From Ostreococcus lucimarinus (Eukaryota), in NCBI GenBank assembly GCA_000092065.1, contig CP000585.1: a stretch of 64,000 nucleotides of DNA; one strand, 5' to 3'. The position numbers were made by a program, and so were the translations under genes. Below, piece by piece: positions 1-64,000 of this stretch. The notes under the pieces were generated by a model, which saw nothing but the letters and a program-made list of their open reading frames with translations, ran no database searches and was not told where the DNA came from. Numbering within the stretch: the first letter of the stretch is position 1; every line of letters begins with the position of its first letter.

Positions 1-2
1 CG

Positions 3-3000
3 AAGGGGTGCTTTTGCGACGGCGTGGCCACCGCGCTCGACGCCACGCAAAGCGCCGGGGCTGTTTCGTTCGCGAGCGCGTGTTCGGTGACAAGAACGAC
101 GGCGAGCGGTGACGCGATCTGCGTGGCGGCGCTGGCGAACCAGGGTGGTTCTTCTTCTTCGTCGTCGGGATCTCCGCCCGCGACGCCGGCGCCGCCGGCG
201 GGTCCCGCCGCGCCCACGGATGTGTACGCCCTTCGCACCGGTGCGAACGAGATCACGCTCGCGTGGTCCGCGAGCACGTCGAGCGATGTCGTGGCGTACG
301 CGATCGATGCGTGCGATTCGGCGAATCTCGCGACGTGCGCTACGCCGACGCGAACCACCGTCGCGGCGTCCGCCGGGACGAGCAAAGTCTTCTCAGGGGT
401 GTCCGCTCCGAACACCATGGTGTACCGCATCAAGTCTGCGACGCTGACGGAAGCGGGTGCGTCTTCGTCACCGACGGCGATTCCCGTGATCGACGCGCGC
501 GATTCGATCCTCGTCTCAAACGACGCGTCGACGAGTTCTTCGTCGTCGAGTTGCGGCTCCTTCGCGACGCCGTGCGATTCCGTTGGATCGGCGCTCGCCG
601 CGACGACATCCTCGCCGTCGACGCCGCGATCGATCTTGGTACTCCCTGGCACACACACATCTTCGTGCGGATCCACGCTCGGGTCTACGGGCGATGTCAC
701 GGTCACCTCAGCGCTCGGGGCGTCTCGCACCGTTTTGGATTGCGGCGAAAACTCTCGAGGTTTCGAAATCTCCGGGTCAGACGCCATCGAAATCTCTGGT
801 CTCACGGTAAAGAAAGGCCTCGCCACCACGGGTGGTGGATTTAAAATTACGAACGCCGATTCGGTGACGATTGACAGTGTCGACGTCGTCGAATGCAAAT
901 CGCAAACCATGGGCGGCGGCTTGCACGCGATCAACTCCACGCCGACGATTCGACATTCTCGATTCATCGGCAACATCGGTGGGAACGATCGAAGCGGCAA
1001 CAACGTCCGTGGAGCCGGCGCGTACTTTCAGACGTCTTCGCACGCTTCGTTGCAAAACGTGAGCTTCATCGGAAACGAACTGATGGATAGTGGCAAGGGC
1101 GCCGGATTGAACGTCGACGAGAACTCAAACGTCACCGCCGTTGGATTAACGCTCAAGGACAACAAGGCTTTCTTCGCCGCCGGCCTCTTTGTCGGTAGTG
1201 GCTGTCATGGTAACTTTTCAAATATTGTCGCCACGGGCAACGAAGCGTCGTACGGGGCTGCTATCGGTGTCTTTGCCGGTGGTAGACCAAAGTTCAACGG
1301 CGGCACCGTGTCAAAGAATACCGCCACTCTCTGGGGCGCGGGCGTCATCGTGTACACCACCGCGTCCGCCGAATTCAACGGATTCAATTTCACAGAAAAT
1401 GAAGCCGAAATCGGCGGTGGTGTCTTCATGTACTCCCAAAGCTCGGCCAAGATGTATAACTCGCGCGTGTCTTCGAACGTCGTTTCCAAGCACGGCGCCG
1501 GGATTCGCGTCGAGGACCGCGCCGACCTCGCGTTGGTGAGCACCGAAGTTTCGCACAACGTCGCGAATCTCGGCGGTGGTGGCGCACACGTCACTACCGG
1601 CTCGCTACTTTCCGTGAGGGGTGGTAAGTTCGAGAACAACACCGCTCCGAACGGTGCCGCATTCATGTGCGAAGGCGGCGCTCACGGCGGAGGCGAAATC
1701 GTCGGCTCTGGCGTCAGCGTCAAATCCAACGTCGCTTCTGGTCTCGGCGGCGCTATGTATCTCGCAGGTGCGTGCGATGTTCAAGTTAAAGACGCATCTG
1801 AGATTGAATCCAACTCCGCTGTGAGTGGCTCGAGCTGCCGTTCGTTGTACGCCGTCGGTGGAGGCGCTTTTGCGCTCGTACCAAACACCGAGAACGCGCC
1901 GACGAAGCTCGCAATCGAAGGTTCAACGATCGTTCGCAGAAACACTGCGCCAACTGGTGGAGCGATTTTCGTCATTCCTGCATCGACTTCTGCCGATGTG
2001 AACTCTCCGCGGGGAGCGCAAATCACCGTGACATCATCGACGTTGTCTAACAACGAAGCCAACGGCTGCGGTTCAACCGTACCCGGTCGCGGTGGGGCAA
2101 TGTTTGTGGCTGCGGGCAACCACACGCTACTGCAAGCCTCACTCAGTGAAAACACGGCGGACAAAGATGGTGGAGCGGTGTTCATCGCGAGCTTCGGCGC
2201 GCTGACGATGGATTCTTGCACCACGAGCGACAACACAGTGTCTCGGTTCGGCGGCGCCGTGGCGCACGCTGGCGCCAAACTCAAAGTCACTGCCGGTGTG
2301 ATCGAATCCAACAACGCGGGCAGCGGTGGTGGCGTGTACATCGGTGCTGATAATACCTTGCCTATGTTTGCTCTGATTGGCACGTCGTTAAAGACGAACT
2401 CGGCGACTCGCGGTGGGGCAATGTATTTCGCCGCAAATCTCGCGCTCGGAATGCTGAGTCAGCTCTCCCTCGATCGCAACGTCGCGACAGCTGGGGCTGA
2501 TTCGTACTGGCTTCGCTCGTCGAGTGCGAACGCGGAGTTTACGTGTACTGGATGCGCTTACGCTCACGCCAGTGGCTCGAGTACCGGTGTCATCGCGACC
2601 GAGGCTCTCGCGCTGACGACCGCCAGAGCGATCGCTTCGCGAATTCAATCTGGAAAAGTCACGGACGATTACTCCGTTCAGCTCGTGGACTTCTACTCGA
2701 ACCCCGTGACGAGTGAGATCGCGCCGACAGAGTGTACGATTGCGCCCGTGACGAGCTCTTCTACGCTCGCGCGGCATGAACTCGAAATCAGTGGCTCGAC
2801 GTCTGCTGCAACGAGCGCCGGCGTTGCGACATTCAGCGGATCCATCTTGCGCGGTGAGCTGAACGAGGAGTACACCGCCAAAGTTACGTGCACGCGTGAC
2901 ACCACTATGTCGCTCACGGACATCACTCCGCTCTCGCTACCTGTTCGTATCGGCCTCTGTTCCCCAGGCTCTGAACCGCTCTTCGTGCAGCACGCCGACG

Positions 3001-4496
3001 GAGTCTCCGTCGCTCGTGAATGCACGGTCTGCAAAGATCGGACGTTCAACTTCGACGGCATTGCGTGCCGCGCGTGTCCTGAAGGTGGCGACTGTCGAGG
3101 TGGCACTTCTCTCGATGCCCTGCCCGGTTGGTGGCGTTCTTCCGATTCCGCCGAAGTTCTATTCTCATGCCCGATTCGCGAATCGTGCGTCGCCGGCAAC
3201 GTCACCGGCGCGAACGCGTGTGACGAAGGATACGAAGGTCCAGTGTGTGCGCTCTGCGCCGAAGGTTACCGGCACTGGGGTGGAAAATGCTCAAAGTGCG
3301 GCTCCAACGCCTCGTTGGCGATGCCCACGCTCGGAATCATGGCGTTTATTGCGTTTTTGGTGTACATCTTCCGCAAGCCTCTCAAGCAAGCCGTCGGCAC
3401 GGTTATCTTCGCCGCTCTGCTCTTCGTCGCGCAAATTGTGGGCTTGCTCAAAGAGTACGACATCTCTTGGCCTAAATCTATCGGTCGATTGGTTGAAGTG
3501 TTGGATATCACGAACTTCAACATGGAGTCCCTCACGCCCGGGTGCTCATCGAGCAAATCCAACTACTACTCGACGTACATCACCGCAGTCGTCGTGCCGC
3601 CCGCCGTCACGTTATTCTGTGTACTCGTGTACGTCCTCATGGGCGTCATTGAACGTCGCGCGCCTTTCTATCGCTTACGCGAAATGGCGTGCGATGTGAG
3701 AACGAAGTGCCGTCGCAATGCCACTTGGCTCGTCGTGCTTTCGTACTCGGGCGTCGCGAAGACGGTGTTGCAACTCTACAATCAGCGCCATCTCGATGTG
3801 GGCACGTACTTGAGACGGGACTACTCCATCGACGCCTCCAACACGGAGCACATGGTTTATCGCATCACCGGCTACGTCGCGCTGATCGTGTATCCGATCG
3901 GTATTCCGCTCGTCATCACGTACATTCTCGTGCGCAATCGCAAACGACTCGACGATCCCTCGGTGCAGGCCAACTTCGGATTCCTCTACAACACCGTTCG
4001 CGAAGAAGTCCCTTTCTGGGAACTCACCGGGCTATTCTTGAAGTTTATGCTCGCCGCGATTCCAGTGTTTGCGAACGAACGCCTGCTGCGCATGAAGGCC
4101 AGTGCGTTCGACACAACGAGCGACTTCAACGGCGCGACGCAACTCTCGCTCGCCCAGCTCTTCATCGGCGTCGTGTTCATCGCCACGATCTGCGTGCGAC
4201 CGTACAGAAAGACACTGCACAACGTGCAATTTTCCCTCGCGATCGGGATCGTATTTGCGTTCGTCACCCTCAGTGCGAACGTTTTCAACGCCGTGAACAC
4301 GTACACGGAGCGTGAAAAAACCGGCGTCGCCGGCGTCGCCGTGGCGCTCGCCGCGGGTGCCCTGTTTGCCTCCGTCGTCAACTCGTTCCGCGCGGGCGAG
4401 TTCAAGCCCGCCTCCAAGGGCGACGCCGGCAACGACAGCGACGACAGCGCCATGAGCGCCGGCGTCGACGTCACCAAGCTCAAGTCAACCGTTTAA
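3..4496 (+). CDS. 5'-partial large receptor-like membrane protein: right-handed parallel beta-helix ectodomain (Pmp/PbH1-like repeats with GGA[MVI][YF] motifs), Cys-rich EGF/TNFR-like module, then 8-9 predicted TM helices
   Basis: The track ORF 24..4496 begins at a GTG, and the reading frame is open back to the window edge, so the gene is 5'-truncated. About 900 aa contain repeated G-x-N/T and GGAxY/F motifs typical of pectin-lyase-fold/polymorphic-membrane-protein repeats. A Cys cluster follows (CRACPEGGDCRGG...CDEGYEGPVCALCAEGY..CSKC). After it come multiple hydrophobic 20-23 aa segments (MPTLGIMAFIAFLVYIF, VIFAALLFVAQIVGLL, ITAVVVPPAVTLFCVLVYVLMGV and others). Confidence 0.7.
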   Translation, partial: KGCFCDGVATALDATQSAGAVSFASACSVTRTTASGDAICVAALANQGGSSSSSSGSPPATPAPPAGPAAPTDVYALRTGANEITLAWSASTSSDVVAYAIDACDSANLATCATPTRTTVAASAGTSKVFSGVSAPNTMVYRIKSATLTEAGASSSPTAIPVIDARDSILVSNDASTSSSSSSCGSFATPCDSVGSALAATTSSPSTPRSILVLPGTHTSSCGSTLGSTGDVTVTSALGASRTVLDCGENSRGFEISGSDAIEISGLTVKKGLATTGGGFKITNADSVTIDSVDVVECKSQTMGGGLHAINSTPTIRHSRFIGNIGGNDRSGNNVRGAGAYFQTSSHASLQNVSFIGNELMDSGKGAGLNVDENSNVTAVGLTLKDNKAFFAAGLFVGSGCHGNFSNIVATGNEASYGAAIGVFAGGRPKFNGGTVSKNTATLWGAGVIVYTTASAEFNGFNFTENEAEIGGGVFMYSQSSAKMYNSRVSSNVVSKHGAGIRVEDRADLALVSTEVSHNVANLGGGGAHVTTGSLLSVRGGKFENNTAPNGAAFMCEGGAHGGGEIVGSGVSVKSNVASGLGGAMYLAGACDVQVKDASEIESNSAVSGSSCRSLYAVGGGAFALVPNTENAPTKLAIEGSTIVRRNTAPTGGAIFVIPASTSADVNSPRGAQITVTSSTLSNNEANGCGSTVPGRGGAMFVAAGNHTLLQASLSENTADKDGGAVFIASFGALTMDSCTTSDNTVSRFGGAVAHAGAKLKVTAGVIESNNAGSGGGVYIGADNTLPMFALIGTSLKTNSATRGGAMYFAANLALGMLSQLSLDRNVATAGADSYWLRSSSANAEFTCTGCAYAHASGSSTGVIATEALALTTARAIASRIQSGKVTDDYSVQLVDFYSNPVTSEIAPTECTIAPVTSSSTLARHELEISGSTSAATSAGVATFSGSILRGELNEEYTAKVTCTRDTTMSLTDITPLSLPVRIGLCSPGSEPLFVQHADGVSVARECTVCKDRTFNFDGIACRACPEGGDCRGGTSLDALPGWWRSSDSAEVLFSCPIRESCVAGNVTGANACDEGYEGPVCALCAEGYRHWGGKCSKCGSNASLAMPTLGIMAFIAFLVYIFRKPLKQAVGTVIFAALLFVAQIVGLLKEYDISWPKSIGRLVEVLDITNFNMESLTPGCSSSKSNYYSTYITAVVVPPAVTLFCVLVYVLMGVIERRAPFYRLREMACDVRTKCRRNATWLVVLSYSGVAKTVLQLYNQRHLDVGTYLRRDYSIDASNTEHMVYRITGYVALIVYPIGIPLVITYILVRNRKRLDDPSVQANFGFLYNTVREEVPFWELTGLFLKFMLAAIPVFANERLLRMKASAFDTTSDFNGATQLSLAQLFIGVVFIATICVRPYRKTLHNVQFSLAIGIVFAFVTLSANVFNAVNTYTEREKTGVAGVAVALAAGALFASVVNSFRAGEFKPASKGDAGNDSDDSAMSAGVDVTKLKSTV

Positions 4497-4771
4497 TCGT
4501 CCGACGAAGCGCTCCTTTATCCTCGGAGCCGTCGTCGCGACGCCGCAGAGACGACGTCCCGCGTCGACGATCGTCGACGCCGCTCGCGCGACGCGCGCGC
4601 CGCGCCGCACCGCGCCCGCGATAAATTTACTTTCATCAATAAGCGCGCCCACGGCCGCATTTTACGCTGTAACACCGACGTCTCCGGTCACGTTTACGCC
4701 TCGCCGCGAAACCGCTCTGGAAAACGCTCCGCCGCGCGCCGGCGCCTCCGCAGATCCTCGCGCGCGCCGCC

Positions 4772-5194
4772 ATGGATCGCCTCATGCGCGACCTGCGCGA
4801 TCTAGACGACGACATACGGCAAAACGCGAGCGCGTCGGCGTCGCCGTCCTCGCCCGCGCGCGCGTCCGCGCGTCGTCGCGGCGCGTCGCCGTCGTCGTCG
4901 AGCGGGGTCAAGTCCAAGTCGGGGACGCCCGAGCCCACGAGCGCGCTCGCGCCGCGCACGCCCGCGCGCGACGCGACGTACGACGGACCGTGGTCGCCGG
5001 TCCCGTGCGCGACGCTGCGCGACGCGCGCTCGGCGCTGGAGACGGCGGCGCGGGAGCTGAGCGCGCTCGAGGCGACCGAGTTGGCGCGCGCGAACGCGAG
5101 CGGAGCGCTGCGAGCGCCGCGAGGGAAGAGCGTCGACGCGAGCGAGCGCGTCGCGGGGCGAACGGCGACGCGCGGCGCGGCGCTGGGACGGTAG
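4772..5194 (+). CDS. hypothetical small protein (weak)
   Basis: ATG-initiated 140-aa ORF in a GC-rich spacer with no recognisable domain. It may be a compositional artefact. Confidence 0.2.
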   Translation: MDRLMRDLRDLDDDIRQNASASASPSSPARASARRRGASPSSSSGVKSKSGTPEPTSALAPRTPARDATYDGPWSPVPCATLRDARSALETAARELSALEATELARANASGALRAPRGKSVDASERVAGRTATRGAALGR

Positions 5195-5329
5195 CGTCGC
5201 GCGCGCGCCATCATTTTTTGTCGCACCGACGACGGCTCGCCGCGGGGCTCGAGGCGTCGACGACTTGTAACGATACGATACCACACACACTCGCGCCTCG
5301 ACGCGCGCGGCTCGGCGGTCGACGTCGAC

Positions 5330-6118
5330 ATGGCGTCCGCGACGATGGCGTCGACCGCGTCGACGCGCGCGCGCGACGCGAGACCGCGGCGACGCGCGTC
5401 GGGACGGCGCGCGACGCGAGCTTCGGGACGCGAGCTGGCGCGAGCGTCCCGAGGCGAAAGCGACCCGGACGACGCGCGCGACGCGCCGGCGGTCGCGTCG
5501 ACGTCGCGTCGCGTCGCGTGCGCGGCGTTGCTGCTGGCGACGCGCGCCGGACGCGCGCGCGCGGCGACGGATGGATCTCGGGCGGCGCTGGAAGAGGTGC
5601 GCGCGGCGCGCGAGGACGTCGCGACGGCCAGAGCGGCGCTCGGCGACGTCGACGCGGACGCCGACGCGAGCGCGGACGCGCCGTCGGTGTCGAAGCCGTT
5701 GCCTTTGAAGGAAATCGCGGCCGCGCTGAACACGAGCGCGGTGAAGAATTTGGAGCGCAACGCCGTGGCGCTGGACGCCGTCGCGAAGGCGAGGCCGCTC
5801 GAGGACTGGGAACGCGAGGCGTGGCGAGGCGTGCGCGAGGATGAATGGTTGACGCAGAGTCAAACGACGACGCTTCCCATGGCAAAACGTCCGAATGACT
5901 TCTTGTGCTTCGTGTTCTCGTGCTACAACGATCCCAGGGCGCCGGCGAGCACGGAAGTTTTATTGACGATGCGCTTGGCCAAGGACGGCGTCGCGATGGG
6001 TCAACGGGGTGACAAGCGCATCACCGATCTCGGTCTCGCTGCGTCTCTGGATGACGTTTTAGAAAAATTAGACGCCTATTTGGCATTTGCGTCGAAATTC
6101 GTCGAAGCGGGCGAGTAG
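5330..6118 (+). CDS. hypothetical thylakoid-lumen protein (transit peptide plus twin-arginine signal)
   Basis: ATG at 5330. The N-terminus is Ala/Arg/Ser/Thr-rich. It is followed by a twin-Arg motif and hydrophobic stretch ending in AxA (TSRRVACAALLLATRAGRARA), as in Tat substrates. The C-terminal 80 aa are non-low-complexity (DFLCFVFSCYNDPRAPASTEVLLTMRLAKDG...). Confidence 0.55.
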   Translation: MASATMASTASTRARDARPRRRASGRRATRASGRELARASRGESDPDDARDAPAVASTSRRVACAALLLATRAGRARAATDGSRAALEEVRAAREDVATARAALGDVDADADASADAPSVSKPLPLKEIAAALNTSAVKNLERNAVALDAVAKARPLEDWEREAWRGVREDEWLTQSQTTTLPMAKRPNDFLCFVFSCYNDPRAPASTEVLLTMRLAKDGVAMGQRGDKRITDLGLAASLDDVLEKLDAYLAFASKFVEAGE

Positions 6119-6133
6119 GATTGATGCGGGTCG

Positions 6134-7681
6134 ATGGCGTCGCGTCGCCGACGCCGTCGCCGACGCCGACGCCGACGGTTAATATCACGAGACGCGCCTC
6201 TGTACGACACATCCACGCGCGCGAGCGCGCGCGATTTCGAACACACAGCGATGTTTGAAGTTCTAAACGTTCCTCTCGCGTTCGCGTTCGCGTGCTTTCG
6301 TCCGAAACGAATGAGCAAACCGACGACGTCCCGCTCGCCGCGCCCCGCACACGCCGCCTCCGACCGGTCCTCCATGTCTCGCTCCATCGTCGTCGTCGGC
6401 GGTGGTAACGCCGCGGGCTATCTCGTCCGCGCGTTGGTGAGCGCCGATCCGACCCTGGGCGCGCGAACGCTCGTCATCGGTGCCGAGGACGTCGCGCCGT
6501 ACGAGCGTCCCGCGCTCACCAAAGGATTCCTGCACAAAGAAAGCCCGCCGCGTCTGCCCGGTTTCCACACCTGCGTCGGCGGCGGCGGCGAGCGACAAAC
6601 GCCAGAGTGGTACGAACAGCACGGGGTGGAACTGAGGCTGAACACGACGGTGACGGCGGCGGATTTCAAGAGCCGTACGGTGACGACGAGCGCGGGCGAG
6701 TCGATCGGCTACGAAACGTTGGTCCTCGCCACGGGATGCGGCGTCATTCGGCTTCCCGAAGCCATCGGGGGGACGTTACCGGGAGTTCACTACGTGCGGA
6801 ACAACGCCGATGGACTCGCGCTCGTGGAAGCGATGGACAAGGCGACGAAGGCGGTTGTCGTCGGCGGCGGGTACGTCGGTTTGGAAGTCGCGGCGTCGTG
6901 CGCCACGCGCGGATTGAAGCCGGAGGTGGTGATGATGGAGCCGCACGTCATGGCGAGGCTTTGGAACGCCGATATCGCGCAGCATTACGAGCGATTGTAC
7001 GAAACTCGGGGTACGACGTTTCACAGGTCGAGTAAGCTCAAGGCAATTTTGGCCGACGCCGACGGCAAGGCGCGCGGGATTGAATTAGAGTCTGGCGCGG
7101 TGATCGACGCCGATTTAGTCGTCGTGGGCGTCGGCGCGACCGCGCCCGTGCCTTTCACCGGACTGGACGCCCCCGAAGGACGCGTGGGTGGGATCAAGGT
7201 GGACTCGCGATTCCGCGCTTCTGGCGCGGACGTCGCGCCCGGTAGCGTGTACGCCATCGGCGACATCGCGGCGTTCCCACTCAAGCTCGCCGACAACGAG
7301 ATCGTCCGCATGGAACACGTCAAGCACGCGCGCGACAGCGCCACCTTGGTCGGTAACATCATCGCCGGCAAATCCGACGACGAGTACGATTACACGCCCT
7401 TCTTTTACAGTCGCGTCTTCGAGCATCCCGGCACCGAGCGCGCCGTCAACTGGGTCTTCCACGGCTTACAGCGCGGTGAAATCATCACCATAGGCAATCT
7501 CGACCCCACGCTCGCCGCGTTCTGGATTGACGACGGCAAGTGCGTCGGCATCATGCTCGAATCCGGCGCCCCCGAGCGCGTCGCCGCGCTCGCCGCCGCT
7601 GTTCGCGCCCGCAAATCCGTCGACGTCTCCGCGCTCCGCGCGTGCGCTTCCGTCGACGACGCCCTCGCGTTGGTCCTTTAA
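6134..7681 (+). CDS. MDAR: monodehydroascorbate reductase (FAD/NAD(P)-binding pyridine nucleotide-disulfide oxidoreductase) with organellar-type N-terminal extension
   Basis: IVVVGGGNAAGY (dinucleotide-binding fold) and YERPALTKGFL match the MDAR signature Y-E-R-P-A-L-S-K-G-Y-L. A second GGGYVGLE NAD fold and a C-terminal dimerisation region follow. The N-terminus contains a 14-residue poly-Arg run encoded by a (CGCCGA)n microsatellite, so the true start may be a downstream ATG. Confidence 0.88.
   Translation: MASRRRRRRRRRRRRLISRDAPLYDTSTRASARDFEHTAMFEVLNVPLAFAFACFRPKRMSKPTTSRSPRPAHAASDRSSMSRSIVVVGGGNAAGYLVRALVSADPTLGARTLVIGAEDVAPYERPALTKGFLHKESPPRLPGFHTCVGGGGERQTPEWYEQHGVELRLNTTVTAADFKSRTVTTSAGESIGYETLVLATGCGVIRLPEAIGGTLPGVHYVRNNADGLALVEAMDKATKAVVVGGGYVGLEVAASCATRGLKPEVVMMEPHVMARLWNADIAQHYERLYETRGTTFHRSSKLKAILADADGKARGIELESGAVIDADLVVVGVGATAPVPFTGLDAPEGRVGGIKVDSRFRASGADVAPGSVYAIGDIAAFPLKLADNEIVRMEHVKHARDSATLVGNIIAGKSDDEYDYTPFFYSRVFEHPGTERAVNWVFHGLQRGEIITIGNLDPTLAAFWIDDGKCVGIMLESGAPERVAALAAAVRARKSVDVSALRACASVDDALALVL
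6140..6178 (+). repeat. (CGCCGA)n / (CGACGC)n hexanucleotide microsatellite encoding poly-Arg
   Basis: cgtcgccgacgccgtcgccgacgccgacgccgacgg, translated RRRRRRRRRRRRRR at the MDAR N-terminus. Confidence 0.9.
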
Positions 7682-7858
7682 TCTTCCCTTCTTTACTCGT
7701 CCCGCTTTCAATTTTATCCCACTTTCATTCGTTTAAATTCGTTCAGACGCCGCGGCGACGTCGTCGGCGTCAGAGCCACGTCACCAGTCGCTTCGCGCGG
7801 ATAACTTTGCCTCAGACACCACCGCGCGCGCGACGACGCGCCGTCGTTCGCGCCGCGC

Positions 7859-9580
7859 GTGGACGTCGAACGACGCGCGGCGACGATGCGCGCCAATGTC
7901 GTGGGGTGCGAGCGTCCAGCGGCGCGCGCGCGCGTCGCGACGGCGCCGCGAACGTCGCCGCGTCCCTCGCCGCGGTCGTTCGTCGCGACGGTTTCGCGAC
8001 GCGTGACGCTCGGTGCGACGACGAAATCGCGCGTTGAGAGCGCGGAAGCGCGCGCATGCGTCGCGCGCGGCGCGTGGTGCGCGCGACGCGCGGCAGGAGC
8101 GATGGAGATGGCGGGAGACGCGAGCGAAGGCGCGGCGAGAGGGGACGCGGGCGCGGCGTGGCTGAGCGAGGACGCGACGCCGCGGAACGACGCGCTGGAT
8201 AAGCTCATCATCAGTCTGTTCGTGCCGGCGATGCTAAACTTTTTGATAATCCCGCTCGTGGGCGCGGTGGATGTGTTTTGGGTCGGGCGATTGGAGGACG
8301 CGGTGGCGCTCGCGGCGCAGGGGGCGGCGAATCAGGTGTTTCAGAGCGCGTTTTGGATCATTTCCTTCATTCCGAGCGTCGTCGCGCCCGTGGTGGCGAA
8401 AGCGGCGGCGGGAGGTGATACGAACGAATTGTCGAAAAAGATTGGGGAGGGGATCTTCTGCGCCGCCGTGGTGGGGGCGATGGGGATGGTGTTGATGTAT
8501 ACGATGCAAGAGCGCGCGTTGGGCATCGTCGGCGTCGCCGCGGGGAGCGTGACGGCGCATCAAGCGGCGCCTTACGTTGGGTATCGCGCGCTGACGTTCA
8601 TTCCAGCGATCGTTTCCACGGTTGGTTTCGCCGCATTTCGTGGGACGCTTGACGTGATGACACCGATGAAGATTACGTTGGCGAGTCAAATGTTAAACGT
8701 CGTCCTCGACCCGCTCTTCATCTTCGGCGTCGGCACGTTCAAGGCGATGGGGGTCGCTGGCGCCGCAATCGCGACGTCGATTTCAGAGATTTTCTCTGCG
8801 GGTTTGTACACTACGTTACTCGTCAAGCGCAAGCTGGTCGATCTTAAGGATATGTTTAGGCCTCCGAGCGCGGCGGCGTTGGGGACGCTTCTCGTCGGCG
8901 GCGCCGGCGTGCAGCTTCGAGCAGTGGCGCAAAATATCACGTTCTTGGCAGTGATGCGCGCCATACTTACGATGGACTCCACCGGTACGGCGGCTGCGGC
9001 GCACACGATCTCGTCGCAGGTGTTTCAGCTCGGTGTTATCGCTATTTTGGCGTTGAGCACCATCGCCACCATTTTGATCCCCCAGCGCATGAACTCGATG
9101 GAAAAAGGTGGACCTCGCGAAGCCAAGCGCGTGGCCGATCGTTTGCTCGTATGGGGCGTTGTTATCGGTGTCATCTTGGCCGTCTTACAAGCGGGCGCGA
9201 TTCCGTTCCTCGGCGTCTTCTCCTCCTTGTCTGAAGTTCAAGAACAGGCCAAGATGCCCTGCATCATCGGCGCGTTGCTGCAGCCGCTCAACGGCATCGT
9301 TTTCGTCGGAGAGGGCTTGATGCAAGGCCATCAAGCTTTCCTTCGTCTTGCCGCGGGCATGTTCGTCTCCACGGGTGCCATGCTCGTCGCATTGAACATA
9401 TACGGCAACTCCCTCGCCGGCGTGTGGTTTTGCTTCACCGTATTCAACACGTTTAGATTGTTCTTCGGCTTGCGTCATCACTTCTTCGACGGCCCGCTCG
9501 CGCCGCGTCACATCGACGCCACGATCGCCAAGCTCGAAGTGGAGACCGCAGCCAAGGCTGCGGCCGCCAAGACGGATTAA
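7859..9580 (+). CDS. MATE (multidrug and toxic compound extrusion) family transporter, plastid-type with N-terminal targeting extension
   Basis: ATG at 7859. There are 12 predicted TM segments. The typical MATE N-lobe and C-lobe duplication is present (FWVGRL...AALAAQGAANQVF; later MPCIIGALLQPLNGIVFVGEGL). About 110 aa of Ala/Arg-rich presequence precede the transporter core. Confidence 0.85.
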   Translation: MDVERRAATMRANVVGCERPAARARVATAPRTSPRPSPRSFVATVSRRVTLGATTKSRVESAEARACVARGAWCARRAAGAMEMAGDASEGAARGDAGAAWLSEDATPRNDALDKLIISLFVPAMLNFLIIPLVGAVDVFWVGRLEDAVALAAQGAANQVFQSAFWIISFIPSVVAPVVAKAAAGGDTNELSKKIGEGIFCAAVVGAMGMVLMYTMQERALGIVGVAAGSVTAHQAAPYVGYRALTFIPAIVSTVGFAAFRGTLDVMTPMKITLASQMLNVVLDPLFIFGVGTFKAMGVAGAAIATSISEIFSAGLYTTLLVKRKLVDLKDMFRPPSAAALGTLLVGGAGVQLRAVAQNITFLAVMRAILTMDSTGTAAAAHTISSQVFQLGVIAILALSTIATILIPQRMNSMEKGGPREAKRVADRLLVWGVVIGVILAVLQAGAIPFLGVFSSLSEVQEQAKMPCIIGALLQPLNGIVFVGEGLMQGHQAFLRLAAGMFVSTGAMLVALNIYGNSLAGVWFCFTVFNTFRLFFGLRHHFFDGPLAPRHIDATIAKLEVETAAKAAAAKTD

Positions 9581-9678
9581 TATCGTCATCGCTAGATTGA
9601 GTAGTTCGCTGTGTAGTTTCTATTTCTAATCCACGTTTTGTCACGCGCCAGAACCTCGCGCGGCACGCGCGCGCCGTC

Positions 9679-10373
9679 ATGGGGCTTCTCAGCATCATAA
9701 AAAAAGTACGCTCGGCGTCGCCCGCGCGCGCGTTTCGTCTCTCGCCTCGCGCGCGCGTCGCTCGCGACGCCGAACCGTCGAGTCGAGTTCGTTGTTCGTT
9801 GACCCGCGCTGACGCTGACTTCGTCCCCGCGCTCGCGAAACGCAGGTCAAGGCCAAGGAGCGCGAGCTCCGCGTCCTCATGGTCGGCCTCGATAACGCCG
9901 GGAAGACGACGATCGTGAAACGAGTGAACGGGGAACCGATCGATGAAATCTCCCCGACGCTCGGGTTCAACATCAAGACGATGACGTTCGGCGCGTACTC
10001 GTTGAACATCTGGGACGTAGGCGGACAGAAAACGCTGCGGTCGTATTGGAAAAACTATTACGAAGCGACGGATGCACTGATTTGGGTCGTGGACAGCGCG
10101 GACGGGCGACGGATGCGAGACTGCGCTCGCGAACTCGCGGGCGTGCTCGGCGAGGAGAAGCTCGCGGGGGCGAGCGTTTTGATTTTCGCGAATAAGCGCG
10201 ATATTCAAGGCGCCATGGACGTGGATGCTATGGTGGATGCGTTAGGGTTGAAGACGCTGGTGAATCGGCACTGGAACATCGTCGCGTGCTCGGCGGTGAC
10301 CGGCGAAGGGTTACTCGAGGGGTTCGACTGGCTCGTGAAAGACTGCGCGGATAGGATTTACATGTTCGATTAG
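9679..10373 (+). CDS. ARL2: ADP-ribosylation factor-like GTPase ARL2, two exons: join(9679..9705, 9846..10373), intron 9706..9845 (140 nt)
   Basis: Exon 1 encodes MGLLSIIKK and exon 2 [22 protein letters not shown]..., matching the ARL2 N-terminus [28 protein letters not shown]. The intron starts GTACGC, has a CTGAC branch point 20 nt before the acceptor, and ends CGCAG. All G1-G5 GTPase motifs are present ([20 protein letters not shown]). Confidence 0.9.
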
Positions 10374-10565
10374 CGGAGTTGGCGCGGCCATCGCGCGTCG
10401 CCAATATAGTCATAGATCGCTGTACAACAACCACATTCTTTCGGCACTCATCGCGCCGCGCGATGGCGAGAAGAATCGAAACCGCGGCGCGCCGAGCGCG
10501 ACAGCTCTCTCGCGTTTGAATCTCCCCGACCTCACAAATCCGCGCACGATCGCGCGCGCGCCGCG

Positions 10566-11141
10566 ATGCCGCCTAAAACCCCCAAAACCGTCCTCGACAA
10601 GGTTTTGCACGCCATCGAGACCCTGCAAACGCCCGGCGGATCGTCGCGCCAAGCCATCGCGAAATATCTCAAGGAACACTTCGACGCCGATAACGCTCCC
10701 GCACTCAAGCGCGCGCTCGCCAAGGGCGTCGCCGACGGCAAGCTCGAACAGAGCGGGCAATCTTTCTCGATTCCTGGCCTCGAATTCGACGCGCCCGAGG
10801 ACGAAAAGGTGAAGATTGAAGTCTTGGACGAGGGACGGTACGCGAGCGAGTCGGGACGGTGCGAGCGAGGCGACCAAGTGATGGTGGACTACGTCGGCAC
10901 GCTCGCGGCCACGGGCGAGGAGTTCGATCGCTCGGACGGACCGTTTCGGTTTAATCTCGGGTACGGCGAGGTGATCAAGGGATGGGAAGAGGGAGTGATC
11001 GGAATGCGGTGCGACGAGACGAGACGGTTGACGATTACGCCAAAGTTGGCGTACGGGAAACGAGGGAGTCCACCGGAAATCCCGCCGGACGCGACGTTGG
11101 TGTTCGAGGTGACGATGTTGCGGTTCGAGCCGGTGGGATGA
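10566..11141 (+). CDS. linker-histone (H15 winged-helix) domain fused to FKBP-type peptidyl-prolyl cis-trans isomerase
   Basis: N-terminal LDKVLHAIETLQTPGGSSRQAIAKYLKEHF...ALKRALAKGVADGKLEQSGQSFSI resembles the H1/H5 globular domain. The C-terminus GDQVMVDYVGTLAATGEEFDRSDGPFRFNLGYGEVIKGWEEGVIGMRCDETRRLTITPKLAYGKRGSPPEIPPDATLVFEVTML is a canonical FKBP domain. Confidence 0.85.
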   Translation: MPPKTPKTVLDKVLHAIETLQTPGGSSRQAIAKYLKEHFDADNAPALKRALAKGVADGKLEQSGQSFSIPGLEFDAPEDEKVKIEVLDEGRYASESGRCERGDQVMVDYVGTLAATGEEFDRSDGPFRFNLGYGEVIKGWEEGVIGMRCDETRRLTITPKLAYGKRGSPPEIPPDATLVFEVTMLRFEPVG

Positions 11142-11210
11142 GCGCGCGGTCGTCGGGGGTTCGATTACTCGAGGGTCGGCGTCGACGGGCGCGTCAGACG
11201 ACGCCTCGAC

Positions 11211-12293
11211 ATGCGCGCGGCGGCGACGGCTCGACCATCGACGGCTCGACCGTCGACGTCCGCGAGACGCGCGCGGCGAGCGCGAACGCGCGCCGTGCGT
11301 GATGAACGAATCGACTTCCTCTCCACGACGCTCATCGTCGACGACCTGGTGTTCGCGGACGGGACGACGCGGATGGCGGTGCTCGGCGGCGGTGGGCCGC
11401 AGACGCTGTTCGGCGCTGCGGTGACGTCCGACGGTGAGCTCACGCTCGGTCTCGTCGCGGGCGTGGGCGAGGGCGATTGCCCGGAGACGTGCGCGAGGTG
11501 GCTCGCGGACATTGGCGCGGAAGCGTTTTTGTTGACGTTGGGGACGTCGACGCCGCGGGCGTGGCAAATCACCGAACGCGACGGACGTCGCACGCAGGTG
11601 TGGAGATTGGACGCAAGCGATGCTTTGTACGCGATGTTGCGTCCGAAATACGCGATTTGGCCAGAGAAGTGTAAGCGTGCGAACGCGGTGCACTTTGGCT
11701 TGAATCCGTCGCGACCAGACGTCGAGCTCGTGCAAGCGCTTCGCGAAGGCGGGTGCGGCTTGATTTCGATCGAACCGTTCACGCACGCCGAGGCACCGCT
11801 ATCGAGGAAAGATTTGGAAAATCTCGTTTCCATGGGTGATGTTTTCTCGCCGAATGAGCGCGAGGCGAGGAGTTTCTTTGCGAAGGGCGACGGGATGTCG
11901 CCGAAGGATTTGATCAAAGCCATGCGAAAAGCTGGGGCGACGATATGTTGTTTGCGGCGCGGGTCGCGCGGTGCGATGGTGTATGATTCGCGAACGAACG
12001 AGGGTTACGAGTGCGAGGCGCTCTCTGCGAATGTCGTAGACGAAACTGGATGCGGCAACGCGTTTTGCGGCGCTTTCGCCGCCGCCTTGGCGCAGGGCGC
12101 CACGATACGCGACGGTCTTATCCGTGGAACGGTTGCGGCGAGCATCATGCTCGAACACGTTGGCGTCCCAAACGGCACATTGGTCGAGTATCGCGCCGAA
12201 GCAGCGAGGCGTGCGAACTTGATCAATCCCGTTGCGTTTAGTCTCGACGAAGAGGTTGCCGCGTTCGTCGACTTCGACGAGTACATCCCCTAG
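11211..12293 (+). CDS. pfkB-family carbohydrate kinase (ribokinase/fructokinase-like), probable plastid presequence
   Basis: N-terminal GGGG substrate-lid region (AVLGGGGPQT) and C-terminal DETGCGNAFCGAFAAALAQG matching the pfkB signature 2 (DTTGAGD). The first ~45 aa are Ala/Arg/Ser/Thr-rich. Confidence 0.8.
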   Translation: MRAAATARPSTARPSTSARRARRARTRAVRDERIDFLSTTLIVDDLVFADGTTRMAVLGGGGPQTLFGAAVTSDGELTLGLVAGVGEGDCPETCARWLADIGAEAFLLTLGTSTPRAWQITERDGRRTQVWRLDASDALYAMLRPKYAIWPEKCKRANAVHFGLNPSRPDVELVQALREGGCGLISIEPFTHAEAPLSRKDLENLVSMGDVFSPNEREARSFFAKGDGMSPKDLIKAMRKAGATICCLRRGSRGAMVYDSRTNEGYECEALSANVVDETGCGNAFCGAFAAALAQGATIRDGLIRGTVAASIMLEHVGVPNGTLVEYRAEAARRANLINPVAFSLDEEVAAFVDFDEYIP

Positions 12294-12333
12294 TTTAGCT
12301 CTAGATGTTCAGATTAAAGTTATGCAACGCGTT

Positions 12334-13325
12334 TTATTTACACTCCTCCTCCTCGTCTTCTGGGTCACCTCCGGCGTGATAGAACGGACTCGTCGTCAAC
12401 TTGCGGCGAGTGTCGACGACGACGAGCGGGCGGCACTCGCAGTTCTGCGGCCACGCGTGCATGTGTTCGCGCATATTTTCGCTCGGCACGTGTCCACCGA
12501 AGCAGTACTCCACCATTAGATTGCACATGAACGCCGAGTGTGTGACGACTATGATTGAATCTTCCTCGCGATCGAAACACCAGTCGAGAAACTTTCGCGC
12601 TCGCGCTCGCAGCACCGGTTCGGGCTCGCGATTCTCTCGGCCCGGCTTCCACAACACGTCGTCCTCGTCCTCGATGAACGAAAAGTCAACCCCAGGAAAC
12701 TCTCGTCGATATTCGCTGACGCTGCGCCGTCTATCGCACGGATTCCCGCCTATTTGCTCGCGCACCATTTCGAGCGCGACGAATTTCTTCCCCCCGCGCA
12801 ACCGCGCGTCGCACCTCAACGCCGGTCGTTCGCACGCCTTCATCGCCTCCGCCCTCGTCGCCTCCATCAGCACGCACCCATCGCCGTCGACCGATCCGAA
12901 CATCCCCGCCGCCGTCTCCATCGCTCGCGTCAACGGCGACACCACCACCAGTTCGCACGTCTCCAACATTTTCCCGTACGCGTCGCGCGACTCGAGCGTC
13001 TCTTTAAAATGTTCGCACTGTCGCCATCCTCGCGCCGTGAGTCTCGCGTCCGCGTACGCCTCGCTCCCGTACTCCTTCGGGTCTCGCTCGCCCGCTGCGC
13101 TCCCGGCGCTCGACGCGCGCCGTCAGTCGTTTTCCTTCGGCTTTCGTCACCGACCGTCTCTGATTTCAATCTTCTCGCGCGTCGCGTCCGTCGCGTCGCG
13201 CGCGTCGCACCTCGATTGTGAAACCCCTCGGCGTGTCGTATGAGATAGATCGTCTTCGTCGCGCCCGCCGGCGCGCAGTGCACGTCGCGCGCGTCCGCGC
13301 TCGGCGGATGGCGCACCCAGCCCAT
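12334..13325 (-). CDS. phosphoglycerate-mutase-like histidine phosphatase, two exons: join(13211..13325, 12334..13094), intron ~13095..13210 (116 nt, phase 1)
   Basis: Exon 1 ends ...KTIYLIRHAEGFHNRG (RHG catalytic motif) with donor GTGCGA. The intron has CTGACGG followed by GCGCAG. Exon 2 continues A-GERDPKEYGSEAYADARLTARGWRQCEHFKETLE...ELVVVSPLTRAMETAAGMFG. The spliced product aligns with plant PGAM-like proteins (HNVEGEKNHKAYLSEDLFDAHLTPLGWQQ...ELVVVSPLLRTLQTAVGTFG). Confidence 0.8.
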
Positions 13326-13637
13326 GTCGCGGCGAAAAGTGCCGTCGCGGTGCCGACCCGGTGCCGCACTCGCCGTCGCGCGATGGCGGCGACGCGCGGG
13401 GAGTACGCGACGTACGGCGTGGGCGCGTTTTTGGCGTGCGTGTCGAGGGTGCGCGACGGCGCGACGCGACGCGACGCGACGCGACGGCGCGGCGCGACGG
13501 CGCGACGGCGCGACGGCGCGACGCTTTCTCTTCGCCGCGACGACGCGTCGACGCGCGAACGCGACGCGCGAAGGAGCGACGCGCGAAGAAGCGCGGACTG
13601 ACGGGAGTCGTGACTCGCGTGACAGGGCGTCACGGGC

Positions 13638-14528
13638 GTGGGCGCGGCGATACTGTTCCTCGTGACCTGGGTCGTGTTCTCCGTGGCGGGCGCGGAGACG
13701 AGCTCGCTGAAGGACACGGTGGCGCTGGAGGCGTTCGTGGGATTGGTGACCATGGTGCCGTTCATCACGTCGGCGAACATTCGCGAACACACGAATTGGG
13801 TGATACTGGCGTCGTTTTTACCGTGTCAGGCGGCGAGTGTGCCGTTGGGGGCGCTCGCGTTGCAGAGGGTGTCGCCGGCGTATTTGGAGCTGACGTTTTC
13901 GGCGTTGATCGCGTTGTTCGTGAGCGAACGCACGGGGGCGTTCGGGTACGTCGCGCGAAAGTGTGGAGGTGGCGAGAGTACGACGACGGTATCGACGACT
14001 GCCGGTGACGGTGATGGCGACGCACGGGGCGTGAACGCACCCGACGTGGAGACGGGCGAAGAGGTCGAGGCGCGCGCAAACTGGTGGAAAGAGCCCAAGA
14101 AATTCCTCATGTTGCCCGTGGACAACGATGGCTTGACATTCAACGGCGAAAATTGGAAGTTTATGCTTTGTTGGGCCGTCGCTGGGTGCATGAGTGGCTT
14201 TTTGGGCGGTATGACGGGCACGCACGGTCCGCCGGCCATCGCGTGTTACACGATGATGAAGGTGAGTAAAGACATCGTGCGCGCCACGAGCGCGGCGATT
14301 CTTGTCACAGTCATGTGCTCGCGCCTCGTCACGTACGCCGTGAACGGGATGTTTGACATTAGTAAACCCGGCGTCTACGGCACCGCTGGCGGCTGCGGAC
14401 TCGCCGGCGTGTTCCTCGGCATTTACGCGCAAAAGTTCGTCGACAAGGACCAGTTTACGAAAATTTTACTCGGCATCCTCGGACTCGGTTCGGTGCTCAT
14501 GCTCTACAAGGGCATCGAAGATCTATGA
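13638..14528 (+). CDS. TauE/SafE (TSUP, DUF81) family 4+4 TM anion permease
   Basis: Two internally repeated 4-TM halves with Gly-rich helices (LGGMTGTHGPPAIACYTMM, GTAGGCGLAGVFLGIYAQKF) separated by an acidic loop. The length and topology fit TauE/SafE sulfite-exporter-like permeases. Confidence 0.7.
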   Translation: MGAAILFLVTWVVFSVAGAETSSLKDTVALEAFVGLVTMVPFITSANIREHTNWVILASFLPCQAASVPLGALALQRVSPAYLELTFSALIALFVSERTGAFGYVARKCGGGESTTTVSTTAGDGDGDARGVNAPDVETGEEVEARANWWKEPKKFLMLPVDNDGLTFNGENWKFMLCWAVAGCMSGFLGGMTGTHGPPAIACYTMMKVSKDIVRATSAAILVTVMCSRLVTYAVNGMFDISKPGVYGTAGGCGLAGVFLGIYAQKFVDKDQFTKILLGILGLGSVLMLYKGIEDL

Positions 14529-14670
14529 TATTCGGTCATTAATACTCGACCACCAGTTATATTCTTTGTAGTCTGTTGTATGGTATTCGCATCGCTCGCG
14601 CCGCGCGACGTCCCGCTCGCCGCGCTCGCGCGAGCGTCGACGCCTCAGACGCCGCCGCGCGCTTCTCGAG

Positions 14671-15546
14671 ATGTCGGACAGCGCCGCGCGCGTCACCGCC
14701 GCGAGACGCGCGAAGGAACGCGGGAGCGATTTGTACAAATCTGGCAAGTGGCGTGACGCCGCGGACGCGTTCGGGGAGGCGATTAAAATCGCCCCGCGAG
14801 ATGACGAAGACGTCGCCGTCTACCATTCCAATCGCGCGGCGGCGCTCCTGCAACTCGGCGACGCGAAAGCCGCGCGCTCGGACGCGGAGAAATGCGTGCG
14901 TCTTCGCCCGCACTGGGCTCGCGGGTGGTCGCGCGTGGCCGCGGCGTGCGAAATGCTGCAAGATGACGCCGGCGCCGAGCGGGCGTTGGAAAAGTTGATT
15001 TCGCTCGACGCCGATAACGCGGACGCGAGGCGGAACCTGAACGCGGTGCGGGCGAGAATGCGCGAGCGCGGTGGCGCGTCTCGGGGATGGCGCATGCCGT
15101 CGATGCCGTCGATGCCGTCGATGCCGTCGATGCCAGACGTGTCGGCGACGGCGGCGGCGGGCGCGGCGTTTTGTCGCATGCGCTACGCGCGCGCGACGCC
15201 GAACGAGCAGTTGGCGGTGAAGTGCGCGCTCGGCGTTTTAGCGTACTTTGTGTTCAAGCGCGTGGCGAGCGTTTTCGGATTCGGTGGTTACGGCTACGGT
15301 TCGTACGGTGGTGGTTACGATCCGTACGACGGCGGTGGTTTTTCGTTGTATACGCTCTTGGGCGTGGTGGCGCTGTACTACGCTCACAAGAGCGGCGCGA
15401 GTTGGTGGAACTTGCTTTCGATCGCAAACATGTTTGGCTTGACCGGAGGAGGTCGGCGTAGAGGCTACGGCGGCTACGGCGGCTACGGCGGCTACGGCGG
15501 CTACGGCCGACCCGGGTTCGGCGGACCGGGGATGTTCTTTCGATGA
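14671..15546 (+). CDS. TPR-repeat protein with C-terminal TM segment and Gly/Tyr-rich low-complexity tail (TOM20/OEP-like architecture)
   Basis: Three Hop/STI1-type TPR repeats (KERGSDLYKSGKWRDAADAFGEAIKIAP...VYHSNRAAALLQLGD...WARGWSRVAAACEML). These are followed by a (MPS)n repeat, a hydrophobic helix (ALGVLAYFVFKRVASVF) and (GYG)n repeats. Confidence 0.65.
   Translation: MSDSAARVTAARRAKERGSDLYKSGKWRDAADAFGEAIKIAPRDDEDVAVYHSNRAAALLQLGDAKAARSDAEKCVRLRPHWARGWSRVAAACEMLQDDAGAERALEKLISLDADNADARRNLNAVRARMRERGGASRGWRMPSMPSMPSMPSMPDVSATAAAGAAFCRMRYARATPNEQLAVKCALGVLAYFVFKRVASVFGFGGYGYGSYGGGYDPYDGGGFSLYTLLGVVALYYAHKSGASWWNLLSIANMFGLTGGGRRRGYGGYGGYGGYGGYGRPGFGGPGMFFR
15093..15136 (+). repeat. 9-bp coding tandem repeat (GATGCCGTC)x4.5 encoding (MPS)n
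   Basis: gcatgccgtcgatgccgtcgatgccgtcgatgccgtcgatgcca inside the TPR gene. The antisense ORF reads (GIDGIDGID). Confidence 0.9.
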
Positions 15547-15580
15547 ACGCGTACGATTACATCGGCGCGTGGAAAACGCC

Positions 15581-15597
15581 TAGCCTAGCCTAGCCTA
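15581..15597. repeat. (TAGCC)3 microsatellite in convergent 3' UTR spacer
   Basis: tagcctagcctagccta between the stop codons of the TPR gene (15546) and FRA10AC1 (15609). Confidence 0.85.
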
Positions 15598-15608
15598 AAT
15601 CGCTAAAT

Positions 15609-16283
15609 CTACATCTCCAACAGTCCCCGCAACGCCTCCCTCGCATCGTCCTTTTCCGCATCCCGTTTCCTCTTCCTATCCTTCTTCTCTCGCTTCCTAT
15701 CCTTCGGCTTCGCCCTCGAGACCCCCCCGCCGGCGCCGAGCTTCTCCGCGCACCGCGCGCACGCGCGCACCTTCATCATCGCCTTCTTCCTCACCCCTCC
15801 CTCGTCGTACGCGAACACGCACTCGAACGACGCCAACCCATCGCTCGTCTCGCATCTCTTCTCGCCGCACGTGAACTGCCCCTTCCCCGCCCGCACCTCC
15901 GCCGCCGTTCGCCACCGCGCCCCCGTCTCGCCGTCTCGCGTCGTCGCGTCGAACACCGCGTACGCCTTGTACAGCTTTTCGTGATACCGTCTCGCCAGTC
16001 GCACCGCCCACGCGTCGCCGCGCCTTTCGTCCTCCTCGTCGTCTCTCACGAATCGGTGCTCGCGCGCCAGCGCGTCGCCGTCGCCGCGCGCGCGCCGCGC
16101 GTTCGCGCCGCAGAACCGCTCGTGCGCGTCGAGCAGCGCGGCGTGACGCGCGCGAGGGCTCAGCCGCGCGAAGTCGGCGCGATCGAGCGCGGCGCGCGCG
16201 ACGTCGTCGCCGCGCGCGCGCCGCATCGCGCGTCGCGGCGTGCGGGCGACCGACCGCGCGGGCGCCGTGCACGCATAAATCAT
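15609..16283 (-). CDS. FRA10AC1: FRA10AC1 homologue (fragile-site-associated nuclear protein family)
   Basis: KLYKAYAVFDATTRDGETGARWRTAAEVRAGKGQFTCGEKRCETSDGLASFECVFAYDEGGVRKKAMMKVRACARCAEKL matches the conserved FRA10AC1 core (EYAICDLS...RWRTEKEV..GKGQF.CGNKHC...L.SWEVNFGY.E...K..LVKLRLC..C..KL). A basic KDRKREKKDRKRKRD tail follows. The track start at 16283 lies inside the tandem duplication, so the true start may be the ATG at ~16226 (MRRARGDD...). Confidence 0.8.
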   Translation of the reverse strand: MIYACTAPARSVARTPRRAMRRARGDDVARAALDRADFARLSPRARHAALLDAHERFCGANARRARGDGDALAREHRFVRDDEEDERRGDAWAVRLARRYHEKLYKAYAVFDATTRDGETGARWRTAAEVRAGKGQFTCGEKRCETSDGLASFECVFAYDEGGVRKKAMMKVRACARCAEKLGAGGGVSRAKPKDRKREKKDRKRKRDAEKDDAREALRGLLEM

Positions 16284-16396
16284 CCATCACACATGGGCGA
16301 ACGGGTCGCAGAGTACGCGATCGAACGCGCGGGCGCCGTACACGCATAAATCATCACACATGGGCGAACGGGTCGCGGAGTACGCGATCGAACGCC
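16258..16396. repeat. tandem duplication, 2 x ~70 bp (GCGGGCGCCGTRCACGCATAAATCATC[CAT]CACACATGGGCGAACGGGTCGCRGAGTACGCGATCGAACGC)
   Basis: Copies at 16258..16328 and 16329..16396 differ by a 3-nt indel and 2 substitutions. The array sits between the divergent FRA10AC1 (minus) and SC5D (plus) genes. Each copy carries an ATG opening the same short reading frame (MIYACTAPARS). Confidence 0.9.
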
Positions 16397-16617
16397 CGCG
16401 GCGCGCGATAAAAATCGACCGCGCGACGTCACCCGTTTGACCGCGGCGCCGCACACGCCGGCGCGCCGCGCGACCGCGCGCGCACGAGCGCGCGGACGTC
16501 GAGCGCGACGTGAAGCGTCGCGTCGTCGCGGCGAGCGCGCGCGCGACGCGAGGAAGCGAACGCGACGCGACGCGAGGAAGCGAACGCGAAGACGCATTCG
16601 CGCGCGCGGCGCGCACG

Positions 16618-17514
16618 ATGAGCGAGGTGCCGATCGTCGTCGGCCTGCTGCACGGCTTCGACGGCACGGGACACTGGTTGAATCACGTGCTGATCGATCG
16701 GTACGTGCTCGGGGTGACGAAGGCGGGAGACGCGTACGATCCGTCGAGATATTCGATGGCGAGAAAGTTTACGGTCATGTGGGCCTTTTTGACGTTTTTC
16801 ACGTACGCGCTGTACTTTACGCTGTGCCCGTTGTCGTATTGGTGGAATTTTAAGCGGAAGAACGCGGAGGGGAAGAATAAGGCGAAATGGCTCGGTCGCG
16901 AGGGGAAGGATCAGGTGAAAAACGAGATCGTGCTCTCGGTGTGGTCCATCGCGGTGATGACGTTTATGATTGCGCCGTTCGAGCTGATGGTCGAGGCGGG
17001 ATGGACGAAGTTGTATTGGGACGTCGATAAGTACGGCATGACGTACTTTTGTCTCACGCCGTTGTTGTTTTTGGTGTTCAGCGACACGTGCATTTATTGG
17101 ATTCATCGCGGGTTGCATCATCGCGCGGTGTACGCGCCGATTCACAAGTTGCACCACAAGTACAAGGACACGACGCCGTTTAGCGCGTACGCGTTTCACC
17201 CGCTCGACGGCTGGTTACAAGGGTGCCCGTATCACTTGTTCATCTTCCTGTTCCCCATGCATCACATGACTTACTTTATTTCTCTCGCCATCGTTGGTTT
17301 GTGGACGATCAATATCCACGACCGCGTTTCGATGCGGTTTCCTTACGTCAACTGCGCGGCGCACCACACGATTCATCACACGGGGTTCAATTACAACTAC
17401 GGGCAGTACTTTACGTTTTGGGACAAAATCGGAGGGTCGTACAGGGACCCGCACTCATACCCGCCTTACGCGGACAAGAACCCGAACTTGACGACTAGCA
17501 AAAAAGCTGATTGA
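16618..17514 (+). CDS. SC5D: sterol C-5 desaturase (lathosterol oxidase, ERG3/SC5D/STE1; fatty-acid hydroxylase superfamily)
   Basis: Three His boxes in the canonical order and spacing: HRGLHH, HKLHHKY, HHTIHHTGFNYNYGQYFTFWDKIGGSY. The protein aligns closely with the ERG3/SC5D core (WIHR.LHH...HK.HH...PF...AFHP.DG..Q..PYH.F.F.FP.H). The track ORF starts at a GTG at 16510; the first ATG is at 16618 (MSEVPIVVGLL). Confidence 0.9.
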   Translation: MSEVPIVVGLLHGFDGTGHWLNHVLIDRYVLGVTKAGDAYDPSRYSMARKFTVMWAFLTFFTYALYFTLCPLSYWWNFKRKNAEGKNKAKWLGREGKDQVKNEIVLSVWSIAVMTFMIAPFELMVEAGWTKLYWDVDKYGMTYFCLTPLLFLVFSDTCIYWIHRGLHHRAVYAPIHKLHHKYKDTTPFSAYAFHPLDGWLQGCPYHLFIFLFPMHHMTYFISLAIVGLWTINIHDRVSMRFPYVNCAAHHTIHHTGFNYNYGQYFTFWDKIGGSYRDPHSYPPYADKNPNLTTSKKAD

Positions 17515-17713
17515 TCGATTAATAATTGTTTGTAACGCTCACGAAGAATTTAGCGAAAGGGGTGCGCGTCGCGCCGACGAAAAGCTTTTTGGTTTTATCG
17601 TTACAGTGAAAGGCTCCTTTGTGTCTTCTAATCTCCGAAAATATGCATCACCGAGACGACGCGATCACTTTCGCATCTCAAAAAACCAGCGGCCGACGGC
17701 GCTCGCCGTTCGC

Positions 17714-18666
17714 TTACAGGTACTTTTCCACCGTCCCGGTGAGCGTGCTCTTCGGCACCGCGCCAATCACAGTGTCCATCTTTTGACCACCCTTGAAGAT
17801 CATCACGGTCGGGATGGAACGAATGCCGTACTCCGTCGCCACGCTAGGGGATTCATCCGTGTTAAGCTTGACCTGCACGCGCACAAAAATCGTTGAAACT
17901 CGTCAGTCGCCGCGCTTTGTTTGTCTCACCGCGTCACCCTCGCTCGACGCCGCCCCGCGCGCGGCGTTCTACGCTCGCGCGCGCACCCTCGCGCGCGCCA
18001 TCGCGCGCGACTACACTCGCGATCGAACATTTTCAACGTACCGCCTTGAGCTTCCCTTGGTACTCCTCCGCGAGTTGATCAATCAAAGGCGCAATCATTC
18101 GGCACGGCCCGCACCACGGCGCCCAAAAATCCACGAGCACCGGAACGTCGGACTTCAACACTTCCGCCTCAAACGTCGCGTCCGTGACCACGGTCGCGAG
18201 CGAGCCTGCGCGTGCACACACATTTTCATCCGTCAGTCGCCTCGTTCGCGAATATCGCGCGTCCGCGCGCGCCGCGATTCTCTTGTCTATAGAGCCCTCG
18301 GACCCCCACACCCGGGTGGCTTATCGCGAACGCGATCAGGGGTAACGACGCGATTCCCATCGCGCCCGCGCGCCGCGCGCCGCCCCGCATCCGCCCCCCG
18401 GCGCCCGCGTTCGACGCGCGTAAATCTCCACCGCGCATTCCCACCCCTCGACGTCCGAGCGTCGCGTCGCGCGCGCGTCGCGCGTCGCGAATGCACCGCG
18501 CGCGCGCGCCCGCGATCGCGCGCATCTTCATTCGCGTTGACGCACCGCTCGTGCTCGTCTCCTCCGCGCGCGCGACGACGCGCGCGCGGTTGGACGGCGT
18601 TCTATTTTGGTGCGTTTTTCGCGTCACCGAGGTCATCGCGGGGCATCGCGCGAGGGTGAGCGACAT
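17714..18666 (-). CDS. TRX: thioredoxin (m-type, plastid-targeted), three exons: join(18546..18666, 18042..18205, 17714..17872)
   Basis: Exons 2 and 3 encode [54 protein letters not shown] then [52 protein letters not shown]-stop. Intron 2 starts GTACGT and ends GTGCAG. Exon 2 is preceded by CGACTGACGG...GCGCAG, an acceptor context. Putative exon 1 ([41 protein letters not shown]) ends at a GTGCGT donor in phase 1, which restores the frame. Exon 1 is the less certain part. Confidence 0.8.
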
Positions 18667-18866
18667 CGTATACGCGCGTCGCGCGATGCCGACGTGGCCA
18701 TTATCCGAGTTGATCCGGCGCGGTAAACAATGATCCGTGTTGTATTGCACGAAACGACCCCATGTTTCTTTGAGTCAAGATCCGTCAGAGCTGAGGATCA
18801 CGTATTTCGAGCGCTGGAAGCGCATGAGTCGCGCGACGCGGCCGCCGCACGCCGCGGCGCGCGGCG

Positions 18867-19797
18867 ATGGCGACGCCGGCGTCCACCGTCGCGGGCACGC
18901 GCGTGGTGAAGATCGGGGACGCGTCGCTCGAGGTGCGGACGCGCGCGACGCGCGCGCGCGACGGCGCGACGGCGCGAACGCGCCAACGCGCGCGATGGGC
19001 GATGGGCGACTGACGGCGCGGTGACGACGACGCAGGTGCCCTCGTTCGTGAGCGCGTCGAACGTCGGGACGAGCGCGCCGCGAAAGAAGCATTTTCGTCA
19101 GCGCGCGCACTGTAATCCGTTGAACGATGGGTACTATTACGCGCCCGTGGGACCGTGGGAGATCGACTGGCGCGAGCACTACGAGGAATTTTTCGCGAAG
19201 CGGGACGGCGACGGCGACGCGGGAAGTCTGAAGATACGCTTCGCGGACGTCGGATGTGGGTTCGGAGGGATGCTCGTGCGACTGGCGGAGGTGTTTCCGG
19301 AAAAGTTGATGCTCGGGATGGAGATACGGGACAAGGTGAGCGAGTACGTGCGCGAGCGGTGCGCGGCGTTGCGCAAGGACCACCCGGGTAAGTACTGGAA
19401 CATTTCGTGCGTGCGGGCGAACGCGATGAAAAATTTGCCGCAATATTTCGAAAAGGGGCAATTGGAGAAGCTCTTCTTTTTGTTTCCCGATCCACACTTC
19501 AAGGCGGCGAATCATAGGCGAAGAATCGTGACGACGACGTTACTCGCCGAGTACGCGTACGTGCTCGCCGAGGGCGGAATTTTGTACACCATCACCGACG
19601 TCGAGGAACTCGGTAAATGGATGTCCGATCACATGTCCGCGCATCCAATGTTTGAACGCGTGCCCGAGGCTGAGCTCACGAAAGATCCCGTGGTGCCGCT
19701 CCTTTACACGGGCACCGAGGAAGGGCAAAAAGTTGAGCGAAACTCGGGTTCGACGTTTCTCAACGTCTTCAGGCGCGTCGCCAACCCGAACCATTAG
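18867..19797 (+). CDS. TRMB: tRNA (guanine46-N7)-methyltransferase (METTL1/Trm8/TrmB), two exons: join(18867..18932, 19036..19797)
   Basis: Exon 2 encodes KKHFRQRAHCNPL..DWREHY...IRFADVGCGFGGMLVRLAEVFPEKLMLGMEIRDKVSEYV...LFFLFPDPHFKAANHRRRIV, which matches METTL1 (YYRQRAHSNP...FADIGCGYGGLL..L...FPD.L.LGLEIR.KV..YV...FFLFPDPHFK). The track start at 19021 is a GTG immediately preceded by CTGACGG...CGACGCAG (an acceptor). The upstream exon is MATPASTVAGTRVVKIGDASLE ending at a GTGCGG donor. Exon 1 is moderately confident. Confidence 0.8.
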
Positions 19798-19893
19798 TTA
19801 GCGCGCGTCAAGACGCAACGTAGTTTTCTAGATTCTAAGCCATCACAGTATTACATGATTCCCTACGTGCGCGCGACTTCCTCGCCCTCGCTC

Positions 19894-20217
19894 CTACGTC
19901 GCCTTTGCCTTCGCCGCCTGCGCTTGGTCGTACGAAAACCTTCGAAACAGTTGATACGACCCCGTCGCCGCCATCACCATGTTCACCGCCATCAAGTTGT
20001 AGTTCACGGGCGTGATGTCCAGCGCGTACTTGCACCAGATCAATCCCGTGAGCGTCACCGCGCTCTGCTGCGGGACGCTGAGCAATTCGGGCGGGCGCGA
20101 GAAATCCTTCACGTTCGCCGCGGTGATCCCCCATTTCATCGTCGGCGCCCAGAAGAAGATGGTTTTAGGGCCCGCGGGGTGGTTCCAGAATGATCGCGCG
20201 CTCGCGGCGAACGACAT
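19894..20217 (-). CDS. MPC: mitochondrial pyruvate carrier (MPC1/MPC2 family, UPF0041)
   Basis: From the internal ATG the product is 107 aa: MSFAASARSFWNHPAGPKTIFFWAPTMKWGITAANVKDFSRPPELLSVPQQSAVTLTGLIWCKYALDITPVNYNLMAVNMVMAATGSYQLFR. This fits the MPC pattern (FWGP..NWG.P.AA..D....PE.IS...T.AL...S..FMRFA..V.PRNYLL.ACH..N). The longer track ORF (176 aa) has a non-homologous N-terminus. Confidence 0.8.
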   Translation of the reverse strand: MSFAASARSFWNHPAGPKTIFFWAPTMKWGITAANVKDFSRPPELLSVPQQSAVTLTGLIWCKYALDITPVNYNLMAVNMVMAATGSYQLFRRFSYDQAQAAKAKAT

Positions 20218-20353
20218 GGCGAACGCGCCGCGGAATGCGTCGCGGCGGAAACCCCCTGAATGGACTTTTGCGCTGTGTTCCGAACACTGGCTACGTAGAG
20301 CTCGGATGAATGTCGTATCACATGGGTCGTGGTGAAAATCGTCGAGAAGGAAA

Positions 20354-22816
20354 CTAGAGTTTGAGCTGGATGGCGACGCCGGCGTCATCGCGTCGCATGG
20401 TTTTCGTGCAGAGAGGATTTTCATCGAGCGCCGCGTCGGCGGCGGTGTGAACGATGATTTTCGCCTTGAGCGCGGACGCGGCGTTGGCCTTCTTTGCCAA
20501 AGCGATATCCGAGTCGACGTTTGACGGGACGTATTGCGCTACCATGACGGATTCAGTCCACGGCTTGAAGTTCAAGTCGACGTCGCCGTCATCGTAATCG
20601 ACGCGAAACGAATACGTGTGCGGATCGAAGGCGGTAATCGTGCCAGAGTAAAACGCGTTGTCCCGCTGCCACAGCACCACTATCCTCTGGCCTACGGCTT
20701 TGTCCTTGCGAAGCGCTAGTGTGGCGCCGATTTGACCGTGTCTCGCGAGTTCTATGATCTTCATCTGTGCGCACTTTGATTTCATCTTAGAACGACCAGC
20801 CGCGAGCTCCGACTCCGTGCCGGACGAACGCCGCGATCTCGTCTGCGGTTTGCTATCGGCCATAGCCTTGTGCGCTTCGGTGACGCACACGTCACATTCG
20901 TAACATGGCGATGGATCGGTGAAGAGATGTGCGTTGTTACGCTGCACGATTGGGTTGACGGGAGCCTCTAAATTCCTCGCATTGCACCACGCCCGTGCCG
21001 ACTCGACTGACTGCGTAAATTTCGCCTTTGAAGAAAACACAGGTTGTTTCATCGCTTCGCCGTAAAATTTGTCGAACGGATAAACTTCCGACGCTTTAAC
21101 CCATGCGAAGGATCTGCGATCGTCGAAAAAGATCACTAAACGATGATCCTCGGTGAACTTGGGGCTGAAAGCTGCAACACGTGCGCCCTCAGGGATAACG
21201 GCGTGATCCCGAAGCGGATGGAGCGCGACGCATGGCCAGTACATGGTCTTTCCTCGCACAGCTCCTTTCCATTTCACCCACGAGCACTCGCCGTGTGTCG
21301 TCATGCCATGTTCGTCTAAGTCGTTTTCGTTGTTTTCGTCTCGATGTCTCTTTTCCTTTGCAGCCTCTGTTTCTTCGCTCTCCCCCTCGTCTTCATCCGA
21401 ATCGTCGTCGTACTCATTGGCAGCTTGTTCGTCGTCTTCGGCGTCAATGTCTTCTAAAATGTCAATCTTAGACTTCTTTGATGGCGACGGCAGGGTCACT
21501 TGTGTCGAGTCACGCTTGACGTCTAACGCCGCGAGAATCGTCGAGTCAATGTTCTCGTGCGCGAGCTCGAGTCTCCGCAAGTAGCCTTCTCGAAGTTCGT
21601 ACCGCACGGGTTTGTTCTTTGTGAATTCAAGAAAATCGCCGAGCGGTGTGAAACCGCGAATGAGTGGAAACTCTGAAACTTCGTTCGGCGCGCGTTGTCG
21701 ACCTGTCCATTTCGGATCGCCGTTCACGTTGAGCATGTTGTAAGCGGCGAGCGGCCATGCCTTTGAAGATCGATCGCGCGTCGCTGGTCCCGGACACGGC
21801 TTTTCGAATGGCGTCGCCAGCGCATCGTAGGTAAATTTCACGTTGTACGGGCATTTCAACTGCTCGCCAAGCCACCGGCTTTGTGGGACGCTGCACGCCA
21901 GACCTAAGAGACTAAATCTTTTCATCGTTTGTAAATCCGTGTCGAACACCGGCGCTCGTTCGTTGGGACGCATGAGCGGATAGCAGGGTTCCGTATAACC
22001 CGGAGGAAATCCCATCAATCGTTCGGCGTCTTCTATCGCCAACATTGACAACTCAGCCTTTTGCTTTCCGATTTGGGTCGCGACACATGTACGACGTCCG
22101 TTGCTCGTCGTGAAGCAGTGCATGATATCGCAACACGGCGCTCGACGCTTCTCCCCGAGATCTATCGACGCCGAAAACATCTTTGTCGGTACTCGCGGTG
22201 GAGTGATGAAGCACTCGTAACACTCGTTGTTCATTCCCAGCTGGACGCACTCTCCCGAACACATCGCGCTCTGCGACAATAACACGTCTCGGGGATCACC
22301 GTGCAAAGATGCGACGACGAAAACGCGTCGTCGCTTATGAGGCGTCCCAAAGGACAAAAGATCGACGACGCGATACGCCCATCTGTATCCGAGATTTTCC
22401 AATTCATTGACTACGTAATCGATCGCCGGTCTCTGTTCGCCGTCGCTGTGCCACTTCAACAACCCGACGACGTTCTCGAGCAACAGCCACGGCACCCGTC
22501 TCGCCTCGAGCAAGCGAAACACGTGCGAGACGGAACGCGTGGCGCCGCCGAGCTCGAGTCCGGGTCGCTTGAGATTCTCGCAGCTGCAGTCGTTGCACGG
22601 AAACCCAGCGACGACGCAGTCGATGTTTTCGAGCATGAACGGGAGCACCTCCGCCACGTCATTGAGCAGCGCGACGCCCGGAAAGCGCGCCGAGAGGACT
22701 TGCTTGCAGTGGGCGTCGCGCTCTACCATGAGCTCTATGCGGTGGCCGGCTTGCTGGAGACCGAGATCGAGGCCTCCGACTCCGGAGAATAGGGACGCCA
22801 CGCGAAGACTCACCAT
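20354..22816 (-). CDS. DNA (cytosine-5)-methyltransferase with C-terminal PWWP-like and Tudor/Agenet-like reader domains
   Basis: ATG at 22816. Motif I LFSGVGGLDLGL, motif IV GFPCNDCS (Pro-Cys catalytic), motif VI ENV, and motifs IX/X are present. A target-recognition region with a Cys cluster follows, then an acidic linker (DAEDDEQAANEYDDDSDEDEGESEE). GKTMYWPCVALHP...FAWVKASEVYPFD is a PWWP-type aromatic cage. The C-terminus has a Tudor-like beta-barrel (GQRIVVLWQRDNAFYSGTITAFDPHTYSFRVDYDDGDV). Confidence 0.85.
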   Translation of the reverse strand: MVSLRVASLFSGVGGLDLGLQQAGHRIELMVERDAHCKQVLSARFPGVALLNDVAEVLPFMLENIDCVVAGFPCNDCSCENLKRPGLELGGATRSVSHVFRLLEARRVPWLLLENVVGLLKWHSDGEQRPAIDYVVNELENLGYRWAYRVVDLLSFGTPHKRRRVFVVASLHGDPRDVLLSQSAMCSGECVQLGMNNECYECFITPPRVPTKMFSASIDLGEKRRAPCCDIMHCFTTSNGRRTCVATQIGKQKAELSMLAIEDAERLMGFPPGYTEPCYPLMRPNERAPVFDTDLQTMKRFSLLGLACSVPQSRWLGEQLKCPYNVKFTYDALATPFEKPCPGPATRDRSSKAWPLAAYNMLNVNGDPKWTGRQRAPNEVSEFPLIRGFTPLGDFLEFTKNKPVRYELREGYLRRLELAHENIDSTILAALDVKRDSTQVTLPSPSKKSKIDILEDIDAEDDEQAANEYDDDSDEDEGESEETEAAKEKRHRDENNENDLDEHGMTTHGECSWVKWKGAVRGKTMYWPCVALHPLRDHAVIPEGARVAAFSPKFTEDHRLVIFFDDRRSFAWVKASEVYPFDKFYGEAMKQPVFSSKAKFTQSVESARAWCNARNLEAPVNPIVQRNNAHLFTDPSPCYECDVCVTEAHKAMADSKPQTRSRRSSGTESELAAGRSKMKSKCAQMKIIELARHGQIGATLALRKDKAVGQRIVVLWQRDNAFYSGTITAFDPHTYSFRVDYDDGDVDLNFKPWTESVMVAQYVPSNVDSDIALAKKANAASALKAKIIVHTAADAALDENPLCTKTMRRDDAGVAIQLKL

Positions 22817-22976
22817 CTTCGCCGCGTCGCGATGCGTCGAGCGTCGGGGTGTGTGGACGCGATCGCGGTCGCGCGGCGAGACGGGACGACGCCGACGGCG
22901 AGCAAATTCTAAAATACATTAAAAATATGCCTCTCGCTCGCGAAGAAACACACGACAATCTTGTTCTGAATCCTTC

Positions 22977-23607
22977 TTAATCTTGCTCGGAATCCTTCAA
23001 AATTTTGTTGTACAGCGTGGCTTCGTCGCATTCGACGCACTCGTCGATCTCCGCGTTGAGCGAGCAAAATAACTGTTCTCTCAAGATTTCCAAGTTCACG
23101 TCTTCGTACTTCTCCTGGCATCGCTCACCCCCGAGTCCGCGGTTGAAGTAACTGCGCCATCGTTTCAACAACACCACTCTCTGCGCGAGAATTCTCTGCG
23201 CGTGATCACTGCGCCCTTCGGCGAAGAGTTTCTTGATGAACTCGTCGCCTCGGTTCTTATACTCGCTCGCGGCGAAGTTGTACAACCACTTGTACTCCCC
23301 CTTCCCCGGCGACAAATCCGTCTCTTGCATCTGCGCCAGCGTCTCCTTGAGCGCTCGAAACGTAAAGTAGTTCATCAGCAAGCTGTCGACGTCGTTAAAA
23401 CTCTGTTCAGGCGCGCGCGCGTCGCGCATTCCGTCAGTCAATCGCTCGAAAAGTTTAAACTCGCGCACTCGCCATCGTCGAGACGTCGCCGCTACTCACG
23501 TCGCCGTACGCCCCGCCGAGGTCCCCGCGTCGAATGACATCGCGCGCGCGATGCCGCGCGACGCGTCGGGCGGCGAAAATCGGTGTCGCGCGCTTGACGC
23601 ACGACAT
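22977..23607 (-). CDS. RBCX: RbcX (RuBisCO assembly chaperone), two exons: join(23500..23607, 22977..23402), intron ~97 nt
   Basis: Exon 2 encodes SFNDVDSLLMNYFTFRALKETLAQMQETDLSPGKGEYKWLYNFAASEYKNRGDEFIKKLFAE...AQRILAQRVVLLK, which matches RbcX (YLTYQALMTVLAQLGETNP...LWLHTFS....DGEAYVKELF...LALRIMTVRE). The upstream exon MSCVKRATPIFAARRVARHRARDVIRRGDLGGAYGD is a transit peptide ending at a GTGAGT donor. The intron contains TTGACTGACGG and ends GAACAG. Confidence 0.75.
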
Positions 23608-23831
23608 TTTGTGCGGGGTGCCCGCGTCCGTGGTCGACAGTTGAAGGGGCCTCGGCGCCAGCGTGGCTCGAGCGCGACATTCGAGGGATTGCGGTCGGGG
23701 AAGAGGGGATGTGGTATTGAATAGAGCGTAGAATGCTAAAGCGAGAGTGTGCGCGTCATCTCGACGCGCGGGTGGGCGAGAGGAGCGATGACGACGAGAT
23801 CCGCGATCGGGTCTCGGCGACTCGGCGCCGC

Positions 23832-24501
23832 TCACGCGGCGGGCTCGGGCGCGGTCAACGCCGCGTCCGTCGTGATCGTCGACGAGGTCTCCGCCACTTT
23901 GGGCGCGGGTGCGGGCTTATCGGTCGCGGGCATTCTCGCGCTCGTCGCGCGCTTCTCTACCGGTGCCTCTTGTAAGAGATCCACCACCTTGTACACGCCG
24001 AACAAGACCGCCGCTCCGACGGCGAGCGTCACGAGCGTCGTCACGCTCGGTCCCGAGCTTTCCACTACCTCGAAATCCTCTCCCCGAATCGTGTCTTCGC
24101 GCACTTGACCAGAGCGAATCGGGTCACCGCGCGCGTATCGACCCTCCTTCAGCGTCTTACTCTCCGGTCGCGAGCCGTAACTCTCCGGCGCCGTCTCTTT
24201 GCGGCCGTCCGGCAAGCTCTCCACGAGCTTTCCGATTAACCCGCCGAGCTCGGGCTTCTCTTCGCTGCGGTACGCCGAGGAATCTTTCGCCTCGTCTTCC
24301 GAACCGGCGCGTCGGACGATGTGGGCGCCTCGCGCGAGCTGCGAGCGGAAGAATCGGCGTTAATCACTGTCGACGTCATCAAACAACAAACGAGCGTCGC
24401 GCATCGTCGAACGAGCGTACCTGTCGCGCCGCGCGCGGGCATACGGTGGCGGGCGTCTTCGCGGAGACGTTTAAGCGCGCGGTGGCGGTGATGAGAGCCA
24501 T
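23832..24501 (-). CDS. hypothetical plastid-targeted single-pass membrane protein, two exons: join(24421..24501, 23832..24338), intron ~82 nt
   Basis: Exon 1 MALITATARLNVSAKTPATVCPRAARQ ends at a GTACGC donor. The intron ends CTTCCGCTCGCAG. Exon 2 has a soluble region, one TM helix (VTTLVTLAVGAAVLFGVYKVV) and an Ala/Pro-rich tail. No family was recognised. Confidence 0.5.
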
Positions 24502-24709
24502 GTTAAATAAAGGAGCGTCGAACAGTGATGGAGCAGAAGGGACGTGATATCCACTCACTTTATCGCTCCGCTAGCGCGAGACGCGAGACGAGGAGAATCG
24601 CGCGCGACGAGGGCTGATGAATACTCTTGAATTACAGCAAATGAATGATAAATGAACCGCTGCGCGCTAGTGTGTGTGTGTGCATTTGTATGTGTGTCGT
24701 ATCGCTCGA

Positions 24710-27316
24710 TTATTTCGCCGCCGTCCTCGCCGGACCGCTTGCGGGATTAAAGTTACGCTTGAGCGCGTCCCTGTTTCCGCCGAGGAACCGAATGAGGGAG
24801 AAAAGCTCGTCGCGCACGAGCCACGTTCGAACGGCACCACGATCGGCGACAAGACAGCCGATGTTGTGCGATGGGACTTCGAAGGGTGAGTCGAGACGAC
24901 TGAGCGTCGCGATGGTTCGCTCCTTGACAGGCGAGTGGCCGTACACGGTGCTGTGCTTGCCCCAACCAGTGACGACTTGAATCTCTTCAGGCAAGTCGCG
25001 AATGTCGATCGGCATTTCGGACTTATTCTTCAACCCTGATACGAGCGCACGCGTTCCTTTGCCCGCGGCTCGAACGTCGAGCGGTGCCAAAGCGCGTTGA
25101 CGCATTCGGCGCAACCACCAACGTAAGACGCACTGCGCGGTGCCGGCGGAACGAATACGGTGCAGGTCTAAAACACCGAGATCGTCCTCGCATTGGAAGT
25201 GCCCAGCCGCTTGAGCTTGTTCGAGCCACGTCGTTGCGCGATCCCATTGACCCATCTCCTCGCAAACATCGATGAGCGCGTCAAACGTGAGCGCGTTTGG
25301 CACGATCCCTTCACTCGTCATTTGCGTCATCGCCTCGCCCGCCTTTTGCCACTCTTTACGAGCCTCATACGAAATCAATAGCGAGTTGTACGTGTGCACG
25401 GTGCGCGTGACGTCGCTCGTCAGCATGTATTTGAATGTGTCCTCCACCTCGGCGTACTCGTTGTTAACGTGAAGCACTCGGAGCAGGGCGTCGGAAACGA
25501 ACCCTCGCCATCCTGGAACTTCTTCGAGCTCGCGATCGTCGGCGAGCGCGCGTATAAGAACCGGGAGGTTCCCGACTGGACTATCGCTCACGTCGCACGT
25601 GCGTTCGAATTCGGGCAAATCGATGCCCTCCAATTCGGCTCGCTTGATTTCCTCGCGAAGCCTTTCCTCGCGACACGCCTGAAGCTTTTCAATACCGCAC
25701 AAGCAATCGAGTGTGATGGTGTCCGGCGCGAATCCCGAAAGAAGAAGTTCTTTATATATTTTCGTCGCGCGCACCCAGTCACGCTCTGCGCTCGCCTCCA
25801 TCAGGAGCGTGTTGTACGTGACGAGAGTCGATCGCACGCCCTCCGTCTCCATCACTCGTAAAACCCGTTGCGTGCCTTCAAGATTACCCGCCTTGACACA
25901 CGCCCCGAGCGCGCTGTTGAATATCACGGCCGTCGCGTGCAAACGCGGGGCAATGATGACTTGATGCAGGAGCTCGAGAGCCCGATCGATGTTGCCGCTA
26001 TTGCCGTGCGCGGTGATTAACACGCTGTACGTGGTTTCGTTCGGCATGACCCCCGCGCGCTGCATGGATTGGCTCATATTTTCCATGTCACGAATGCGTC
26101 GCTGCCTTCCGAGCGATTGCAACATACCGTTGTATGTCGTCACGTTTCGCCTGACACCTTCCGTTTGCATGCGCTCAAACACGGCGGCGGCGTCCTTGTA
26201 ACGGCCCGAGTTCACCGCGGCAGAGAGCAATGCGTTGTACACACCCGTGTCCAATTGCACGTGCGAGCTCGCAAACAAGCTTTCGAATAACTCGCTCGCC
26301 TTTTCGAATTGTCCGCCCTTGCCGTACGCGCTGATGAGGGACGTGTACACGCGCACGCTCGGGTGCCACGTGGGCCCGCGACCTCTGAAGTCGCGCTTCA
26401 TCTCCTCAAACGTTTGTTCGGCGAGCTTCCACTCAATCGCACGCGCGTACGCCGCGATCACCTCGTGATACGTCTTGGCATCCGGACCCGGGCCGTGCTC
26501 TCGCATCTCGCGCAGCAATCTCGTCGCGTCCGCGCTCGCCGGCGGACGCGAGCGCTTGCACGCTCGCAGCGTCATGTTGTAAAACGCCAGCGGCACCGCC
26601 ACGCCGTTTCGCTCGCCCGCCTTCTTCATCCGCTGCAGCGCCGAAATCGCCTCAGGCGCGTCTCCGGTATCCGCCGCGCGCAGCATCACCGCCCCATCCA
26701 CCGCCCACATCGCGTCGTTCGCGTCCCACGCCGCGCTCGTCGACTTCTCGTCGTCGTCCGACCGCAGCGCTCGCTCGAGCGCGCCGTACGACGACGACAA
26801 CCCACCGTTTCGCCGCCCACTCCCGTTTCCACCCGTCGCGCGTCGCCACCCTCGTCGACCACCGTTCGCCGCGCCATCGAACCCGCTCCCGTCGCCCGCC
26901 GCGTCGAAATCCTCGTCGCCGCTTCGCCGCGTCGTCACCTCACCGCGCGGACCCTCGACGATTTCCAGCCCCTCCCGCGCCCAACCCCGTCGCGTCGCGA
27001 CTCCCGCGTACGCCCGCGTCCCGTTCGACGCCGCCGCGCTCGACCCGTCGTCGTCGTCGTCCTCGTCGCGCGTCGTCTCGTACGACGCGAGCGCGTCGCC
27101 CTCGTCGTCGTCGTCGCGACTCGTCGCTCTGCGGTTTTTACGGCTCGCGCGCGCCGTCACGCGCGCGCCGCGCGTCGCCATCGCCGCGCGCATCGCGCGT
27201 CGCTCGAGCGCGTCCGCGTCGCTCGCGCGTCGCGCCGTCGTCGTCGACGCGCGCGGTCGTCGTCGCGCGGTCGTGCTTCCCACCGGCGCCGTCGCGACGC
27301 CGCCGCGCGTCGCCAT
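24710..27316 (-). CDS. pentatricopeptide-repeat protein with C-terminal Smr domain (PPR-SMR family: GUN1/pTAC2/SVR7/SOT1-like), plastid presequence
   Basis: At least 12 tandem 35-aa PPR motifs (VYTSLISAYGKGGQFEKASELFESL; TYNGMLQSLGRQRRIRDMENMSQSMQRAGVMPNETTYSVLITAHGNSG; and others). The C-terminal Smr domain is LDLHRIRSAGTAQCVLRWWLRRM...VVTGWGKHS. The N-terminus is Ala/Arg-rich with acidic low-complexity stretches. Confidence 0.85.
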   Translation of the reverse strand: MATRGGVATAPVGSTTARRRPRASTTTARRASDADALERRAMRAAMATRGARVTARASRKNRRATSRDDDDEGDALASYETTRDEDDDDDGSSAAASNGTRAYAGVATRRGWAREGLEIVEGPRGEVTTRRSGDEDFDAAGDGSGFDGAANGGRRGWRRATGGNGSGRRNGGLSSSYGALERALRSDDDEKSTSAAWDANDAMWAVDGAVMLRAADTGDAPEAISALQRMKKAGERNGVAVPLAFYNMTLRACKRSRPPASADATRLLREMREHGPGPDAKTYHEVIAAYARAIEWKLAEQTFEEMKRDFRGRGPTWHPSVRVYTSLISAYGKGGQFEKASELFESLFASSHVQLDTGVYNALLSAAVNSGRYKDAAAVFERMQTEGVRRNVTTYNGMLQSLGRQRRIRDMENMSQSMQRAGVMPNETTYSVLITAHGNSGNIDRALELLHQVIIAPRLHATAVIFNSALGACVKAGNLEGTQRVLRVMETEGVRSTLVTYNTLLMEASAERDWVRATKIYKELLLSGFAPDTITLDCLCGIEKLQACREERLREEIKRAELEGIDLPEFERTCDVSDSPVGNLPVLIRALADDRELEEVPGWRGFVSDALLRVLHVNNEYAEVEDTFKYMLTSDVTRTVHTYNSLLISYEARKEWQKAGEAMTQMTSEGIVPNALTFDALIDVCEEMGQWDRATTWLEQAQAAGHFQCEDDLGVLDLHRIRSAGTAQCVLRWWLRRMRQRALAPLDVRAAGKGTRALVSGLKNKSEMPIDIRDLPEEIQVVTGWGKHSTVYGHSPVKERTIATLSRLDSPFEVPSHNIGCLVADRGAVRTWLVRDELFSLIRFLGGNRDALKRNFNPASGPARTAAK

Positions 27317-27491
27317 CGTCGCGTCGCCGCGCGTCGCGGTGCGTCGCGCGAGACTTCGTCGCGTCGCGCGCGCGTCGTCGCCGCGCTCGCGTCGCGTCGC
27401 GCGTCGCGCGCGCGCGTGTGACGCCGCGCCGTCGCCGCCGCCGGGCCGACCGCCTTATCTGCGACCGCGTGTGCGCAAACAGTGAGGACGT

Positions 27492-27648
27492 ACGTATACG
27501 TACCCCAGATGGGTAAAGTGCGCGCTGAATACGTATACGTACCCCAGATGGGTAAAGTGCGCGCTGAATACGTATACGTACCCCAGATGGGTAAAGTGCG
27601 CGCTGAATACGTATACGTACCCCAGATGGGTAAAGTGCGCGCTTGAAT
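27492..27648. repeat. tandem array, 4 x 39 bp (ACGTATACGTACCCCAGATGGGTAAAGTGCGCGCTGAAT), in a bidirectional promoter
   Basis: Four contiguous, essentially identical units (27492, 27531, 27570, 27609). The fourth has a 1-nt insertion. Each unit begins with the perfect 10-bp palindrome ACGTATACGT (ACGT core). It lies between the divergent starts of the PPR-SMR gene (27316, minus) and the lumenal-protein gene (27672, plus). Confidence 0.95.
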
Positions 27649-27671
27649 ACGAGCGGCGCACCGCGACGCGC

Positions 27672-28232
27672 ATGCGCGCGACGCCGCGCGCGCGCGCGCG
27701 CGTCGCGACGCCGCGACGTCGGCGACGACCGCGCGCGGTGACGCCGATCGCGTCGGCGTCGTCGGACGCGCGGCGCGCGACGCGACGCGTCGCGCTGACG
27801 ACGACGGCGATCGCGCTCGCGGCGTTCGGCGACGCGCGCGACGCGCGCGCGCGGCCGCTCGCGGTCGTCGAGGCGCGCGACGCGGTGGCGCGCGACGGCG
27901 GACGGTTTACGTTTGAGATCGAGCTTCCGAGGGGGTATCACTTCACGGAGGGCGCGAACTCGAGGTACGAGACGACGGCGGCGGCGAGCGGGACGAGGGG
28001 CGCGCTGGAGGGCGACGGCGGAGCGAAGAGGACGGTGGTCGTGCGCGCGGCGGAGGGGGTGAACGAGGCGCGCGTGGATTGCGTGGTGTATTTTTGTCGA
28101 ACGGATGACGTGTGCCTGATGCAGCGCGTGCGGTTCGAGGTGCCGGTGGCGACGGGGGGGGCGAGCGAGACGACGGCGGAGTACGTCGTCGCGGCGGAGG
28201 CGAACGACGCGGCGGTGCCGAGTTTTGATTGA
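27672..28232 (+). CDS. hypothetical thylakoid-lumen protein (transit peptide plus twin-arginine signal)
   Basis: ATG at 27672. An Arg/Ala-rich presequence is followed by ATRRVALTTTAIALAAFGDARDARA (RR, hydrophobic core, AxA). The mature ~110-aa domain (FTFEIELPRGYHFTEGANSRYE...VDCVVYFCRTDDVCLMQRVRFEVPV) has no recognised family. Confidence 0.6.
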   Translation: MRATPRARARVATPRRRRRPRAVTPIASASSDARRATRRVALTTTAIALAAFGDARDARARPLAVVEARDAVARDGGRFTFEIELPRGYHFTEGANSRYETTAAASGTRGALEGDGGAKRTVVVRAAEGVNEARVDCVVYFCRTDDVCLMQRVRFEVPVATGGASETTAEYVVAAEANDAAVPSFD

Positions 28233-28299
28233 ATCGCTGCTCTCGTGTTGTATTGTTCGTACATGTGTTAGGTGCGTGATTCGCGCGCGTCGCGTTCGC

Positions 28300-31200
28300 C
28301 TACTTCTTGGCTTTGGCGAGCTGAACGCCTTCCATTTCGTCTTCGACGTCTGAAAAAAGCTCGCGTAAATTCTCGAGAGTCTCCTCGTCGGCGTCCCACA
28401 TTCCGCGACCGGCGGCTTCGAGCATGCGCTTGACGACGTTCCTGAACGCCTGCGGGTTCGATTTTCTCAGCTTGTCACGCATCTCTTCGTCTTCGACGTA
28501 GGTTTCGTGCGCGCCGTCGTACACCCAGTTCTCGGCGAACCCGCTCGTGGCGCCCCAGCCCACGAGCGCGGTCATGCGTTGGGAAATTTCGTACGCACCG
28601 CCCGATCCTTGGTCCGCCATCGCGGTCGCCCATCGCGGGTTGAGTAGTTTCGTGCGGTACTCCATGCGAAGCGTCTCGTCGAGATCTTTCGGGGTGACGT
28701 CTTTACCGAAAGTCTCGACGATGGAGCACGCGACGTCGGGATTTTTCACGCCCGCGTCTTCCTTCGCGGCCTTGGCTGCGGCGACGAGCGCGCCCGTGTT
28801 GGCGTAGTACTCTTGGATGTCGGTCAGACCGTACTCTACAGAATCGATTTCCTGAACCACGCGCTCGGTGGTGCGTAAGAGCGATTGTAAAACTTCTGGT
28901 CGCGCGGTGCCGCGTTCGTCGCCTTTGCCGTACGAGTACGCGTTTCTCGACGCCCACGTATCTCCAAGCTCGCGAGAGTCCTCCCATCCACTCGTTCCGA
29001 CGCGTTCGTTCACCATGGAACCGTAGTCTCCGGGAGGGTTGCTGAACAAGCGTGCGGTGGTGTTCTCGATCCCCTCGCTTTGCATCTCTCTCGAGTGTTT
29101 GCGAATGAAGTTCATCTCAATCGGCTCGTCCGCCTCAGCCGCTCGAACGAAGAGGTCATCCAACAAACCAACGACGCTTGCAAAGCTGTCCCGGAAAATG
29201 CCAGACATGTTACACAAAACATCGACGCGCGGACGCCCATTCATCTCGCTGAGAGGAATCAGTTCGTATCGCACGACGCGACCGGTGCCTTCTTTCACCG
29301 CTCGAGCGCCGACGAGTTGCAAAACTATGCCGACGCTCTCTCCTTTCGTTTTGATCGCGTCGAGTCCCCACAAATTTACGCTGACTGATTCTGGATACGC
29401 ACCGTCGTTTGCGTCTTGATGTTGTTTCAGAATGGCATCCGCCACTGCGGCGCCGCGCGTGGCGGCGGCGGCCGATGGCATGCGGTACGGATCGAGTGCG
29501 TGAATGTTCCTTCCGGTTGGAAGGACTCCTTTACCGTCGCGCAACAAATCACCACCCACTGCCGGAGGCACCCATTCGCCGTCCAGGGCTCGATGCATAC
29601 CCGTGATCTCTTCTGTGTTCATCGAGAGCAGATCACGAATCTCGATCGCTTCCGTGACCTTGTCGCTGACAGTCGCCGTAGCGCCTCCGCTTTGCAGCGC
29701 GTCTTGCGCGCTGACGGGCACGGATAGGTTGAACGTTTGCTCGAGCCTAGCTTTGACCGCGTCCAGTGATTCGTTTGGATCAGCCTTGACAATTTCATCG
29801 ATCAGGCCCGCTTCGATATCACCGTCAAAGTACGCGCTAAGATACTGTGTCATTGACTCGCGCGTCGGCGCGGTGCCGAGCGAATGCAAGCCTTCGCTGA
29901 AGAGTCGATTTTCCAGAACGCCAAGGTACGTGTAGAGCTCGCTGGCATACGCATCGAAGTCTTTCTGAGAGAGAGACTCCGCCATTTCCGGCGTCATGCG
30001 AACATGCTCGCTCGTTTGTGCGTCGACGTAAGGGCAGTCGCTGTCTAATCCAGCCGCAGTCACCATGTCAAAGATGGACGTGCGCAAAGCGCTGTTCTCG
30101 TCGGGATTTTCCCTATACTCGTTCAAAATTTCACGCAACTGCGCGGTTTGCTTGTACAAGCCGGCGCGTCCGTACGGTGGCACGTTGTGCGAAATGATGA
30201 CTCCGTATCCGCGTCGCTTCGCGATGATGCTTTCACTAGGATTGTTCGCGGCGTATACGTACACATTCGGCATCGCGCCCAACAACTGTTCGCTCCACGA
30301 CAAGCTCGTGTTCCCGAGCGGCGAACCCGGGAGCCACTCGACGGTACCATGCATGCCGAAGTGAACGATCGCGTTCGCCTTGAACTCGTTTTGAAGCCAT
30401 TTGTAATACGCGGCGTACTGCGGATGCGGCGTGAGATCGCGCTCAAACAACAATCGCATCGGATCGCCCTCCACGCCGAGCGCAGGTTGAATGCCGATGA
30501 AGACGTTACCAAGCTGGAGACCAGTGACGACGCTCCCTTTGCCTGGCGCAGTCGCAAGTCCGATGTAATTTTCGAGCGGTCCCCACGCCGCTTCCATCTT
30601 TTTTACGAGTACGTCGGGTTCTGGTAAGTATGGAATCGGTCCCCACTCCGTCGGTCCCCACTCCTTTGGAAACGCGAGCCACTTCTTCAGCTGCGCCGGC
30701 GTCACGTTCGCACCCGCAACCGTGACTCCAGGGAGCTCACCGCCTTTCGCCATGTCGCTCACCGCGTTCACCGCTCCATCGTAACCAGCCATGATTGTGG
30801 CGTTTTCTTCCAACGTACGCAAAGCTTTGACGATGGACTCGCCCGTGGGGAGCTCGTCGGCGTCGCCGAGGTAGTACCCTTCAGCTTTGAGCGACTGTAA
30901 CATGTTTTCTAAAGAATTCGGCACGTTTAGTAACGCCGCCGTACCCGTGGCACCGACGCCCGGGGGGAATCCGTACATCATCACTGCGATTTTGCGCTCA
31001 TCTCGCTTGGTTTTGCGTAAACTGTGCCATTGCTTCAGACGATTTGAAAGCGCAAAGACGCGCTCGCGAGTGAGGTAAATGTTGTCGCCGCACAACCCAC
31101 CGAGCGCGACCGTGTCGATCGCGCCGTCAAGTTCTGGCAACGCGTAGAGAATTGTACTTTGTAAACCACCAACGCCACTTCGAACCCAGGAAGCGATGTC

Positions 31201-32997
31201 TTGAATCAACAACGGCGCGGCGACGAAGTACGGAATGTTCTTCGCTCCCAAGATACCTTGCGCAACTTCAGCCTGCCGACCCGCCTCCATACTTCCCGCG
31301 GGGCCGCCGACGAGAGGAAATCCGACCGTGCTAACCACGGCGTCTACAACTGTGGCGTCTTGCTTCAAAGAATCGACCTCTACGACGCCTTCAGCGCGTC
31401 TTTGTTGTTCGTATTCAGACGTCAGCATGTCGCGCACAATGGTGTGCGCCTCGACGCCGTTGATGAAAATTGGAATCGGCAGAACGCCGGAGTCTTCGAA
31501 TGATTCGACTAAATCCGCAAGATATGGCTGCTTCGTGATGACGTGCTTACGGTAAAGAAGCATAGCCACGCGCGGGGCACCCGCTGGAACTTTGTGGGAA
31601 CGCGTCCGAGCGTGCCAATCAAGGTAGGACGCGATCGTCTCGAAGTACGGCATCTTTTCTCGCTCGCGTTGCGGATGATAGAGACCCAGCGCCGGAGTTT
31701 CCACGGGAGGTTTTGGCGCGCCAGAGACACCGAAGATCCGTTCTATGAACGATTTCGGCTTGTTCTCGTCACCGGGCGGGGCCAAGTACTCTGACGCAAG
31801 ATACGCGAACGCTTCTTCAACGTTTTCTTTGCCGCCTTGGTTCCAGTACGCGTACACCGTGAGCCAATTCTTCAGATCACGCGCCTTATCCCCGGGAACA
31901 AACTTCAAAAGTTGTGGGCCGATCTTCAAGAACGACAAGTAGCCGACGAGCTTGTCCTCCTCCTTGCCGCTTCCAAACTTGGCGAGCACGGCTTTCACTG
32001 CCGGCGGCGGTCCCGCCTTTTGCCCGCTCGGTGCCGCCATTTGGAAAGAACCGACGGATGTGCAGCTCATGAGCTCGAGGGCGGACTCGAACACAAATCG
32101 CAAGGGAATATCTGCGATGCGCGCGCGCAACCACTCGACTTGATCGTAATCGAACAACAACGACCCGAAGAAGACATCCGCGCCGTCGAGCGCGGCTTCC
32201 AACTCCTCTCGTCTTCCCTCGATATCGCGATCGCTAAACACTAACAAATCAACGTGAGGGTATCGTTTCTTCAAATCTCGCGCCGACGCCTTGTACAGCG
32301 CGACGTTAAAACTCTCGAATCCACTCAACAAAACAATCTTCCGCGCGCCCTCGCGCGTCTCGGGAACCGCGGACGCCTTCATCGGCGGCGCGCTCAAAAA
32401 CCCCACCCCACCGCGTTTCGCCACCGCCAGCGCGTTCTCCGCCTCCGCCAACGCATCTCGAGCTCGATCTCGCCGCGCTTTTATCGAGTGCACGCTCTTC
32501 TGAAACGTCAACCACTTCGCCCCGTCCTTCTCCGCCTCCCGCAGCAGCGCCGTCGCCGCCTTCGGTTCGCGCGCGTTCAGCTCTCGAAATCCAATCTCCG
32601 TGCCCGCCTCGTCCCCGAGCGCGCGCTCCTCGCCGTCCTCGCCGTCCACTCGCGGCTTCATCGTTCCGAACGCGTCGCGATACGCGCCATCGAGCGCGCT
32701 CGTGAGCGCGTCGACGTCGCGCGTCAGCGCCTCCACTCTGGCTCGGCGCTCGGCGACGTCATCGTCCTCTCGCCGCGCGCCCTCCGCCGCCGCCGTCGCG
32801 AGGACGTCGTCGGCGTAGCGCTCGGCGGCGCTCGACAGGGGCTTCGCGTCGACGCCCTCGCCGCGGGCGACGCGCGCGGCGGCCGTCGCGCGACGCGCGC
32901 GCGACGTCGACGACGCGCGGCGACCGAGTCGACCGCGCGACGCCGCGGACGCGCGCGGCGGCGCGGACGCGCGCGGCGCGAGGCGCGGACCGCGCAT
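28300..32997 (-). CDS. CHLH: magnesium chelatase subunit H (CHLH/GUN5; CobN/Mg-chelatase family) with unusually long N-terminal extension
   Basis: About 1330 aa align along the CobN/CHLH family. These include the N-terminal domain (KIVLLSGFESFNVALYK...VFFGSLLFDYDQVEWL), the central porphyrin-binding region and the conserved C-terminus (...NWVYDGAHETYVEDEEMRDKLRKSNPQAF). The ORF adds ~220 aa before the conserved start: an Arg/Ala/Ser-rich presequence and a predicted coiled-coil segment. Confidence 0.92.
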   Translation of the reverse strand: MRGPRLAPRASAPPRASAASRGRLGRRASSTSRARRATAAARVARGEGVDAKPLSSAAERYADDVLATAAAEGARREDDDVAERRARVEALTRDVDALTSALDGAYRDAFGTMKPRVDGEDGEERALGDEAGTEIGFRELNAREPKAATALLREAEKDGAKWLTFQKSVHSIKARRDRARDALAEAENALAVAKRGGVGFLSAPPMKASAVPETREGARKIVLLSGFESFNVALYKASARDLKKRYPHVDLLVFSDRDIEGRREELEAALDGADVFFGSLLFDYDQVEWLRARIADIPLRFVFESALELMSCTSVGSFQMAAPSGQKAGPPPAVKAVLAKFGSGKEEDKLVGYLSFLKIGPQLLKFVPGDKARDLKNWLTVYAYWNQGGKENVEEAFAYLASEYLAPPGDENKPKSFIERIFGVSGAPKPPVETPALGLYHPQREREKMPYFETIASYLDWHARTRSHKVPAGAPRVAMLLYRKHVITKQPYLADLVESFEDSGVLPIPIFINGVEAHTIVRDMLTSEYEQQRRAEGVVEVDSLKQDATVVDAVVSTVGFPLVGGPAGSMEAGRQAEVAQGILGAKNIPYFVAAPLLIQDIASWVRSGVGGLQSTILYALPELDGAIDTVALGGLCGDNIYLTRERVFALSNRLKQWHSLRKTKRDERKIAVMMYGFPPGVGATGTAALLNVPNSLENMLQSLKAEGYYLGDADELPTGESIVKALRTLEENATIMAGYDGAVNAVSDMAKGGELPGVTVAGANVTPAQLKKWLAFPKEWGPTEWGPIPYLPEPDVLVKKMEAAWGPLENYIGLATAPGKGSVVTGLQLGNVFIGIQPALGVEGDPMRLLFERDLTPHPQYAAYYKWLQNEFKANAIVHFGMHGTVEWLPGSPLGNTSLSWSEQLLGAMPNVYVYAANNPSESIIAKRRGYGVIISHNVPPYGRAGLYKQTAQLREILNEYRENPDENSALRTSIFDMVTAAGLDSDCPYVDAQTSEHVRMTPEMAESLSQKDFDAYASELYTYLGVLENRLFSEGLHSLGTAPTRESMTQYLSAYFDGDIEAGLIDEIVKADPNESLDAVKARLEQTFNLSVPVSAQDALQSGGATATVSDKVTEAIEIRDLLSMNTEEITGMHRALDGEWVPPAVGGDLLRDGKGVLPTGRNIHALDPYRMPSAAAATRGAAVADAILKQHQDANDGAYPESVSVNLWGLDAIKTKGESVGIVLQLVGARAVKEGTGRVVRYELIPLSEMNGRPRVDVLCNMSGIFRDSFASVVGLLDDLFVRAAEADEPIEMNFIRKHSREMQSEGIENTTARLFSNPPGDYGSMVNERVGTSGWEDSRELGDTWASRNAYSYGKGDERGTARPEVLQSLLRTTERVVQEIDSVEYGLTDIQEYYANTGALVAAAKAAKEDAGVKNPDVACSIVETFGKDVTPKDLDETLRMEYRTKLLNPRWATAMADQGSGGAYEISQRMTALVGWGATSGFAENWVYDGAHETYVEDEEMRDKLRKSNPQAFRNVVKRMLEAAGRGMWDADEETLENLRELFSDVEDEMEGVQLAKAKK

Positions 32998-33115
32998 CGC
33001 GGACGCGGACGACTGTCGCGAGCGATTCGCGCGAGCGATGGGCGACGCGCGCGTGCGAGTGACGCGGTGAAGACGCGCGATTGGCTAGGCGTGCGCGCTG
33101 CAAAAGTTAAGTTAC

Positions 33116-33128
33116 TCACTCGGGACGA

Positions 33129-33166
<38 letters not shown>

Positions 33167-34750
33167 CTGGGAGAAGAAGAAATCCTGGGGGTTGATGCCG
33201 AGATCCCAAAGCTCGCAGTCGTCGAGCGCGGGGTCGCACTCGTCGTCTGCGAAGAAAATCTCTTCGCCGCCGACGTGCCCGGCGGCGGTGCCGAAGCGGC
33301 AAGGAGCGCCCCACTCCTCGCGGATGAGCGTCATTTTTTGTGGCTCGTCCGTGCGCTTGGGAAAGAAGCACAGCTTGAGGACGAAGGAGTATCGCGGGAC
33401 TCCGGCGATTTGGCTCGGCGTGGAGACGCGATGGAGGATGTCCTGATCCATGAGAACGACGCGACCCGGCTGCGGGCGGACGAAGACGCCGGTGCCGGTG
33501 CCGGGGTCGAGGAAGAGCGTCTCGGCGTCGAAAGCGGCGGGCCAGTGACCTGGGTTGAGATAGACCATGGCGGATACGAATAGCGGTCGGCCTCGCTCGC
33601 GATTGACGTACGAACCGTAGCGCTCGACCCAAGGCGCGGACGGATCGAGCTGGCTCGGGTCCATGTCTATATGCCAGTTGAACATGTCGCCGTACACCGC
33701 GGCGTTACCGATGGCTGAGCAAATGCTCGAGCCCCCCCACGCACCGGGGACGGCGTCCGGCTCGAGTGCATCGCTCGGCATGGTGCGTATGTCGTACTCT
33801 GGGTATAACGCCGCCAAGCGAGCGCGAAACGCGCGCACAGCGTCGGTCTTCATGACTTCTTCCAACGTCTCCGGCGTCAGTCCCCAGCTCGGCGGCGGCG
33901 ATTCGCCGTCTTCACCTTCCAACCCATCGCGCGTCTCCCGGTTCCACTTTCCCGGCGGCGGTCCTGTTTCGGTGAAGTGGTCGTATCCAACCTCGGTAAG
34001 CGCGTCGAGAAGCGCCGCGCGCAACGGCTCGCCGACGACGCCGTCGATGGCGACGACGTGCGACGAATCGCTCCGTAAGCGCTCTTCCCCCCGAGCCATG
34101 CTCGCCGTATCCAAAACCTCGGCTCGATCCATCGAAACCGCCATAGCTGTCGTCACTCGCCCTAAATCCCACGCATCCTTCGCGCCCTCGTACTCAAAAT
34201 CGACGTGCTCGTTCACGTCGTACGAATCCGCCTCCGTCGTCGGCTTCAAATTCCAATACCTCTCATGCGCCTCAACCACGCTCTTCGCCGCCTCTCCCAG
34301 CGTCCCGAGTCTCAACTTCTCCGTGAACACCCCGAACACCGCCCCCTCGAACCCCTCTTCGTTCATCTCCAGCTTCAAATCCGGCATCAGCGCCTTCGCC
34401 GCGTCGCCGTCCAGCATGACGACGCGTTCGCCGACCCCGTCTTCGTCCTCTTCCCCGTACGTCCCGCGCACGCTCGACGTCATCTCGCTCGCGCGCACGC
34501 CGCGCGTCTCGATCTCACCGAGCTCGACGCCGGAGTCCTCCACCGCGGCGCGCAGCGCGTCGACGAGTTCGCGCACGCGCGGGATCTCCGCCGCGCCGTA
34601 CCCAAACAGCGCCACGCGCGCGACCGCGACCGCGTTCGGCGTCGCGGCGCCGCGCGCGCGCGCGACGCGCGACGCCGCGCGCTCGCGCCGCGCGCCCGCG
34701 CGACGCGTCGACGGACGGTGCGCGCGCGCGCGCGGCGCGAGCGCGCGCAT
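33116..34750 (-). CDS. hypothetical plastid-targeted protein with C-terminal 2OG-Fe(II)-oxygenase/cupin-like fold
   Basis: Start taken at the first ATG (MRALAPRARAHR...); the track ORF begins at a TTG. The C-terminal half has a His-x-Asp...His arrangement (NWHIDMD ... VLMDQDILHRVSTP) embedded in a predicted beta-rich region typical of double-stranded beta-helix hydroxylases. It ends in a 13-residue poly-Asp tail encoded by (GTC)n. Confidence 0.55.
33129..33166. repeat. (GTC)n/(GAC)n trinucleotide microsatellite encoding a C-terminal poly-Asp tail
   Basis: 13 consecutive GTC triplets on the plus strand, translated DDDDDDDDDDDDD on the minus strand. Confidence 0.9.
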
Positions 34751-34949
34751 CGCGCTCGAGAGTGCCGTCGGCGCGCGCGTCAACGCCTTTTCGCGGGAAC
34801 AAACGTAGGCGCGAGACTGTTTGCCCAGTGACAGCTCATCGGCGACGCGCGACTGGAACGGCGCGGCGTCTCGGCGTGATTTGATGTGCGTTACAACCCA
34901 GACGGTGCGCAGTTTTATTGTTCATATATATGCCGCGGGCCGGCGGCGC

Positions 34950-35519
34950 TCAGAGGTAGACGCAGTACGCGCCGGCGAGGGACAGCAACGCCATCAACGC
35001 CTCCGGGACGTAGTGCATCGGGTACTTGACGGACAAGTTGTTCTTCAACAAGTTCCACTTGGCGTTCCAAGGATACAGCACACCGACCGCGAACGACGCG
35101 AAGAGCGCGATTTTAGCGCCCGTGGCGACGTCGAGCTGTTGCACGGCGTACACGAGGCCGGCGAAGGCGACCGAGGAGCCGCGAATCCAAAACTGCGTCA
35201 ATTGATCCGCCGACGCGTTGAAGTGGTCGGTGATCATCTTCGCCGGGACCAAGAGCATTTGCAGCGCGTAGACGCCCATGACGGCGCTGAACGCGGTGAC
35301 GTACTGCGCGGAGGTGATGATGCGCGCAGGCGGCGGCGGCGGCGGCGCTTTACCCGCGATCTGCGCGACTTCGCGCGTTTGTTGGCGCTGCGTCGGCGCG
35401 AAATTCGCGGCATTCGCCGTCGGCGCGTTCGCGCGGACGATCGGCGTCGCGCGTCGCGCGTGCGCGCGCGCGCGCACCGCGGGGCGGGCGAGAACGGTGG
35501 AGGTCGTCAAGGTGAACAT
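34950..35519 (-). CDS. hypothetical small plastid membrane protein (transit peptide plus 3 TM)
   Basis: Internal ATG (MFTLTTSTVLARPAVRARAHARRA...) chosen because the track ORF starts at a TTG. The mature region has three hydrophobic helices (YVTAFSAVMGVYALQMLLV; SSVAFAGLVYAVQQL; IALFASFAVGVLYPW). Confidence 0.5.
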   Translation of the reverse strand: MFTLTTSTVLARPAVRARAHARRATPIVRANAPTANAANFAPTQRQQTREVAQIAGKAPPPPPPARIITSAQYVTAFSAVMGVYALQMLLVPAKMITDHFNASADQLTQFWIRGSSVAFAGLVYAVQQLDVATGAKIALFASFAVGVLYPWNAKWNLLKNNLSVKYPMHYVPEALMALLSLAGAYCVYL

Positions 35520-35682
35520 GTTCTGTCGGCGGGCGAGCGTACGGTGCGCGTCGACGAGCGTCGTGTTGTGACGACTCTCGGAATGCGTGAGAATTATAAT
35601 CGTGCTGACGCGGCATGAAAATGACGCTGAAAAAAAATGTCCGATTTTCGGGCGCGAGACGCGACGCGACGCGACGCGGGGG

Positions 35683-36882
35683 TCACGCGACGCGCGCGAG
35701 ATCGAAGGCGTCGACGACGGCGTCGGGCGCGCGCGCGCGATAGCGAAACGCGGCGTCGTCGGCGCCTTGGTATGGAACGACGCGAAGGGCGCAAGACGCG
35801 CGATCGGAGGCGTCGTCAAAGTCGCAAATCAAGGCGCCGAACTTTGACGCGTCGGGGGCTCGAACGCACGTCGGCGAAGACGCGAGACAGGAGGTGGAGT
35901 ATACCTTGGCCCAGATGCCGCTGTCGGTGAGTTGAGCTTCATTTTTGTAGCCGCCGATGCCGACGACGGCGACGGCGGTCAGACCGTCGTTTGAAGAGGC
36001 TCGAGACGGCCGAAGCAAGACGCGACGCGTCTCGCGGTCGTAGACTTGAAGATCTTCTCGCGTGAAATCGTAGACCTTGGAGCCGAAGCGATTCATGGTG
36101 AAAGAACGACTGTACACGTGTGCGTGTCCAGTGACTATAAACGCGCCGTATTTGCGACATATTTCGTACGCCCCGAATCCCACCGCGTCGCCTTTGTAGC
36201 TGACTTGCAAGCGCTCTTGCGTCATGTGCCACACGCAAATTTTCCATTTTCTCTTCGACGAACTCAACGCGCGCTCTAAAAAGTCGTAGTGGTCGCGATT
36301 GGCCGACTCCCCAGGTCGTTCGGCGCCGACGGAAGACAGTACGATCAAAACATCAGGGGTTTCCATGATGAAATCTTCGCCGTACGATCCCGAATACGTC
36401 GAACCTCGCAACGTCGGAAGTTGCCGCCGTAATAAACTTTGGTAGCCGCGTGGTCCACTCCAAAGATCACTGACACCGTCCCATCCATCGACGTCGTGAT
36501 TTCCTTTACTCGCGATGTACGATATTCCCCGCCTCCAAACATGTTCCGTGAGGAAGCGAAAGAAGCTCGTGGGAGACGACGCGTAATCGAGATCGCCCGC
36601 GTGCACGATCAAGTCCGCACCGGCGTCCGCGGCGAGTCGGAAAACGTTCTTTGCGCGAGAATACGCGCCGCAGTATTTGCCATCAAACGTTTGACACTCC
36701 ACGCCATCGACTTTGTACGATGGTCGGCGAACATTTCCAAGGTAGTCTGTCCAAACCGAGCCTGGCTTGTCGTTGCCTATGCCCGTGTCCCCTATGAACG
36801 CGATGCGCAGCGCGCACGTGCATCGTGGTGCGTAAAGCAATGCGAGCGACAAAAGCACGAACGCGTGTCTTGAGGTGTGCAT
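35683..36882 (-). CDS. calcineurin-like metallophosphoesterase (purple-acid-phosphatase-like), secreted (signal peptide)
   Basis: ATG at 36882 (MHTSRHAFVLLSLALLYAPRCTCA = signal peptide). Metallophosphatase motifs in order: GDTG, GDLDY, GNHD, GHAHVY. Confidence 0.8.
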   Translation of the reverse strand: MHTSRHAFVLLSLALLYAPRCTCALRIAFIGDTGIGNDKPGSVWTDYLGNVRRPSYKVDGVECQTFDGKYCGAYSRAKNVFRLAADAGADLIVHAGDLDYASSPTSFFRFLTEHVWRRGISYIASKGNHDVDGWDGVSDLWSGPRGYQSLLRRQLPTLRGSTYSGSYGEDFIMETPDVLIVLSSVGAERPGESANRDHYDFLERALSSSKRKWKICVWHMTQERLQVSYKGDAVGFGAYEICRKYGAFIVTGHAHVYSRSFTMNRFGSKVYDFTREDLQVYDRETRRVLLRPSRASSNDGLTAVAVVGIGGYKNEAQLTDSGIWAKVYSTSCLASSPTCVRAPDASKFGALICDFDDASDRASCALRVVPYQGADDAAFRYRARAPDAVVDAFDLARVA

Positions 36883-36977
36883 GATGCGTGCGCGTGTGAA
36901 GCACCAAGGCGGGGATAGATTTTCCAATATCGGTCACATCAAATTCACATGGGCGAGTTAACATCCGCGCTCTTCGA

Positions 36978-38540
36978 CTACGCGCTCTTACCCGGAGACT
37001 TGAGCGAGAACAAACGCTTCACAGCACTGTTGCTCTTCTTTACGCTTGTCGGGGTAGCCATGGACGCGGAACGCGGTGTTTTATACGAAATGGCATCGTC
37101 GTCTGCGCCACGTGGGCTGGCGTGTGCCCGCGAGAACGAGTTGGGCGATAACGGCGTGGACACCGCGAGCTTCGTGAGAGACACATTCTTTTCCCACGGG
37201 ACGAACGTAGTATCGTTCATGTGTTGCAGACTCCAAGGCGGACACTCGTTGAGCTTGCGCTTGCAGTTGCCTCCCAAAAATTCTGGTACGCGATCGACGC
37301 CTCCCATGATGGCGGCGAGCTTGGTCAAGTTACCACGCTTGACCGAACCTAATATTCGAACTTTCGCTCGCACTCGACTTGGTAGAATTGCAGAAAATGT
37401 GGACCAAACAACTCGCGCACCGATCGGTACATTGACGACGTACGTGCGATAGAGAAACTCCGGGAAATTTGCATCAACTTCTTGCAAACGCTTGAAGACG
37501 GCGATGTTGCGACTCGACAAGAGACTCAAACCCGCCCCCTTCATGTCGATCACGTGCACGATTTTATCTCGCGCGATCGATCCAGGGCGTCTCGCCATCT
37601 CTGGCAACAACGTCTTAATCATGTACCCTTGCATGCGCATTCTTTGCCCTACTATATCTTCCACGCTCGCGGTTTTGAGCATCTTCTCGACGTCCAACGT
37701 GCCAAGACGCTCTACGTAAACCGGCACACCCAGCGGGGTATTGGCCGTGTACCAACCGCCCTGATATCCCTCATACATATGTTCGCGACTCTCGGCACTC
37801 ACAGCCTCCCAAGATTTCATGGCCTCTTCTAAATCGTGCGTCGCGTGCCACTCCGCTCGTCGTCGCATGTCTCCCGCGGCGACGCTCGCCTTCGTCCCGC
37901 CCGCCACCAATCCTCGCTCGTACGCTTCCCGCACGTCCAACTCAGGATTTCCACTATCAACAATCATATCTTTATGCAGCGCGCTCACTTCGAATTCCCG
38001 CTGCAGCGCGTGAAGCTCGACCATATATCCCTCCGCTTCGCGCTTCGCCCGCATCGCGTTCTCGAGTTTCGCGCGCGCCGTCGCCGAGCTCTCCGCTTCA
38101 CCCGCTCCCCGCACGCTCCGCGATCGCGCGCTAGCGCTTCGATATCCCATCATTCTCGCTTGAAACTCTCGTCGCTGCGCCCGAACCTTCCTCGGCGTGA
38201 GCGCGTTCCGCGTTTGACTCAACGCGCGTCTCGCGACGAACCACGCGCACGCGAGCGCGACCGCGCAGTAGCTCACAAGCTTCGCTCTGAGCGTCGGTCG
38301 CGCGCGCAGCAGCGCCGCGACGCCCACTGGCGGCGTTACGTACCGCGCGCGCGCGCGCAAGGCCTCAGCCATCACCGGTGCGGACCAGGATCGTTCGCCG
38401 TCGACGCGTTTCGCGGGTCGATCGACATCGCGACCGGTGAACTCCCACGCCGACGCCGTCGCGGTGCGCGCGAGGACGGCGACGGTGACGGCGCACGCGA
38501 TGCGTGACAGGTTTCGCGCGCGTCGCGCGCGGGCGCGCAT
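36978..38540 (-). CDS. SEC14-like phosphatidylinositol transfer protein (CRAL-TRIO domain) with N-terminal membrane anchor and coiled-coil region
   Basis: CRAL-TRIO lipid-binding domain (IVHVIDMKGAGLSLLSSRNIAVFKRLQEVDANFPEFLYRTYVVNVPIGARVVWSTFSAILPSRVRAKVRILG). It is preceded by a hydrophobic segment (LVSYCAVALACAWFVA) and a charged helical region. Confidence 0.8.
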   Translation of the reverse strand: MRARARRARNLSRIACAVTVAVLARTATASAWEFTGRDVDRPAKRVDGERSWSAPVMAEALRARARYVTPPVGVAALLRARPTLRAKLVSYCAVALACAWFVARRALSQTRNALTPRKVRAQRREFQARMMGYRSASARSRSVRGAGEAESSATARAKLENAMRAKREAEGYMVELHALQREFEVSALHKDMIVDSGNPELDVREAYERGLVAGGTKASVAAGDMRRRAEWHATHDLEEAMKSWEAVSAESREHMYEGYQGGWYTANTPLGVPVYVERLGTLDVEKMLKTASVEDIVGQRMRMQGYMIKTLLPEMARRPGSIARDKIVHVIDMKGAGLSLLSSRNIAVFKRLQEVDANFPEFLYRTYVVNVPIGARVVWSTFSAILPSRVRAKVRILGSVKRGNLTKLAAIMGGVDRVPEFLGGNCKRKLNECPPWSLQHMNDTTFVPWEKNVSLTKLAVSTPLSPNSFSRAHASPRGADDDAISYKTPRSASMATPTSVKKSNSAVKRLFSLKSPGKSA

Positions 38541-38700
38541 GTCGCGGTCCGGCGCGCGCGTGTGCGGGCGCGCGCGGTCGTCGTCTCTGCAGCAGATAGA
38601 TATTTGCAGATAGATATTTTGGGTCGTTCGCTAAGCTCAAATGACAAAGGAAATATTAAAGCGCGCGGAGGTCGCGACGCGGACGCGAGCGCGCGCGCGC

Positions 38701-39915
38701 TCACTTGCCCGCGATCATGTCCTCGGACACGCGGTGGATGCTGTCGACGAGGTAGGCGACTTTTTCGACGTCTTCCTTGCCGCCCAAACCGGCGCCGAGG
38801 TTCGCGATGAGCTTTTGCGGACCGAAATCCTCAAGCATTTGCGTCACCTCTCTTTCGATGCCTTCGAAAGACGAGCCGCCTTCTTTGTTCAACAGGCTTG
38901 GGTCGAAGTTACCCTGAACGCCGGAGGGTTGGACGCCGCGCGTCTCGGCGTCGTGACTCAAGACGTCGCGGGCGACGACGCGGTCCATCGCGGTGTCGAT
39001 GGTGATGATGTCGTAACCGGCGCGCTGAAGGGCGGCGAGACCGTACGGGGCATCGCGCGCGAATCCCAGCAAAGGCACGGTCGGGTGGCGCTTTTTCAAT
39101 TCGCGCGCAATCTTCTCCATGCACGGCATGGCGTACTCGTAAAAGCTTTCCTCGGTGATGTGCTCGCACATCGCCTCAAACACTTGCACCATGTGCACCC
39201 CAGCCTTGACTTGCGCGTCGAGGTAATCGATCACAACGTCCGTCAGAATGTCCAACAACTTTTGCGCTTCCTTGGGGTGTTCTTTCAACCATCGCATCCC
39301 CGCATCCGTGTTCTTTCTCGACGACCCGCCGACCATGTAATACATGAGCGTCCACGGCGCCGCGCTGAACCCGATTAGCGGCACTCCCAAGCCTTCCTTT
39401 TCGATCTGCACGTTGATCTCCTTGACGCTCGCCAGCACGTGCGCCAACTTTTCGTTCACATCGATCGATTCCGGCACTCGATGCATATCCTCCGGTCCCC
39501 GAAGCGGATTCGGCACCAATATCCCCTTCCCGCCCGGCATCTCCACCTCGATGTTCAGCGCCTCCGCGATGACTAAGATATCGCTGAACAAAATCGCCGC
39601 GTCCAGGTTATAACGTCGAATCGGTTGCATCGTCACCTCCGCCACGTCTTTCGGGTCCGCCAGCAGCTCGAGAAAGTTTTTCCCCGTCGATTTCTTATAC
39701 TCGTTGTACTCGGGCAGGTGGCGTCCCGCCTGTCTGAACAGCCACACCGGCGTGCGTTCGACCCGCTCTCCGCGCGCCGCGCGAATCATCAGATCGTTCG
39801 CCGGCGTCGCGTTCGCGTTCGCGCGCGTCCGCGTCGCCTCGGCGCGTCGCGTTCGTCGTCGCGTCGCCGCCCGCGCGGGCGTCGACGGCGTCGATCGCAT
39901 CGCGCGCGTCGCCAT
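38701..39915 (-). CDS. UROD: uroporphyrinogen decarboxylase (HemE/UROD), plastid-targeted
   Basis: [29 protein letters not shown] matches the UROD N-terminal signature (LLLRAARGE.VERPPVWMMRQAGRYMPEY). Full-length alignment continues through [11 protein letters not shown] and the C-terminal [19 protein letters not shown]. The track ORF begins at a GTG; the first ATG is at 39915. Confidence 0.92.
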
Positions 39916-40249
39916 CGCGCGTCCTTCGGCGTCCACTCGCGAGTCGCGCGCGCGCCGGTCCCGCGCCGGGCGTCGAGGGCGTCGAGCCGCGTGCGTTCGC
40001 GCGCGCGCCGGGTCGTCGGCCTCGCGCGGGTCCGCGCGGCGACGTGCGGCGTCGCGACGGCGTTATCCGCGCGCGGGGCGCGCGCTTTTGATTAGACGCA
40101 CCGTATTTAAGGGATCTATATACGCCGTCGTACTGTTTGCTCGATGTCGTTCGAGCCGCCGCCGCCGCCGCGCGCGCGTCGACGCCGCGCTTCGCCGCGC
40201 GCGTCGCCGGGCGCGCTCGCGACGCGACCGCGCGCGAGAGTCGCGCGCG

Positions 40250-42799
40250 ATGCCCGGCCCGAGCGCGCACGGGCAGCGAAACAAGAAACACAACAGCGGG
40301 AAGCATCAATCGAAACACTCGTGGAGGAAGCACAAGACGTCGAGCGATGCGTCGACGCGCGAGATGTTCGGCGCGCGCGCGCGGGCGTCGATGAAGATCG
40401 GACACGGCGTGGGGAATAAACGCGAGCGGGCGCTGCGAGGGAAACAGATTCGAGACGCGAACAGAGAGGCGCTGGTGATGGAACGAAGACACGCGAGGGC
40501 GACGCCGAGAGTCGTGGGCGTGTTGGCGTTCAACGAGGAAGAACAGGGATTGGATGATTTGCGAGCGTGCTTGGAGACGTTGGTGCGAACGATGCGAGGG
40601 GATGAGGACGCTGGGGGGGAGGAGGAGGCGGGGACGTTCGTTAAGGGGATGTTTGACGATTGCGTGACGCCGCGGACGACGACGTGCGGGCGGCATCGGC
40701 AACGAGTTTCGTTTCTTTTGATCAACTCAGCGAACGTGATGTCGGCGTTGGAGACGCTCAAAGTGTGCGATTTGTTGATGGTGATCGCGCCCGTGAGCGC
40801 GCACGAGCCGAGCGCGGTGGTGGCGCGGTGTTTACCGACGCTGAAGGCGCTCGGGATTCCGCAAACGCTCCTCGCGCTCAGAGGATTGGACGACGTGAAG
40901 CAAGCGAAGAGGCAAGAGGTGAAAAAAGCGATGCTGAACATCGTCGCGACAGAGTTACAAATTCCCACCGACCGCGTGAAAACGCTACCGGCCACATCGC
41001 GAGCCGAATTCACCGAGTTGGTGCGACAAACGGTGGAGCTTCGCGGCGAGACGCCGCGTTGGCGCGGTCAGCGGCCGTATGTGCTCGCGCATCGTCGCGA
41101 GATCATCCCCGACGTGAGCGACGATCGATTTGCTACCGTCGTCGTTGAAGGGTACGTTCGTGGTGTGCCTGCGACCGCGAGTCAGCTTTGGCATTTGCCG
41201 GGCGTGGGCGACTTCCCAGTCGTTAAAATTGAGTCCATCGCCGAGCCTGCGCAGGCGCGCGCGAACGCTGTGAGTCGTAACGACGCAGCGATGGAAGGTA
41301 ACGAGGTACTGATGACGTGGACGCGGGATGCCAACATAGCTCAGGAAGTTATGCGGGAAAACCAACCGGATTCAATGGCTGGTGAACAAACGTGGCCGAC
41401 GGCAACAGAGCTCCAACTCGCCGAGCTCGAGGCGAAGAGGAAAACTCGCCCGGCTGGTATGAGCGATTATCAAGCATCGTGGCTTTTAGACGCCAACGAA
41501 GATGGCAACGCCAATGAAGACGCAGATGATGCCGACGACGCCACCATGGACGACGCGCCTGGAGATGACACATTTGGCGCCGAGGCGGAGATGCGCGAAG
41601 GCGGTGCCGACATCGCGGAAGATGGGGAATCAGATGAAGAATGGGTGAATGCTGGTGGTGATGATGAAGACGAGGTCGATTTGGAAACGCGTCGAAACCT
41701 GGACATGGCCGAGCGCGATAGTAACAAGCGCGCGGCGCTTCAAGACGCAGAGAATGAGGACATGAAGTTTCCAGACGAAATGGACACGCCAGCGCATTGC
41801 GTCGCTCGCGACAGATTCGCAAAGTACAGAGGGTTAAAATCTTTCAGATCTTCGCCGTGGGATCCCAAAGAGTCGCTTCCCTACGATTACTCGCGCGTGT
41901 TTGCGTTCGAAAACTTCAAGCGCGCGCATAAACGCGCGCTACAAGTTCAAGAAGAGGACTCAGTGGGCGGCGCGCAAATCGGAACGTACGTGCGAATCAC
42001 CATCGCTGGCGTCCCACGCGTTCCCGTCACCGCTCTTTTCGAAGGCTTGGGCGGATACGAAGCCCCGAATCCGAACGTGTGCCCGCGGAGCGAAGATGGC
42101 AAGATCGGTCTCGGCGTTGGTCCGTCCTGGAGCGGTTGGGTTGGTGGCGCCGGGCCTGTGGTGTTGAGTGGCTTGATGCAGTACGAGTCATGCCTTTCGC
42201 TGATGAACTATTGCGTCACAAAGTCGACGTACTACGACGCGCCGTTAAAGTCGAAGGATCCACTTTGGTTCCACGTCGGATTTCGCCGCGAGCGCGCTGG
42301 TCCGGTGTATAACACCGATAATCTCGGCGATAAGCACAAGCTCGAGCGCTTTTTGCGCGCTCGCTCGCCGACGATTGCCAGCGTGTACGCGCCCATCACG
42401 TACGGGCCGGCGCCCGTGATCGGGTTCAAGGAATCGTTCACATCACACGGGATCAAAGTCGATCTCTGTCTCACGGGATCCGTACGCGATGCGAACCCAG
42501 ATAGAATCGTCCTCAAGCGAGTAATCCTGAGCGCGCTTCCGTTTCGTACGCACAAACACAAGGCGGTGGCGCGATACATGTTCCACAATCCCAACGACAT
42601 TCGTTGGTTCAAACCTTTGGAACTTTGGACAAAGTACGGATTGCGAGGTAAAATCGTCGAGCCCGTGGGCACGCACGGTCGCATGAAGTGCGTGTTCAAC
42701 AACGTCATCCATCAGCACGACACGATTTGCGCGACGCTTTATAAGCGCATCTACCCGAAATTCGCCGCATCGGAGCAGCACGCGCACGCCGCGACGTGA
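40250..42799 (+). CDS. TSR1: pre-rRNA processing protein TSR1 (BMS1/TSR1 family, AARP2CN plus DUF663 domains)
   Basis: Starts MPGPSAHGQRNKKHNSGKHQSKH (TSR1-type basic N-terminus). A degenerate GTPase-like domain precedes an acidic insert. The conserved C-terminal domain follows (FRSSPWDPKESLPYDYSRVFAFENF...GPVYNTDNLGDKHKLERFLRARSPTIASVYAPITYGPAPVIGF). The track ORF (from 39704) begins at a non-ATG codon and has an Arg-rich artefactual leader. Confidence 0.88.
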   Translation: MPGPSAHGQRNKKHNSGKHQSKHSWRKHKTSSDASTREMFGARARASMKIGHGVGNKRERALRGKQIRDANREALVMERRHARATPRVVGVLAFNEEEQGLDDLRACLETLVRTMRGDEDAGGEEEAGTFVKGMFDDCVTPRTTTCGRHRQRVSFLLINSANVMSALETLKVCDLLMVIAPVSAHEPSAVVARCLPTLKALGIPQTLLALRGLDDVKQAKRQEVKKAMLNIVATELQIPTDRVKTLPATSRAEFTELVRQTVELRGETPRWRGQRPYVLAHRREIIPDVSDDRFATVVVEGYVRGVPATASQLWHLPGVGDFPVVKIESIAEPAQARANAVSRNDAAMEGNEVLMTWTRDANIAQEVMRENQPDSMAGEQTWPTATELQLAELEAKRKTRPAGMSDYQASWLLDANEDGNANEDADDADDATMDDAPGDDTFGAEAEMREGGADIAEDGESDEEWVNAGGDDEDEVDLETRRNLDMAERDSNKRAALQDAENEDMKFPDEMDTPAHCVARDRFAKYRGLKSFRSSPWDPKESLPYDYSRVFAFENFKRAHKRALQVQEEDSVGGAQIGTYVRITIAGVPRVPVTALFEGLGGYEAPNPNVCPRSEDGKIGLGVGPSWSGWVGGAGPVVLSGLMQYESCLSLMNYCVTKSTYYDAPLKSKDPLWFHVGFRRERAGPVYNTDNLGDKHKLERFLRARSPTIASVYAPITYGPAPVIGFKESFTSHGIKVDLCLTGSVRDANPDRIVLKRVILSALPFRTHKHKAVARYMFHNPNDIRWFKPLELWTKYGLRGKIVEPVGTHGRMKCVFNNVIHQHDTICATLYKRIYPKFAASEQHAHAAT

Positions 42800-43038
42800 T
42801 TTAACGAAGCGAACGCGCGCGCGCGATGGCGGCACCGACACCCCGACGATGTAACGTAAATATTAGCACGAGTTTGAGTCGTAAAAGCGACGTCTGCGCG
42901 GTTTTCGTCGGCGCGGTTTTCATCATTTCAATAAACTAACGACACCATCGCCATCGCGTCGTCGTCGCCGCCATCGCGACGCCCGACCAAAGACAACACT
43001 CTACGTCCGCGCGCGCGCTTCCGCGTCGTCGAGATCGA

Positions 43039-43419
43039 TTAATCATCATCCTTAAACTCGCGTCTATCCAAGTACCGACTCGGGCGCAGCTCCGCGATCT
43101 CCTCCGGCGACATTTGTTCCCCGGTCGCCTTCAGCGTCGCCCTGTTCAGCTCGCGAATCTCTTCCAATCGCTCCTTATCCCGTCGCTCCTGCCACACGAA
43201 GAAGATCGGGATCCCGAGCCCCGCGCCGAGGCCCAGCACGGCGGCCCCGATGGCGGTCACCGTCTCCTCGTTCAGGTCGATCGCCGTCTGCGCCACCACC
43301 TGCGCGGCGTTCGCGCGCGGCGACACCGCGATCGCGCGACGCGATCGTCGCGCGACGTTCGCGCGCGCCGACGCGCGCGCGACGCGCGCGGGCGCGACGG
43401 TGTTCGTCACCGCGCGCAT
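43039..43419 (-). CDS. hypothetical small plastid membrane protein (transit peptide, one TM, C-terminal charged helix)
   Basis: ATG at 43419 (MRAVTNTVAPARVARASARANVARRSRRAIAVSPRANA...). TM: AIGAAVLGLGAGLGIPIFFVW. The helical C-terminus is ERRDKERLEEIRELNRATLKATGEQMSPEEIAELRP. The 699 nt of track ORF upstream are an Arg-rich artefact. Confidence 0.55.
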   Translation of the reverse strand: MRAVTNTVAPARVARASARANVARRSRRAIAVSPRANAAQVVAQTAIDLNEETVTAIGAAVLGLGAGLGIPIFFVWQERRDKERLEEIRELNRATLKATGEQMSPEEIAELRPSRYLDRREFKDDD

Positions 43420-43671
43420 GTTTCTGCGGTCGGCGCGCGACCGCGATAGGGTCGACGTCACGGCGATCGCGCGACCGCGGGCGCGGGCGCCGGCGAACCC
43501 GCGCGCGAGGTTGGACGCGCGGCGTCGAACGACGTCGCGTCGATCGCGCGCGCGCGGGAGTCGACTGCAGTCGACGACGCGCGGACGCGGCGCGCGCGAC
43601 GCGCGGGCGACGCGCGACGCGCGGGCGAAGGGCGAGGGGCGACGCGCGACGACGCGGCGCGCGCGGCCGCG

Positions 43672-44142
43672 ATGAAGAAGACGATCGCGCTCGCGCGCGC
43701 GCAGTTTACGAGGGATGAAGCGCTCGTCGAGAAGATTCGCGGGCGCGGGCGCGAGCGCGCGCGCGACGCCGCCGCCGACGACGACGACGACGACGACGAG
43801 GGAGAGACGGTGACGTGGACGAAAGCCGAGGTGGTTCGACTGAACGCGTACTCGAAGTACTTCCTCGCGTGGTATCTGGGAACGATCGCGGGGATCATGG
43901 GGTTCTTTGGATTTGGTTGGACCGTGTGGGGCGCGTTCTTCATCAACGTCGGGACGTACTTTTTTGAGACGATGTACTTGCGGATCGATCTGGATGAGAT
44001 CGGAGAGGGAATGGAGTTCTTCTTGGACTCTCTCGCGTCGAGTTACGGGGTGTTTGTGCTGACTTGGGTGGTGGTCGCGGAGACGCTCGGGCGCTCGCGC
44101 GCGCAGATGCCCACTCACACGATTCCGCGCTTTGGCGGGTGA
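43672..44142 (+). CDS. hypothetical small membrane protein (3 TM)
   Basis: ATG at 43672. A poly-Asp stretch is followed by three aromatic-rich helices (YFLAWYLGTIAGIMGFFGFGWTVWGAFFINVGTYFF; YGVFVLTWVVVAETL). It is divergent from the gene at 43419 (a shared ~250-bp promoter). Confidence 0.5.
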   Translation: MKKTIALARAQFTRDEALVEKIRGRGRERARDAAADDDDDDDEGETVTWTKAEVVRLNAYSKYFLAWYLGTIAGIMGFFGFGWTVWGAFFINVGTYFFETMYLRIDLDEIGEGMEFFLDSLASSYGVFVLTWVVVAETLGRSRAQMPTHTIPRFGG

Positions 44143-44288
44143 CGCGCGCGTCGACGTTCGTGGTGAGGGGTTATTTTTGTATAGCCTTGTAATTAATATA
44201 CTCGATGTTGAAACAAAATTCGTGTCGGCGCGCGTTGGAGCTGCGGTGGCGGCCGTTATTCGTACATTTCAAAGACGGAGAAACATTC

Positions 44289-45713
44289 TCATCGACGTCT
44301 GCCTCGGCGCAAACCGAGAAGAAGTTCACTAGCGTCAGAGAGCTCCGACATGCAGCTTTTCGACGCCACGAGCGAACCAGCGACAGATGGCGTGGCGCTA
44401 GCAAAACCATCGCGGTTGATTCCCGAGTGTTCTGTGCTCATGGGATTCATGTACGATCTCGCGGGGACGGTCTCCGACGCGCGCGGCTGCGGTCTCTTTG
44501 GCGATTCGTCCACTTGCGAACGTTGCAAACCGGCATTGTTCGCGCTTTTCGCTGCCGCGTTTACGACGCTTTCAAGCGCGTACGCGCCTCGAGACACATT
44601 GAGGAATCGTGCGTCTTGACTCAGACGACTGTACAGTGTGTTCGCCGGCGTCTTTCCGGCGAGCCTTACGAGCGAACGATCCTTGATCAAGCGCACCATT
44701 TCGCTCACTTGCAAACCTTCGGGGCCGGCGGTGAGTAAGAGGTGATAACACGCCTCGGAAATCGACTTGAACGGGCAATCCGTTTCGTCCGAGGTCACTA
44801 TGCCCTTGCCCGAGTCCCCGACGAAGGAGCCGCCTACGGTCATCGGCGGCTTACTCGTTGTATTCCCTGAATGATGTTCGCTCGTCGTCATCGTGCCGCC
44901 AAAGTTACTCGGCACTGCCTCGCGCTTGTAGCGCTTGGTGCTATCGCCGGCTTCACTGACGCTCATCATCGCCGCCAAGTGCTTGTACGCGGAATCTGGT
45001 CCGACAATACCACTTTCCTGCGGCGCGCCTCTCGGCGACCAACGCCCGTACGGTGACAACGTCCAACCTCTTCTAATCGACGCGTGCTTAGGCCGTGTCT
45101 TATTCCACGTCTCGCGAATCCACGATTGTCCGGTGGAGTCTTGGAACACTATCAAGGATGTATCGTTATTCACGCCAACGCCCGGAAAACAAACGACAAT
45201 TTTCCCGCGAGCGTCGGTGATTTGAGAAATATATCCTTCGCACCACCTGTTGTTGTAATGCACGTCGACCTCCTCGTTCAAGCGACGAGACGCGTCCACG
45301 GCTAGATTGTCAACTGGTGGTGTCGGGCGAACAGTACTCGACAGCGTGCTCGTGGGCAAACGAACGTTATCTGCGACACCATCGCCGCCGCCTTCCGGCG
45401 CGACGCCGAGCGTGATAAACTCCCCGTCGTTTTCGATAACCTTGGCGCTCGCCCAGGTCGCGCCGTGGGACTTGTGCGGACGCGCTACTTCTACCATTGA
45501 CCCTGGTTCGTACGCCAAGTTCACGTCAACGAGCTCCGAACCCGAACTCTTGTCACTTTCGCTCTCGCACCCGACGTAGTCCTCCGTCTCGCGACGACGC
45601 TTGCGACAAGCCGCCGCGCCCGCGAACTCAACCTCATCCGCACCCCGTCGCCCCGTCGACTCCCCGTCCAGATCGATCACTTTATACGTCGCGCGTTTGA
45701 CCAGCACAAACAT
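44289..45713 (-). CDS. chromatin-reader-like protein: tandem Agenet/Tudor-like barrels plus C-terminal HARE-HTH winged helix
   Basis: Two small beta-barrel modules (GSMVEVARPHKSHGATWASAKVIENDGEFITLGV; VDVHYNNRWCEGYISQITDARGKIVVCFPG) resemble Agenet/Tudor. The C-terminal CYHLLLTAGPEGLQVSEMVRLIKDRSLVRLAGKTPANTLYSRLSQDARFLNVSRGAYAL matches the HARE-HTH pattern (...TP..TL...LS.D.RF..V.RG.YAL). Confidence 0.65.
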   Translation of the reverse strand: MFVLVKRATYKVIDLDGESTGRRGADEVEFAGAAACRKRRRETEDYVGCESESDKSSGSELVDVNLAYEPGSMVEVARPHKSHGATWASAKVIENDGEFITLGVAPEGGGDGVADNVRLPTSTLSSTVRPTPPVDNLAVDASRRLNEEVDVHYNNRWCEGYISQITDARGKIVVCFPGVGVNNDTSLIVFQDSTGQSWIRETWNKTRPKHASIRRGWTLSPYGRWSPRGAPQESGIVGPDSAYKHLAAMMSVSEAGDSTKRYKREAVPSNFGGTMTTSEHHSGNTTSKPPMTVGGSFVGDSGKGIVTSDETDCPFKSISEACYHLLLTAGPEGLQVSEMVRLIKDRSLVRLAGKTPANTLYSRLSQDARFLNVSRGAYALESVVNAAAKSANNAGLQRSQVDESPKRPQPRASETVPARSYMNPMSTEHSGINRDGFASATPSVAGSLVASKSCMSELSDASELLLGLRRGRRR

Positions 45714-47456
45714 CGGATCTACGTTCGCGTTCGCATCGTCAGTCTTCTTGCCGAAAAATCGTCGCGCGTCCTACGTCGCCTCGCCTTCGTCGTCGTCGCA
45801 CCTTTAGACAACTGTCCGACGATCGTATTCTGCGGCGTCGCACCGCCGAGTTTCACCCCACCCGATCGCTCTCGAACAGCTCTCGTGATCTCTTTCACCT
45901 ATCGTCGCCCGTCGCGCGTCGCGCGTCGCGTCGTCAGTCTCGCGTTCGCCTCGGCGCGTCGACATCGCGGTCCGTGTGCGTGTACAGTCTCACACCGGCC
46001 CCCGTCCGCGCGGGGATACCCCCGTCGTCGCCTCGCGCGCGCACCGTCAGGCCCTGTTCCCCCGCCGCGCGCAGTGCGTCGTAACACGCGCGTTTGATCG
46101 TCCCCTCGCGGAACCGCGACGCCATTCTCGTCGCCGCGCCGCGCGCACGCCCTCGCGAATCCACGGTCGTTCGCGTCGTTCGCGACGCGATTCCCGTCGA
46201 CGAATCCGGCGCGCCGCGACGCGCGCGCGACGCGCGCGCGCCCGATCGCGCGAGATACGCGCGGTAGAGAATACGATCGAAGTCGTCGACGCGAACGAAG
46301 GCGCTCGCCGCGATCGCGCGACGCGCGAAACGCGCGTGCGAGTGCGGCGCGCGGTGCATTTCGGGCGCGCCGACCCCGTCGCGGTCGTCGAGTCCTGACT
46401 CGTCCGAGAAAATCTCTCGCGCGCGCGCGTGCCGAGCCGACAGCGCGCGCGCGCGCGCGACGCCGCGACGGCGCGCGCGGCGCGTCGATCGCGCGGCGAC
46501 GCGCGATGATGATCGCGTCGTCGATCGAACGCGGGCGAGACGGCGCCGCGACCGCGCCCGCGCGGGGAGCGGGCGTCGATCGCGCGCTCGCCCTAGAATT
46601 CCGACATTGGCACCGCACGGGGCGCTATGGGACGCAGTCGGATCCGACGCATCCGCGCGCGACGCGGCGTCGTCGCGATCGCGATCGACGTCGCGCGACG
46701 ACATCCCGCGAGCGTAACATTCGCGCGCGCGTCCGCGCGCGCGATCGTCGCGTTCGCGCGTCGCGCGACGCGTCGCGACGCGCCGAACGCCTCGACCGAC
46801 CGCGTCCGCGAGCGCGCGGCCGCGACGCGACGTCCGCGCGTCGCGCGCGCGTCGCCGCGCGCGATCAAGCGCGCGTCGCGCCGCATTCGCGCGCGCGAAT
46901 TAATCCCCGATCGCGCGCGCGCGCGTCGGGCGTCGTCGTCGCGCGTCGCGCGCCGCGCGCCCGCGCGCGCGCGTCGCGACGAGTCCCGATGGGCGCGCGC
47001 GGGCGCCCATCGCGCGAAATTGCAAAAAATACTCGACGTTTCGAATTCTCGTACGCGCATTCAGTGAGACGATGCGAACCGTTGCGAATCGCGAAAACAC
47101 GGCGGATGTCGTCGGGCGCGATGGACGACCGACCGCGCTCCAGGGGTGGCGCGCGTCGCGTCGTCGGCACTAAACCACGCGCGATGTCTCTCGCGAACGA
47201 GCTCGCGATGAAGTCCGCGGTCGCGTCTCGCGCGATCGCGACCAAGGTGCGCGCGACGGCGGCGCGCGCGCGCGAACGGCGGCGCGATCGGCGCGCGATG
47301 GCGCGCCATCGTCGACGCTTCGATCGGATACGTCGAGACGATCGGACCGCGAGGACGACGCGCGCGCGGTCGGGACGACGCGCGATCGCGCGGGGTGGTT
47401 GGAGCGAGCGTCGCGGGATGTGTAGAGACTGACGGTGGAGCACGCGCGCGCGCGCG

Positions 47457-50012
47457 ATGGATGAACAGACGATGAAGAGGACGAAGAGCGCGAGAGGGGC
47501 GCCGCGAGGCGCGCGCGCGGCGGCGAAGCGCTCGGAAGACAGCGAAGAGGTCGAGGGCGGCGCGCTGAAGCGCATCGTCGCGGCTGGTACGGTTGCGTTT
47601 TCCGTGCTCGCGGGCGTGGAGGGGGCGATCGAGCCGGCGCGCGCGGCGGGCTCGGCGACGGAGATCGTGCAACTCGCGCTCGACGCCGTCGACCCCGTCG
47701 AGGACCCTGACGCCAAGGCTGAAGCGCCCGAGCGAGTCAAGGCGGATACTTCCTCGCTCGAGGGTGCGCTTAAGGCACAAGTGCAGTCGCGAAAGTCGAC
47801 GGTGAAGGAAGCGGGTAAGAAAGCGGCCAAGGCTGCCGCCGCGCCGGCGAAGAGCGGCGCGCCCGAAGGCGCCATGTCTCCGAACGCGAAGGATTACAAG
47901 TCTGAAATCGGCGAAAGCCTCGCTACTCTGGATTATGACGCCATTATCAAGAAGACGGACGACTATTTTGTCTACCGCTACGATCGCGGCATCGATGAAT
48001 CTCAAATCATCGATCTCGACGACGAAGACGACTCTGCGACGCGCGGTCCGAAGGGCACGAAGAAACGAGTCGCGGTGGCCAAGTCCACCACCGCCCCTTC
48101 GTTCACCTTGCCGAGCTTCACCGCGCCGAGCTTCGATGCGCCGAGCTTCTCGATTCCGACGTTTGAAGTGCCGAGCATCGAAATTCCGGCTATTCCGGGT
48201 GTAGCCGAACCGGCGACCAAGAAGGACACCTCCGCCGAAGACGCCGCGAAGGCTGACGCCGCGGCCGCGAAGAAGGCCGAGGCCGAGGCCGAGGCTGCGA
48301 GGAAGGCCGAGGCCGACGCCGCGACCGCCAAGAAGGCCGAGGCCGACGCCGCGGCCGCCAAGAAAGCTGACGCTGAAGCCGCCAAGAAAGCTGACGCCGA
48401 AGCCGCCAAGAAGGCCAAGGCTGACGCTGAAGCCGCCAAGAAGGCAGCGGCGGAAGCCGCCAAGGCTGAAGCTGCCGCGAAGAAGGCTGAAAGCGCGAAG
48501 AAGCCGATGGCTGCCGCCCCGGCCGCCGGTAGCAGCGATCTTGGTTTCGATTTCGGCTCTCTCTCTCAATACATGGAATCCGCTCCGGCGGCGCCGAAGG
48601 TTGACAAGAAGGCTGAAGCCGCCGCTAAGAAGGCTGCCAAAAAGGCCGCTGCTGAGGCCGCGAAGAAGGCTGCCGAGGAAGAAAAGAAGGCCGCCGCTGC
48701 CGCGAAGGCCGCTGCGAAGGCTGCTCCGAAGCCGATGGCTGCCGCCCCGGCCGCCGGTAGCAGCGATCTTGGTTTCGATTTCGGCTCTCTCTCTCAATAC
48801 ATGGAATCCGCTCCGGCGACGCCGAAGGCACCGAAGGCTGACAACGCGTCCGCCGCCGCTGGTCAAAAGGCTGCCGAAAAGATCGCCAAGCAACAGAAAG
48901 AAGCCGCCAAGAAGGCTGAGGCCGCCGCGAAGAAGGCTGAGGCCGCCGCGAAGAAGGCTCAAGCGCAAGAGGAAGCCGCCGCCGCGCGCGCCGCCGCCAA
49001 GGCTGAGATGGCCGCGAAGAAGGCGGCCGGGAAATCCGCTGAGAAACCGACTTACAGCAAGCGCACTGTTGAAAAGAAGGCGAAGCCGACGTTCACGAAG
49101 TCTGCCAGAGATGGTAAGTTCGCTCCCTTCGCTGGGACTTACAAGACGACCGTCGTCGAGAAGGAGGCCCTCCCGGGCGTGCCCGTCGACTTCGATGCCA
49201 TCGTCGACGCCCAAGAACCCAAGGCGGAAGCGATTCTCGCCAAGGCCAACGATAAATCTGGCGATTTCTTGAACATTTCCGGTGAAGCTGGCTTCGCCAT
49301 CGCGGGTACGATTGCGTTGGTTTACGAGACGGAGGACAAGAAGTTCCGCGAGCAAGCGAAGAATGCCAAGATGCCGGCGCCGACGAAGACGAATGCTCCC
49401 TCCGGTGAAAGCACCACCGAAGGTTGGTTCGATGCAGCGCTCAAGAAATACATGAACAAAGATGGTTCCGCCCCGAAGCCAAAGCCCGTCGCCGCCGCGC
49501 CGAAGCCGGTCGCCGCCGCGCCGAAGCCGGCCGTGCCGAAGTCTGATCCGGTGAAGAACGCCAAGGAGGCGCAATCGTGGATGGACAAGTGGTCCGCGAG
49601 CAAGCCTAAGCCGGCTGCCGCCGCGGCGCCGGCGCCGGCGCCTGCCGCGCCGAAGCCCGCGGCGCCGAAGTCTGATCCGGTGAAGAACGCCAAGGAGGCA
49701 CAGTCGTGGATGGACAACTGGGAGCGCAAGGTCAAGCCGACCGCCGCCGCCGCGCCGACGCCGGTCGCCGCGCCGGCGCCGACGCCGGTCGCCGCGCCGG
49801 CGCCGACGCCGGTCGCCGCGGCGCCGAAGCCCGTCCCGACGCCGACGGTCTCGACCACCACCACTCGCACGGTCACCTCGGACAACCTGACGGCCGAGCA
49901 ACGCGCCGCCGCCGAAGCCTGGCTCAAGAAGTGGCGCGAGGACGGTCGCCCGACGGACGAGACCAAATTCGACGAGGCCAAGACGTGGTTGAAGCAGCAC
50001 AACTTCGACTGA
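47457..50012 (+). CDS. Ala/Lys/Pro/Glu-rich internally repetitive protein of unknown function
   Basis: ATG at 47457. Long KKAAEAEAAKKA low-complexity tracts. Two 90-nt nucleotide-identical copies encode KPMAAAPAAGSSDLGFDFGSLSQYMESAPA (48501..48590 and 48729..48818). Two ~57-nt copies encode PKSDPVKNAKEAQSWMD (~49536 and ~49666). An (APTPVA)3 repeat follows, and the C-terminus is non-repetitive (AWLKKWREDGRPTDETKFDEAKTWLKQHNFD). Confidence 0.7.
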   Translation: MDEQTMKRTKSARGAPRGARAAAKRSEDSEEVEGGALKRIVAAGTVAFSVLAGVEGAIEPARAAGSATEIVQLALDAVDPVEDPDAKAEAPERVKADTSSLEGALKAQVQSRKSTVKEAGKKAAKAAAAPAKSGAPEGAMSPNAKDYKSEIGESLATLDYDAIIKKTDDYFVYRYDRGIDESQIIDLDDEDDSATRGPKGTKKRVAVAKSTTAPSFTLPSFTAPSFDAPSFSIPTFEVPSIEIPAIPGVAEPATKKDTSAEDAAKADAAAAKKAEAEAEAARKAEADAATAKKAEADAAAAKKADAEAAKKADAEAAKKAKADAEAAKKAAAEAAKAEAAAKKAESAKKPMAAAPAAGSSDLGFDFGSLSQYMESAPAAPKVDKKAEAAAKKAAKKAAAEAAKKAAEEEKKAAAAAKAAAKAAPKPMAAAPAAGSSDLGFDFGSLSQYMESAPATPKAPKADNASAAAGQKAAEKIAKQQKEAAKKAEAAAKKAEAAAKKAQAQEEAAAARAAAKAEMAAKKAAGKSAEKPTYSKRTVEKKAKPTFTKSARDGKFAPFAGTYKTTVVEKEALPGVPVDFDAIVDAQEPKAEAILAKANDKSGDFLNISGEAGFAIAGTIALVYETEDKKFREQAKNAKMPAPTKTNAPSGESTTEGWFDAALKKYMNKDGSAPKPKPVAAAPKPVAAAPKPAVPKSDPVKNAKEAQSWMDKWSASKPKPAAAAAPAPAPAAPKPAAPKSDPVKNAKEAQSWMDNWERKVKPTAAAAPTPVAAPAPTPVAAPAPTPVAAAPKPVPTPTVSTTTTRTVTSDNLTAEQRAAAEAWLKKWREDGRPTDETKFDEAKTWLKQHNFD
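48501..48818 (+). repeat. intragenic segmental repeat: two 90-nt identical copies (48501..48590; 48729..48818) separated by 138 nt
   Basis: Both copies read aagccgatggctgccgccccggccgccggtagcagcgatcttggtttcgatttcggctctctctctcaatacatggaatccgctccggcg. Identity extends to synonymous positions. Confidence 0.9.
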
Positions 50013-50128
50013 GCGATTACAAACAACGAGTGAATCGTTCACATTGACTGTTCATGAAGACATTAATAAACAAACGCACACGCACTAAGCTATCCGGGTC
50101 GCGCGTCCAAGCCGACGTCGCCCTCGCG

Positions 50129-50617
50129 TCACGGCGACGTCCCCGGGGTCTCCTCTCCCCCCCCCTTTCGCGCCTCGCGCGCGACGTCGCAGCACCGCAC
50201 GTGCGGCAGATTCACCTTCCCGCACACCCCGCACCGCACCACGCTCTCCACGAACGGCAACCTCTTGAACTGATTCCTCCGTTTCCTTCGACTCGGCGTC
50301 ACCTTGCGCTTCGGCACCGCCATGAGCCACATCTCCATCACCCGCGATCCCAGTCCACCGTCCTCGAGCGTCGCGCCCGTCGCCGTCCGCGCCGTCGGCG
50401 CCATCGTCGCCGTCGCTCGCGCCTCGCGAATCGCGTCGTCGCGCGTCGCCATCGCGCGTTCGCGCGTCCGCGCGCCGTCGTCCCCGTCCGTCGCCGTCGT
50501 CGCGTCCGTCGTCGCCATCGCGCGCCGTCCCGCCGTCGCGCTCGCCGCCGCGCGCGCCGCCGTCGTCGCCGCCGTCGTCGCGCGCGTCGCGCGCGCGAGC
50601 GCGCGCGCGAGCGCCAT
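50129..50617 (-). CDS. organellar ribosomal protein bL32 with long N-terminal presequence
   Basis: The mature part MAVPKRKVTPSRRKRRNQFKRLPFVESVVRCGVCGKVNLPHVRCC matches bL32 (MAVPKKRTS.S...R.....C..CG....H..C). The start is assigned to MALARALARATRATTAA..., a presequence-like stretch. The start is uncertain because several in-frame Met lie upstream of the mature MAVPKRK. Confidence 0.75.
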   Translation of the reverse strand: MALARALARATRATTAATTAARAAASATAGRRAMATTDATTATDGDDGARTRERAMATRDDAIREARATATMAPTARTATGATLEDGGLGSRVMEMWLMAVPKRKVTPSRRKRRNQFKRLPFVESVVRCGVCGKVNLPHVRCCDVAREARKGGGEETPGTSP

Positions 50618-50862
50618 GCGCGCGTCGCGGTGTGCGTCTCGGTTTCCATCGTCGCACTGTTTGCCCATACGAAATCGCGCAACGTCGAGGTTTTATTATC
50701 CACCCGCGTCGATCGCGGCGCACACGACGACGCCGCGACCGCGCGCGCGACCGGCGCGTCGGCCGATGCCGCGCGTCGGCGCGACGCCGCGCGCGTCGCT
50801 CGCCGCGCGCGGCGTCGCGCGCGCGACGCGAGGGACGGCGCGATGCGCGCGACGCGCGACGA

Positions 50863-50894
<32 letters not shown>

Positions 50895-52412
50895 CGGATC
50901 GAGCGACGGCGCGACGCGCGCGGCGACGGCGCGATCGCGCGGGCGCGACGCGCGACGCGGTGCGACGCGCTGGGAGGGCTGGAGGCGATGGACGCGAACG
51001 CGATGGCGGCGCTGGCGCGCGACGCGCACGCGCACGCGAGCGCGGTTTTCGAGACGGCGGACGTCGGCGCGCTCGCGGACGCGGTGCGCGCGGTGAGCGA
51101 TGCGAACGGTGCGGTCGGCGATGGGGCGATGGCGGTGGACGCGGACGCGCTGAAAGAGGCGATGAGCGCGGTGACGGAGGCGGAGCGCGCGGCGAAAATC
51201 GCGAGCGGGGAAATCGCGGCGCCGCAGAGAATGGAGGGATGGCTCGCGCCCGTGTCCGACGCGCTCGAGGATCTGTTGTTTGCGATTCAGGGGCAGTTGC
51301 AAGGGCTGGGGGTGCCGTACTCGACCGGGAACGCGATCATCATCGTGACGATTTTGGTCAAGTTTGTGACGTATCCGCTCACGCGAGATCAAGTCGTGAG
51401 CTCGCTGAATATGAAAAACTTGCAGCCACAGATCGCGGCGATTCGTGAGAAGTACGAGGACGACCAGGAGCGCATGAATAAGGAGATCAATCGCGTGTAC
51501 GAGGAAAACGGGGTGAACCCGCTCGCGGGGTGCGGTCCGGCGTTGTTGACGTTTCCCGTGCTCGCCGGGTTGTATCGCGCGTTCAACAACGCCGGCATCG
51601 ACGGCGCGTTTGACGAGGCTTGGTTTTTCTTACCTTCCCTCGCAGGTCCCACGGACGCGCGAGATTTGAGTTGGCTGCTGCCGCTCGACTCGGATTACGC
51701 GCCGCCGATCGGTTGGGAGGAAGCGTCGCTGTATTTGATTTTCCCGGTGCTGACGACGATTTCGCAATTCGTGAGCATGGAAGTGTTGAAACCGGAGGAG
51801 ACTGAAAAGACGGATGAGATGAAGAATCAGTCGGTGTTGCTCAAGTTGCTTCCGCTGTTCATCGGCTACATCTCCCTCACCGTTCCCGCCGGGTTAGCTC
51901 TGTACTGGTTCTGGAACAACGTATTCACGACGGGGATTCAGGTGTTTTTGCGCAACGGCGGCGCGAAGGCGACGGTGGAGGCTCCGGACGACATTAAGAT
52001 TAAGATTCCTCTCGGATGCGTGGTGATTCCGGAAGACGCGGAGATCATACCGGCCGGCACCACAGACTTCGGACCGAGCATCGTCTGGGACGAGGAGTGG
52101 CTGGCGAAATGGCGAGAGGAGCAAGTCGCCGCCGCGCCACAGTTGGCGGCGCAAAACGCCATCGCCGCGGGCATGAGCGAAGAAGACGCCAAGACGATGG
52201 AGGAAGCCCTTCGTAACCGTCTTCCGCGCAAAAAGAACATAGAAGAGCGCAATTTAGCCACAGAAACCGAGTTAAAGTCCCTGATCAAGGAGTTCAAGGC
52301 GCAAGGCAAGGACGCCACCGTGCTCGAGGAGGGTCTCGTCGCGCTTCGAGCGTACAAGGCGGAACTCAAGGCGAAGAAAGAAGAGGCCCCATCCGAAGCC
52401 GCGACGCAATAA
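50616..52412 (+). CDS. ALB3: ALB3/OXA1/YidC-family membrane insertase (thylakoid ALBINO3-like) with C-terminal charged tail
   Basis: Core GNAIIIVTILVKFVTYPLTRDQVVSSLNMKNLQPQIAAIREKYEDDQERMNKEINRVYEENGVNPLAGCGPALLTFPVLAGLYRAFNN...FFLPSLAGPT...LPLFIGYISLTVPAGLALYWFWNNVFTTGIQVFL is canonical 60-kDa inner-membrane-protein/Alb3. Start assigned to the first ATG after the Arg-rich artefact (MRASRCASRFPSS...). The conserved core begins ~300 aa later, so an internal start or an intron is possible. Confidence 0.8.
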
Positions 52413-52478
52413 CGCAGATGTTTCTAGCCATTGATTGTTACACGTCGATTCTAAAAGATTGCAGCTGCAGAGTTGTCC

Positions 52479-53489
52479 TCACGCCGCTCCCGCCCCGCCG
52501 TACGCCCCTTTCACGAAGATGTACGCCTTGAAATTTTGTCCACCAGTCGTGCGCATCGTGAACGAGTGCACGTGCTCGACGTTTCGCAAACCTAATCGTC
52601 GCCACAACTCCACGCGCTGGTACGTCACGAGCACCTGGAAGTTCGAGCGGTTGAGCTGCTTGGCCAAGAGCGCGAGCGTCTTTTCGTTGAAGACGCGATC
52701 GTACATGTAAATGTGCGAAAACTTGAACGCTCCGCGAGTCGTCGCGTCGCCTTGCTCCAACTCGCACCTCGGCGGAGACACGAGTTCGCGTCCCTCGTCC
52801 GTCATGAACGCTCGATCGCCGTTCAAAAGTTCAGCTTGGACTTCAGAAGCCTTTTGCGCTCGCGAAGGAACGTATTCGATCCCCACCGACTTTGCCACCT
52901 TGGCCGAAAGCGCGGCGTGAAACACCACCTTCCCGTATCCGCTCCCGACATCGATGAACGTGCTGTCCTCGCACAGGTTGAGATCGGCCCACATCTCCGA
53001 CATCGACTTCCCCTTCACGGGCGTTCGCACGGGCAACGGCGCGTCCAAGTCGGCGCTCGACAAACCTCGCAACAGCTGCAGCAACCGCTCGATCGACCCC
53101 TCCGTCATCTCTCCGTACCCCTCGCTCGCCGCGTTCTCATCTTCACCCTCCTCCGTCGCGGTCTTCGCCTTCTTCGCTCGCCGAGCGTCGTCTCCGTCCG
53201 CCTCCTCGCGCTCCCGCTTCGCCGCGTCGTCGTCGTCGCCGCCGATCGACCGACGCTTCCTCGGTCCCTCCACCGACCAATCGCTCGTCAGTCCCCAATC
53301 CAAGTACGTCTTCTTATCGATGTATCGATACACTCCCTTGACCGCCGCGTCGACGCGCACGGGCGCGCCCTTCGTCGGCGTCACCGGCGCGTCGTCGCCG
53401 CCGCGTCCGCGATCGGTCTCGAGGTCGTCGCGCGACGACGGCGCGCGCTTCGCGGGCGTCGACGGCGGCGACGCGGCGAACGAGAACAT
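52479..53489 (-). CDS. DOT1-like class-I SAM-dependent (histone-lysine) methyltransferase
   Basis: ATG at 53489. Motif I STFIDVGSGYGKVVFHAA, post-I VGIEYV and motif-II-like FKFSHIYMYDRVFNE have the spacing of the DOT1 catalytic domain (FVDLGSGVGQVV...GVE...FVNNFAFGPE). The N-terminus is basic/acidic low-complexity with KRR and KKAK nuclear-localisation-like runs. Confidence 0.6.
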   Translation of the reverse strand: MFSFAASPPSTPAKRAPSSRDDLETDRGRGGDDAPVTPTKGAPVRVDAAVKGVYRYIDKKTYLDWGLTSDWSVEGPRKRRSIGGDDDDAAKREREEADGDDARRAKKAKTATEEGEDENAASEGYGEMTEGSIERLLQLLRGLSSADLDAPLPVRTPVKGKSMSEMWADLNLCEDSTFIDVGSGYGKVVFHAALSAKVAKSVGIEYVPSRAQKASEVQAELLNGDRAFMTDEGRELVSPPRCELEQGDATTRGAFKFSHIYMYDRVFNEKTLALLAKQLNRSNFQVLVTYQRVELWRRLGLRNVEHVHSFTMRTTGGQNFKAYIFVKGAYGGAGAA

Positions 53490-53682
53490 GAATGATTTTT
53501 CGAGTCGATCGCTCGCGACGCGCGACGCGCGCGGTTCGGGACGCGTCGCGAGCGTCGCGCGATGCGGATCGCGTGAATCTTAACAATTGGATTTTTCCCG
53601 CCTTTTTCGGCGCGGCCGCGAGACGCGTCGAACGGAACGCGCCATCACGACGACCCGCTCGACGCCGACCTTAAACGCGAAC

Positions 53683-53704
53683 GAACGAACGAACGAACGA
53701 AGGA
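53683..53704. repeat. (CGAA)5 tetranucleotide microsatellite (intergenic)
   Basis: cgaacgaacgaacgaacgaacga upstream of the DOT1-like gene start. Confidence 0.85.
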
Positions 53705-53732
53705 AGAAGCGAAGGCAGCGAATCGAATCGAA

Positions 53733-54422
53733 TCACGACGCGCGCCGCGCGTCGCCGGACGCGAACGGCACCGTGGGATCCACCGTCGGCTCGCCGAGCA
53801 ACACCTCCGCGGGCACGAACGCGGGCGCGCCGTACCCTTCACCGCCGTGGATGAAATCCGACCCGAACAAAAAATACGTCGCGCAAAACACCACCGATAT
53901 CGCCGCCACGAACGGGCCGAACCCGAGAAACACCGCGAATCCCGTCTTGAGCAGTTCCGTCGCGCGCGCCGGAAATCCCTCCAGCCCCTCGCTCTGCAGC
54001 GCGCGCGACCGCGCGAGCTGATCGCTCTCGTCCGCGCGTCGCGGCGCGCTCGGATTCGGCGCGAACCGCGGCGGTTTCGGCGCGTCGCTCGCGCCGTCGC
54101 GATCGAACGGGTTCGGATTCGCTCGCGTCGTCGACGCGCGCGCGCCGCCGCGTCTCGCCACCTCGTCCGCGAACGAGCTCGACAGCCCGTCGTCGCCGTC
54201 GGTCGCGCCTCGGTCGTCGTCATCGTCGTCGTCGTCGTCGCGCGCGCTCGATCGCGCGTCGTCCGCGTCCGCGCGTCGTCGCGCGTCGCGAATCCGCGTC
54301 GACGGCCGTCGCGTCGCGAATCCGCGCTTTCGCGTCGCGAATCCGCGCGCCGTTACTCGGCGCGTCGACGCCGCGGGCGTCGCGCGCGACGTCGACGCGC
54401 GCGCCGTCGTCGTCGCGCGCAT
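53733..54422 (-). CDS. hypothetical protein (weak): Ala/Arg/Asp-rich N-terminus plus C-terminal TM segment
   Basis: Only the C-terminal ~90 aa look protein-like (ELLKTGFAVFLGFGPFVAAISVVFCATYFLFGSDFIHGGEGYGAPAFVPAEVLLGEP). The rest is compositional. Confidence 0.3.
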   Translation of the reverse strand: MRATTTARASTSRATPAASTRRVTARGFATRKRGFATRRPSTRIRDARRRADADDARSSARDDDDDDDDDRGATDGDDGLSSSFADEVARRGGARASTTRANPNPFDRDGASDAPKPPRFAPNPSAPRRADESDQLARSRALQSEGLEGFPARATELLKTGFAVFLGFGPFVAAISVVFCATYFLFGSDFIHGGEGYGAPAFVPAEVLLGEPTVDPTVPFASGDARRAS

Positions 54423-54493
54423 CGCGAACGCGCGCGACGCGTCGGTGTGCCGCGGATTCGCGACGCGCGTGACGTCGCGACATCGCGACGCGC

Positions 54494-55561
54494 ATGGCGT
54501 CGCTCCCGCGCGTCATGCGCGCCGCGCGCGCGTGCGCCGAGACGCGCCGCGTCGCCGTCGTCGCCGACTGCGAGGTGCCGGCGATCGGCGCGCGCGACGT
54601 GCTCGTGGAGGTGCGATGCGCGACGGTGAATCACATCGACGTCAACGCCGCGCGCGACGGGTACGCGGTCGACGTCTACGCCGGCGCGCCGAACGCGCGA
54701 CGCGCGTGGACGCCGGGACGAGAGTTCTCGGGCGTGGTGCGCGCGGTCGGCGCGAAGACGCGAGGCTGGCGGGTCGGCGACGAGTGCTACGGCGCGACGG
54801 CGCCGACGACGCGGCGCGGCGCGTGGGCGACGTACGCGAAGGCGCCGGCGCACGCGGTGGCGAAGAAACCGCGAGGAATGACGCACGAGGAGGCGAGCGC
54901 GATACCGTTCGCGGCGCTGACGGCGCACAGGGCGGTGATGGAGCGAGGACGGGCGAGGGCGGGGGAGCGGGTGTGCGTGCTGGGCGGCGGCGGCGCGGTG
55001 GGGACGGCGGCGTGCGCGCTGGCGAAGAGCGCGGGGTGCGAGGTGGTGACGACGGCGCGCGCGAGCGACGCGGTGAGACTGCGAGAGGTGATCGGGGTGG
55101 ACGAGGCGCACGATTACGAGCGAGAGGGGTTTTCGTTGCGGCGGGCGACGGCGGCGCGAGCGCCGTTTGATTTGGCGGTGGATTGCGTGGGGACGGCGCG
55201 GACGGAGCGGAGCGCGATCGAGTTGTTGAAGTACGGCGTCGGACGGTACGTGACGCTGCACGGGGATTTGGGCAAGCACATCGCGAGCGAGCGAGGGATG
55301 GTGTACGGCGCGATGAGGGGGGTGGGCGAGTACGCGCGGAAGGCGACGATTACGCGTTGGCAACGCGACGTCGGGTACGAGCAAGCCGTCATGCGTTTAG
55401 ATCCGGACGCGATGATCGATATCGCGCGTTTAGTCGACAGTGGTAAGCTGCGCGTTCCCGTCGGCGAGGTTTTGGCGTTGGAGGACATCGAACGCGCGTG
55501 CGATTTATTGCGCGATCCCGCGGTGTTTGGGAAAATCGTCGTTCGCGTGTCCGAGGGGTAG
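54494..55561 (+). CDS. zinc-type alcohol dehydrogenase-like / NADPH:quinone oxidoreductase (MDR superfamily)
   Basis: ATG at 54494. GroES-like N-domain. Rossmann fold with GERVCVLGGGGAVGTAACALAKSAGCEV. The C-terminus FGKIVVRV is typical of the QOR / reticulon-4-interacting-protein-1-like subfamily. Confidence 0.8.
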   Translation: MASLPRVMRAARACAETRRVAVVADCEVPAIGARDVLVEVRCATVNHIDVNAARDGYAVDVYAGAPNARRAWTPGREFSGVVRAVGAKTRGWRVGDECYGATAPTTRRGAWATYAKAPAHAVAKKPRGMTHEEASAIPFAALTAHRAVMERGRARAGERVCVLGGGGAVGTAACALAKSAGCEVVTTARASDAVRLREVIGVDEAHDYEREGFSLRRATAARAPFDLAVDCVGTARTERSAIELLKYGVGRYVTLHGDLGKHIASERGMVYGAMRGVGEYARKATITRWQRDVGYEQAVMRLDPDAMIDIARLVDSGKLRVPVGEVLALEDIERACDLLRDPAVFGKIVVRVSEG

Positions 55562-55607
55562 TCGCGAAGCAAACGACAAAATTTGTACAACAACCTCACT
55601 AGTAGCT

Positions 55608-56950
55608 CTACCATCGACCTCCGCGCTCCCACGTGTACGCGTCTTCGGTCGGCTGCGCGCCCTTCGCGAGCACGCTCGCGATCGCCGCTCGATCATCGGC
55701 GTCTAAATCAAAGTCGAAGAGCGCGAGGTGATCGGAGACGTGATTCGCGTTTCGCGCGCCGACGATGATCGCCGGCACCGCGGGCGAGTCCAGGACCCAC
55801 TTCGACGCCACGTTGGCGATGCTCGCGCCGTCGTGCTTGTCGCCCACGGCGCGGAGCGTTCGGAGCAAACTTTGATACCACTGGTATCCACCGACTTGCC
55901 CGATGACCGACGCGTACTTTCGCAGCGACGACGTATTCGTGACGACGTCCTCCGCGCGCGCGTCCAAATATTTATCCGACAACAGTCCCCCCGCGACGAC
56001 GCCGTACGGCAACAGCCCGACGCCCGTCTGTCGACAATAGTCCACCATCACCTTCTCCGGCCGTCGATCGAGCAACGAGTACTGAATCTGATTCGTCGAA
56101 ATCTCCGCGCCCGCGTCCACCATCTCCTTCACGCGCTTCGTGTCGAAATTCGTCAGCGAAACCGCGCCGATTTTCCCCGCCCGCTTCAAATCCGTCAAAA
56201 ACAGCGCCGCGTCGACGTAATTTTTCTTATCGTAATCGTTCCAATACAGCTGCACCATCCCGAGTTTCCCCACCCCTATGCGTCGCATCGGTCGCGTCAC
56301 GTTCTCCTCGACCCACGCCTTCGTCATCGTCGTCTGCTCTCGCCCGACGCAGCACAGTTTCGTGCACACGATTATCTCATCGCCGTGTTTTTTCCCGTGC
56401 GCCGTCTTCAGGTACTCTCCCACCAGCGTTTCGCTCGGTCCGTAGCCGCACGCCTCCGGTCCCGTGTCGAACGTCGTCACGCCGCGGTCGACGAACGTCG
56501 CGAAATCCGTCGTCGCGTCGTCGCCTCGCGTGCGATCGCTCGCGCGTTCGCCGCTGTGTCCGCCGGAGAGCTGCCAGCACCCCTGTTTTGTGTCGCCGTC
56601 GGTCAGTCTCCGCCTTCGTCTCGCGTCGCCGCGTCTCGTCGTCGTCGTCGTCGTCGTCGTCTCACCTTGACCACCTGGGACGGCCGCAGCGTCGTGCCGA
56701 GCAGCGGCGACGTCGAGCGAGGCACCGCGCTCGTTCGCGCGCGCGCGAGCGGCGGCGCGTCGACGCGCGCGCACGCCGCGGACGCGGCGAGCGCGGCGAG
56801 CGCGCGTCGCGTGAGCGCGGCGGCGGCGCGGTCGTCGTCGCGCGACGCCGACGCGACGACGACGCGCGCGCGCGGCGCGGGACGCGGCGTCGACGTCGGC
56901 GTCGGCGTCGGCGGCGCGCGCGGGACGGCGCGCGGCGCGCGGAGCGTCAT
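55608..56950 (-). CDS. aldo-keto reductase (plastid-type, At2g27680-like), two exons: join(56666..56950, 55608..56582), intron ~83 nt containing a (GAC)n microsatellite
   Basis: Exon 1 (transit peptide ...SPLLGTTLRPSQVVK) ends at a GTGAGA donor. The intron is GTGAGA-(CGA/GAC)n-...GGAGACTGACCGACGGCGACACAAAACAG. Exon 2 starts GCWQLSGGHSGERAS...VTTFDTGPEACGYGPSETLVGEYLK, matching AKR N-terminal motifs (W.TSGGWG...FD.A..YG.AE...G). The C-terminal AKR barrel continues to the stop at 55608. Confidence 0.8.
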
Positions 56951-57053
56951 GGCGGACGCGGCGGTTGGATTCGGTTGGATTCGGTTGGATTCGCGGCGCG
57001 AAGTGACGCGAAGGCGTCGGGCGCGTCGTGGTCTCGAATGGCGACGGTTGACG

Positions 57054-64000: not shown

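Follow-up and report, generated by a model that had tools for sequence, protein, structure and literature searches.

The attachment of ferredoxin-NADP+ reductase (FNR) to the thylakoid membrane sets how electrons are divided between NADPH production and cyclic flow. In plants FNR is held by Tic62, TROL and LIR1, and in cyanobacteria by a domain of its own. Green-algal FNR attachment was reportedly called enigmatic until an Lhca4 helix was described in 2026, in a study that is said to have searched antenna proteins only. The FNR-binding motifs of the plant tethers follow Pro-rich linkers, with three to four repeats in Tic62 (PMC1847441, PMC7108012). No orthologues of Tic62, TROL or LIR1 had been identified in Chlamydomonas, and Ostreococcus lucimarinus possesses FNR (PMC5683061). 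The FNR entries of O. lucimarinus and O. tauri are XP_001422240.1 and XP_003084170.1. The Lhca4 peptide SAVPENVKEAREWIDAWKSKSGG bound FNR 1:1 with a Kd of ~126 nM, a combined charge swap of E5, E9, E12 and D15 weakened this binding, and the helix is described there only in Lhca proteins of Chlorophyceae (preprint, bioRxiv 10.64898/2026.04.07.716946).

We consider here a gene from a 64,000-nt stretch of O. lucimarinus contig CP000585.1, referred to below as the window, and compare its product with these systems.

A conserved orphan gene and its repeated motif units

The gene and the long frame that opposes it are placed as follows.

47457..50012, + strand: complete single-exon gene, 851 aa, ORF intact
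47061..50042, - strand: spurious antisense ORF of 993 aa, not counted as part of the gene

The ORF at 47457..50012 is a real, conserved O. lucimarinus gene under purifying selection, with dS 0.16 and dN/dS 0.22 against its sister lineage L020. The synteny around it is kept in at least six related lineages, and the order Tsr1, HARE-HTH, this gene, L32, ALB3, DOT1, ADH is the same in L001, L004 and L006 and partly so in L011. Neighbouring proteins exactly match XP_001417943.1 and XP_001417930.1 of O. lucimarinus CCE9901. Many gene calls choose an alternative start at Met6 (47472), and the 846-aa, two-copy protein counted from there occurs in exact form on at least 10 independent metagenome contigs from different projects and assemblers; it is therefore no artefact of one assembly. 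The reference annotation of O. lucimarinus lacks the exact protein, and this conserved gene is apparently missing there or modelled differently. The antisense ORF is, as the first-pass annotation had held, a by-product of composition: the codon-aligned frame is fully open in the window only and broken in every orthologue, whereas every one of them keeps an open sense frame.

The protein is dominated by Ala (230 residues), Lys (115), Pro (69) and Glu (67), and has 138 basic and 119 acidic residues in total. It appears to be an orphan, limited to picoalgae of the Ostreococcus type and a single low-GC relative that resembles Bathycoccus. Searches of Pfam, PDB and HMMER agree with its earlier description as a novel low-complexity protein outside any known family. 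Pfam, applied to this protein, to 15 members of its family and to three more orthologues or relatives, gave only the low-complexity entry Borrelia_P83 and sub-threshold noise, and HMMER over 1.84 billion representatives recovered the family itself, some fragments and nothing more. Beyond the Lhca4 match discussed below, the PDB searches found nothing. A full-length word-indexed search returned unnamed metagenome proteins only, a profile of the motif units gave no match in a set of 5.8 billion proteins, where low-complexity flanks swamped the candidates, and no family member was matched in the pyrenoid-bearing relatives Micromonas and Mantoniella. A literal literature search for FDFG, ESTTEGWF and C-terminal motif strings was likewise without a match.

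From the N-terminus to the region beyond the second hydrophobic helix, the following features can be distinguished (AF2, AlphaFold prediction).

47457..47531, + strand: basic, acid-free Arg/Ala/Ser/Thr-rich N-terminal stretch (aa 1-25)
47574..47648, + strand: hydrophobic IVAAGTVAFSVLAGVEGAI, then EPARA/AG (aa 40-64; hydropathy, AF2)
47886..48011, + strand: acidic/aromatic block DYKSE..LDYDAI..DDYFVYRYDRGIDES (aa 144-185; invariant columns, short AF2 helices at 144-167)
48093..48197, + strand: five-residue xPSFx repeats APSFTLPSFTAPSFDAPSFSIPTFEVPSIEIP, conserved in orthologues
48234..48494, + strand: long Ala/Lys/Glu/Asp helix 1 (aa 260-346; AF2, tandem 24/30-nt units)
48500..48600, + strand: motif unit 1 core, KPMAAAPAAGSSDLGFDFGSLSQYMESAPAAPK (AF2 coil)
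48606..48719, + strand: Ala/Lys/Glu helix 2 (aa 384-421; AF2), the spacer between the motif units, not homogenised
48728..48828, + strand: motif unit 2 core, 91 nt the same as unit 1, 101 nt with one mismatch
48849..49037, + strand: Ala/Lys/Glu helix 3 (aa 465-527; AF2, composition)
48903-48959: 21-nt unit x2.7, 97%
49260..49331, + strand: second hydrophobic helix GDFLNISGEAGFAIAGTIALVYETE (aa 602-625), putative transmembrane segment
49404..49430, + strand: invariant GESTTEGWF block (alignment)

Residues 1-25 probably form an organelle transit-peptide-like segment; a similar basic stretch, followed by an acidic cluster, opens the protein in all lineages, and its composition is like that of the N-terminus of the neighbouring ALB3. 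The hydrophobic segment at aa 40-64 has the highest hydropathy of the protein (1.85), an AF2 helix at 35-49 and an EPAxAA sequence kept in most lineages, and can be read in two ways, as a thylakoid-transfer-type signal that ends in an AxA site or as the first membrane anchor. The second hydrophobic helix is short and of borderline hydropathy (1.49) and shows strong conservation, with an AF2 helix at 609-636; flanking charges barely tell the membrane sides apart. Between them lie the xPSFx repeats, which tandem-repeat finding marks with a period of 15 at 48102-48149, and the charged helices, of which the longest, helix 1, consists of 54% Ala, 22% Lys plus Arg and 22% Asp plus Glu, with none of the residues LIVMFWY.

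An N-terminal hydrophobic anchor followed by very long Ala/Lys/Glu/Asp helices that have no hydrophobic core is the layout of TolA domain II and of ER/K-type charged single helices, to which the present protein is comparable by analogy only; unlike TolA it has nothing matching the C-terminal domain III in Pfam or the PDB. TolA and PEX5-like WxxxF readings were both considered and are at most analogies. The motifs had also been called globular-looking in the first-pass annotation, which the prediction does not support: the mean pLDDT is 42, no fold is seen and the long helices are joined by coil at the motif units.

The identical repeat pair that had drawn attention to the gene is borne out: 48500-48590 equals 48728-48818 over 91 nt (unit GSSDLGFDFGSLSQYMESAP), and both copies encode PMAAAPAAGSSDLGFDFGSLSQYMESAPA. 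The units are spaced 228 nt, or 76 aa, apart, and the match stretches to 101 nt with a single mismatch (Ala to Thr). An exact match of 91 nt inside a gene of 2.5 kb goes far past what chance would give. The units share the strictly conserved consensus D-L-G-F-D-F-G-x-L-S-Q-Y-M-E-S-x-P, and these FDFG...SQYMES units are the most strongly conserved part of the protein, with dN = 0 for both against L020; a profile search of the PDB with the FDFG unit gave nothing below E 0.2.

The codons of the motif units differ synonymously between lineages and show no such differences between the copies within one lineage. Three synonymous changes in L020, for example, are common to both of its copies and absent from both copies in the window. 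In three lineages the copies agree at 0.9-1.0 identity across the core, as against 0.2-0.5 in the flanks. Every lineage has two or three motif units; since divergence between the copies is seen in L009 and L011, two units are the ancestral state. Of the two origins proposed earlier for the identity, gene conversion is thus retained and a very recent duplication is not, because all lineages have two units and the identity is confined to the core. On the comparison of these sequences, the repeats are in concerted evolution, with gene conversion homogenising only the ~100-nt cores of a unit that was duplicated ancestrally.

Variation in repeat copy number, which had been put forward as a check, is seen among related contigs, with one to three motif units and one to three Trp units; for the 228-nt unit assembly collapse may contribute to it. 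One-copy and two-copy metagenome contigs carry the same flanking haplotypes. Unequal recombination or slippage is the likely cause of the differing unit numbers.

The C-terminal tail and the Lhca4 helix

The most informative part of the protein is the Trp-containing C-terminal repeat, which was not among the observations of the first-pass annotation, except that further near-identical repeat pairs were mentioned there; one such pair is indeed found at 49490-49592 and 49619-49721, with 87% identity and a period of 129 nt.

49478-49530: 21-nt unit x2.5, 93%
49490..49592, + strand: Trp unit 1 PKSDPVKNAKEAQSWMDKWSAS (AF2 helix aa 698-714), a Lhca4-type putative FNR-binding helix
49619..49721, + strand: Trp unit 2 PKSDPVKNAKEAQSWMDNWERKV (AF2 helix aa 741-759), 87% nucleotide identity to Trp unit 1
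49742..49844, + strand: Pro/Thr/Val/Ala spacer repeats, PTPVAAPA x3, length variable among contigs (24-nt unit x4.4, 86%)
49878..50009, + strand: conserved C-terminal module SDNLTAEQRAAAEAWLKKWREDGRPTDETKFDEAKTWLKQHNFD, two variant Trp helices

The Pro/Ala-rich tail holds four amphipathic helices with Trp, two of them canonical and two variant; the peptides of the Trp units are PKSDPVKNAKEAQSWMDKWSASKP and PKSDPVKNAKEAQSWMDNWERKVKP. The protein has eight Trp residues, each of them within a conserved motif. The predicted helices at 698-714 and 741-759 are flanked by coil and have a pLDDT of only 50-66.

When a profile of the Trp unit alone was searched against the PDB, the top three matches were the deposited Chlamydomonas Lhca4 sequences, at E 0.013-0.016, and the next match stood at E 1.1. 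The alignment, which covers 15 residues and comes from one of several PDB profile searches, pairs NAkeAQsWIDkWkkk with NVKEAREWIDAWKSK. The same match was obtained with the whole C-terminal profile; the C-terminal module gave nothing below E 0.2 in the PDB profile search, and a 51-aa Lhca4 segment used as query returned no candidates. The low-GC relative has the sequence ...KWIDAWKK, in which the hexapeptide WIDAWK is the same as in Lhca4. WIDAW was the sole motif string with a lead in the literature.

The Trp units and the Lhca4 helix share a 15-residue core, N-[VA]-K-E-A-[RQ]-x-W-[IM]-D-x-W-K/S, predicted to be alpha-helical between flexible flanks, and both are of green algal origin. The helical face formed by N, A, W, I/M and W is kept in the Trp units and in Lhca4. 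Among the acidic residues of Lhca4, E9 and D15 are conserved in the Trp units and E5 and E12 are replaced by V/K and S/Q/G/A, so only two of the four residues swapped in the mutant with weakened binding are kept here. The settings also differ: in Lhca4 the helix stands at the N-terminus of an antenna protein, whereas here an orphan, putative membrane protein has it in its C-terminal tail, in two or three tandem copies plus variants carried on Pro/Ala spacers, and FNR binding is putative. Pfam found no chlorophyll a/b-binding domain in the protein with the units at aa 690-760, which makes it a non-LHC carrier.

A candidate FNR tether and its competitors

It is quite possible that the protein tethers FNR to the thylakoid membrane of the chloroplast, and we propose this tentatively. 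The bipartite N-terminus would send the protein to the thylakoid system, and with the second hydrophobic helix the C-terminal tail would stay on the stromal side, where each Trp helix (N-A-K-E-A-Q-x-W-I/M-D-x-W) could dock one FNR in the manner of the N-terminal helix of Chlamydomonas Lhca4. The Pro/Ala spacers may serve as flexible swivels, the role suggested for the PEPE region of TROL in plants, and the charged Ala/Lys/Glu helices as rigid spacers. On the opposite side of the membrane the FDFG...SQYMES units might bind a second partner. The docking of FNR does not in itself explain these units.

Under this model the protein would resemble TROL, which is anchored in the membrane and has a non-stromal centre followed by a flexible, Pro-rich part and, in the stroma, a C-terminal motif that docks FNR (PMC7108012). 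Unlike TROL it has no rhodanese domain by Pfam and no sequence homology, and its centre is made of charged helices and FDFG units. With Tic62 it would share FNR-binding motifs present three to four times in a Pro-rich, non-globular, lineage-restricted C-terminal region (PMC1847441), but the type of motif differs, the NAD(P)-binding short-chain dehydrogenase module of Tic62 has no Pfam match here, and Tic62 is reported to be attached to the membrane without spanning it. The Ser/Pro-rich motif by which TROL and Tic62 recruit FNR to the membrane (KPPSSP; S-P-Y-x2-Y-x-D/E-L-K-P-P), sought by regular expression, has no match in the protein.

It is also possible that the protein is a membrane-anchored multivalent scaffold or spacer for partners other than FNR, with the Trp helices and FDFG units acting as binding or membrane-surface motifs and the likeness to Lhca4 being coincidental or that of a generic amphipathic Trp helix. 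Short conserved motifs do alternate with spacers, the match to Lhca4 is both short and of borderline score, a PDB profile search gives no counterpart of the FDFG units, and an otherwise unrelated protein from L056 has two similar Trp units after FSFG repeats; against this, the only PDB entries to reach E<0.1 with the Trp-unit profile were those of the experimentally defined green-algal FNR-binding helix, and control profiles were empty. The same L056 protein, with eight FxFG motifs of the form KKSLFSFGAKK, lends something to a different proposal, in which a signal-anchored protein of the secretory system, cell surface or nuclear envelope carries FDFG and PSF motifs resembling FxFG nucleoporin repeats with charged spacers. 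FDFG suits the FxFG pattern and the N-terminal hydrophobic segment has an AxA site, but we consider this improbable: some 35-45 conserved residues precede that segment, which is atypical of an ER signal peptide and tells against the cell-surface location suggested earlier, and each protein of the family has just two FxFG motifs, its conservation reaches far past the FG residues, and Pfam gives no nucleoporin match for it or for the L056 protein.

The remaining proposals are less probable still. EPYC1-type proteins, whether they link Rubisco in the pyrenoid or otherwise phase-separate in the stroma, share with this protein a sticker-and-spacer layout in which short conserved helices stand at regular spacing (here ~43 aa) in disordered sequence and vary in repeat number. 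Such a role is very unlikely, given that hydrophobic anchor segments are present here, that the Rubisco-binding motif [DN]W[RK]xx[LIVA] is matched in none of seven proteins (that of the window and six orthologues), and that searches gave no match to the family in the pyrenoid-bearing Micromonas and Mantoniella; Ostreococcus and Bathycoccus, to whose likes the family was traced, are not known to have a pyrenoid. The abundance of Ala, Lys and Pro had suggested a histone-H1-like or nucleoid DNA-binding protein, for which the chances are similarly slight: the AK tracts are nearly charge-balanced and predicted to be helical, and Pfam finds neither Linker_histone nor another DNA-binding domain. Least probable of all is that the repeats were duplicated in assembly or that the ORF is non-coding and a product of composition. 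One-copy forms do occur in many metagenome contigs, on haplotypes shared with two-copy forms, but the independent contigs with the two-copy form and the two or three units of each lineage speak against this, as do purifying selection and a frame conserved on the sense strand only.

Returning to the FNR tether, the best overall explanation, and one that falls only a little short of being probable, joins a conserved orphan gene and its concerted repeats to an inferred multivalent tether. The most specific version is somewhat unlikely: a dedicated membrane-spanning tether in Ostreococcus and its relatives that would hold two to four FNR on flexible stromal arms and link them, by way of a long helical domain in the lumen that bears the FDFG...SQYMES motifs, to a second partner, with its valency adjusted by unequal recombination and its copies kept identical by gene conversion.

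Irrespective of function, the gene offers a clean, small-scale case of concerted evolution of functional short motifs. If the tether model is true, the Lhca4-type FNR-binding helix would for the first time be known from a protein outside the antenna, one that parallels TROL and Tic62 of plants by convergence, and the helix itself would be a portable docking module. The prasinophyte lineage, in which O. tauri is genetically tractable, would gain a directly testable tether candidate, in one of the most abundant marine picoalgae.

A conserved gene between HARE-HTH and DOT1

The ORF at 47457..50012 on the plus strand is intact and encodes an 851-aa product (27% Ala, 13.5% Lys, 8% Pro, 8% Glu); the ORF, repeats, composition and 993-aa antisense ORF (47061..50042) described in the first-pass annotation are all found in the sequence. 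Every orthologue keeps the sense frame open; a codon-aligned antisense frame open throughout exists in the window alone. Comparison with the sister lineage L020 gives a dS of 0.16 and a dN/dS of 0.22. This is a real gene, and the antisense ORF, as that annotation had it, is a by-product of composition.

The order Tsr1, HARE-HTH, this gene, L32, ALB3, DOT1, ADH is kept in several related lineages from marine and estuarine metagenomes, and in L011, a relative of 48% GC that looks Bathycoccus-like, the orthologue adjoins L32 and ALB3. The L011 orthologue (L011:6071-8528, on a long-read, pilon-polished contig) is broken across three reading frames, by either introns or residual frameshift errors. 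In two related lineages (L001, 5880-6000, and L009, 2800-3000), the conserved basic N-terminal coding extends upstream beyond the predicted ATG; it reaches an in-frame stop before any further ATG, and the preceding sequence ends in 'ag'. The pattern points to a short 5' intron behind a short first exon in these lineages, without counterpart in the window gene.

Neighbouring ORF products are identical to O. lucimarinus CCE9901 entries, viz. XP_001417943.1 (DOT1-domain) and XP_001417930.1 (Tudor-domain). Between XP_001417941 (HARE-HTH, 44289..45713) and XP_001417943 (DOT1, 52479..53489), GenBank has a single protein accession, in an interval that holds three conserved genes (window 47457-52412):

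Conserved genes of the HARE-HTH to DOT1 interval
47457..50012, plus strand: the 851-aa ORF
50129..50668, minus strand: chloroplast-type L32
about 50990 to 52412, plus strand: ALB3

The exact L32 product occurs in metagenome records only. Because the exact 851-aa product is absent from a collection of 15 billion proteins, an 846-aa form starting at Met6 is present on metagenome contigs only, and one accession stands for three genes, the ORF is probably unannotated or modelled differently in the reference, which probably misses two genes here.

The product had been called a novel low-complexity protein, and the family searches bear this out. Pfam gave no match above threshold for the protein or its relatives, a HMMER profile of the C-terminal 320 residues searched against 1.84 billion representative proteins retrieved four clusters of its own family, three fragments and nothing else, and the full-length sequence retrieved no structural relative from the PDB. 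By these comparisons the family is an orphan one, present in Ostreococcus-like algae and close relatives; it was not found elsewhere, including Micromonas, a negative result limited by divergence.

Repeats and their evolution

Two motif units with FDFG...SQYMES cores, each encoding PMAAAPAAGSSDLGFDFGSLSQYMESAPA, are identical over 91 nt (48500-48590 and 48728-48818, spaced by 228 nt), a match extendable to 101 nt with one mismatch. A second repeat pair (49490-49592 and 49619-49721), the Trp units, shows 87% identity with a period of 129 nt, and there are several shorter tandem repeats besides, with units of 21, 24 and 30 nt. The motif-unit core at 48500-48600 has many T/A-ending codons (GGT, GAT, CTT, TCT, CAA, GAA), compared with 77% GC at third positions gene-wide.

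These identities had been attributed to very recent duplication or gene conversion, of which only conversion is favoured by the comparison of lineages. No lineage has fewer than two motif units, and three are present in some; in three lineages, copy-to-copy nucleotide identity is 0.9-1.0 in the core (~100-180 nt) and 0.2-0.5 in the flanking Ala/Lys/Glu sequence, which clashes with fresh duplication of a whole 228-nt unit. Synonymous codons of conserved motif residues vary between lineages and agree between the copies of one lineage, most clearly in L020, where three synonymous changes (GCC>GCT, GGT>GGC, TTC>TTT) occur in both copies and in neither window copy. The copies have diverged in L009 and L011, and in L011 the spacer between them is (ETPKPVVV)n, not Ala/Lys/Glu helices. 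The simplest account is an old duplication whose cores are kept alike by gene conversion. Both motif units have a dN of zero against L020, and at the level of sequence the architecture is one of repeats under purifying selection that evolve in concert.

Copy-number variation, proposed earlier as a check, is found among O. lucimarinus-lineage contigs, which carry many in-frame length variants with whole units lost or gained: one motif unit accounts for 76 aa and a Trp unit for 43 or 65 aa, and other variants differ by 7, 8, 16 or 18 aa. In the one-copy allele, the sequence left of unit 1 runs directly into that right of unit 2, a junction expected from unequal recombination but also from short-read collapse of a 91-nt exact repeat; flanking haplotypes are common to one-copy and two-copy contigs, so that a single copy of the 228-nt unit may reflect either real loss or assembly collapse. 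At least 10 contigs, drawn from different projects, encode exactly the two-copy protein, and the duplication itself is therefore no artefact of assembly.

Other repeats in the window include an intergenic 39-nt unit at 27491-27651 (4.1 copies, 99% identity; TACGTATACGTACCCCAGATGGGTAAAGTGCGCGCTGAA) adjoining a GC-rich 134-nt repeat (27151-27403, 1.9 copies), a 67-nt tandem repeat at 16246-16404 (2.3 copies, 89% identity), and a 66-nt repeat of 2.1 copies in the 5' part of the ALB3 region (50444-50581, 50787-50860), whose length varies by 6-67 nt among otherwise near-identical metagenome contigs.

Protein anatomy and the Trp helices

AlphaFold2, run on a 15-sequence alignment, gave a mean pLDDT of 42 and no tertiary fold; predicted secondary structure is clear despite this and consistent with conservation and hydropathy.

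Predicted anatomy of the window protein
aa 1-25: basic, acid-free N-terminus
aa 26-39: acidic stretch
aa 40-58: most hydrophobic stretch (hydropathy 1.85), then EPARA|AG
aa 144-185: conserved D/Y-rich block
aa 213-247: xPSFx repeats
aa 260-346, 384-421, 465-527: long helices, ~50% Ala, charge balanced or mildly positive
between the long helices: two motif units, predicted coil
aa 602-625: second hydrophobic helix, borderline (1.49), strongly conserved
after this helix: invariant GESTTEGWF block
aa 698-714, 741-759: Trp helices on Pro/Ala-rich spacers
C-terminus: conserved module with two further Trp helices

Every lineage shows the basic-acidic-hydrophobic layout, and most also have the AxA-type site. 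The three long helices contain 0, 0 and 2 large hydrophobic residues, respectively, and all eight Trp residues lie within conserved motifs. The motifs, earlier described as globular-looking, are instead short linear motifs, and the tracts likened to histone H1 are not basic tails but helices with balanced charge; suggestions of a phase-separating, pyrenoid, nucleoid or cell-surface protein for the most part found no support.

A C-terminal profile matched Chlamydomonas Lhca4 weakly in the PDB. With a profile of 13 Trp units alone, searched against 177,635 distinct PDB sequences, the top three matches were the three deposited Lhca4 forms (E 0.013-0.016; next E 1.1), aligning NAkeAQsWIDkWkkk with NVKEAREWIDAWKSK; profiles of the FDFG unit and the C-terminal module reached only E 0.2-0.4. 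A text search for WIDAW led to a preprint of April 2026 on this same segment, the helix at the N-terminus of mature Lhca4 (peptide SAVPENVKEAREWIDAWKSKSGG). There it is shown to bind ferredoxin-NADP+ reductase (FNR) 1:1 with a Kd of ~126 nM and to tether it to PSI-LHCI; the preprint's survey, limited to Lhca homologues, lists Chlamydomonas, Monoraphidium and Raphidocelis as having the helix (bioRxiv 10.64898/2026.04.07.716946). In Lhca4, the counterparts of the invariant N, A, A, Q, W, W of Ostreococcus Trp units are N, V, A, R, W, W, on a common helical face, and the L011 unit reads ...KWIDAWKK. Two of the four acidic residues jointly changed in a weakened Lhca4 mutant are not conserved in Trp units. 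In sequence, the Trp units match a proven FNR-binding helix.

A different protein of similar layout is encoded at L056:3991-6252 (plus strand), and also on L054 and L055, from the same kind of estuarine metagenomes. It has the basic-acidic-hydrophobic-AxA N-terminus, then DYLNS and two helices, one AKAE and one hydrophobic, followed by ~8-10 KKSLFSFGAKK repeats, which recall Nsp1-type FSFG repeats, with APEPEPEP spacers between; two Trp units, EAQQWIDAWRAS and EAQEWIDKWVES, form its C-terminal end. Pfam gave no match for it. Similarity to the window protein is confined to the Trp units (pairwise E 2e-6), which may thus be a module common to several proteins.

A candidate FNR tether

We propose, tentatively and with somewhat less than even confidence, that the window protein is an FNR tether. 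The N-terminus would be bipartite, a signal or anchor for the chloroplast and thylakoid, and the second hydrophobic helix would cross the membrane, so that the Pro/Ala-rich tail would face the stroma and dock one FNR per Trp helix. The central part would be lumenal, with the charged helices as rigid spacers and the FDFG...SQYMES units binding something other than FNR. The chief alternative to a tether is a multivalent scaffold that binds partners other than FNR. The Lhca4 resemblance speaks for the tether, but the match is short and lacks two of the four acidic residues noted above, flank charges are nearly neutral and lend the putative topology little weight, and the best-conserved motif is left without account.

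According to earlier literature, Chlamydomonas had yielded no orthologues of the plant FNR tethers (PMC5683061). The FNR-binding module of Tic62, whose 3-4 repeats sit in a Pro-rich tail, is reported from vascular plants only (PMC1847441), and in TROL the FNR-binding motif lies on the stromal side behind a Pro-rich swivel, a further domain being lumenal (PMC7108012). The defining domains or motifs of LHC, TROL, Tic62, histone H1, nucleoporin, TolA and EPYC1 were each sought in the window protein and not found. As an FNR tether it would work like TROL and Tic62, with a docking helix of Lhca4 type in tandem, and a new protein family would be the carrier of an FNR membrane tether. The Lhca4-type helix repeat was unexpected, and makes an anonymous low-complexity ORF a concrete, testable candidate for the means by which prasinophyte algae recruit FNR.

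Follow-up and report, generated by a model that had tools for sequence, protein, structure and literature searches.

We find that the bL32 and ALB3-like genes of Ostreococcus lucimarinus very probably form an ordinary, conserved and compact divergent pair, in which bL32m would start at ATG 50617 on the minus strand and ALB3 at ATG 50766 on the plus strand, with a non-coding spacer of 148 nt between them. A sequence-only reading of the window (the whole 64,000-nt stretch of DNA analysed here) had placed the first ATGs of both genes on top of one another within a shared palindrome. Judged against related loci, these overlapping ATGs are best read as an artefact of following open reading frames through stop-poor DNA, and the arrangement of the two genes is of an already known kind.

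Results

Identity and conservation of the gene pair

The window is eukaryotic, with a GC content of 0.52–0.72 in 2-kb windows, and carries the bL32 gene on the minus strand and the ALB3 gene on the plus strand, head to head. The plus ORF (50304–52412) matches Pfam 60KD_IMP (YidC/Oxa1/Alb3; PF02096) at E = 3.4e-47, covering profile positions 2–162 of 163, and PDB YidC chains match at 8e-20; its closest named matches, at 43–50 % identity, are ALBINO3 of Chlorella, the chloroplastic PPF-1 of Lolium, ALB31 of Gonium and an ALBINO3-like 2. These named matches, taken without a phylogeny, place the predicted protein nearer the chloroplast ALBINO3 proteins than mitochondrial Oxa1. The minus ORF (50129–50668) matches Ribosomal_L32p (PF01783) at E = 1.3e-10, contains RCGVCGKVNLPHVRCC as a zinc-binding Cys motif, and finds its best solved-structure matches in mitoribosomal proteins (9evs bL32m, 1.1e-9; 6xyw At1g26740, 5.8e-9), with bacterial L32 at 9e-5 or weaker. 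Closeness to mitoribosomal L32, together with an N-terminal extension, argues for a protein of the mitochondrial type (bL32m), and the pair would then consist of one gene for chloroplast biogenesis (ALB3) and one for mitochondrial biogenesis (bL32m). The identities first assigned from the letters of the sequence are thus borne out by the two profile matches, and so is the head-to-head arrangement, whose orientation is kept in relatives.

The ALB3 translation includes exactly the sequence of XP_001417701.1, a 264-aa partial NCBI model without a start from O. lucimarinus CCE9901. An exact protein look-up of the candidate full-length products found the 179-aa bL32 ORF and none of three ALB3 versions.

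Use of start codons was inferred from conservation among relatives, for which we compared 12 Ostreococcus-type contigs: L008 (99 % identical in ALB3), L009 and L010 (strains at 95–96 %, in bL32), L001, L002 and L011 (90 %), L012, L006 (81 %), L003 and L004 (76 %), L005 of O. tauri, and L015. Contigs L013/L014, whose ALB3 is 58 % identical, were added as a more distant relative. The head-to-head pair is present in 11 of the 12 Ostreococcus-type loci and also in L013/L014, with 254 nt between the called starts in L013; L002 is too short to confirm its bL32 neighbour, and a further contig, L007, ends before bL32. Most Ostreococcus-type loci that extend far enough beyond ALB3 have a DOT1-like gene called downstream of it. 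O. tauri was tried as a curated reference for the starts and proved unusable, with 20 Ns at L005 2803–2822 inside the spacer and both gene models partial. Head to head, less than 1 kb apart (148 nt) and conserved in relatives, the two genes have the layout of a bidirectional promoter, the promoter itself being putative. The features of the locus are collected in Table 1.

Table 1. Features of the bL32m–ALB3 locus, in window coordinates
Feature	Position	Strand	Comment
bL32m, 162 aa plus stop	50129..50617	-	Ribosomal_L32p; conserved start MALARALARA
Probably spurious upstream extension of the ALB3 frame	50304..50765	+	Antisense through the bL32m presequence, then spacer; unconserved in relatives
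CATG	50615..50618	both strands	CAT, probable real bL32m start codon; plus ATG, probable incidental by-product
Divergent spacer, predicted non-coding, 148 nt	50618..50765		Between two conserved start codons
Non-conserved upstream extension of the bL32 ORF, MGKQCDDGNRDAHRDAR	50618..50668	-	ATG 50668 lies in the conserved 16-mer
Conserved 16-mer, ACTGTTTGCCCATACG	50656..50671	+	Best-conserved spacer block; candidate cis element
Conserved A/T-rich block, AGGTTTTATTATCCA	50688..50702	+	Kept in the window, L008–L011 and L001
Conserved block, GTCGATCGCGGCGCACACGACGACGCCGCG	50708..50737	+	Upstream of the ALB3 start
ALB3-like YidC/Oxa1/Alb3 insertase, 548 aa plus stop	50766..52412	+	60KD_IMP; conserved start
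(GACGGC)5 microsatellite	50864..50893	+	Encodes (Thr-Ala)n in the transit-peptide-like region; length varies between strains

Comparative evidence for starts at 50617 and 50766

On the minus strand, the bL32m start seen in the window is kept in L008, L009, L010 and L001, and is replaced by MPLARALARA in L012, MLRAVVTRAG in L006 and MRRAVARAV in L003. From this start a presequence of ~98 aa (50324–50617) leads to the mature domain, which begins at MAVPKRK (50323). Counted from the homologue of 50617, the presequence measures 90–102 aa across eight loci; its GC3 is 0.93, and none of its eight alignment gaps in four pairwise comparisons departs from a multiple of three.

On the plus strand, the ALB3 start at 50766 reads MPRVGATPRASL, and protein P0122, from another assembly, begins likewise. 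A homologous ATG is found in L009, L010, L001, L012, L006, L003 and P0122 (MPRVGATPRASLAARGVARATR in the window versus MAPSATAPRALAATRGVARATR in L001), the proteins of L009, L010, L012 and P0122 begin MPRVG or MPRVA, and in L006 and L003 an in-frame stop lies directly upstream of the first ALB3 ATG. The N-region that follows, from 50766 to ~51221, is Arg/Ala/Thr-rich and transit-peptide-like, and from 50766 the protein, rich in Arg, Ala, Thr and Ser, has no acidic residue for ~45 aa; the conserved core begins at PQRMEGW (51222). The length of this region before PQRMEGW is 138–158 aa in seven loci from several Ostreococcus clades, its GC3 is 0.92, its alignment gaps are in frame (6, 42 and 9 nt) apart from one compensating 1+2 pair, and its (GACGGC)n tract varies in frame in P0122 (+2 aa), P0116 and L009.

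Between the two starts the ALB3-frame GC3 falls to 0.68 (over 50616–50765), versus 0.92–0.93 in the flanking presequence-coding parts, GC content passes through a trough of 0.43–0.60 at 50630–50700, and no plus-strand ATG occurs inside 50618–50765. Alignment gaps here are mostly not multiples of three (11 of 13), with net length differences of 1, 1, 10 and 25 nt in four pairwise comparisons, and the spacer measures 148, 148, 149, 149, 158, 158, 173, 169 and 246 nt at nine loci. In L009 and L010, whose spacers are 149 nt long, the plus ATG of the CATG falls outside the ALB3 frame, which meets a stop (3028 / 3031) before its own ATG. From these comparisons we infer that the stretch between the 50617 and 50766 starts is non-coding, and it presumably holds a shared promoter or two back-to-back promoters together with both 5' leaders. 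The sequence-only reading had left no room for separate promoters, which no longer follows with conserved start codons 148 nt apart. Its corollary, that at least one start must be internal, is upheld by the comparative evidence for the internal ATG 50766 of ALB3; this same ATG restores, on that evidence, a spacer of more than 100 bp, the outcome that the reading had itself named as telling against the overlap.

An ALB3 start still further downstream, for example at MDANAM (50988), would turn 50766–50987 into a 5' leader and lengthen the spacer to ~370 nt, and we regard it as improbable. Many metagenome gene calls of 474 aa do begin at MDANAM, a start that many prokaryote-style gene callers favour, and in L008 an 11-nt insertion in the (GACGGC)n tract puts the equivalent of ATG 50766 out of frame, breaking the ALB3 frame upstream of ~50890. 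Unless the insertion is an assembly error, it speaks against coding upstream of ~50890; such an error is plausible, since L011, a contig from a second sample in the same contig-naming series as L008, differs from L001 by many single-base indels. Against the downstream start, 50766–50987 itself has a GC3 of 0.92 and in-frame gaps of 6, 42 and 9 nt, and both ATG 50766 and the protein-level similarity of this stretch are conserved across clades. A chloroplast insertase moreover needs a transit peptide, and the protein is acidic from MDANAM onward, whereas from 50766 it is Arg/Ala/Thr/Ser-rich.

The minus ORF has a further in-frame ATG upstream at 50668, short of the stop at 50695, and a bL32m start there (MGKQ...) would leave 97 nt between the two start codons. 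The window, L008, L001, L011 and L012 all have this ATG in frame, the codons for MGKQ are conserved, and gene callers use it; a start at this position is nonetheless quite improbable. The conservation of MGKQ is that of a 16-nt DNA motif seen in more than 100 unrelated contexts, not of a peptide, and three separate 2-nt gaps distinguish the window from L001 between 50617 and 50668. Furthermore, in L009/L010 the homologue of ATG 50668 does not share the frame of the bL32m start, L003 and L006 have neither this ATG nor the 16-mer, and the window has an ATG in another frame at 50649, between 50668 and 50617.

Compact divergent pairs in Ostreococcus

A 148-nt spacer is unremarkable in this setting, because the next divergent pair in the window, a minus gene (ATG 54422) and an ADH-like plus gene (ATG 54494), has 71 nt between its first ATGs, this same pair has 36–92 nt between called genes in relatives, and UTRs overlap in O. 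tauri. In the latter, 2,288 bidirectional transcript pairs have been described, with about half of the transcripts in such pairs (PMC4035068), and an RNA-seq assembly was abandoned because UTR overlap was frequent enough to concatenate transcripts (PMC4378021). In Ostreococcus it is normal for divergent spacers to be short and for UTRs to overlap (PMC4035068; PMC4378021), and with a second pair in the window only 71 nt apart, the earlier description of the arrangement as unusual for two organelle-biogenesis genes does not stand. A literature search for mapped transcription start sites or UTRs of the ALB3 and bL32 genes found none, returning general statements on O. tauri only.

Origin of the overlapping ATGs

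The overlap is present in the letters as originally described: the plus ATG 50616, in the ALB3 frame, and the minus ATG 50617, in the bL32 frame, both lie inside the CATG, each in frame with its gene. The palindrome said to surround them is not. The reverse complement of GCGCCATGCGC (50611–50621) is GCGCATGGCGC, so that only the 4 nt of CATG are self-complementary; C50614 and C50619 do not pair, and the sequence, folded as single-stranded DNA, is no more stable than its shuffles (z = +0.73), which together rule out a palindrome or hairpin at the CATG. Nor is 50616 the first in-frame ATG of the plus frame, which runs open after the stop at 50271 and contains an ATG at 50322 that falls in the antisense of the bL32 domain. 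There, at 50321–50324, lies a second phased CATG, with plus ATG 50322 and minus ATG 50323 encoding Met in both frames, which shows that the CATG coincidence is a consequence of the fixed phasing between the frames.

The CATG occurs only in the closest strains (the window, L008, L009 and L010), and L001, L011 and L012 have CATC instead, which removes the plus ATG. Of the two overlapping ATGs, conservation supports the minus ATG 50617 alone as a gene start; the plus ATG 50616 exists because the bL32m start codon has a C at position −1, making CATG. L006 offers an independent mirror case, with a CATG at the ALB3 start and its minus ATG in an open bL32 frame, and L003 also has a CATG at the ALB3 start.

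Stop codons are scarce across the locus, with four of six frames stop-free over 50304–50668, all three plus frames stop-free over 50619–50765, and overlapping ORFs of 435–702 aa on both strands. The ALB3 and bL32 frames are phased such that their third codon positions fall together, with GC at codon positions 1/2/3 of 0.76/0.70/0.93 on the plus and 0.70/0.76/0.93 on the minus strand. Because this GC-rich, low-complexity DNA is nearly stop-free, the ALB3 frame seems to begin at 50616, and the stop-free plus frames of the spacer make the ALB3 ORF appear to reach the start codon of its neighbour; since all three plus frames are open, however, openness over the spacer is uninformative. In the window, CAT is followed by G with a probability of 0.27, and the frame stays open in 66 % of the shuffles of 50619–50765 that preserve dinucleotides, which gives a chance of 0.27 x 1/3 x 0.66, or ~6 % per start codon, for an overlapping, in-frame and open plus ATG. 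Taken with the number of bidirectional pairs reported in O. tauri, this leads us to expect roughly 10^2 such cases per genome.

Truly overlapping starts, with ALB3 from 50616 and bL32m from 50617, coding regions that abut or overlap and promoters inside each other's transcribed regions, are scarcely credible: the window and L008 do have each ATG in an open frame with its gene, and the 50-aa extension (MRASRCASRFPSSHC...) is free of acidic residues and targeting-peptide-like, but it is frame-shifted and stopped in L009/L010, its ATG is missing in L001, L011 and L012, the spacer gaps are mostly not multiples of three, its GC3 is 0.68, its openness carries no weight where all three plus frames are open, and the N-region would reach 202 aa in this strain only, against 138–158 aa in all relatives. 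With bL32m starting instead at 50617 and ALB3 at 50766, we propose that the promoter elements of both genes and their short 5' leaders would lie in 50618–50765, while the ALB3 frame would remain open across the spacer and the antisense of the bL32m presequence for want of stop codons, which are almost absent.

Conserved spacer blocks and a dispersed 16-mer

Three blocks stand out in the spacer. The 16-mer ACTGTTTGCCCATACG is exact in the window, L008, L009, L010, L001 and L011 and has one mismatch in L012, and its flanks diverge. The GTTATCC(A) core of AGGTTTTATTATCCA is also found in L012, with two copies in the L003 spacer; GTTATCC is not enriched in the window (3 found versus 3.2 expected). 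Within GTCGATCGCGGCGCACACGACGACGCCGCG, the close strains retain TCGAT..CGC and CACACGACG, which L006 and L003 retain in part. A search for non-coding RNA over 50000–51300 gave zero Rfam matches at E <= 1.

The 16-mer is not confined to this locus. Exact copies of ACTGTTTGCCCATACG occur in at least 120 metagenome stretches of unrelated context, most of them marine eukaryote-like contigs with GC of 0.55–0.71, and in ~1 Mb of this sequence copies with 1, 2 and 3 mismatches number 62, 63 and 72, versus 0.02, 0.4 and 5.9 expected. At one mismatch or fewer there are 186 copies, 27 of which fall in a family of short GT...AG repeats of ~90 nt (GGTACGG..TTTCCCAAATCC..-motif-AGACTGACACTTT..CAG) that has the 16-mer as its core; we take this family to resemble Micromonas introner elements. 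The 147 unique contexts have nothing in common but a G at position −1. One contig (L080; 6,092 bp) ends in terminal inverted repeats of 166 bp that contain the 16-mer twice each, and encodes a MULE transposase (PF10551, 1.1e-12; ZSWIM1-3 RNaseH-like, 2.1e-21) and an OTU protease. Within the window the 16-mer is rare: a variant, ACTGTTTGCGCACACG, lies at 27468–27483 on the minus strand, in another divergent spacer, and there is a weak site at 45973. A hairpin flanking the 16-mer was considered and rejected, with a stem of at least 5 bp at 2.4 % of sites versus 1.6 % in controls, and a literature search for ACTGTTTGCCCATACG did not find it in a relevant context. Read on its minus strand, the 16-mer contains the ATG of the MGKQ pseudo-start.

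A protein-binding site shared with a transposon family would be the simplest idea for the role of the 16-mer. In its fuller form, which we put forward tentatively and as rather unlikely, a sequence-specific protein, perhaps a MULE transposase or a domesticated relative, may bind the copy in the spacer, which would have been exapted as a promoter element shared by bL32m and ALB3. Plant FHY3/FAR1 provide an analogy for such a domesticated relative of a MULE transposase. Less likely than this binding site, a 50-aa longer ALB3 isoform could be made from ATG 50616 in this strain; that longer product would arise if ALB3 transcription began upstream of 50616 here.

Discussion

In GC-rich picoalgal genomes, the first in-frame ATG and the length of an ORF are unreliable guides to the start codon, and the present case is a caution against both. 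A few related strains, compared for frame-breaking indels, stops and GC3, suffice to settle such starts without RNA data. From the comparison come probable full-length starts for two genes whose public annotation is incomplete or absent: ALB3 of O. lucimarinus is annotated as a 264-aa fragment, and in the O. tauri reference a sequence gap interrupts the spacer. Of wider interest is a single lead, the dispersed 16-mer, common to this spacer, a MULE transposon and introner-like introns.

Comparison with known systems

In gene organization the locus resembles the compact bidirectional promoters of Ostreococcus and other Mamiellales, with head-to-head genes 100–250 nt apart that are conserved across the genus and in a distant relative. 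We find no difference in kind, and the sole oddity is a spacer that is stop-free in every plus frame. The upstream ALB3 extension is likewise similar to the spurious extended ORFs of GC-rich DNA, in which antisense and upstream frames are stop-poor and third positions fall together in the real and the antisense frame; it differs from a typical spurious ORF in that the artefact here meets what is probably a real start codon on the opposite strand, giving the CATG.

The bL32m protein is comparable to that of the plant mitoribosome (At1g26740, 6xyw; 9evs), in that the match reaches upstream of the bacterial-type L32 core (query 81–147) and the Cys pairs are present. Like those proteins it has a long N-terminal presequence; it differs from them in that this presequence, of ~98 aa, is low in complexity and variable in length, and its mitochondrial localisation is a prediction from sequence.

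Two further classes of sequence share the 16-mer with the spacer. The likeness to the terminal repeats of the MULE-plus-OTU element of L080 lies in a 16-mer identical to the motif repeated within each 166-bp repeat, and that to introner-type short introns in its identity to the core of the ~90-nt GT...AG repeats. In contrast to both, the window has the 16-mer only, without flanking similarity, a terminal inverted repeat or a target-site duplication, and since nothing else is shared with these elements, the spacer is not demonstrably a transposon remnant.

Divergent pairing in O. tauri and a distant relative

The reference assembly of O. tauri (L005) carries a 20-N gap exactly in the spacer between the head-to-head bL32 and ALB3 genes, and because of this gap its bL32 model is partial and its ALB3 model is without a transit peptide. 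We find that the distance from MAVPKRK, the start of the bL32m mature domain, to PQRMEGW, the start of the conserved ALB3 core, is 594 nt in this assembly, whereas it is ~900 nt in all other loci. The divergent pairing itself persists in the more distant L013 (ALB3 58% identical, GC 0.61). There, gene calling splits ALB3 in two, suggesting that an intron or a frameshift interrupts it.

Features at and around the bL32/ALB3 locus and in related or motif-bearing contigs
Feature	Location	Strand	Remark
16-mer ACTGTTTGCCCATACG	window 50656-50671		in bL32/ALB3 spacer
16-mer variant ACTGTTTGCGCACACG	window 27468-27483	-	in a different divergent spacer
Tandem repeat, unit ~40 nt (acgtatacgtaccccagatgggtaaagtgcgcgctgaat)	window 27490-27580		immediately adjoins the 16-mer variant
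851-aa low-complexity protein	window 47457-50012	+	Ala/Lys/Glu-rich; upstream neighbour
(GACGGC)5 microsatellite	window 50864-50893		ALB3 N-region; encodes (Thr-Ala)n
Neighbouring divergent pair	window ATG 54422 / ATG 54494	- / +	229-aa protein; ADH-like zinc dehydrogenase
20-N gap	L005:2803-2822 (CAID01000005.2)		bL32/ALB3 spacer, O. tauri
ALB3/bL32m divergent pair	L013:1492-3746 / 4001-4462	- / +	called genes
DNA transposon, complete-looking	L080:1-6092		166-bp terminal inverted repeats; two encoded proteins

A dispersed 16-mer in the spacer

Exact copies of the spacer 16-mer occur in at least 120 metagenome stretches (L016-L135), a lower bound obtained from an exact scan of metagenome contigs. 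Among the matches listed, the majority are marine eukaryote-like contigs with a GC of 0.55-0.71, the sites fall in 147 unique and mutually unrelated contexts, and the motif is also found within a family of introner-like short introns; within the contigs of these matches, near-matches are >100-fold enriched. In the MULE-bearing contig L080, each terminal inverted repeat contains two copies of the 16-mer in addition to TCGGATACTTTCGGAT repeats, and the encoded proteins are a MULE/SWIM transposase of 1053 aa and an OTU-protease protein of 573 aa. The divergent spacer that holds the variant in the window is bounded by ORF starts at 27316 (-) and 27672 (+).

Flanking genes and coding repeats

The ALB3 microsatellite differs in length from strain to strain, mostly in frame; an 11-nt insertion at (GACGGC)n in the 99% identical contig L008 (~3040-3060) breaks the ALB3 frame. 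On the bL32 side, the 851-aa neighbour contains internal repeats (e.g., PMAAAPAAGSSDLGFDFGSLSQYMESAPA and DPVKNAKEAQSWMD, each twice), returned no match in a Pfam search, and keeps its position in every related locus reaching far enough past bL32. The first ATGs of the neighbouring divergent pair lie just 71 nt apart in the window, and the called genes of its counterpart in relatives are separated by 36-92 nt.
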